IMG/VR virus record: IMGVR_UViG_3300050331_000011
Location: 1 to 27,555 of that record
Strand: one strand, 5' to 3'
Source of the DNA: a virus
Taxonomy: Duplodnaviria; Caudoviricetes
DNA length: 27,555 bases
A model generated the notes under the pieces. It was not told where the DNA came from and made no database searches. It saw only the letters and a program-made list of their open reading frames with translations. Every line of letters begins with the position of its first letter. The stretch's first letter is position 1. Positions 1 to 27,555 of the stretch are shown one piece after another. The position numbers and the translations under genes are program-made.

Positions 1-1
1 G

Positions 2-1405
2 ATTCGCACCACGGACAGCCTGTTGCCGGGCGACGTGTACACGGCGGACGGCACTACCTTTGACGCCGAGATCGCCCACCCGGACAGCGGGCGGCCCTTC
101 AAGCCGGAGGTTGTGGCCTTCCTGGATGTGGCCACGCGCCGCTGTGTGGGCATCTCCGTAGCCCTGGCCGAAAGCGCCGCCGCCACCCTGGACGCGCTCC
201 GCATGGCCTGCCTGTTCGGCGGCATTCCCGCCATGCTCTACACCGACAACGGCCCCGGCTACACGGCGGACGTGCTGACCCGGCCAGGCACCGGCATGCT
301 TTCGCGCTTGGGCATAGAGATTACCAACTCCATACCCGGCCGCCCGCAGGGCAAGGGCCTCATGGAACGCGCGGTCAAGACGCTGTGCGTGCCCGCAGCA
401 AAGCAGCTGGCCACCTGCACCCACGCGGACATGGACGGGGACGCGGCGCACAAGGTCTACAAGATCACCCGCGCGCAATACAAAAAGCATGGATACTCGG
501 CCCTCATGCCCACGTTTGAGACCTTCAAGAAGGTGCTGCTGGCCCGCGTTGAGGAATACAACGCCAGCCCGCACAAGGGCCTGCCCATCATAGAGGACCA
601 TGAAGCTGGCAAGCGCCGCCACATGAGCCCGAACGAATACTGGAACCATTGCCTGGGCCGCGTGTTCGAGCCGGTGCCGGTGCCCGAGGACATGGTGGAC
701 GACCTGTTCATGCCCGGCACCTTCCGCAAGGTGGCGAACGGCATGGTGCGCCTGTGGAACCGCGACTACTTCGCGCCCGAGCTGGCCAAGCACCACGGCG
801 ACATTGTGGAGCTGCGCTACGACGTGTGGGACTCCACCTACGTGACGGTCTGGACCGAGGCGGGCGAGAAGATTTGCCGCGCCGAGCTTGACGCCAACGC
901 CATGGACTACTTCCCCATTTCCCGCATTGAGGATGCGCGCATGAAGCGCGAGCGCGCCCAGCTGAAGCGCCTGGAGCAAAAGGCCCAGCGCATCGCCCCC
1001 GGCGCAAGCCTCACCGCGCCTGCGGACGTTCCGGCCCTTATGGCGGACAGCTTGAGCGCCCGCCAGATCATCACCATTACCGCCCAGGCGGAACCGGAAC
1101 CCGCCGCCGCCACCAGCGCCGAGCTGGAGCGCATTCGCACCATCATGGCCGAGGCCGAGCAGGAACAGGCGCTGGCCGCCGCGCCCCGGCCAGAGCCGCA
1201 GAAGCGCCCGCTGTTCCACCTCTCCACCGAGAAATACCGCTGGCTTATGCGCCACCCGGAACAGTGGACCGACGCGGACAGGGCCTGGCTGGCCGAGTTC
1301 GCCCAGGGCAGGGAATACGCGCTGTTGCGCGAGCGTTTCGAGTACGAGGGCCTGGCCGTTACCCCGGCACAACTTTTCCCAGCGTTAGAAACCCCGAGCA
1401 TCTGA
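2..1405 (+). CDS. Mu-like DDE transposase A, 5'-truncated
   Basis: Frame is open from base 2 (IRTTDSLLPGDVYTADG); integrase-core motifs ADG..FD, LYTDNGPGY, KGLMER; EYNASPH; C-terminal beta-barrel (VELRYDVWD). Confidence 0.93.
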   Translation: MRTTDSLLPGDVYTADGTTFDAEIAHPDSGRPFKPEVVAFLDVATRRCVGISVALAESAAATLDALRMACLFGGIPAMLYTDNGPGYTADVLTRPGTGMLSRLGIEITNSIPGRPQGKGLMERAVKTLCVPAAKQLATCTHADMDGDAAHKVYKITRAQYKKHGYSALMPTFETFKKVLLARVEEYNASPHKGLPIIEDHEAGKRRHMSPNEYWNHCLGRVFEPVPVPEDMVDDLFMPGTFRKVANGMVRLWNRDYFAPELAKHHGDIVELRYDVWDSTYVTVWTEAGEKICRAELDANAMDYFPISRIEDARMKRERAQLKRLEQKAQRIAPGASLTAPADVPALMADSLSARQIITITAQAEPEPAAATSAELERIRTIMAEAEQEQALAAAPRPEPQKRPLFHLSTEKYRWLMRHPEQWTDADRAWLAEFAQGREYALLRERFEYEGLAVTPAQLFPALETPSI

Positions 1406-1424
1406 CCAAGACAGGAGGAGCGAC

Positions 1425-2171
1425 GTGAGAAGAACATTCGTTCGGACAAGCAATTACGAGCGGTTTGCCGCTGGAGTGGCCGCCGTGGAGAACCGGGGAG
1501 CGGCCGAGGCTGGCATGATGCTGGTGTACGGGCTGCCCGGCCTGGGCAAGAGCGAAATGCTGACCAGCTGGGCCGTGGATACCAGCGCGGTATTCCTCCG
1601 CGCCAACGTGGACTGGACCCCGCGCTACTTCTTGGTGGAGCTGGCCAAGGCCCTGGCCGTGGACCCGCGCGGCACCAGCGAACAGCTGTTCAACCGCATG
1701 CTGGCCGTCATCGCCACGCAGCAGATTCCCCTGGTCATCGACGAAGCCGAGGCCACGCTGAAGAACCACGCGGCCGTGCTGGAGAAGATACGCGACTTCA
1801 GCGACCGCACCGAAACCATGGTCATCCTTGTGGGCATGGAGGCCATACAGCGCAACATCGCCCGGCACCAGCAGATTTCCAGCCGCATTGCCCAGGTGGT
1901 GGAGATCACGCCCGCCACCCTGGAGGACGTGGCCCTTACCTGCCACCAGCTCTCCGAAGTGCGCATCGCCCCGGACCTGGTGGCCGAGATCCACCGCCAG
2001 AGCAGTGGCCGCATGCGCGAGGTGATGAACGCCATCGCCACCGTGGAGCGCGTGGGCAAAATGAACGGCCTGGAGCTGGTGGACGTGGCCGCCGTGGAAG
2101 GCATGAGCATTACCCACGATTGGCAGGCGCGCCGCCCCCGCGGGGTCGGCAAGGCCAAGAGGGCCGCGTAA
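1425..2171 (+). CDS. MuB-like AAA+ transposition ATPase
   Basis: Walker A GLPGLGKS, Walker B LVIDEA, ILVGM, SSRI; GGAGGAG SD before GTG; directly follows the transposase. Confidence 0.9.
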   Translation: MRRTFVRTSNYERFAAGVAAVENRGAAEAGMMLVYGLPGLGKSEMLTSWAVDTSAVFLRANVDWTPRYFLVELAKALAVDPRGTSEQLFNRMLAVIATQQIPLVIDEAEATLKNHAAVLEKIRDFSDRTETMVILVGMEAIQRNIARHQQISSRIAQVVEITPATLEDVALTCHQLSEVRIAPDLVAEIHRQSSGRMREVMNAIATVERVGKMNGLELVDVAAVEGMSITHDWQARRPRGVGKAKRAA

Positions 2172-2749
2172 TGGCCTGGCGCGGATTGGAAGTGCTGGGG
2201 CTGCTGCAAAACGGCCCCAAGTCCCGGCGGGATATCGTCGAGGCCCTTGGCGTGACCTACGACGCCGCGCGCGACGTGTGCAAGCGGCTTGCTGCGCGCG
2301 GCCTGGTGAACACGTCCGCAGGCCTTAACCAGATCACAGAGGCCGGAGCCCAGGCCCTGGCGGGCGGTGCGGAAGTCGTTTCCGGCCCTGCCAAGGGCGG
2401 CTGTGTGGAGCGCTACAAGGGCAGTACCCGCGCCAAGGCGTGGCGGGTGTTGCGCATCCGCCGCAAGGCGGACCTGGAGGACCTGCTGCCCCTTGTGCTG
2501 GATGCGGAGGCCACCAAGAAGGACGAGGCCAAGGCCCGGCGCAACCTGGAGTGCTACCTGCGGGCGTTAACGCTCGCGGGCTTCCTTCATGAGCTGCCCC
2601 GGCGCGGTGGTGCGGTTCGCTGGCTTCTGGTGAGCGATACCGGCCCCTGCGCCCCGGCCTGGAACAAGGCCCAGCGCACCGTCACGGACGCCAACACGGG
2701 CGAGGTGCACGCCTTGCCGAAGGCCAAGGAAGCGGCCAGCCATGACTAA
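2171..2749 (+). CDS. Winged-helix DNA-binding protein (putative)
   Basis: ATG at 2171 overlaps the upstream TAA (TAATG); N-terminal wHTH-like pattern (RRDIVEALGVTYDAARDVCKRLAARGLV). Confidence 0.65.
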   Translation: MAWRGLEVLGLLQNGPKSRRDIVEALGVTYDAARDVCKRLAARGLVNTSAGLNQITEAGAQALAGGAEVVSGPAKGGCVERYKGSTRAKAWRVLRIRRKADLEDLLPLVLDAEATKKDEAKARRNLECYLRALTLAGFLHELPRRGGAVRWLLVSDTGPCAPAWNKAQRTVTDANTGEVHALPKAKEAASHD

Positions 2750-3050
2750 GGACTGGCTGACGCTCTTGTCCGAGGCCGTGGGCGTCTCCAACCGCGCCGA
2801 AGTGGCTAAGGATCTGGGCGTCTCCCGCACAGCCGTCAGCCTGCTGCTGCTCGGCAAGTACCCCGGCAAAACCGACCGCATGGCCGCCCGCATTCTGGAA
2901 CGCTACTCCAGCGTGGAATGTCCGCACACTGGCAAGAGCGTGATGCCAGACCATTGCCGGAAGTTCACCGGGCAGGTGCCCAGCTCAAGCCCCGCCGCTC
3001 TGCGGCAATGGCGCGCCTGCCGGGCCTGCCAGCACAACCCCGAAGCATAA
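2742..3050 (+). CDS. HTH transcriptional regulator with Cys-rich C-terminus
   Basis: AEVAKDLGVSRTAVSLLLLGKYPG HTH pattern; CPHTG..C..CRACQH possible Zn site. Confidence 0.75.
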   Translation: MTKDWLTLLSEAVGVSNRAEVAKDLGVSRTAVSLLLLGKYPGKTDRMAARILERYSSVECPHTGKSVMPDHCRKFTGQVPSSSPAALRQWRACRACQHNPEA

Positions 3051-3072
3051 CCCCGAAACCAAGGAGAACGCC

Positions 3073-3270
3073 ATGATTCACGAGAAGATCAGCAACGTGG
3101 CCACGGTACTGCGCGACCTGCGCCAGCATGTTGGCGAAGAGGAAGGGGAAGTCATGCGCCAGGCGTGCATCGTGCTGACCGCCGCCGCCGAGGACGTGCA
3201 GAATTTGGAAACCCTGCTGCCCATCGCCGGAACCGGCGAGGCGGCACAACACGCACCCGCACAAGCGTAG
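3073..3270 (+). CDS. Small hypothetical phage protein
   Basis: AAGGAG SD, 65 aa, fits operon spacing. Confidence 0.7.
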   Translation: MIHEKISNVATVLRDLRQHVGEEEGEVMRQACIVLTAAAEDVQNLETLLPIAGTGEAAQHAPAQA

Positions 3271-3281
3271 GAGGACGCACC

Positions 3282-3881
3282 ATGCTTGAAGGATACATGG
3301 AAAACGCCCAGGGGCACCAGGTGCCGCTGGGCCAGGTCCAGGAGATTGATCGGGCAAGGCACGAGTTGGTCATGGAGAAGGTGGCCAAGGTCCAGGCCAT
3401 GCACGAGGAGCTGTCCAAGCTCAAGGCCGAACTCATGGCCGACGTGGGCGCGTTCGTCTCCCTCTCCGCCGAGCGGTATGGAGCCAAGGTGGGCGGCGAC
3501 AAGGGCAACGTGACCCTGCTGTCTTACGACGGCAAGTACAAGATCGCACGCCAGGTGGCCGAGCACATCACCTTTGACGAGCGCCTCCAGGCGGCCAAGA
3601 GCCTGATTGACGAGTGCCTGCGCGATTGGACCAAGGACAGTCGCAGCGAAATTCAGGCGCTCATCGACTAAGCCTTCCAGGTCGATAAGGAAGGCCGCAT
3701 CAGCACCACCCGCATCCTGGGTCTGCGCCGCCTGGACATCACCGACGAGCGCTGGCGCACGGCCATGCAGGCCATCGGCGACTCCATCCAGGTCACGGGC
3801 ACCAAGTCTTACGTCCGCATTTACAAGCGCCAGGACAGCGGGGCCTACACGGCCATTTCGCTGGATATGGCGGCGATTTGA
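3282..3881 (+). pseudogene. DUF3164-family Mu-like phage protein interrupted by an in-frame TAA at 3669-3671
   Basis: SD GGAGG; KGNVTLLSYDG and FDERLQAAKSLIDEC motifs; the same frame continues after the stop as AFQVDKEGRISTTRILGLRRLDI..DERW..KSYVRIY to TGA 3881. Confidence 0.85.
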
Positions 3882-3886
3882 TCTAA

Positions 3887-3947
3887 GCGAAACCGCCCTG
3901 CGGGGCGGTCGCCGGGGCGTGGTTGCCCCGGCCTGATGAGCAGCCAC
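3887..3947 (+). ncRNA. Hammerhead ribozyme, type II with pseudoknot (copy 1)
   Basis: GC-GAAA-CCGCCC/tgcg/GGGCGG-TC-GCCGGGGC/gtggtt/GCCCCGGC-CTGATGA-GC-AGCCAC; intact core; predicted cleavage after C3910 (GUC); 3' AGCCAC can pair with loop I GTGGTT. Confidence 0.92.
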
Positions 3948-3963
3948 AACACACGGAGCATCC

Positions 3964-4416
3964 ATGAAGATCGAATCCCGCCGCACCCTGTTGGCAAAGG
4001 TCCACATCGGAGCCAAGGCCCTGGGCCTGGACGATGACACCTACCGCGACATGCTGGAGGCCCTCACCGGCCAGCGCTCGGCCGGGAAGCTCTCGGACAA
4101 GCAACTGGTGCTGGTGCTGTCCGCCATGCGCAAGCGCGGCTGGAACGATGAAGACCCGCGCCCGGCGCGCAAAAAGCCCAAGCCCCGCGCCACGCCGGGC
4201 ACCGCGCCTTTGCTGGACAAGATCGGCGCGCAGCTGGCCGACTCCGGGCGACCCTGGGCCTACGCCGAGGGCATGGCCAAGCACATGTACAAGGTGGAGC
4301 GGCTGGAATGGGCCAAGCCCGAGCAGCTGCGCGGCATCGTGGCCGCATTGACCAAGGACGCCCAACGTCGGGCGAAGCGGGAGGCCAGCCAGGCCGCCCA
4401 GGAGGTGGGCCTGTGA
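3964..4416 (+). CDS. gemA: GemA / Mu gp16 (DUF1018) family protein
   Basis: LAKVHIGAKALGLDDDTYRDMLEALTGQRSAGKLS and ..VERLEW..EQLRGIVAAL family-type motifs. Confidence 0.88.
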   Translation: MKIESRRTLLAKVHIGAKALGLDDDTYRDMLEALTGQRSAGKLSDKQLVLVLSAMRKRGWNDEDPRPARKKPKPRATPGTAPLLDKIGAQLADSGRPWAYAEGMAKHMYKVERLEWAKPEQLRGIVAALTKDAQRRAKREASQAAQEVGL

Positions 4417-4871
4417 GCACCGACACCATGGAATCATTGGCAGTGGACACCCTGCCCGCCACCGCGCGGGAGCTGGCCCAGCTCATCGGCCTGCAAAAGG
4501 CCCTGCGCCTGGTGGAGACCCTGGGCGGCACCACGTTCCCCGTGCCCAAGCGCGAAACCAAGCTGGGCGAGCTGCGCTTCAACGTGCTGGCCGACGTGGT
4601 GGGCGTGGAGGCGGCGGACGCCATGGTGCGCCGCTTCAGCGGCACGGACCTGTACATCCCTCGCTGTGCGGAGGCTTTGCGCAACGCCCGCGACGCCGCC
4701 ATCTGCGCCGAATACGACCGGCTCACCACCAGCATGAGCGGAAACGAAGCCGTGCAGCGCCTGGCTCGCGCGCATCGCCTGTCCGACCGGCATATCTTCA
4801 ACATCCTAAAGCGGATGCCCGTTACCACCGTCAACGTGGGCGGGGCCGTGCAACTGTCACTGCTGGGATAG
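4413..4871 (+). CDS. mor: Mor/C-family transcription activator
   Basis: GTGA overlap with gemA, GGAGGT SD; LVETLGGTTFPVPK, FSGTDLYIPRC, RDAAI, C-terminal HTH LARAHRLSDRHIFNILK. Confidence 0.9.
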   Translation: MSTDTMESLAVDTLPATARELAQLIGLQKALRLVETLGGTTFPVPKRETKLGELRFNVLADVVGVEAADAMVRRFSGTDLYIPRCAEALRNARDAAICAEYDRLTTSMSGNEAVQRLARAHRLSDRHIFNILKRMPVTTVNVGGAVQLSLLG

Positions 4872-4880
4872 CTCCACCTT

Positions 4881-4940
4881 GCGAAACCGCCCACACGGGC
4901 GGTCGGCCAGGCGTGGTTGCCCGGCCCTGAAGAGCAGCCA
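4881..4940 (+). ncRNA. Hammerhead ribozyme, type II with pseudoknot (copy 2)
   Basis: GC-GAAA-CCGCCC/acac/GGGCGG-TC-GGCCAGGC/gtggtt/GCCCGGCC-CTGAAGA-GC-AGCCA; predicted cleavage after C4904; one A-C mismatch in stem I. Confidence 0.88.
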
Positions 4941-4950
4941 AAGGTAGGGG

Positions 4951-5145
4951 ATGATGAAACAAATCAACGAAAATGACCGGGTGTTCTCCCGCCGCCATCG
5001 TAGCGGTGAAATCCGCGTGGATGTTGCCGGGAGCAAGGTGCTTTTGGGTCGCGTGATCAAGAAGGACGGCACTCCCGGTCGGGAGGTTATCGTCTCCGTC
5101 GCGGATGTCACTACCCGCTGGCCGTTCCTTCCTGGGGTGATGTGA
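4951..5145 (+). CDS. Small hypothetical protein
   Basis: 64 aa ORF after a purine-rich SD; stop overlaps the next ORF start. Confidence 0.6.
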   Translation: MMKQINENDRVFSRRHRSGEIRVDVAGSKVLLGRVIKKDGTPGREVIVSVADVTTRWPFLPGVM

Positions 5146-5369
5146 GTATGGCCGTCCCCCGCTTTATCGTCGCCCGCGCAGCCGGAGACTCCGTTACCCT
5201 GCGCGACACCGAACGCAAGCGCCTGGCCGTCGTCTTTCTGCGTGATAACAGCTTGCCAAATGACAAGGCAGAAGCCGCCGCCGTGCGTATGGCCGAAACC
5301 TGCGCCCTGGCGTTGAACCAGGTGCATGAGGCGGCCCAGGCCAAGATGCAAAAGGAGGGGGGCAAGTAA
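5142..5369 (+). CDS. Small hypothetical protein
   Basis: GTGA translational coupling, 75 aa. Confidence 0.6.
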   Translation: MSMAVPRFIVARAAGDSVTLRDTERKRLAVVFLRDNSLPNDKAEAAAVRMAETCALALNQVHEAAQAKMQKEGGK

Positions 5370-5384
5370 CTTTGCCCCGGAACC

Positions 5385-5867
5385 ATGGCAGAAAAGCGTA
5401 AAAAATTAGGGTCTATTTTGCTCCGGTTCCGGGGCAAAACGCGCAATTTTGACGTGTTCCCCGCCGAGCAATGGCCGGACCAGCACGAGGCGGACCTCGG
5501 ACTGTACAGGCTGTGTGAATACACCTGGGTTGACGGCAAGCGCCGCGAAAAGTGGTTCAGCATCGGCGGGCAAAAATACACGTTCGTCACCGCCGAAGCC
5601 TTGGGGCAGCTTGTAGCCAAGGGGCTGACGGAACCCGGCTGGCTGGAGGCGCTGGAGCGCCCCGCCCCGAAGTTCAGGACCAAAGATTGGGTGCGCTGGT
5701 ACGGCCCACATTACACCTCGCGGCTGTTTCGGCTCGGCAGCGACCCCTTCCTTTGGCTCGACGGCCAATGGCGTGTGCTTATTTCCGACCTTCGGCTTGG
5801 GCGACAGATGGTGTGCTGCAACGAACTGGTGCCCGTAGACCGCTTGGGGCGGGAGGTGGCGCGGTGA
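5385..5867 (+). CDS. Hypothetical protein
   Basis: 160 aa, aromatic-rich globular composition, in operon orientation. Confidence 0.7.
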   Translation: MAEKRKKLGSILLRFRGKTRNFDVFPAEQWPDQHEADLGLYRLCEYTWVDGKRREKWFSIGGQKYTFVTAEALGQLVAKGLTEPGWLEALERPAPKFRTKDWVRWYGPHYTSRLFRLGSDPFLWLDGQWRVLISDLRLGRQMVCCNELVPVDRLGREVAR

Positions 5868-6052
5868 TGTGGCGCGTGCTGGTGCTTTTCGACGTGCTCA
5901 CTGTCGCCGCGTACGTCTACCGCGAGTGGGGCGAGAGCGCCGCCTGGTTGTCGCTCGCGGTCATGGCCGCTGTGCTTCTGCCCCTTGGCGAAATTGAGCG
6001 GCGGCTGGGTGAGTTGGTGGAGGCCCAGCGCAAGAGGACCGCTAGCAAGTAG
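5867..6052 (+). CDS. Small membrane protein
   Basis: TGATG coupling, GGAGGT SD; two hydrophobic segments (MWRVLVLFDVLTVAAYVY, AAWLSLAVMAAVLLPL). Confidence 0.6.
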   Translation: MWRVLVLFDVLTVAAYVYREWGESAAWLSLAVMAAVLLPLGEIERRLGELVEAQRKRTASK

Positions 6053-6104
6053 CGCCGCCGTATGCTACTCGCTTCCCCGTATCATCAATGAGTGAGGAGG
6101 AAAC

Positions 6105-6689
6105 ATGAAAGAACTGATTCAGATCGCAGTGGGTGTGGTCGGTTTTCTGTTCTTTGGCGCGGCTTTTCTGATGGCTCTTTTCAACTGGAAGAAGTGCCAA
6201 GAGAACATGCGCAAACAGGGATACAACTGGCCTCGGTCCGTTGCCTTGGCCGCTAGTTTCGCGTTTGTGGTCGGCGGCGGATACATGGCGTTGGACGGCT
6301 ACACGGCGCACCAGGCCACATCACCATCCAGCATTAGCAGCATCGAGAAGGCGCAGAAGTACGTCATTGGCACGTGGGTCTATGCCGAGCCACTTGACCC
6401 TCAAAACCAGTACGTTAACTGGTGGCAAAAGTGGGTTGTTAAAGAAGGTGGCGTCATGGATGTGTATATTGCCGAGCCCGCGAGCGACTCCTGGAAAAAA
6501 CCGGAATCCGTACGTTACAACATTATCACTGGAAAGTACCAGGATACAGGCGAACGCTATTACGCTATCCAGGTCACTGGAACGGCACAATTTGCCGTTA
6601 TTCGCCCTGACGGAACTTTGCAGTATAGTATTATGGGCAACGGGGCCGTTCCCATGCGCCGTGGCGACCACAACCCCTTCTCGAAGTAA
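6105..6689 (+). CDS. Membrane-anchored accessory (moron-like) protein
   Basis: GAGGAGG SD; two N-terminal TM segments then a beta-rich domain (IGTWVY); visibly lower GC than flanking genes. Confidence 0.8.
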   Translation: MKELIQIAVGVVGFLFFGAAFLMALFNWKKCQENMRKQGYNWPRSVALAASFAFVVGGGYMALDGYTAHQATSPSSISSIEKAQKYVIGTWVYAEPLDPQNQYVNWWQKWVVKEGGVMDVYIAEPASDSWKKPESVRYNIITGKYQDTGERYYAIQVTGTAQFAVIRPDGTLQYSIMGNGAVPMRRGDHNPFSK

Positions 6690-6697
6690 CTCCGCCC

Positions 6698-6752
6698 ACT
6701 GAACCCCTTCATCCTGTCCCGCCCCCATCTGCCGCCTAGGATAGGCGGCATG
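6698..6752 (+). promoter_or_regulatory. Putative late promoter, copy 1 (Plys-like)
   Basis: ACTGAAccccTTCAtCCTGTCC..tgccgccTAGGATaggcggcATG; repeated at 15752 and 27211; precedes the lysis cassette. Confidence 0.7.
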
Positions 6753-6798
6753 TGGGGGCGGTTTTATTTGCCCCCTGAACCAATCAGGAGGCGACCTT

Positions 6799-7311
6799 AT
6801 GAATCGCAACAAGTCCACCCTGTCCAGGCTGTGTTCGTGGTGTGCCACAAAGGCGCGCGCCGCTTGCGATATCGCCCTTCTTGCGTGCGCGTTGGCCGCG
6901 TGCGTCTTGCTGGGGCTTTGGCGGCTGTGCCACGCCGCTTTGCGGAGCGTGAAGGGCCTGCCAGCCTGGCTGCGCCGCAAATCCCCGCGCATGTCGCTGC
7001 CCACCATCCTGGCCACCGTGCTGGTGCTCGCCGTGGCCGCCATCGCCCCGCACCAGGCTCCGGTGCTCATGTACAAGCTCGGCGGCGTCGCTGCGGGCGG
7101 GTGCCTGGGCTACCTGCTCGACGTGGCGGCCTTCCCCTACGCGAAGCCGTCCGGGTATCTCCGCTTCGACTGGCGCGATGCAGAGAGCTTCGCGGATGAC
7201 GAGCCGGACTACGGCATCGTGCCGGGGTACATGTGGGCTTTTATGTTTGCCTGCCTGCGCCGGGCGGCCATCGTCTGCGCCTGCATGCTGGCCGTTGCCT
7301 TGGCGCTGTAG
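6799..7311 (+). CDS. Putative holin (2/3-TM family)
   Basis: AGGAGG SD; IAPHQAPVLMYKL..GYLLDVAAFPYAKP..RRAAIV motifs; immediately upstream of the endolysin. Confidence 0.82.
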   Translation: MNRNKSTLSRLCSWCATKARAACDIALLACALAACVLLGLWRLCHAALRSVKGLPAWLRRKSPRMSLPTILATVLVLAVAAIAPHQAPVLMYKLGGVAAGGCLGYLLDVAAFPYAKPSGYLRFDWRDAESFADDEPDYGIVPGYMWAFMFACLRRAAIVCACMLAVALAL

Positions 7312-7320
7312 GTGGCGGGC

Positions 7321-7989
7321 ATGGGTCATCGCCAGACAAACCCCGGCCTCGGCCTTGCCATCTTCGTGCTTGGCATGCTGCTGCTGATCCTCTTTGCCAT
7401 GTTTATGGAGGCCCGCACCGCCCACGCCGCCGAGCCCATCCCCGCCCGCGCCCAGCAGTACCGCTCGGTCATCATCCGCGCCGCGCGCGCGGAGGCAGGC
7501 CTGGCCGCCCCCGTGGCCGTGTTCGCCGCCCAGGTCGAGCAAGAGAGCGGCTGGAACCCGCAAGCCGTCTCGCCCGTTGGCGCGCGCGGCCTGGGGCAGT
7601 TTATGCCCGGCACGGCCAAGGACATGGGCCGCACCAGGCCGGACCTCGGCCCCGCTGTGCCCACCAACCCTGGCTGGGCCATCCGCGCCCTGGTGGCCTA
7701 CGACCTGGCCAACCTGCGCCGCGTGCGGGCGGCATCCCCTTGCGACGCCTGGGCCATGGCCCTGTCATCCTACAACGGCGGGCTGGGCTGGGTGTGGCGC
7801 GACCAGGAGCTTGCCAAGCGCAAGGGCCTGGACCCCACCCGCTGGTGGCAGAGCGTGGAGACAGTCAACGCCGGGCGCAGCCTGGCCGCCAAGCGTGAAA
7901 ACACGGACTACCCCCGCAACATCCTGCTTCGGCGTCAACCCAGGTACCTGACCTGGGGGCCGGGCATCCTGTGCGAGGTGCCGCAATGA
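7321..7989 (+). CDS. SLT-domain lytic transglycosylase endolysin with N-terminal TM/signal segment
   Basis: QVEQESGWNPQAVSPVGARGLGQFMPGT, SYNGGLG, ENTDYPRNI motifs; start could alternatively be GTG 7312. Confidence 0.92.
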   Translation: MGHRQTNPGLGLAIFVLGMLLLILFAMFMEARTAHAAEPIPARAQQYRSVIIRAARAEAGLAAPVAVFAAQVEQESGWNPQAVSPVGARGLGQFMPGTAKDMGRTRPDLGPAVPTNPGWAIRALVAYDLANLRRVRAASPCDAWAMALSSYNGGLGWVWRDQELAKRKGLDPTRWWQSVETVNAGRSLAAKRENTDYPRNILLRRQPRYLTWGPGILCEVPQ

Positions 7990-8282
7990 GCGCGAACGAC
8001 ACGGGGTGGGGAAGGCCTGACGCCGCGACGAAGTGGCACTATTTCGAGACTGGCCCCGAGTCTCTTTGCGGGCGGTGGCTTTACCTCGGTCCGAGGGATG
8101 ACGATGCCCACGATCACCCCGACAACTGCAAGGTGTGTCGTCGGAAGTTGCAGGAACGCCAAGCCGCCCTTGCGACAAAGTCTCTTGGGGAACGCGCTTG
8201 GCGCTGCCGCTGTGGCCATGGCTCTGGAACACTGAATTGCCCCCACTGCGGGGAGCCCAAACCGACGGAGGCCGCCAAATGA
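7986..8282 (+). CDS. Small Cys/His-rich putative zinc-binding protein
   Basis: ATGA overlaps at both ends; WHYF..SLCG..CKVC and WRCRCG..CPHCG motifs. Confidence 0.65.
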   Translation: MSANDTGWGRPDAATKWHYFETGPESLCGRWLYLGPRDDDAHDHPDNCKVCRRKLQERQAALATKSLGERAWRCRCGHGSGTLNCPHCGEPKPTEAAK

Positions 8283-8758
8283 TCCCCCTCAACCTCACCA
8301 AACCCGGCGTGAAGCTGGCCATCGGCCTGGGCGGCGCGCTGCTCGTGATCCTGCTCTGCCTCGCCTGCTCTTGGGCCAGCTACCGGCATGGCCGCACCGA
8401 GGAAAAGGCCTTGGGCGACGCCAAGTACGCCACGCTCCGACAGGAGTACGCCGATGCCTGGGCCAAAGCCAAAGACAAGGCGCTGGCCGAGTATGTGGCC
8501 GCCACCTTCCGGGCGGATAAGGCCGCCACCGACTACCTCACGGCCCGGCAGCGCCTGGCCGATACCCGAACCCTCATCTTGAAGGAGATACCCCATGCGA
8601 CGGCTGGCCTTGCTGCTTGCTCTTTTGGCCCTGCTTTCCTGCGCGTGTACAACCAGGCCCTTGGTCTCGGTGGCCCCAGAGTGCCCGAAGCCGCCGGTCC
8701 CGGCGGAACTGCGGCAGGCCACGCCGCCCCCGTCGCCGCTGACGCCGGGCTACGCTGA
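8279..8758 (+). CDS. Inner-membrane spanin (Rz-like)
   Basis: N-terminal TM (LAIGLGGALLVILLCLAC), Ala-rich helical region; overlapped by a lipoprotein ORF. Confidence 0.72.
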   Translation: MIPLNLTKPGVKLAIGLGGALLVILLCLACSWASYRHGRTEEKALGDAKYATLRQEYADAWAKAKDKALAEYVAATFRADKAATDYLTARQRLADTRTLILKEIPHATAGLAACSFGPAFLRVYNQALGLGGPRVPEAAGPGGTAAGHAAPVAADAGLR

Positions 8759-8888
8759 CGGAAACGCCCGCGACAACGCCACGGCTGCGGACCTGCTGAC
8801 CCACGCGGCGGACTACGGCGCATGGTGCCAGGGGGTGGCCGCCCAGCGCGACGCCCTGCTCAAACTGCTGACCGAGGAGGCCCGATAA
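8595..8888 (+). CDS. Outer-membrane lipoprotein spanin (Rz1-like)
   Basis: AAGGAG SD, signal peptide with lipobox (MRRLALLLALLALLSCAC), Pro-rich mature part, overlaps the Rz-like gene in another frame. Confidence 0.75.
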   Translation: MRRLALLLALLALLSCACTTRPLVSVAPECPKPPVPAELRQATPPPSPLTPGYADGNARDNATAADLLTHAADYGAWCQGVAAQRDALLKLLTEEAR

Positions 8889-9271
8889 TGGATTGGTGGA
8901 GTATCGCTCTTAACGTGGCTTCCCTGCTGGTGCTCGTCTTCCAGGGCCTGCTGGCGTGGGCGCTGTGGAGCCTACGGAAACAGTTCGTGTCCAGCACCCA
9001 CTGCGGCGAGCAATGCAAGGCCGCAGCTGAAAAACACGCAACGCTTGAGCTGGAGCAAGCCAAACTAAAGCAAGAGCAGGCTCGGCTTGAGCAGGCGCAG
9101 AAGGCCTTGCCCGATGCGGACGAGGTGCAGGCCATGGCCGTGCAGTTGGCCGAGATTGAAGGCAGCATCAAGGCCGTTATGGCCACGGTGCAGGGCCAGG
9201 CCGAGCTGATGCAGCGCATAGAGCGGCCGCTGAACCTGTTGCTTGAGCACCACGTGCGGGGGCCCAAATGA
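8888..9271 (+). CDS. DUF2730-like (Mu gp25-like) membrane protein
   Basis: TAATG coupling; N-terminal TM, coiled coil, LP..EV motif, C-terminal LLLEH; synteny. Confidence 0.7.
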   Translation: MDWWSIALNVASLLVLVFQGLLAWALWSLRKQFVSSTHCGEQCKAAAEKHATLELEQAKLKQEQARLEQAQKALPDADEVQAMAVQLAEIEGSIKAVMATVQGQAELMQRIERPLNLLLEHHVRGPK

Positions 9272-9615
9272 ACTTCGCGCAGCTGCTTTCAGAGGACCGC
9301 CGCCTGGTCATCCTGCGCCTGCTTTCCGCCGCGCCGGAGTACACCCTTAACGCCTTTGTGCTGCGCCCCGGCTTGGAGGCCGTAGGCCACGCCATGAGCG
9401 CGGACCAGCTGGCCACCGAGCTGGCCTGGCTTGCCGAGCAGGGCCTTGTCGCCCTTGATGCCGTGGCCGACGTGATTGTGGCGCGTCTTACCCCGCGCGG
9501 AGCGGACGTGGCCAGCGGCCGCATTGTGACGCCGGGCGTTAAACGGCCCGAGCCGGGCGTTAACGATATGATGGCCCTGGGCCTGAACCTGATACGCGGC
9601 AAGATGGGGGCGTAG
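9268..9615 (+). CDS. Mu gp26-like winged-helix protein
   Basis: EDRRLVILRLL, ELAWLAEQGLV, LTPRGADVASG..PGVKRP motifs. Confidence 0.8.
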   Translation: MNFAQLLSEDRRLVILRLLSAAPEYTLNAFVLRPGLEAVGHAMSADQLATELAWLAEQGLVALDAVADVIVARLTPRGADVASGRIVTPGVKRPEPGVNDMMALGLNLIRGKMGA

Positions 9616-9618
9616 GCC

Positions 9619-10113
9619 ATGGCCCACAAGGACGAGAAGCGCCAGGCCTTGCGCCAGGCCTATGTGTTCGACCGCCTGCCGCTGGAGACTGCGGCGGACA
9701 GAGTGGACGTTCCGCACAGCACGGCGGCGCGCTGGAAGCGCCAGGCGCGCGCGGCGGGCGAGGATTGGGACAAGCTGCGCGCGGCCATGCTGCTGGCGGG
9801 CGAGGGCATGGAGAACGTGGCCCGGCAGATGCTGGCGGACTATGTGGTGCAGCACAAGGCCCTTATGGACGAGATCAACACCAGCCCGGAGCTGGGCGCG
9901 GCGGCCAAGGTGGATATGCTGGCCAGCCTGGCCGACAGCTTCAACAAAACCGTGGCCGCCAGCCGAAAGGTGCTGCCGGAGACGAACAAGCTGGCCACGG
10001 CGTTAACCGTCATCAACCGCCTGTCTGATTTCATCCGCGCGAACTACCCGCAGCACGCGGCGGCGTTCGTGGAGATACTGGAGCCCTTCGGCGACGAACT
10101 GGCCAAGGAGTAG
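9619..10113 (+). CDS. DUF1804 family protein, probable terminase small subunit
   Basis: N-terminal HTH, TAARWK..GEDWDKLRAA, LASLADSFNK..LPE; upstream of the large terminase. Confidence 0.82.
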   Translation: MAHKDEKRQALRQAYVFDRLPLETAADRVDVPHSTAARWKRQARAAGEDWDKLRAAMLLAGEGMENVARQMLADYVVQHKALMDEINTSPELGAAAKVDMLASLADSFNKTVAASRKVLPETNKLATALTVINRLSDFIRANYPQHAAAFVEILEPFGDELAKE

Positions 10114-10116
10114 CCC

Positions 10117-11769
10117 ATGCCCAAGATTCCGGCCAAGTTTGGCACAAAGGACTTCCTCAAGGAGCTGGGCGACCTCGCCTCATCCTTGCGCCAACAGATA
10201 GAGGCCGAGTGCTCCGGCTTCGCGCCGGACCCTGCGGCGTCGAAAGAGCGCAAGGCGCAGGCGCAGAACGACTTCGCGTTCTTCCGGCGCACCTACTTCC
10301 CGCACTACACCAAGTATGGCGATAGCATCCTGCACACCTGGCTGGACGACAACCTGCCGCGCCTGGTGGACCTGCCCGCAGGGCAGCGCCTGGCCGTGGC
10401 CGCCCCGCGCGGCGAGGCCAAGTCCACGGTGGTGGGCCTGCAATTCGTGCTCTGGTGCGGCGTAACCGGGCGCAAGCGGTACATGCTGGAAATTGCCGAC
10501 GCCTTCGAGCAGGCCGCCGCCCAACTGGAGGCCGTCAAGGCCGAGCTTGAGGCAAACCCGCGCCTGGCCCTGGACTTCCCGGAGCACTGCGGCCAGGGCC
10601 GCGTGTGGAACGCGGGCGTCATCATCACCAGCGGACAGGTCAAAATTCAGGCCTTTGGCGCGAACAAACGCATGCGCGGCCTGCGCCACGGCCCGCACAG
10701 GCCGGACCTAGTTATTTGCGATGACCTGGAGAACGACGAGAACGTGAAGAGCCCGGAACAGCGCGACAAGCTGGAGAAGTGGCTGCGCCGCACCGTGCTC
10801 TCGCTGGGCGAAGCGGGCGACACCATGGACGTGTTCGTCATCGGCACCGTGCTGCACCATGATTCCGTGCTCTCCCGCCTGCTGGCCGCGCCCCTGTGGC
10901 GGCACAAGAAGTTCCGCGCCATCCTCACCTGGCCAGACCGCATGGACCTGTGGGATGCCTGGGAAGAAACACTCTTGAACGAGGGCGAAGAGGCGGCCCT
11001 GGCGTATTACGGCGAGCACCTAGCGGACATGGAACTCGGCGCCAGCGTTTCCTGGGCATCCGCCCGGCCCTTGTACAGCCTCATGCTCAAGCGCGCGCGC
11101 GACGGGCACGACGCCTTTGATTCCGAGCAGCAGAACGCCCCCGGCAGCGGCGACGATGCCCCGTTCAAGGTCATCACCTTCTGGGTGGACATTCGGCACG
11201 ACTGGCTGTTCTTCGGCGCGGTGGACCCCAGCCTGGGCAAGAAGGGCAAAAGCCGCGACCCCTCGGCCATCCTGGTGGGCGGCTGGTGCCGCGACACCAT
11301 GACGCTGGACGTGGTGGAGGCCAGCATACGCAAGCGCCTGCCCGACCGCATCATCGAGGACGTTCTGGCCATGCACGCGCAATACCGCTGCCTGCTGTGG
11401 GCCGTGGAGGCCGTGCAGTTCCAGGAGTTCCTCCGCACGGAGCTTATCCGCCGGGCGACCGAGCGCCGCATGGTCATTCCGGCCAAGGCCGTGGTGCCCC
11501 ATGCGGACAAGACCCTGCGCATCGAAAGCCTGCAACCCTATTTTGCCCAGGGGCGTATTCGCCTGCACCCCTCGCAGAGCACGCTCATTGAGCAGTTCCG
11601 CAACTTCCCCCTGGCCGACCATGACGACGGCCCGGACGCAACGCACATGCTGTGGGAAATCGCCGTGGGCGGCTTCACCACCATGGCCTTCGACCCCGTG
11701 CCCAAGGATTCCGGCCCCAACTCGCGCAACCTCTGGAGCGGTACCGATGAAGACGACGACGATTATTGA
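10117..11769 (+). CDS. terL: Terminase large subunit
   Basis: APRGEAKST Walker A, RPDLVICDDLEND Walker B, VIGT motif, nuclease acidic residues GAVDPS and HDDGPDA. Confidence 0.92.
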   Translation: MPKIPAKFGTKDFLKELGDLASSLRQQIEAECSGFAPDPAASKERKAQAQNDFAFFRRTYFPHYTKYGDSILHTWLDDNLPRLVDLPAGQRLAVAAPRGEAKSTVVGLQFVLWCGVTGRKRYMLEIADAFEQAAAQLEAVKAELEANPRLALDFPEHCGQGRVWNAGVIITSGQVKIQAFGANKRMRGLRHGPHRPDLVICDDLENDENVKSPEQRDKLEKWLRRTVLSLGEAGDTMDVFVIGTVLHHDSVLSRLLAAPLWRHKKFRAILTWPDRMDLWDAWEETLLNEGEEAALAYYGEHLADMELGASVSWASARPLYSLMLKRARDGHDAFDSEQQNAPGSGDDAPFKVITFWVDIRHDWLFFGAVDPSLGKKGKSRDPSAILVGGWCRDTMTLDVVEASIRKRLPDRIIEDVLAMHAQYRCLLWAVEAVQFQEFLRTELIRRATERRMVIPAKAVVPHADKTLRIESLQPYFAQGRIRLHPSQSTLIEQFRNFPLADHDDGPDATHMLWEIAVGGFTTMAFDPVPKDSGPNSRNLWSGTDEDDDDY

Positions 11770-13369
11770 CCGGTTCAAGGCGGGCTTGGGCGGCCTATTC
11801 CGCAAAGGCCCGGCCGAGGAAATGCAGTCTGAGGCCCTGGCCCTGCTGCGGAGCGAGTTTTTGGCCAGCCTCACGGGCGGGCTCACCCCGGCCAAGCTGA
11901 ATCACATCCTGGCCAACGCGGACGCGGGCGACATCGGGGATATGTACCGCCTGTTCGCGGACATCGAAGACCGCGACGAGCACATCCACGCCGAGCTTTC
12001 CAAGCGCCGCCGGGCGCTCCTTGGCCCGCAGTGGAGCATCATGCCCGGCAAGGGCACGGGCACGGCCAAGAACCCGGATAAGCGCGCCATGGCCATTGCC
12101 GAGGCCGTGCGCGAGCAGTTTGACAGCATACCGGACTTTGAGGACATGGTGCTGGACCTGGCCGACGGCATCGGCCACGGCTTTGCCGCGCTGGAAATTG
12201 AATGGGGCTTTGACGGCCGCGCCCACGTGCCCGTGGGCCTGCACCACCGGCCGCAGACCTGGTTCCAGCTGCTGCCCCCGCAGTTCGGCGGCGACGGCAA
12301 CAGCTTGCGCCTGCGCGACGGCAGCATGGAGGGCCTGCCGCTCCAGCCCCTGGGCTGGGTGCTGCACCGCCACCGCAGCAAGTCTGGCTGGCTGGCCCGC
12401 TCCGGCCTGTTCCGCGTGCTGGTGTGGACCTTCTTGCTCAAGGGTTACGCGCGCGGCGACTTTGCCGAGTTCCTGGAGATCCACGGGCTCCCCCTGCGCG
12501 TGGGCACCTATCCGACCACGGCCACCAAGGAGGACAAGGCCGCCCTGAAGCGCGCCATCCAAGCCATTGGCCACGACGCGGCGGGCATCATCCCCGATGG
12601 AATGCTCATCGACTTCAAGGAGGCGGCCAAAGGCAGCGAGAAGCCCTTTGAAGCCATGTTGGCGCACTGCGAGCGTGGCCAGAGCAAGGCCATCCTGGGT
12701 GGCACCCTCACCAGCCAGGCCGACGGCAAGAGCAGCACCAACGCCCTGGGCAAGATTCATGACGAGGTGCGCCGCGACATCATGGCCAGCGACGCCCGGC
12801 AGATCGCCAGCACCATCACCCAGCAGCTGCTCATGCCCCTGGCTGTGCTCAACCAAGGCGTGAGCGACCCGGCCTTGCTGCCGTGGTTCAAGTTCGACGT
12901 GAGCGACCCGGCGGATTTGGGCGAGCTGGCCGAGGCCCTGCCCAAGCTGGCCGAGTGCATGCGCATCCCCGAAGCCTGGGCGCATGAGAAGGCGGGCATC
13001 CCTCTGCCCGAGGGCGATGAACCCGTGTTGCGCGTGGCTGGCCAGGCGCAGGAGCCGCCGTTAAACGGCAAGCCCAAGCCCGCGCCCCTCACCGCCGCGC
13101 TAACGGCTGGTGACGGCCAGGCAGGCTTTCCCGACCAGGACGCCCTGGAGGCAGCCACCGTGCCGGAAGCCACGCTGCAACGCATCATGGAACAACTGAC
13201 GGGCAGCCTGGTGACGGAGCTGAAGGACGGCAAGACGCCGGACGAGCTGTTGGCCGCGCTGGCCAGCCACTACCCGCGCATGGAGACCCGCGACATGGAG
13301 GAGCTGCTGGCGCGTGCCATGTTCGTGTCCGAAGTGTGGGGCCGCGTTTCGGCCCAGGGCGAGGAGTAA
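11747..13369 (+). CDS. Portal protein (DUF935 / Mu gp29-like)
   Basis: Start 11747 preferred over 11501; DFAEFLEIHGLPLRVGTY, SKAILGGTLTSQADG..STNALGKIHDEVR motifs. Confidence 0.92.
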   Translation: MKTTTIIDRFKAGLGGLFRKGPAEEMQSEALALLRSEFLASLTGGLTPAKLNHILANADAGDIGDMYRLFADIEDRDEHIHAELSKRRRALLGPQWSIMPGKGTGTAKNPDKRAMAIAEAVREQFDSIPDFEDMVLDLADGIGHGFAALEIEWGFDGRAHVPVGLHHRPQTWFQLLPPQFGGDGNSLRLRDGSMEGLPLQPLGWVLHRHRSKSGWLARSGLFRVLVWTFLLKGYARGDFAEFLEIHGLPLRVGTYPTTATKEDKAALKRAIQAIGHDAAGIIPDGMLIDFKEAAKGSEKPFEAMLAHCERGQSKAILGGTLTSQADGKSSTNALGKIHDEVRRDIMASDARQIASTITQQLLMPLAVLNQGVSDPALLPWFKFDVSDPADLGELAEALPKLAECMRIPEAWAHEKAGIPLPEGDEPVLRVAGQAQEPPLNGKPKPAPLTAALTAGDGQAGFPDQDALEAATVPEATLQRIMEQLTGSLVTELKDGKTPDELLAALASHYPRMETRDMEELLARAMFVSEVWGRVSAQGEE

Positions 13370-13370
13370 C

Positions 13371-13631
13371 ATGAAGCTGGAGCTTGAAGACCTCACCAAG
13401 GATGAGCTGATCCGCGTGATTCGGAAGTTTGCATGGCTGCACGCAAGCCAACGAGACTTGCTGTTTGTTCGGTGGGACACCTTGACGAAACGGGCGGACG
13501 CGCTGTTGGGGGAAAGCATCAAGGCGGGCAATGCCGGAGACTGGAAGCTCGCCGATAAACGATATGGCGAGTACGAGAAAGTGCAGAAAAGGGCCGACGC
13601 CGTGTACGCCGCCGGTATGGGGCAGATGTAG
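13371..13631 (+). CDS. Small hypothetical helical protein between portal and MuF
   Basis: GAGGAG SD, 86 aa, fills the gap exactly, lower GC than neighbours. Confidence 0.7.
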   Translation: MKLELEDLTKDELIRVIRKFAWLHASQRDLLFVRWDTLTKRADALLGESIKAGNAGDWKLADKRYGEYEKVQKRADAVYAAGMGQM

Positions 13632-13633
13632 CC

Positions 13634-14990
13634 ATGGCCATCCCTGAAGGCGTCTCCCTCTCCTTCGCCATGAGCCTGCCGCCCAAGGACGCCATCAGCT
13701 ATCTTGAGTCCAAAGGGGCCAAGATCACGTTCAACTGGCATGAGGTGTGGCAGGGTGCCCAGGCCAAGGCCTTCACCGTGGTGGGCGTGGCCCGCATGGA
13801 CGTGCTGGAGGACATCCGGGGCGCGGTGAAGCAGGCGCTGACCGAAGGCCGGACGCAGAAGATGTTCGCCAAAGACCTGGAGCCCGTGCTGCGGGCCAAG
13901 GGCTGGTGGGGCAAGCGAACCGAGATCGGCGCGGACGGCAAGGAACGCCAGGTGCAAATGGGCAGCCCGGCCAGGCTGAAGCTCATCTACCGCCAGAACA
14001 TGCAGACCGCCTACATGGCCGGGCGCTACAAGCAAATGCTGGAGAACGCCGACAACCGCCCCTGGTGGCGCTACGTGGCCGTGCTGGACCAACGCACCAG
14101 ACCCGCGCACCGGCTGCTGAACGGCCGAACCTTCCGCTTTGATGATGCGTTCTGGTCTAGCCACTACCCGCCCAACGGCTGGGGCTGCCGCTGCCGCGTG
14201 CAGGCGCTCTCGGACATGGGCCTGGAGCGCGAGGGCATCACCCCGGAGAGCGGCGAGGGCAACATGCGCACGCGTGACGTGGAGCTTGTGGACCGCCGCA
14301 CGGGCGAGGCCACCATGCGCCAGGTCACGGGCTACAAGGTGGGCACCGCCCCGGACGCGCCCACGGTGTGGACCGACCCCGGCTTTTCGTACAACCCCGG
14401 CGCGGCGGCCTATGGCCTGGACATGGAGGCCGCCCGGCGGCTCTCCCTGGTGCAGGACACGCAGCTGCGCGCCCAGGCAGTGCAGGCGCTGAACGGCAAC
14501 CCGGCCCGGCGGCAGGCCTGGGAGAACTTCGCGCGCGAGGTGCTGAACACCCGGCGCGGCGGCACGGCCCAAGCCCAGGTGGTGCACTTCATGCGCAACG
14601 CCGTGGCCCAGGCTGTGACCGAAGTCGGCGGCGAGCCGGTGCAGGTGGTCACGGCCAGCGCCAGGCGCATCTTGCACGCGGACAGCGCCAAGCACCGCCG
14701 CATGGGCACGGCCCCGGCGCAGGAGGATTTGCTGCGCCTGCCGCAGCTGCTGGACGAAAGCAACGGCCGTGCTGTGGGACGCGGACAACGCGAACCTGTT
14801 TTACGAGTGCCCAACGAAAGAGCCCGGCAAGGTGCTCAAGGTGGTGGTGGACGTGCCCATGCGTCCCAAGGACGCCAAGGGCCTGGGCAAGCTGGGGCGC
14901 TTTGACGCCGTGGTGAACGTGATGGAGGTGTTGTCTTCGGACATCCCGCTTGGCGGGCAGTCGCAGTACAAAAGACTTTGGCCAAAATAA
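13634..14990 (+). CDS. MuF (gp30) head morphogenesis protein with C-terminal putative PBECR-like nuclease domain; one extra base at 14757-14759
   Basis: MuF motifs RLKLIYRQN, DQRTRPAH, YPPNGWGCRCRV, DPGFSYNPG; removing one A joins LPQLLDE to ATAVLWDADNANLFY..KVVV, ending at TAA 14990 (451 aa). Confidence 0.8.
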
Positions 14991-15084
14991 TAACCCCGTG
15001 GGGGCGGACTTGCACCGCATACCGCGAGGAGGTTTCCCTCCCCCCGCCCGATTACTACCAGCTTCGGGTACGCCCACAGGGTCA
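14991..15084 (-). ncRNA. tRNA-like structured RNA without anticodon loop or encoded CCA
   Basis: Minus strand: 12-bp closing stem, UA, CCCGA/AGCTGGTAGTAA/TCGGG D-like arm, GGGGAGG/GAAA/CCTCCTC arm, GCGG/TGCAAGT/CCGC T-like arm. Confidence 0.65.
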
Positions 15085-15089
15085 AGGAA

Positions 15090-15118
15090 AAAATACGCAT
15101 GATTGTAATTGAAGTCAA
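15090..15118 (-). promoter_or_regulatory. Putative sigma70 promoter for the tRNA-like RNA
   Basis: TTGACT (15118-15113), 17-nt spacer, TATTTT (15095-15090); predicted +1 near 15083, at the 5' end of the closing stem. Confidence 0.6.
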
Positions 15119-15683
15119 TATAGACAGCGTGAAAAATGGACTCACGCGCCTAGCCGCGCTTGGCCAGAACATGACGCCGCTGACGCGCGACCTGGCGGAA
15201 ATCTTGAAGGGTGGCGTGGACCGCGCCTTTGCCGACGAGAAAGACCCGGCCACGGGCGAGAAGTGGCACCCGCTTTCTCCGGCCACCCTGGCCAGGCGCG
15301 CCAAGGCCGGACACACCGGCTCTATCCTCCAGGTGACGGGCCAGCTAGCCAGCAGCATACAGACGGAGCACGGCCCGCACCACGCTGCCGTGCTCACCAG
15401 CGACGTGCGCGCCCCCACGCACCAGTTCGGGGCCAAGAAGGGCAGCTACGGCACGGCCAAGCGCGGCACGCGGGGCACGGGCCGCCGCAACCCGCGCAAC
15501 TACACCGCGCGCGGCGGGGCCACCGTGGGCGGCTGGCTCTCCGGCCGGGCGCAGGGCGGCACCATGCCCTTGCCCTGGGGCGACATCCCGGCACGGCCCT
15601 TCCTGGGTATCGGCAAGCCGGAGGAAGCGGAAATTGAGGAGAGCCTTTCTAGGGCCGTGCGGCGGGCGCTGGCAGGGGCATAG
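15099..15683 (+). CDS. Virion morphogenesis protein (Mu gpG/gp31)
   Basis: DPATGEKWHPLSPAT, ILQVTGQLASSI, HQFG, IPARPFLGI motifs. Confidence 0.9.
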   Translation: MIVIEVNIDSVKNGLTRLAALGQNMTPLTRDLAEILKGGVDRAFADEKDPATGEKWHPLSPATLARRAKAGHTGSILQVTGQLASSIQTEHGPHHAAVLTSDVRAPTHQFGAKKGSYGTAKRGTRGTGRRNPRNYTARGGATVGGWLSGRAQGGTMPLPWGDIPARPFLGIGKPEEAEIEESLSRAVRRALAGA

Positions 15684-15751
15684 GGCGCGCGCTGGCGTCG
15701 CGTTGGTTCTAACGCCACTCTAACGCCCAAAGCGGCCGGGACTGGCCGCCT

Positions 15752-15807
15752 ACTGAAACCCTTCATCCTGTCCCGCCTCCCCCTGCCACCCTAAAACGGG
15801 TGGCATG
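15752..15807 (+). promoter_or_regulatory. Putative late promoter, copy 2 (PI-like)
   Basis: ACTGAAacccTTCAtCCTGTCC..tgccacccTAAAACgggtggcATG directly before the protease gene. Confidence 0.7.
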
Positions 15808-16995
15808 AAGCGCAAGCCCACCGACACCACACACAACGTCGCCAGCCTGGCCATGCCCCTTTCGGGGGGTGTGGCCTTGGCTGTTGGCGTTTCGGCAGAG
15901 GACATGCCGCCGGGCATGAACGCCCAGCTCTTCCCCGACGGCAGCTTCGCCGCGCGCGATGGCCGCCCGGCCAGCATCACCGAGGGCGCGCTCACTGCCT
16001 GGCTCATGGATGCGGACATTGCCGCCGCCGTGATCGCCAAGGTTGAGGCGCGCGCGTCCCAGCTGCCCGTGGACTATGAGCACCAGCTGCTGCTGGCCAA
16101 GCAAAACGGCAAGCCCGCGCCCTCCTCCGGGTGGATAACCGCCGTCAGCTACGTGCCCGGCCGGGGGCTCTTCGCCGCCGTGGACTGGAAGGCCCGCGCC
16201 CGCGAGCACATCTCGGCCGACGAATACCGCTACATTTCCCCCGTCTTCCGCTTCGACATAGCCACCGGCGCGGTGCTCGAAATCTTGAGCGTCGCGCTCA
16301 CCAACAACCCGGCCCTGGACGGCATGGACGCCGTGGCCCTGGCCGCGCTGTTCCCTTCAACCACTACCGCAACAACGGAGGACAACATGGACGAACTTTT
16401 GGAACGGCTGCGCTGGCTGCTCAACCTGCCCATCACCGCCACGGCGGAGGAGATCGTGGCGCAGCTGGACAAGCTCAAGGCGCAGATCACCGGCGGCGAC
16501 GCCGCAGCCGCGAGCGTGGACCTGCTGGCCCTGCTCAAGGACCAGAAAGAGAAGGATGATCAGTTGGCCGCCCTCACCAGCCAGGTGGCCGGGCTTTCCG
16601 AAGGGCCGGACCCGGCCAAGTTTGCGCCCGTGGCCGCGCTGGCCAGCTTGCAGCAGGCCAACGCCGAGCTAAAAACCCAGGTGGCGCAGCTGACCAGCGG
16701 CGCGCAGGCCACCAAGGTGGACACGCTGATCCAGGCCGCCCTGGCCGATGGACGGCTCACCGCTGGCCTGGAGCCCTGGGCGCGCCAACTGGGGGCCAAG
16801 GACGAGGCCGCGCTTACCACCTTCCTTACCGCCGCCGCGCCCGTGGCCGCGCTCGGCTCCATGCAGAGCAGCGGGCTGCCCGGCGGCGCTCCCCCGGCCA
16901 GCGGCACCGCCGCCCTTTCGGCTGACGAAGCCTACGCCGCCGACCAGTTCGGCATGACTCCTGAAGAATACAAGAAAGCCAAGGAGGCCAAGTAA
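15805..16995 (+). CDS. Prohead protease (Mu gpI) with C-terminal scaffold
   Basis: LPVDYEHQ, EYRYISPVF, VALTNNPALDGM motifs; Ala-rich helical C-terminus. Confidence 0.92.
   Translation: MKRKPTDTTHNVASLAMPLSGGVALAVGVSAEDMPPGMNAQLFPDGSFAARDGRPASITEGALTAWLMDADIAAAVIAKVEARASQLPVDYEHQLLLAKQNGKPAPSSGWITAVSYVPGRGLFAAVDWKARAREHISADEYRYISPVFRFDIATGAVLEILSVALTNNPALDGMDAVALAALFPSTTTATTEDNMDELLERLRWLLNLPITATAEEIVAQLDKLKAQITGGDAAAASVDLLALLKDQKEKDDQLAALTSQVAGLSEGPDPAKFAPVAALASLQQANAELKTQVAQLTSGAQATKVDTLIQAALADGRLTAGLEPWARQLGAKDEAALTTFLTAAAPVAALGSMQSSGLPGGAPPASGTAALSADEAYAADQFGMTPEEYKKAKEAK
16387..16995 (+). CDS. Internal in-frame scaffolding protein (Mu gpZ-like)
   Basis: GGAGG SD before the in-frame ATG (MDELLERLRWLLNLP), after a Thr-rich linker. 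Confidence 0.65.
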   Translation: MDELLERLRWLLNLPITATAEEIVAQLDKLKAQITGGDAAAASVDLLALLKDQKEKDDQLAALTSQVAGLSEGPDPAKFAPVAALASLQQANAELKTQVAQLTSGAQATKVDTLIQAALADGRLTAGLEPWARQLGAKDEAALTTFLTAAAPVAALGSMQSSGLPGGAPPASGTAALSADEAYAADQFGMTPEEYKKAKEAK

Positions 16996-17901
16996 ATGGC
17001 AATCGTAACCCCTGCGCTCATTGCGGCGCTGTTCACCGCGTTCAAGGCCGAATACCAGCGCGTGTTCGGGGAAACCCCGTCCAGCTGGGCCGATGTGGCC
17101 ACCCTGGTTCCGTCCAACACCAAGAGCAACACCTACGGCTGGCTGGGCAAGTTCCCCAAGCTGCGCGAGTGGGTGGGCGACCGCCAAGTGAAGGCCATGG
17201 CGGCCCACGGCTATTCCATCACCAACAAGAAGTATGAAGGCACGGTTGGCGTTGACCGCACCGACATGGAAGACGACCAGCTGGGCATCTACAAGCCCAT
17301 GTTCGGCGAGATGGGCCGGGAGGCCAAGACGCACCCGGACGTGCTGGTGTTCGAGCTGCTCAAGGCTGGCCTCACCACGCTCTGCTACGACGGGCAGAAC
17401 TTCTTCGACACCGACCACCCCGTGTACCCCAACGCGGACGGCACCGGCGTGCCCGTCACCGTGTCCAACTATCAGGAAGGCACCGGCGCGCCCTGGTACC
17501 TGCTGGACACCAGCCGCACTTTGAAGCCGGTCATCTTCCAGGAGCGCACCAAGCCCGAGCTGGATTCCCTCACGGACCCCAAGGACGGCTCTGTGTTCTT
17601 GCGCGACGAATACCTGTTCGGCGTGCGCTACCGCTGCAATGTGGGCTTCGGTTTCTGGCAGCTGGCCTACTGCTCCCGCGCGGAGCTTACCCCGGAGAAC
17701 TTCAACGCGGCCTACGCGGCCATGAGCAGCTTCAAGTCCGACGGGGAACGCCCCCTGGGCGTGCGGCCCACGCTGCTGGCCGGTGGCCCCACCCAGCGCA
17801 CCAAGATTCTGGAAATCACCAAGGCCACCCGCCTGGAGAACGGCAAGGACAACATCAACCAGGGCGTGGTTGACGCCCTGGTGACGCCCTGGCTGGCGTA
17901 G
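16996..17901 (+). CDS. Major capsid protein (Mu gpT)
   Basis: TYGWLGKFPKLREWVGDR, CYDGQNFFDTDHPV, GFGFWQLAY motifs. Confidence 0.95.
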   Translation: MAIVTPALIAALFTAFKAEYQRVFGETPSSWADVATLVPSNTKSNTYGWLGKFPKLREWVGDRQVKAMAAHGYSITNKKYEGTVGVDRTDMEDDQLGIYKPMFGEMGREAKTHPDVLVFELLKAGLTTLCYDGQNFFDTDHPVYPNADGTGVPVTVSNYQEGTGAPWYLLDTSRTLKPVIFQERTKPELDSLTDPKDGSVFLRDEYLFGVRYRCNVGFGFWQLAYCSRAELTPENFNAAYAAMSSFKSDGERPLGVRPTLLAGGPTQRTKILEITKATRLENGKDNINQGVVDALVTPWLA

Positions 17902-17913
17902 GGAGGCGCGTTC

Positions 17914-18318
17914 ATGGCCCGCATCATTCGCATCAAAGCCCAGCCCCACGCCTTTGGCGGTCGCTTCTGCCGCGCAGGCCTGTGCTTCGGCATCCAGCCC
18001 ACGGAGCTGGCCGAGGCCGACCTTTCCCCCGAGCAGCTGGCCGCGTTTCAGGCCGAGCCCATGCTTGTGGTGGAGATTGCCGAGGAGCTGAAGCCCACCC
18101 CGCCCCAGGCCAAGGCCGAGGCCGAGGCCAAAGCCAAGGAAGGGGCCAAGGAAGAGGGCAAGACTGCCGACACGCCTAAGGAGACGCCGCCCGCCGCCAA
18201 GGCTGCGCCGGAGGCCCCGGCCGCACCTGGTGCCGTCGCTCCGGCTTCTAACGCCAAGCCTGAAGCCAAGGCCGATGCCAAGCCCGCCAAGCCCGCCCAA
18301 AAGGAGGGCGGCAAGTAA
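17914..18318 (+). CDS. Mu gp35/HI1506-like protein with Ala/Lys/Pro-rich tail
   Basis: FCRAGLCF..LSPEQLAAFQAEPMLVV; position after the capsid gene. Confidence 0.75.
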   Translation: MARIIRIKAQPHAFGGRFCRAGLCFGIQPTELAEADLSPEQLAAFQAEPMLVVEIAEELKPTPPQAKAEAEAKAKEGAKEEGKTADTPKETPPAAKAAPEAPAAPGAVAPASNAKPEAKADAKPAKPAQKEGGK

Positions 18319-18767
18319 TGGCTTACGCCACCGTCGCCGACCTCATCGCGGCCTACGGCACGCAGGAGGTAATAGCCCTGACCGACCGCGACGAGCGGGA
18401 AAACGCCGAGGACACGGCGGGCACGGTGGATAGCACCGTCGCGCTGGAGGCTCTGGAAAGGGCCTCCAGCGAGGCGGACACTTACATTGCCGTACGCTAC
18501 GCCCTGCCGCTGGCAAGCGCGCCCCAGGCCCTTGCGGCCGTGGTGTGCGACATCGCCCGCTACCGGCTCTCCGGCGGCGAGACCACGGAAACCACGCCCA
18601 TAGCGGACCGCTACAAGGCGGCCGTGACCTGGCTCAAGGACGTGGCGGCTGGCCGGGCCGTGCTGCCTGGCGTGCCCACTGGAGCGGCGCTTGGCGAGGG
18701 CGGCGTGGAGTTCAGCATAGGCCGCCGTGTGTTCGCGCGCAGTGCGGTTCAGGAAGAGGAAGCGTGA
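18318..18767 (+). CDS. Head-tail adaptor (Mu gp36, DUF1320)
   Basis: MAYATVADL, RYALPL, CDIARYRL, RYKAAVTWLKDVAAG. Confidence 0.9.
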   Translation: MAYATVADLIAAYGTQEVIALTDRDERENAEDTAGTVDSTVALEALERASSEADTYIAVRYALPLASAPQALAAVVCDIARYRLSGGETTETTPIADRYKAAVTWLKDVAAGRAVLPGVPTGAALGEGGVEFSIGRRVFARSAVQEEEA

Positions 18768-19387
18768 TGCCCGCCGTGTCCATAAGCAACATTGAGGACG
18801 CCCTCATGGCCCGCATTGCCGGGGCCAAGCTGCCGTACCTGCGGACCCTGGCCACCTACGGCGGCGAGCTGGACGACGACCTGGCGCAGGCCATCCGCCG
18901 CTTTCCTGCGGTGTGGGTGGCCTTCCAGGCCGAGGGCGAGGGCCAGAAGCTCACCACCTCGGGCCACGTGTACCGCATCCCCGCCACGTGGGTGGTGCTG
19001 GTGGCCGCGCGCAACCTGCGGAACGAGGCCGCCACCCGCAAGGGCGACAAGGTGAACGTGGGCACCTATCAGATGCTGCTGGACCTGCGGGCGCTGTTGG
19101 CCGGGCAAGACATGGGCCTGGACATCGACAACCTGCGGCCTGGCCGCGTGCGGAGCCTGACCAACGCGCGCTTTCAGGGCCAGGGGGTCAGCGTCTACGC
19201 CCAGGAATGGCACACCAAATACGACTACCGCGTGGCCGAGCGCGGCACCGGCGCACCCGTGGACGCCAGCGGCCAGCCCGCCGTTCTGCCGGAGCTTTTG
19301 GCCCTGGGCCTCAACTACCATCTTTCGCCCGACGACGGCCAAGCCGACGCCGTGGACCTCATCACCCTGCAACAGGGCCGCCCGTAG
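18767..19387 (+). CDS. Mu gp37 (DUF1834) neck/tail-completion protein
   Basis: Start overlaps the gp36 stop; TYGGELD, FPAVWV, RNLRNEAATR. Confidence 0.85.
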   Translation: MPAVSISNIEDALMARIAGAKLPYLRTLATYGGELDDDLAQAIRRFPAVWVAFQAEGEGQKLTTSGHVYRIPATWVVLVAARNLRNEAATRKGDKVNVGTYQMLLDLRALLAGQDMGLDIDNLRPGRVRSLTNARFQGQGVSVYAQEWHTKYDYRVAERGTGAPVDASGQPAVLPELLALGLNYHLSPDDGQADAVDLITLQQGRP

Positions 19388-19410
19388 GCCCGCACGAAAA
19401 GGAGACCCTC

Positions 19411-19599
19411 ATGCTTGTCAAAGCAGCCCTCGGACTCAAGGTGCCCAAAGAGGCCAAGCCCCGCGAGTACATCACCGACGCCAAGGCCGTGGAAGTGCCG
19501 GAGAGCGTCTACTACCGGCGTTGCCTGGCCCAGGGCGACCTGGTTCTTGCCGAACAGCCCGTGAAAAAGGCCGGCGCGAAGCCGACCGCTGAGGAGTAG
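19411..19599 (+). CDS. Mu gp38 (DUF2635) small protein
   Basis: AAGGAG SD; VKAALGLKVPKE, YYRRCLAQGDLV. Confidence 0.85.
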   Translation: MLVKAALGLKVPKEAKPREYITDAKAVEVPESVYYRRCLAQGDLVLAEQPVKKAGAKPTAEE

Positions 19600-19602
19600 C
19601 CC

Positions 19603-21029
19603 ATGGCCAGCGCAAACATCCAGTTCGACGAAATCCGCGCGTCCATCAGGAAGCCGGGGAAATACTTCGAGTTCAACACAAAGCTGGCAGTTCGCACCCT
19701 GCCGACCAATGACCAGCGCGTTTTGCTCATCGGCCAGCGCCTGGCCAGCGGCTCCGTGGCGGAGCTGACCGCCGTGCAAGTCTTCAGCGACGCGGAATGC
19801 CGCCGTCAGCTTTGGCGAGGGCTCCATGCTGCACCGCATGGTGCGGGCGGCCATCAAGGCTTACCCGTACATCGACATCACCTGCATCGCCCTAGATGAT
19901 GCCGCCGCAGGAATTGCCGCCACGGCAACCGCCACCCTTACCGGCCCGGCCTCGGGCTCGGGTGTGGTCACGTTGCGCGTGGGCACGGAGCTGGTGCAGT
20001 TGGCCGTGGCCAGTGGCGACACCGCCACCGAGATCGCGGCGGCGCTGAAGGCCCAGGCCGACCAGCAGACCGACCTGCCCGTGGCCCTTGCGGCGGCGGC
20101 GGGCGTGCTCACCATCACCGCCCGGCACAAGGGTGCGCACGGCAACGGCATCAAACTGTCCCCCAGCAGCACCGCCGCAGGCGTCACCCACTGTGGCCAC
20201 GGCCATGGCAGGCGGTCAGGTGGACCCGTCCATAACCCGACCCGCTGATCTGGTGGCGGACTCTGGCCACAACCTGCTCATCACCCCGTACACCGACCAC
20301 GTGAACCTAGTGGCCCTGCGCGACCACCTGGACTTCGTGGGTGGCGCGCTTGAGCAGCGCGGGGCCTGCGGCGTGTACGCCCTGGTGGGCACCCTGGCCC
20401 AGGCCACCACCCTGGCCGGGAGCGTGAACAGCGGGCGCATCACCGGCGCGGCCATCAACGGCGTGTACCGCCTGCCCTGGGAAGTGGCTGCGGGCGCGGG
20501 GGCCGTGGTGGCCAGCGAGGAAGACCCGTCCCGGCCTTTGAACGGCTTGCCCATCAAGGGCATGGACGTGCCGGATACCGGCTTCCGCTGGACGCGCACC
20601 GAGCAGGAAGTGCTGTTGAAAAACGGCGTCATGCCCCTGGAGGTGGGGGCGGACGGCACCAGCGTGCAGATCGTGCGCGCCATCAGCACCTACACCAAGG
20701 ACGGCCAGGGCATCCAGGACGTTGACCTGCTGGACCTGACCACCATCCGCACGCTTGATTATGTGCGCAAGGCCGCGCGCACGCGCCTGGCCCTGCGCTT
20801 CCCGCGTGAGAAGTTGACCGCCCGCACCGAGGCCGCCGTGCGTGGCGAGGTGCTGGACGTGCTCTTCAAGCTGGAGGCGCTTGAAATCATCGAGAACGTG
20901 GAGGCCAATAAGGACAAGCTCATCATTGAGCGCGACCTTCAGGACGCCAACCGCCTGAACATCCGCATCCCCGTGGACGTGGTCAACGGCCTGCACATCA
21001 TCGCGGGCGTTATCGACCTGTACCTGTAA
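19603..21029 (+). CDS. Tail sheath protein (Mu gpL), split into three ORFs by extra bases near 19798 and 20188
   Basis: SIRKPGKYFEFNT N-terminus; FGEGSMLHRMV; EEDPSRPLN, IVRAISTY, LDLTTIRTLDYVRKA, DVVNGLHIIAGVIDL. Confidence 0.88.
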
Positions 21030-21059
21030 GCCAAAATTTAACGCGAACGGAGGTCAGAC

Positions 21060-21434
21060 ATGTCGCTGAAGGAATACCTGGGAGCCATCATCCTTGAGGT
21101 GGATGGCAAGGAAATTGAGATTGAGGCGTTTGATGAAGACCACAAGAGCGGCCGCAGCCTGGTCAAGACCATGAACCGCAAAGGCAGGCCCAGCGGCTAT
21201 GCCAACGGCGTGCATGAGTGGACGGTCAAGATCACCGCGCCCATTCCCAAAACCGGCGCGCCTGATTGGGACAACATCGTCGGGGCCAAGCTCACCGTGT
21301 TCCCGGTGAGCGAGGGCGGCCAACGCATCACCTTTGTGGACTGCGTGAGCTTGAGTGATTCCCGCAAATATACGGCGGACGGCGCAGCCAAGGTCGATGT
21401 GACCCTGGCCGCCATGGACCGCATCAAGGAGTAA
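21060..21434 (+). CDS. Tail tube protein
   Basis: GGAGG SD, follows the sheath, beta-rich 124 aa (EYLGAIILEVDG, VKTMN). Confidence 0.85.
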   Translation: MSLKEYLGAIILEVDGKEIEIEAFDEDHKSGRSLVKTMNRKGRPSGYANGVHEWTVKITAPIPKTGAPDWDNIVGAKLTVFPVSEGGQRITFVDCVSLSDSRKYTADGAAKVDVTLAAMDRIKE

Positions 21435-21438
21435 GCAC

Positions 21439-21765
21439 ATGACGCTGACGGAAACCGGAACCCTGAAATACGGCGTGGAAGTGGACGGCGTGCGGCACAA
21501 GGACTTTGAGCTGCGCCAGCCCACCATGGCCGACGTGGAAGATGGTCTGGAGGCGGCGGGCGAGGGCGCGTGCCAGGCCCGCGTGAACCGCCACGTCTGG
21601 GCGCGCGCCCTCACCAAGCTGGGCACCCTGCCCCAAGACAAGATCACGGCCGAGCTGCTGGGCAGCCTGCCGGACACGGAATACGGCATTCTCTCCGCCG
21701 CCGAGGAGGCCTTGCGGGAAAGCTCGCAGCCGCGAGCGCCAGCTCCGCGAAACTCCGGCTCGTAG
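21439..21765 (+). CDS. Tail assembly chaperone; a frameshifted extension probably reaches TAG 21925
   Basis: Between tube and tape measure; GTLKYGVEVDGVRHKDFELR; GGGAAAG heptamer at 21716-21722. Confidence 0.8.
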   Translation: MTLTETGTLKYGVEVDGVRHKDFELRQPTMADVEDGLEAAGEGACQARVNRHVWARALTKLGTLPQDKITAELLGSLPDTEYGILSAAEEALRESSQPRAPAPRNSGS

Positions 21766-21928
21766 AACTGGCGTTGACGCGGCACGGCTTCAGCCTGGCC
21801 GAAATCCGGGTTTCACCGCGCCGGAGGCCAGGGCCTACATCGAACTGCTGGCCGAGGCGGCCTCCGGGAAAGGCGGGGGCGGCAAGCGATACGTGAACCA
21901 ACGAATGAAAAAGAGACGCGGGTAGCCC

Positions 21929-24073
21929 ATGCCGGATATGGAAATGCAGGTCACGCTCAAGCTGCGCGACCAGTTGAGCGCAGAAAGCCGCAAGGCCCTT
22001 GAGGGTGTGCGCCAAGGCGTCCAAGCCACGGCCACCACCGTGGCGCAATCCGGCAAGGCTTCCGCCGATGCGGGCCGGGCGGCCCTGGACGCGGGCCGGG
22101 CCACGGTGCAGGTCGCCAGCCAAGCCGCCTCGGCCATCAACCAGCAGACAGCAGCCACGGACCGCGCCACCAGGTCCACCAAGGCCCTGGCCCAAGGCAC
22201 CAGCGAGGCCAAGGCCAGGGCCGAGGAAATGGCCAAGGCCTGGACCGACCTGGGCCATAAGGAGCGTAACGTCCTGGGCCTGGTGGGCAGGCTCAAGCAG
22301 GTGGATCAGTTCGCCCGCCAGGCCGAGAAGGGCCTTGCCGCCGCCGCGCGCACCGCCGGACGCCTCGGGCAGGGAGTTGCCCAGGCGGGCGCGGCCGTGG
22401 CCGCTGGCGGCTTTGTGGCCGGGCGCGCCCTGGCCAAGCCCGTGGACTACGAACACCGCCTGGCGCAGATGTCCAACACCGCCTTTGCTAAGGAGGGCGT
22501 AGCTGGCCGCCGCGCGGGCATGGGAAGGCTGGACGATGCCGTCAACGCCGCCGTGCGCCAGGGCGGCGGCACGCGCGAGGGCGCGGCCGAGGCCCTGGAC
22601 AAAATGCTGGCCAGTGGCGCCATCAAAACCGACGACGCCATGCGCCTGCTGCCTGTGCTGCAAAAGCGGGCCACTGCCAGCGGCGCTGGCTCCGGCGACC
22701 TTGCGGACATCGCCATACGCGGCATTCAGCAAGGATTCTTCAAGCCCGAACAGGTGGAGGAGGCCCTGGATAAGGGCATCGTGGCCGGGCAGATGGGCGG
22801 CTTTGAGCTGAAGGACATGGCCCGTTGGCTGCCCCAGCTCATGGCCAACGCGGCGGGCATGAAGTCCATGGCCGGGTATGAGCGCATCCTGGCCAGCGCC
22901 CAGGCCAGCGCCGTCACGGCGGGCAGCAAGGACCAGGCGGGCAACAACCTGGTCAACCTGCTGGCCAAGCTGAACAGCCAGGACACGGCCCAAGACTTCA
23001 AGAAGCTGGGCATTGACCTTTCCGGCAGCCTGGCCCACGCGCGGGAAAATGGCCAGCTGCCCCTAGACGCCTTCATTCAGTTGGTCGACACCAAAGTGGT
23101 GGGCAAGGACAAGAAGTTCCAAGCCCTCAAGGCCAAAGCGACTATGGCCCAGGGCGGCGAGAAAACTGAAGCCTTCGACGGCATGGCCGACATCCTCCAG
23201 TCCAGCGCTATCGGCAAAGTGGTGCAGGACCGCCAAGCCTTGCTGGCCCTGGTGGCCGAAATGACCCAGCGGGACTACGTGCAGCAGGTGCTGGGCGGCA
23301 TGGGCAAGGCGGGCGGCGCGGGTGAAACCGGCTACCAGGTCATTGCTGGCACCAGCGCCTTCAAGCTCCAGCAGGCGAGCAATGAAAAAGATATCGCCGC
23401 TTCGGCCGTGCTGGACAAAGTGTCCGGCCCCTTGGGCAACGTGGCCACCAAGGCCGCCGACGTGGCCCGCGAATTTCCCGGCTTGGCCACGGGGGCCTTC
23501 GCGGCGGCCACGGCCGTTTCCGCCTTGGCCGCATCGGCCGGGGCGTTTGCCGCCGGGCGGATGCTCTTCGGCGGAGGTGCCGCAGCCGGTGCCGCTGGTG
23601 CGGCCGGGGCTGGCGCTGGAGCGCTGGGGCGCGGCAAAGTGCTGGGACGTGCAGCCTCGCGCGTCGGCAGGATCGGCGGGGGGCTCCTTGCCTTGGGCTT
23701 CAGCGCCGTGGATGCCATCGGCACCGAGGCGGACGGCAATCTTACCCGCGCGCAGAAAAACGCCGCCCACGTGGGCACGGCCGGGGGCGCTGCGGGGGCA
23801 TGGACAGGTGCCGCCCTGGGCGCAAAGGCTGGTGCGACTATCGGATCGTTCTTCATGCCCGGTCTGGGCACGGCCATCGGTGGAGGGGCTGGCGCTTTGA
23901 TAGGCGGAGGCCTCGGATACATGGGCGGTTCCGAGCTGGGCAAGAAAGCCGGTGAGCTGCTGTTCGGCGGCGGGGAACAGAGGACCGTCATTGAGAGCAA
24001 GCTCATCCTTGACGGGCGCGAAGTGGCCGCTGTGGTCAACGAAGTTAACGGCCGCCAGGCGCAAAGGCACTAG
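21929..24073 (+). CDS. Tail tape measure protein
   Basis: 714 aa Ala/Gly-rich helical protein; GGFELKDMARWLPQ, AGNNLVNLLAKL; LDGREVA C-terminus. Confidence 0.9.
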   Translation: MPDMEMQVTLKLRDQLSAESRKALEGVRQGVQATATTVAQSGKASADAGRAALDAGRATVQVASQAASAINQQTAATDRATRSTKALAQGTSEAKARAEEMAKAWTDLGHKERNVLGLVGRLKQVDQFARQAEKGLAAAARTAGRLGQGVAQAGAAVAAGGFVAGRALAKPVDYEHRLAQMSNTAFAKEGVAGRRAGMGRLDDAVNAAVRQGGGTREGAAEALDKMLASGAIKTDDAMRLLPVLQKRATASGAGSGDLADIAIRGIQQGFFKPEQVEEALDKGIVAGQMGGFELKDMARWLPQLMANAAGMKSMAGYERILASAQASAVTAGSKDQAGNNLVNLLAKLNSQDTAQDFKKLGIDLSGSLAHARENGQLPLDAFIQLVDTKVVGKDKKFQALKAKATMAQGGEKTEAFDGMADILQSSAIGKVVQDRQALLALVAEMTQRDYVQQVLGGMGKAGGAGETGYQVIAGTSAFKLQQASNEKDIAASAVLDKVSGPLGNVATKAADVAREFPGLATGAFAAATAVSALAASAGAFAAGRMLFGGGAAAGAAGAAGAGAGALGRGKVLGRAASRVGRIGGGLLALGFSAVDAIGTEADGNLTRAQKNAAHVGTAGGAAGAWTGAALGAKAGATIGSFFMPGLGTAIGGGAGALIGGGLGYMGGSELGKKAGELLFGGGEQRTVIESKLILDGREVAAVVNEVNGRQAQRH

Positions 24074-24081
24074 GGGCGATT

Positions 24082-25335
24082 ATGGCTTGGAAAGACACCT
24101 TGCGTCCCGCCAGTTTCCGGGGCGTTCCCTTTGAGGTGCTGCGCACCCGCGACCATGGTGAAAAGGCCGTGGTGGAGCACGAATACCCGTACCGCGACGG
24201 CGGCGAGGTGGAGGATATGGGCCGCAAGGCCCGGCGCATCAGCATTACCGCCGTGGCGTGGGGCCCCGCTTATGAGGCTGCGCTGGAGAAGCTGGGCAAA
24301 GCCCTGGAGGAACGCGGCGCGGGCGAGCTGGTGCATCCGGTGTTCGGCCCGGTGCGCGCCCAGGTCATCAGCTGGGATATTCCGCAGGAGGCCGAGCGCC
24401 CGGACTACGCCGAGGTGGCCATGGAACTGGTGGTGGCCGGGGCGGACAACCCGTTCTTTTCCCGCGCCTGGCCCAAGGTGGACGCCAAGGCGGACAAGGC
24501 CCGCGCCGGAGCTGTGAGCGTGTTGGAGCAAGCCGTGGCCAAGAATGCGGACGCCAACGCCCTGGTGCGCTCCGGTCTGCGCAGCCTGGCGGGCCTGAAG
24601 AGCGAGGCCAGCGGCGTGCTCACCAGCGCCACCAGCATCCTTTCCGGCCCGGCATCCTGGGCGGCCGACGCGGCTAGCCTGGTGCAGGGCATTGTGGACT
24701 TGCGGTCCTTTAGTTCCGGCTCGCTGCTGCCTGACTTCCAGGGCCTTGCGACCGCGCTGACCTCGGCCATACTGCTGCCCTCATTTTCCAGCGGCTCCAG
24801 CGGTTCCGGCGGTTCCTACTCAGGCGGCTTGGGCGGCGGGCAAATCTTCTGGACCGCCCCAGTATCGGACGAGGCTACGCCGCCCATCCAAGGCCCGGAG
24901 TTGGACACCGCCGCCACCTATGTGTTGGCTGAAACAGCCCTGGGTGTGGCTGAGGCCGCGCAGATAGTGCTGGAGGCCGAGGCGCTGACCCCCACGCTTT
25001 CCCCGGCAGAAGTGGAGGCCGTGGCCAACGACTCGCGCGAGTTGCTGCAACAAAGCATCGACACCTACCGCGCCGTGTACCCGGTGGAGCAAGCCCACGC
25101 CGCGATTGAGCCCTTAAAGGACGTTGCCCTGGCCGTGCAGGAGTCCGCCGCCGCCGTGCTAGAGGCCCGCCCTCCGCTGGTCACGCACACCGTGGCCGCG
25201 CCCGCGTGCCTGCGCTTGATTGCCCACCAGCTTTACAGCGACCACACCCGCGCCCCGGAAATCCAGCGGTTAAACAGCCTGCGCGACCCCAACTTTCTAA
25301 CGTCTGGCCAGGAGCTGAAGGTCTATGCCGAGTGA
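24082..25335 (+). CDS. DNA circularisation protein (Mu gpN-like)
   Basis: LRPASFRGVPFEV, HEYPYRDG..EDMG, GELVHPVFG, LIAHQLYSDHTRA..DPNF. Confidence 0.9.
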   Translation: MAWKDTLRPASFRGVPFEVLRTRDHGEKAVVEHEYPYRDGGEVEDMGRKARRISITAVAWGPAYEAALEKLGKALEERGAGELVHPVFGPVRAQVISWDIPQEAERPDYAEVAMELVVAGADNPFFSRAWPKVDAKADKARAGAVSVLEQAVAKNADANALVRSGLRSLAGLKSEASGVLTSATSILSGPASWAADAASLVQGIVDLRSFSSGSLLPDFQGLATALTSAILLPSFSSGSSGSGGSYSGGLGGGQIFWTAPVSDEATPPIQGPELDTAATYVLAETALGVAEAAQIVLEAEALTPTLSPAEVEAVANDSRELLQQSIDTYRAVYPVEQAHAAIEPLKDVALAVQESAAAVLEARPPLVTHTVAAPACLRLIAHQLYSDHTRAPEIQRLNSLRDPNFLTSGQELKVYAE

Positions 25336-26458
25336 TGCGAACACCGACGCCCTGGGCCTGGTCATTGACGGACATGAGCACCGGGATTGGGAGAGTTTCG
25401 AGGTGGATTCGGACCTGCTCACCCCGGCGGACGGCTGGCGCGTGAGCGTCGGCCTGCCCGGCGACGAGAATGGCAGCAAGGTGCCCGCCTACGTGCGGCC
25501 CTGGGCCCCGGTGATGCTGACCCTCGCGGGCCAGGTCATCATGCGCGGCCGCATTGACACCTTGGAGTCCGACGTGGGCAAGGCGGAGCACACCCTGGCC
25601 CTTGCCGGGCGCGACCTGGCCGCCGTGCTGGTGGACTGCTCGGCCCCGGTGTTTAGTGCGCGCCAGTGCAGCCTGGACGAGATTGTGGCCAAAATGGTGC
25701 GGCCGCTCGGCATCACCAAGATACGGGTGAAGGCTGGCGTGGCCAGGCACGACAAAATTTCCGTGGACCCCGGCATGACCGCCTGGGACGCCCTTCAGCG
25801 GGTGTGCGAGCAGAACGGCTGCTGGCCGTACTTCGCGCCGGACGGCACGCTCATCATCGGCGGGCCGGACTACACCGACGCCACCAATCCAGCCGTGGGG
25901 CAGCTCATTCTGCGCGCCACCGGGCAGGAGGGCGGCAAGAGCAACAACGTGCTGCGCTTGTCCGAAATGCGCGGCGTTCAGGAGCGCTACAGCCAGGTCA
26001 CGGTGCTGGGGCAGGCTCACGGCACCGAGCATACGGCCGGGGAGCACAACATCCGCGCCACGGCCAAAGACAGCGCGGCGGACTTCAACCGGCCCAAGAT
26101 CGTGGTGGAGGCCGATTGCGACAGCACCGGCCACGCCCAACGTAGGGCTCGCAAGATCGTGGCGGACGGCAAGCTGGCCGCCTACGGCATACGGGCCACG
26201 GTGCGCGGCTTCCGCGTGCTGGGCGCGGCTGGCTCTCCCCTGTGGACGCCTGGCCAGCGGGTGCGTGTTCTCTCCGAGCCGCACAACGTGGACGGGGTGT
26301 TCTATCTCATGCGCCGCACCTTCCTGTGCAGCCGTGGCCAGGGCAGGATCACGGAGCTGACCCTCAAGCCGGACGCCCTGTGGCAGCCGGACGTGGGCCA
26401 TCACAAGCGGCACAAGTTCAAGGCCAAGGCCGGTGCCGGGGAGATCGTTGATTTATGA
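25325..26458 (+). CDS. Baseplate hub protein (Mu gpP/gp44)
   Basis: DSDLLTPADGW, GRDLAAVLVDCSAP, ERYSQVTVLGQ, WTPGQRV. Confidence 0.9.
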   Translation: MPSDANTDALGLVIDGHEHRDWESFEVDSDLLTPADGWRVSVGLPGDENGSKVPAYVRPWAPVMLTLAGQVIMRGRIDTLESDVGKAEHTLALAGRDLAAVLVDCSAPVFSARQCSLDEIVAKMVRPLGITKIRVKAGVARHDKISVDPGMTAWDALQRVCEQNGCWPYFAPDGTLIIGGPDYTDATNPAVGQLILRATGQEGGKSNNVLRLSEMRGVQERYSQVTVLGQAHGTEHTAGEHNIRATAKDSAADFNRPKIVVEADCDSTGHAQRRARKIVADGKLAAYGIRATVRGFRVLGAAGSPLWTPGQRVRVLSEPHNVDGVFYLMRRTFLCSRGQGRITELTLKPDALWQPDVGHHKRHKFKAKAGAGEIVDL

Positions 26459-27030
26459 TTCGTGACGTGATGCGCTATGTGGAGCGGCGGCTGGCGGGCA
26501 TGCGCCTGGCGTACCGCGCCAAGCTCTCCGCCCTGGGCAAGGGCGCGGCGGTGCAGTTGGCCCAGGCCGAGGCCTTGGCGGGCGAGCGCCTGCAAGCCGC
26601 AGAACTGTTCCAGCACTTCGGCTTTACCAGCGCGCCGCCGCCGGGCACGCAGCTGATTGTGCTGCCCCTGGGCGGCAGCACCGCGCACAGCGTCATCATC
26701 GCCACGGAGAACGGCGCGTACCGGGTGGACGTGGAGAGCGGCGAGGCGTGCATCTACAGCATGTGGGGCGACAAGGTGCACTTGAAGCAGGAGCGCATCG
26801 AGGTGGAGACGAAAACGCTGCACGTGAAGGCCAGTGAGCAGGTGGTGTTTGAGACTCCATCCATCACCATGCAGGGCACGGGCGGCGGCGCGGCAGCGGC
26901 CACCATGACGGGCAGCCTGCACACCACGGGCGCTATCACTTCCGACGGCGACCACGTGGCGGGCGGCGTCTCCCTTGAGCATCACACCCACCCCGGCTGC
27001 CAGGGAGGCAGCACGGGGGAGGCGAGATAA
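26455..27030 (+). CDS. Baseplate spike protein (Mu gp45 / gpV-like)
   Basis: ELFQHFGFTSAPP, C-terminal SLEHHTH metal-binding apex motif. Confidence 0.9.
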   Translation: MIRDVMRYVERRLAGMRLAYRAKLSALGKGAAVQLAQAEALAGERLQAAELFQHFGFTSAPPPGTQLIVLPLGGSTAHSVIIATENGAYRVDVESGEACIYSMWGDKVHLKQERIEVETKTLHVKASEQVVFETPSITMQGTGGGAAAATMTGSLHTTGAITSDGDHVAGGVSLEHHTHPGCQGGSTGEAR

Positions 27031-27046
27031 ACGGTTACACAGGCGA

Positions 27047-27121
27047 CTACATGTCCAGGATGTCGTGGATAATGATGAGCACCTGGTGCAGCACGCGCAA
27101 GAAATTCAGGATTGTTTTCAT
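27047..27121 (-). CDS. 24-aa amphipathic peptide (MKTILNFLRVLHQVLIIIHDILDM)
   Basis: Strong SD AGAAGGAGGG upstream of the ATG on the minus strand; lies in an AT-richer intergenic gap. Confidence 0.55.
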   Translation of the reverse strand: MKTILNFLRVLHQVLIIIHDILDM

Positions 27122-27210
27122 AACGAGCCCTCCTTCTGATGTCGCCAGGACAGTTGCCCCCGACGCCTTACAGAATGGCTCGCCAGCGAAAAAAGTTAAG
27201 TCCGCCGCCC

Positions 27211-27264
27211 ACTGAACCCCTTCAGCCTGTCCTCTCCCCACCCCGCCACTAGAGTGGCGGCATG
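27211..27264 (+). promoter_or_regulatory. Putative late promoter, copy 3
   Basis: ACTGAAccccTTCAGCCTGTCC..ccgccacTAGAGTggcggcATG directly before gp46. Confidence 0.7.
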
Positions 27265-27555
27265 GCGGACGCATACCTTGACCCCACCACCGGCGGCTAC
27301 GTGCTGGCCGACGGCGCGCTGATTCCAGACCCGGCGCGCGGCCTGGCCAACGCCGTGTTTCTGCGGCTCATGACGCCGCTGGGCAGCTATTGGGTGGACG
27401 CGGCCTTTGGCTCGCGCCTGCACGAGTTGGCGCGCGAGAAGGACGTGGAGCGCGTGGCCGTGCTGGCCAAGGCGTACAGCGAGCAAGCCCTTCAGCCGCT
27501 GCTGGATGACGGCCGCGCCACGGCCATCACCGTGGCCACTGAGCGCAAGCACGAC
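27262..27555 (+). CDS. Baseplate wedge protein (Mu gp46-like), 3'-truncated
   Basis: Translated by hand: MADAYLDPTTGGY..LANAVFLRLMTPLGSYWVDAAFGSRLHELAREKD..EQALQPLLDDGRA; open to the window end. Confidence 0.88.
   Translation, partial: MADAYLDPTTGGYVLADGALIPDPARGLANAVFLRLMTPLGSYWVDAAFGSRLHELAREKDVERVAVLAKAYSEQALQPLLDDGRATAITVATERKHD

What the first reader, a model, noticed from the sequence alone, without database searches (positions are those of the whole stretch)
3887..4945. Twin hammerheads bracket exactly gemA + mor: self-excising, possibly circular regulator mRNA
Seen: two same-strand hammerheads flank precisely the gemA and Mor/C activator genes; double cleavage releases nt 3911-4904 (994 nt) with both ORFs and their SDs. 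Established: hammerhead products carry 5'-OH and 2',3'-cyclic phosphate ends, the substrates of RtcB-type ligases and of the reverse reaction, and tandem ribozymes generate RNA circles in retrozymes and viroid-like RNAs. Seen: joining C4904 to G3911 would rebuild a full chimeric hammerhead (stem III of copy 2, stem I and pseudoknot of copy 1). Inference: the phage may uncouple the stability or translation of its late-gene activator mRNA from the transposition transcript, a ribozyme-based timer for the replication-to-late switch. I know of no description of this arrangement, but cannot search.
Basis: partly seen in the sequence, partly recalled or inferred. Interest (0 to 1): 0.9.

Follow-up and report, generated by a model that had tools for sequence, protein, structure and literature searches.

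The report
Hammerheads punctuating Mu-like phage early operon
Two hammerhead-type RNA motifs flank the gemA and mor genes of a Mu-like phage and likely cut its early message into separate linear gene units, a layout known in prophages since 2011; in relatives the second motif tracks the small genes after mor, so a dedicated circular timer RNA is unlikely.

Summary
Two intact type II hammerheads (Rfam RF02276) flank gemA and mor, with predicted cuts after C3910 and C4904.

- The layout is published. Perreault 2011 describes clustered hammerheads flanking prophage gene blocks, proposes mRNA processing, and found no circles.
- These ribozymes mark gene junctions generally: 223 of 245 follow a stop codon, 186 of 245 precede an SD and start codon, and the flanking genes vary widely.
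- A hammerhead somewhere upstream of gemA is common (12 of 13 close, 57 of 76 distant loci). One directly after mor is intact in only 7 of 13 close and 0 of 60 distant loci, and it tracks the accessory genes downstream.
- A circle is unlikely. Stem II has only 2 bp, end pairing is not above controls, a circle would rebuild the cleaving fold, and RtcB was found in 1 of 22 likely host-genus genomes.

Best reading: constitutive punctuation of the early operon that would release a linear 994-nt gemA-mor mRNA. A stability effect on timing is untested. The scan noted similar hammerhead layouts on other DNA.

The parts
3285..3881 (+). DUF3164 gene upstream of hammerhead 1, interrupted by an in-frame TAA at 3669-3671; stop TGA at 3879-3881
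   Evidence: (PF11363 profile positions 1-125 and 127-193 in two pieces)
3885..3949 (+). Type II hammerhead 1: stem II 3887-3888/3940-3941, GAAA 3889-3892, stem III 3893-3898/3903-3908, predicted cut after C3910, stem I 3911-3918/3925-3932, CUGAUGA 3933-3939, pseudoknot 3919-3924 with 3942-3947
   Evidence: (73.5 bits)
3911..4904 (+). Predicted 994-nt released RNA (5'-OH on the stem I hairpin; stem III hairpin and cyclic phosphate at the 3' end)
   Evidence: inferred from the cut sites
3964..4416 (+). gemA (Mu gp16-like), 150 aa, SD GGAG at 3955-3958
   Evidence: (PF06252, E 3.8e-25)
4413..4871 (+). Mor/C-family activator, 152 aa; GTG start overlaps the gemA stop; SD AGGAGG at 4400-4405; one Mor match per record in 5 of 5 related records
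   Evidence: (PF08765, E 8.6e-16)
4879..4943 (+). Type II hammerhead 2: stem II 4881-4882/4934-4935, GAAA 4883-4886, stem III 4887-4892/4897-4902, predicted cut after C4904, stem I 4905-4912/4919-4926 (one A-C mismatch), CUGAAGA 4927-4933, pseudoknot 4913-4918 with 4936-4941
   Evidence: (67.4 bits)
4951..6052 (+). Accessory small-gene block led by hammerhead 2 (ORFs 4951/4954-5145, 5148-5369, 5385-5867 = phrog_18900, 5864-6052)

Best explanation
The two motifs are intact type II hammerheads at gene junctions of a Mu-like phage early operon, and they likely cut constitutively, which would divide the long message into linear units, one of them the 994-nt gemA-mor mRNA. Each ribozyme is one copy of a repeated unit: stop codon, hammerhead, SD, start codon (shown). 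Cutting would leave the upstream gene its stop codon and a 3' hairpin, and give the downstream genes a 5'-OH end on a stable hairpin about 50 nt before the start codon, like an engineered RiboJ leader (geometry shown; effect on stability and translation inferred). Hammerhead 1 leads gemA-mor; hammerhead 2 leads the accessory block that this clade carries after mor (association shown). The exact bracket is likely a by-product of two neighbouring units rather than a device built for gemA-mor, and the product is likely linear.
For: Junction anatomy: of 245 distinct intact copies, 223 have the stop of a 50-aa or longer ORF within 25 nt before, 186 have SD plus start within 35 nt after, and 171 have both; random positions give 12%, 19% and 3%. 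The cut lies 20-58 nt after the stop and 43-65 nt before the start. Flanking proteins fall in 84 upstream and 94 downstream clusters (DUF2786, HU, Gam, DUF3164, DUF6874, mostly unknown); gemA is downstream of 26 copies and mor upstream of 8. A hammerhead directly after mor is intact in 7 of 13 close loci and 0 of 60 distant loci in 20 lineages, and in 0 of 21 host-family loci with mor in view. All 9 relatives carrying the accessory block have a downstream hammerhead (8 intact, 1 dead); 0 of 6 without the block have an intact one. A third copy brackets one unrelated gene in 4 close relatives. Covariation. In vitro cutting of 2-kb prophage clusters (PMC3088659) and in vivo cutting of type II hammerheads near phage-like genes in Desulfovibrio vulgaris (PMC8782182) are published. 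Uncleaved RiboJ mRNA is modelled as decaying faster (PMC7536230).
Against: Cleavage and half-lives were not measured for this phage. gemA is the commonest downstream gene (26 of 186), though the sample was largely collected with gemA. Every hammerhead in the host-family loci where gemA was also in view lies upstream of gemA, so gemA-mor is nearly always in a separated last segment, which fits selection for uncoupling it. Hammerhead 2 can equally be read as supplying a 3' end for mor when the operon continues. L162 has a hammerhead right after mor outside the close set. The 6 loci without the block are about 4 independent cases. In L005 the block is kept with a dead ribozyme, and the window phage has broken genes, so present selection on its copies is not shown.
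Confidence: 0.6

Rival explanations
1. The ribozymes are selected specifically to free the activator message. Hammerhead 1 uncouples gemA-mor from the transposase transcript, hammerhead 2 supplies a 3' end where the operon runs on, and the longer-lived linear RNA would help time the switch to late transcription.
For: Hammerhead upstream of gemA in 12 of 13 close loci (the 13th starts inside gemA) and 57 of 76 distant loci, within 300 nt in 30 of 76; present in DMS3 one small gene before gemA-mor. gemA and mor overlap and are not separated by a ribozyme in any of the 89 loci. One Mor/C match in each of 5 related records. mor is the last gene of the Mu early operon (PMC9936078), which would make a 3' ribozyme unnecessary elsewhere.
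Against: In distant loci the nearest upstream copy is 10 to 1985 nt from gemA, often with other genes between, and 19 of 76 have none in the fetched stretch. Most inter-hammerhead segments hold other genes (54 of 61). Cores are canonical, with no sign of a regulatory input.
Confidence: 0.2
2. The 994-nt piece is ligated into a circle by the reverse reaction or a host ligase, and serves as a stable activator mRNA.
For: The ends are 5'-OH and 2',3'-cyclic phosphate (established chemistry) and the junction would rebuild a full hammerhead. In the window a 5-bp GCUCC-GGAGC helix could hold the ends together (-6.3 to -7.2 kcal/mol).
Against: Stem II is only 2 bp; its chimeric form has pairing probability 0.10 in the linear piece and 0.009 in the circle (no pseudoknot term). 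End binding in 8 bracketed loci averages -5.2 against -4.7 +/- 2.2 kcal/mol for cross-locus pairs. In the circle stems I and III re-form (0.69-1.0), so it would likely recut. RtcB (PF01139) in 1 of 22 genomes of the genus of G002, completeness not given. Perreault 2011 looked for circles from such clusters and found none.
Confidence: 0.05
3. The copies matter mainly as 60-nt DNA repeats that let single accessory genes be gained and lost by recombination; cutting is tolerated and nearly neutral for gemA-mor.
For: L007 differs from the window by one DUF2786 gene plus one extra hammerhead, and its two flanking copies are identical; the L104 and L004 pairs are 95% and 88% alike. Stop codons abut stem II (distance -1 to 1 in 147 of 223). 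Dead copies follow mor in L005 and L294.
Against: Invariant catalytic cores with compensatory stem changes, and 24 copies with divergent stems in G141, point to selection on the RNA fold, not on sequence identity. The window's two copies are only 83% alike.
Confidence: 0.15

Closest known systems
Clustered hammerheads flanking genes or short gene blocks in prophages (Perreault et al. 2011, PMC3088659; passages and Discussion part 1 read)
   Same: Same-strand hammerheads around a short gene block in a prophage early region; flanked genes vary; processing into short mRNAs proposed; circles considered.
   Different: The block here is gemA plus the Mor/C activator; in the passages read, their tested examples were from Clostridium, Azorhizobium and Agrobacterium (ardA). 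The stop-hammerhead-SD-start geometry and the link of copy 2 to the downstream block are quantified here.
Type II hammerheads of Desulfovibrio vulgaris (Olzog et al. 2021, PMC8782182; passages and section 7 part 1 read)
   Same: Same Rfam class, near phage-like genes, in a relative of the likely host; two copies about 310 nt apart; cleavage seen in vivo.
   Different: No function was assigned in the parts read, and those parts do not name gemA or mor.
Enrichment of self-cleaving ribozymes near Mu-like phage genes and near each other (Roth 2014 and Weinberg 2015, as summarised in PMC10085705, and PMC4604425; originals not read)
   Same: Mu-like phage context and neighbouring ribozymes.
   Different: Stated there as an association of unknown cause; the gene lists could not be read.
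Retrozymes and viroid-like circular RNAs (PMC6765202, passages)
   Same: Two same-strand hammerheads about 1 kb apart that would release a monomer with ligatable ends.
   Different: No LTRs of about 350 bp; the centre encodes two core phage proteins; 2-bp open stem II; no fold that silences the ribozyme in the circle.
RiboJ-type ribozyme insulators (engineered; PMC7536230, passages)
   Same: A hammerhead cut leaves a defined 5' hairpin end shortly before an SD.
   Different: Natural, type II, and between genes, so it also sets the 3' end of the upstream gene.

Membership tests
Type II hammerhead ribozyme (RF02276) | Core CUGANGA, GAAA and UH cut triplet intact | tested here: met
Type II hammerhead ribozyme (RF02276) | Stems I and III closed by loops, stem II open | tested here: met
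Type II hammerhead ribozyme (RF02276) | Pseudoknot between loop I and bases after stem II | tested here: met
   6 and 5 bp in the window; 98.5% of cells paired in 33 copies, 2 of 4 pairs with two-sided changes
Type II hammerhead ribozyme (RF02276) | Self-cleavage | not testable with these tools
   published for same-class copies in D. vulgaris; not measured here
Clustered prophage hammerheads (Perreault 2011) | Two or more same-strand copies flanking a gene or short block in a phage operon | tested here: met
Clustered prophage hammerheads (Perreault 2011) | Flanked genes are not constant across genomes | tested here: met
   84 upstream and 94 downstream clusters; 7 of 61 segments are gemA+mor
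Retrozyme / viroid-like circular RNA | Hammerheads within long terminal repeats of about 350 bp | tested here: not met
   the repeat is the 60-nt ribozyme only, 83% alike, with unrelated flanks
Retrozyme / viroid-like circular RNA | Non-coding central region | tested here: not met
   gemA and mor fill it
Retrozyme / viroid-like circular RNA | Circle folds so that the ribozyme is silenced | tested here: not met
   stems I and III re-form at 0.69-1.0 in the circular fold (prediction only)
Retrozyme / viroid-like circular RNA | Circular RNA accumulates in vivo | not testable with these tools
   needs RNA from an induced host
Retrozyme / viroid-like circular RNA | Primer-binding site, polypurine tract and target-site duplication | not tested
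   not examined

The most novel reading that the evidence does not exclude
Mu-like phages use hammerheads to cut the gemA-mor activator message out of the transposition transcript and give it its own long half-life (linear, or in this clade partly circular), and this sets the timing of the switch to late genes. It would be a first demonstrated regulatory job for a natural bacterial hammerhead.
Probability: 0.12. Interest if true: 0.75.

Novelty: new member of a known kind. Interest (0 to 1): 0.3.

Why it matters
The purpose of phage hammerheads is still open in the papers read (PMC6765202; PMC10085705). This locus does not add a new kind of system, but it sharpens a test. The survey shows a fixed stop-hammerhead-SD-start geometry, and related copies lie in laboratory phages such as DMS3, D3112 and MP22; in DMS3 the copy is one small gene before gemA-mor. 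A core-inactive mutant there would show directly whether cutting changes activator level or lytic timing.

Tried and rejected
RNA evidence: no RNA holder listed. Eight runs were laid, all as contigs. No back-joint from 4904 to 3911 was listed, but the two true RNA runs laid nothing and four others are probably DNA, so this says nothing either way. The 3945-4963 joint in X19 is likely a relative's copy 2 mapping to copy 1.

SD release by cleavage: in the window and L008, CUCCACCUU before copy 2 can pair with the downstream SD (-10.4 kcal/mol). Across 241 flank pairs the cognate mean is -5.06 against -4.98 +/- 0.12 shuffled, and 30 of 100 shuffles are as low. With longer context the predicted SD accessibility was the same before and after cutting. 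Rejected as a general mechanism.

A different ribozyme class or a degenerate hammerhead closing the bracket in distant phages: Rfam found only Hammerhead_II (plus one Proteo-phage-1 hit) in the 89 loci. An nhmmer profile recovered 106 of 106 Rfam hits and found no extra copy in those loci.

Promoter and terminator scans gave nothing useful (1 promoter-like site and 6 terminator-like sites in window 2600-7200 against 0.5 and 4.7 by chance; none on the + strand after mor in DMS3). Where the early transcript ends is therefore not known.

One search used a mis-spaced pattern and found nothing; one search is the corrected scan.

Literature: searches listed no paper on a hammerhead pair around gemA-mor. 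Weinberg 2015 was not held, and its gene lists may name gemA or mor. Perreault's 11 text supplements had no hit for Desulfovibrio, gp16, Mor or DUF1018; its Figure 3 could not be seen. PMC11124144 and PMC13725137 were read as passages and added nothing on this layout.

Full report
Setting. The window is a 27.6-kb virus record of a Mu-like phage: transposase, B protein, small early genes, gemA, a Mor/C activator, then lysis, head and contractile-tail genes. The closest named GemA relatives are from Humidesulfovibrio (81% identity), so the host is likely a sulfate reducer of that group (inference).

Observation. Rfam gives exactly two hits in the window, both type II hammerheads on the + strand, at 3885-3949 (73.5 bits) and 4879-4943 (67.4 bits). 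Cores, three stems and the loop I pseudoknot are intact; stem II has 2 bp. Predicted cuts after C3910 and C4904 release 994 nt holding gemA and mor with both SDs; the two genes overlap by GTGA. In 33 related copies of similar length, 14 of 20 pairs change on both sides and 98.3% of cells pair.

Is the bracket conserved? I collected 113 gemA or mor loci, collapsed them to 89 at 95% DNA identity, scanned all 89 with Rfam and mapped gemA and mor. In 13 close loci (GemA at least 70% identical), 12 have a hammerhead before gemA; the thirteenth starts inside gemA, and one of the 12 is cut by the contig start. Directly after mor, 7 have an intact copy, 1 a dead copy and 5 none. In 76 distant loci, 57 have one or two copies upstream of gemA, the nearest 10 to 1985 nt away. 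Of the 60 with adjacent gemA-mor and at least 300 nt beyond, none has a copy within 100 nt of mor and one has a copy 575 nt later.

A survey centred on the ribozyme agrees. In the host family 38 of 121 genomes carry RF02276 above cut-off; among 53 loci with hits out of 57 fetched, 21 show the end of mor and none has an intact copy there. Among 80 pattern-matched viral loci (of 130 returned), four have one: three are contigs already counted, and L162 is new, with one small gene inside its bracket.

What the second copy goes with. Nine relatives carry the window's accessory block after mor, and all nine have a hammerhead in front of it (8 intact, L097's one gene later; 1 dead). Six lack the block and none has an intact copy. 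On the gemA-mor tree the absences fall in separate branches, about four independent cases, with half of the inner branches unresolved. In L005 a deletion through a shared GGCGGGGCGGT removed GAAA, and mor now reads on to overlap the next start codon. L294 keeps only the 5' half. Four close relatives have a third copy, so that copies 2 and 3 bracket a single unrelated gene. L007 differs from the window by one DUF2786 gene plus one identical hammerhead.

General anatomy. Of 245 distinct intact copies with enough flank, 223 follow the stop of a 50-aa or longer ORF, 186 precede an SD and start, and 171 do both; random positions give 12%, 19% and 3%. The cut lies a median 30 nt after the stop and 49 nt before the start, so no ORF loses its stop or SD. 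Flanking proteins form 84 upstream and 94 downstream clusters. Of 61 distinct segments between neighbouring copies, 7 are gemA+mor, in a sample enriched for gemA. The extreme case is G141, a phage without a Mu-type head module by PHROG, with 24 copies in 7.6 kb and one ORF in 22 of 23 spacers.

Mechanism. Shown: intact folds, junction geometry, and the link of copy 2 to the downstream block. From the literature: such clusters cut in vitro in 2-kb prophage transcripts and in E. coli (PMC3088659), and type II copies near phage-like genes cut in D. vulgaris cells (PMC8782182). Inferred: cutting here is constitutive; the products are linear; a 5'-OH hairpin end slows 5'-end-dependent decay (RNase E's preference for 5'-monophosphate is recalled; the RiboJ effect is from a passage in PMC7536230); and a 3' hairpin slows trimming. 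The likely job is to give each unit its own stability and translation start. gemA-mor benefits as one unit among many.

Against this reading: gemA is the commonest downstream gene (26 of 186), no ribozyme splits gemA from mor in the 89 loci, and since mor ends the Mu early operon (PMC9936078) the lack of a 3' copy in distant phages is expected under either view. Selection for uncoupling the activator therefore stays open at about 0.2.

The circle. The two ends would be held by a 2-bp stem II (pairing probability 0.10 in the linear piece, 0.009 in the circle, no pseudoknot term). A 5-bp helix with the gemA SD is possible in the window, but across 8 bracketed loci end binding is -5.2 against -4.7 +/- 2.2 kcal/mol for cross-locus pairs. 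A circle would re-form stems I and III and likely recut. RtcB was found in 1 of 22 genomes of the genus of G002; the control rang in 10 of 14 genomes, and completeness was not given. Perreault and colleagues looked for circles and found none. I put the circle at 0.05.

Novelty. The ribozyme class, the Mu-like context and the flanking layout are published. Nine paper searches listed nothing on a pair around gemA-mor, but Weinberg 2015 and Perreault's Figure 3 could not be seen. GemA's function is described as unknown (PMC8705779, passages). Earlier notes of this scan report a hammerhead before mor in another Mu-like prophage and arrays of 12-30 ribozymes in other phages; I did not check them. 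Verdict: a new member of a known kind, interest 0.3.

Noticed in passing
G141 (IMGVR_UViG_3300017605_000570) contig 9932-17520, - strand; loci L146-L148, L331: 24 type II hammerheads in 7.6 kb. 22 of 23 spacers hold one ORF (26-334 aa) whose stop abuts the next copy (-2 to +4 nt), most with a GAGGT-type SD; stems diverge while staying paired. Only 2 of 21 ORFs scanned hit a PHROG family.
   Followed up: partly
window 3285-3881: The DUF3164 gene has an in-frame TAA at 3669-3671; the same letters are in run X1's contig, which may be the source sample.
   Followed up: partly
window 19603-21029: The tail sheath gene is in two pieces in different frames (19603-19899 and 20088-21029). With the DUF3164 stop, this suggests a decaying prophage or assembly errors.
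   Followed up: partly
L005 5866-5947 (same as L001): Deletion through an 11-nt microhomology kills the hammerhead after mor; the mor frame reads through the remnant and its stop overlaps the next start (ATGA).
   Followed up: yes
L007 4831-5000 and L008 4649-4815: Both carry a shared 170-nt stretch, with no obvious gene, between the hammerhead and gemA; it could be a structured leader. No Rfam hit.
   Followed up: no
L006 2606-3611: A second, divergent gemA-mor pair lies 1.6 kb downstream of the first.
   Followed up: no
L011 2128-3447: The 3' half of mor is duplicated around about 1.1 kb of other DNA.
   Followed up: no
window 4872-4880 with 4941-4950; L008 5724-5732: An anti-SD-like tract before hammerhead 2 can pair with the SD of the next gene in these two loci, but the effect is not general.
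   Followed up: yes
L333 4501-4572 (phage DMS3); hits H1-H40: Related sequences lie in cultured phages: D3112, DMS3, MP22, the JBD series, Rhodobacter RC1, Rhodovulum RS1 and several Streptomyces phages (93 records). In DMS3 the match is one small gene before gemA-mor.
   Followed up: partly
L039 1444-1516, L061 2926-2998, L038 3894-3994: Core-variant hammerheads (GCAGAC in place of GCGAAAC in L039; CCGAUGA in L061) and a Proteo-phage-1 RNA right after gemA in L038.
   Followed up: no

Follow-up and report, generated by a model that had tools for sequence, protein, structure and literature searches.

What occupies the gap between two head genes of a Mu-like phage that are elsewhere contiguous, and why does it face the wrong way? 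We analysed a viral contig of 27,555 nucleotides (the window, i.e., the whole stretch of DNA under study), which corresponds to a Mu-like phage encoding a transposase, GemA, Mor, portal, MuF, gpG, protease, gpT and tail genes. The closest homologs of its MuF protein were named from Humidesulfovibrio and other Desulfovibrionales-type hosts. A tRNA-like element occupies the 108 nt separating the MuF stop from the gpG start. A reading of this DNA made from sequence only had described the element as an anticodon-less tRNA mimic with its own promoter, and had proposed it as an RNA antitoxin or decoy for a nuclease carried by MuF. A blastn search with the element's region gave no match among annotated phages.

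The element between MuF and gpG

The genes and the parts of the element are as follows.

13634..14990, plus strand: long MuF (gpF) gene, with PF04233 at codons 60-189 and a PBECR/MuF_C-like tail; frameshifted in the assembly
14757, plus strand: extra base shifting the MuF frame, absent in the contigs of runs X2, X3 and X4
14991..15085, minus strand: tRNA-like RNA, predicted transcript of about 94 nt (fold z -3.28; 39.7 bits with model R2)
14991..15003, minus strand: 3' strand of the acceptor-like stem, no CCA
15004..15018, minus strand: T-like arm, with a 4-bp stem and the 7-nt loop UGCAAGU (C56 and A58 kept, G at 55)
15023..15046, minus strand: hairpin where the anticodon arm would be, with a GAAA tetraloop (15033-15036); its sequence is free and its pairing kept
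15047..15068, minus strand: D-like arm, with a 5-bp stem and a 12-nt loop starting with AG and holding the conserved GG, preceded by a UA linker (15069-15070)
15071..15084, minus strand: 5' strand of the extended acceptor-like stem (12 bp, a bulged C, then a G able to pair with the C at 15003)
15090..15118, minus strand: sigma70-type promoter motif; its -35 box (15113-15118) lies within gpG codons and its -10 box is at 15090-15095
15099..15683, plus strand: gpG (virion morphogenesis) gene (PF05069, TIGR01635), whose start overlaps the promoter motif

The minus strand of 14991-15085 folds into four arms at -50.8 kcal/mol, and none of 200 shuffled sequences was equally stable; the plus strand gives a weaker fold (-39.1 kcal/mol, z -2.13). 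The strand and the tRNA-like shape proposed beforehand were thus both recovered. The RNA is a cloverleaf with the D-loop GG and a T-loop. It has a GAAA tetraloop in place of the 7-nt anticodon loop, a 4-nt linker between this hairpin and the T-like stem, and a stem of 12 bp instead of the canonical 7-bp acceptor stem with discriminator and CCA. It is a derived variant: most relatives have a T-stem of 5 bp and a UUCGA T-loop, versus 4 bp and a G at position 55 here. Neither of the programs suggested for checking the element called it, i.e., ARAGORN found no tRNA in the window, and the Rfam search of 14000-16000 returned merely two chance matches, both outside the element. A model whose training set included five close relatives of the window copy (R2) matched it with an E-value of 8e-10, the next match scoring 9.5 bits. 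A model built from diverged copies alone (R1) gave it 8.4 bits (E 1.7, rank 2).

The sequence-only reading had also noted a promoter overlapping the gpG start. This motif, TTGACT-17-TATTTT (15118..15090), is present and is the sole promoter-like site in 14500-15900, where 0.1 are expected; its -10 box ends 5-6 nt before the fold. Across the family, a motif matching at least 9 of 12 positions lies directly upstream of 45 of the 57 copies, against 2.2% of shuffles, in a set where the loci are related and where, in the close family, the -35 box overlaps gpG codons. On these motifs, the element is likely transcribed from its own promoter. We also looked for an intrinsic terminator 3' of the RNA and rejected it as a general feature (at least five U in 8 nt in 18 of the 57 copies). 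The antisense ORF at 14649-15077 was likewise discarded as a candidate immunity protein: it is not conserved, and antisense ORFs in five diverged loci range from 24 to 86 aa.

The 3' end of the RNA had been said to abut the MuF stop codon. Its position is as claimed, and a second TAA, at 14991-14993, is the source of the complementary UUA with which the RNA ends. The stop of the assembled ORF is elsewhere, at 14905, owing to a frameshift; the true C-terminus lies in another frame and runs to the TAA at 14988-14990. The base at 14757 is missing from near-identical contigs in three of the four runs compared, all from one study, the contig of the fourth beginning just behind that place. Since near-identical contigs lack the base and the MuF homologs are intact (450-452 aa), the frameshift is, judged from these comparisons, an assembly error or a private mutation. 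The tail sheath is split over several ORFs (19603-21029) and DUF3164 is shortened (3165-3671), which suggests that the contig has more frameshifts or assembly errors. A small ORF whose function was not recognised (13368-13631, plus strand) lies between portal and MuF; it occurs in three distinct close loci of our dataset (L001, L003, L014), is absent in others, and is not tied to the RNA.

A tRNA-derived RNA family and its MuF tails

The window element belongs to an RNA family that is convergent on the MuF genes of Mu-like phages with PBECR/MuF_C tails, from Desulfovibrionales to Escherichia coli. In close relatives the element adjoins the MuF stop, and so it does in distant ones, which carry canonical UUCGA T-loops. 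Throughout the family the RNA is convergent with MuF and abuts or overlaps its stop. The D-loop GG and the T-loop are kept, and the nucleotides of these elbow loops are invariant.

Conserved structure with covariation had been predicted beside homologous tails, and this was borne out. When 14 diverged copies were aligned by MAFFT alone, 84% of the cells paired (97% in the T-stem, 69% in the D-stem) and 7 of the 11 pairs showed compensatory changes, the structure having been drawn from these same sequences. In 48 copies fitted to the model, an alignment that leans toward the structure, 17 of 19 pairs covary, with a score of 0.539 against 0.190 when shuffled and at most 0.144 when slid. Among 12 close copies, compensatory changes affect three of the six pairs of the third arm; here RNAalifold preferred another helix over the D-stem. 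In the mixed alignment A5 it retained merely two pairs, because the groups with 4-bp and 5-bp T-stems are out of register.

The description of the RNA as anticodon-less applies to the window and to most of the family: the arm in the anticodon position has a loop of 3-4 nt in 33 of the 43 folded arms, a list that includes one false match. It does not extend to a few members, which keep a 7-nt loop (three arms). CCA is encoded at 74-76 in none of 46 copies. The Rfam tRNA cut-off was passed by 3 of the 12 loci tested. When R2 was run on 151 genomes of the host order, the two best matches (59.4 and 53.1 bits) adjoined MuF tails, one being a training locus and the other new; the other 28 of the 30 matches examined were true tRNAs, with scores up to 46.8 bits. 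The best true-tRNA matches of the family model were mostly Gly and Gln. Because members pass the Rfam cut-off for tRNA and R2 matches true tRNAs, the family is, by its sequences, tRNA-derived. In three loci (L311:1501-1592, L041 and L113) the third loop contains UUGCA, a hint at the ancestral tRNA or at the target; ARAGORN calls the L311 copy a tRNA-Ala. One family copy matched 172 of 5426 E. coli genomes. Among the 15 matches listed, 14 overlap a head morphogenesis gene and 7 are annotated tRNA-OTHER in RefSeq.

Two loci depart from the usual arrangement. In L216 (2232-2547, minus strand), a single MuF is followed by three tandem tRNA-like copies; the promoter motifs of the first and the third are nearly identical, and the second and third copies are unlike any other. 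This looks like an orphan-immunity array, by analogy. In L007, the RNA is intact, though it lies about 890 nt away from MuF, with a new gene in between. This gene encodes 265 aa (phrog_26561; 4428-5225, minus strand) between the RNA 3' end and MuF, in the direction of the RNA, and may use the RNA's promoter.

The tail of MuF was proposed to be a nuclease, and its predicted structure favours this view. Its relevant positions are:

14426..14990, plus strand: tail domain with a predicted BECR RNase fold (model of the L002 homolog; weak BECR matches; homologs match MuF_C and PBECR3)
14675..14695, plus strand: His348-x5-His354 motif of the predicted active-site helix, intact by comparison with homologs
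14916..14918, plus strand: second position of the predicted active site, an Asn in the last core strand (N/T conservation among loci)

The window locus has a MuF domain joined to a putative C-terminal toxin domain within the head module. The L002 tail model (pLDDT 93.7, 59 sequences) shows a His-bearing helix followed by a meander sheet, as in BECR RNases. At the terminal-strand position, which is Thr or Ser in BECR, the clade of the window has Asn and sister groups have Thr, the two His being kept. Foldseek found no match in the PDB for the full or tail models, and a sequence profile found nothing credible among PDB sequences. A wider fold search gave weak scores, all with Z at or below 5.0. 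The best match was BrnT (Z 5.0, rmsd 3.5 over 76 aligned positions) and an unrelated chain ranked second (Z 4.7); most top matches were BECR RNases, including CdiA-CT of Klebsiella pneumoniae 342 and E. coli NC101 (both 4.1), colicin D (4.0) and RelE (3.8). CDI toxins cut acceptor stems and colicin D cuts the anticodon loop. With neighbours this diverse, with CCA missing too and a 7-nt loop kept by a few members, the proposal of the sequence-only reading that the RNA escapes cleavage for want of an anticodon is one possibility among others. Of the 59 aligned tail homologs, 25 match MuF_C and 9 PBECR3 (E 0.05 or better); the L002 tail itself matches neither. Hence, the tail is BECR-like by its model and these weak fold matches, and its catalytic residues are predictions.

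We then compared the presence of the RNA with the state of the tail. The 282 usable loci were reduced to 205 after removal of duplicates: 61 with a short MuF, one intermediate, and 143 with a long MuF. A strict detector, which misses copies visible by eye, found the RNA on the minus strand of 52 of the 143 long-MuF loci and on the plus strand of none. It found none in the 61 short-MuF loci, where absence had been anticipated, and in 51 of these gpG abuts MuF. R1, which missed 6 of the 11 RNA-bearing close-family loci tested, had no match in 16 RNA-less long-MuF loci or in the 17 short-MuF loci tested. Its second match in L236 lies inside gpG and was taken as false.

The clade of the window comprises 92 long tails, or 90 once L047, which is frameshifted, and L154, which lacks gpG and whose tail is interrupted by a rearrangement, are set aside; L195 was re-scored as RNA-less after inspection. 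Here we counted the RNA as present where the spacer has at least 50 nt, checked by model or by eye, which was so in 74 loci and not in 16. All 65 tails with both predicted catalytic His have the spacer with the RNA. None of the 16 RNA-less loci has both His and 13 have neither; the RNA was kept in none of these 13 loci that lost both. Nine RNA-bearing tails have only one His of the pair. N or T stands at the terminal-strand position in 72 of the 74 RNA-bearing tails versus one of the 16 RNA-less ones.

On a tree of the N-terminal part of MuF, the RNA changes 11 times. Ten independent pairs gave about seven concordant with the first His and none discordant (median p about 0.016); a looser trait, chosen afterwards, gave eight concordant pairs (p 0.008). 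These values replace that of an earlier tree of 38 loci in which the tail was included (p 0.06). Mu, D3112 and DMS3 are RNA-less and His-less, gpF and gpG overlapping in Mu, and L012, which is 78% identical to P0001, has lost both the RNA and the His helix. Repeated co-loss therefore links the RNA to the predicted catalytic His, which goes beyond what the sequence-only reading predicted.

Different tail families carry different RNA classes. Outside the clade of the window we examined 51 other long tails; gpG abuts MuF in none of the 36 that have a gpG match. A second RNA class follows PBECR3-like tails: its first and last loops hold invariant pentamers, complementary to each other, in all 14 copies (L019, L020, L075, L092, L098, L107, L125, L126, L133, L255, L276, L287, L289, L291). 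These pentamers could possibly pair as an elbow or loop-loop pseudoknot. The consensus analysis of this class gave a partial consensus and no covariation, and its strand is assigned from promoter motifs seen by eye. For the other RNA classes the minus strand is the more stable in 19 of 31 cases, so that energy does not settle the strand.

Possible roles of the RNA

MuF toxins usually have an immunity ORF next downstream (89%, according to the available text of Jamet 2017, PMC5576092). No small immunity ORF lies downstream of the window MuF, where the 108-nt spacer is filled by the RNA and its promoter. We consider it probable that the RNA would act as a substrate-mimic antitoxin that blocks the MuF tail and replaces the immunity protein, because it lies where an immunity gene would be expected, its promoter is separate from the late operon, it mimics the putative substrate class, and it is never missing where both His are present. 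The tail would travel in the head as part of MuF and would be an active RNase directed at tRNA. Thanks to a host-type promoter, the RNA would be made in lysogens and in cells that the DNA has just entered, independently of the late operon. The RNA would offer the tRNA elbow and body for binding, stripped of the parts needed for charging or decoding. While MuF is being made late, the RNA could shield the cell that produces it; it could also guard lysogens from sibling particles. After loss of the active site, the RNA would be deleted and gpF and gpG would abut again, as in phage Mu, whose PBECR is described as inactive in the consulted part of Iyer et al. (PMC5512222).

Several results count against an antitoxin. 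Dead tails keep no RNA, whereas an antitoxin might linger as orphan immunity; the fold matches are weak; nine RNA-bearing tails have a single His; the R1 score on the window copy is low, and RNAalifold has an alternative to the D-stem. Iyer et al. further argued, in the same part of PMC5512222, that PBECRs would not cut host tRNA, since the phage needs it, and suggested non-tRNA targets. In contrast, a 2026 bioRxiv preprint (10.64898/2026.08.28.747851), in the portion available, assigns PBECRs to the colicin-like group, in which most characterised members cut tRNA.

The symmetric co-loss fits a cofactor or substrate RNA equally well. Such an obligate partner, i.e., a cofactor, scaffold or dedicated substrate of the tail in a complex acting after infection (e.g., against host RNA-based defence), would be useless once the enzyme dies. 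This would account for the perfect symmetry of the loss, with no RNA in the 13 dead tails, and for the change of RNA class with tail family, and it agrees with the non-tRNA targets of Iyer et al. We nevertheless find it unlikely: the RNA occupies the immunity slot, its host-type promoter is separate from the late operon, it looks like what colicin-like BECR enzymes usually cut (as given in the portion of that preprint available), and it has extra non-cognate copies in L216 that are hard to explain as cofactors. Those distal tandem copies are equally awkward for a cis-antisense role, in which the convergent promoter would act by read-through or collision to shut off leaky expression of MuF in lysogens, the tRNA fold merely stabilising the transcript or marking it for processing. 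The constant convergent position at the MuF stop speaks for this role, as does the lack of a general U-tract behind the RNA, which leaves read-through possible. Yet the invariant elbow nucleotides are needless for pairing with an mRNA, the L007 RNA is intact far from MuF, and the RNA class changes with the tail class, and we give antisense silencing little credence.

If the element drew off host anti-phage tRNA nucleases or other proteins that bind tRNA, as a decoy that happens to lie beside MuF, this would explain genuine tRNA mimicry and an early host-type promoter. Such a decoy would not vanish whenever the tail of MuF loses its His, nor would it be lacking in all 61 short-MuF loci, and among the 30 model matches examined those outside MuF loci were only true tRNAs, all of which makes it very improbable. 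That the element is a decaying tRNA remnant or a functionless integration scar is hardly credible, in spite of its tRNA homology and of the tRNA-OTHER label of some E. coli copies: its pairs show compensatory changes, its promoters are kept, its position and orientation are fixed across distant hosts, it is lost together with the active site, and the phage has a Mu-type transposase.

If the RNA is an antitoxin, a broader system can be proposed tentatively, which we regard as possible and somewhat doubtful. Transposable phages would carry a polymorphic poison-antidote system with RNA immunity, made of a MuF-borne tRNA-cutting RNase, tRNA-derived mimics matched to each tail (the canonical-elbow class, the complementary-pentamer class after PBECR3 tails, and others) and orphan arrays. 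A cell destroying the phage DNA would be left with the poison, because the antidote would be made from the incoming genome by the host promoter, and lysogens would be immune.

Relation to known systems and to other MuF tails

In type III toxin-antitoxin systems (ToxIN, CptIN and TenpIN, and also AvcID and AbiF), a structured RNA blocks a protein toxin, which, as far as the accessible descriptions go, is the logic proposed here. ToxI-type RNAs are tandem pseudoknot repeats placed upstream, within the toxin operon. Here a single tRNA-derived cloverleaf lies downstream on the opposite strand, and the putative toxin has a predicted BECR fold and is fused to a virion protein. The tail has no Pfam match to a ToxN-family toxin, the fold list pointing to BECR with weak Z scores, and the element has no Rfam match to the ToxIN, CptIN or TenpIN RNA families. 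Across nine loci, the Rfam search at gathering level gave merely the unrelated sRNA-Xcc1. That match (RF02221) is above the cut-off and lies in a Mu-like phage locus (L024:1129-1214, minus strand).

The MuF polymorphic toxins (PMC5576092, PMC5512222) are alike in joining MuF to a C-terminal BECR-type tail in the head module, with a small element after the toxin gene that is missing after short MuF. In the parts of these papers at hand, their immunity ORF is co-oriented, versus a convergent structured RNA with its own promoter here, and those parts of Jamet 2017 and Iyer 2017 hold no mention of a tRNA-like RNA beside MuF. The allo-tRNAs (Mukai 2017, PMC5389517; available text) are also irregular and tRNA-like, with short T-stems or bulged acceptors, some inactive in translation and near toxin-antitoxin genes. 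They keep anticodons and lie loosely near varied toxin-antitoxin loci, whereas our family lacks the anticodon loop in most members, lacks CCA and is tied to the active site of one domain. Their 8/4 or 9/3 form (a 12-bp acceptor/T branch with an anticodon) does not occur here, the 4-bp T-stem being found in the close family only. Canonical tRNAs (RF00005) share the acceptor, D and T arms, the D-loop GG and the T-loop C56 and A58, and some members of our family pass their cut-off; the family differs in having no anticodon loop in most members, no encoded CCA, an extended acceptor stem and often a 5-bp D-stem.

The DUF3800, drum and skipping-rope motifs (Weinberg 2017, PMC5737381) are a parallel in that, in the available part of the paper, unlike RNAs stand beside one protein family in either orientation. 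They adjoin other proteins and are not described there as tRNA-like, and Rfam gave no match of our element to them. Fremin 2023 (PMC10690425, available part) lists unnamed phage RNA candidates, one of them beside gpG-family genes (DNAVirus_1035). Our family may be catalogued there under that name without a function, the two having been compared by description only. The part of PMC13502914 at hand holds nothing on a tRNA-like MuF-linked RNA, and the open-access literature, to which the search was confined, gave no description of one. If the antitoxin reading is true, this would be, as far as that literature goes, the first case of a polymorphic toxin with RNA immunity, and the first of an antitoxin made from a tRNA stripped into a substrate mimic. 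It would make testable the role of MuF/gpF tails and how phages tolerate them. It would account for the dead, RNA-less tail of Mu, while close relatives carry both parts, and for the tRNA-OTHER annotation in E. coli Mu-like prophages. The presence of the RNA would mark PBECR tails that are probably active, with the cognate pairs as a ready specificity set.

Further structured RNAs were seen beside MuF. In L238, L239 and L256, the RNA behind intact tails with two His is another variant, whose T-loop is non-canonical, and this suggests replacement of the RNA within the clade. Behind another type of MuF tail, in loci L025-L032, tRNA-like elements with the T-loop CGCAAAU occur singly or as a tandem pair after position 4201. 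Structured spacers also follow other tail types in L104, L109, L116, L120, L127, L135, L138, L139, L018 and L096, and the L018 tail matches PBECR2.
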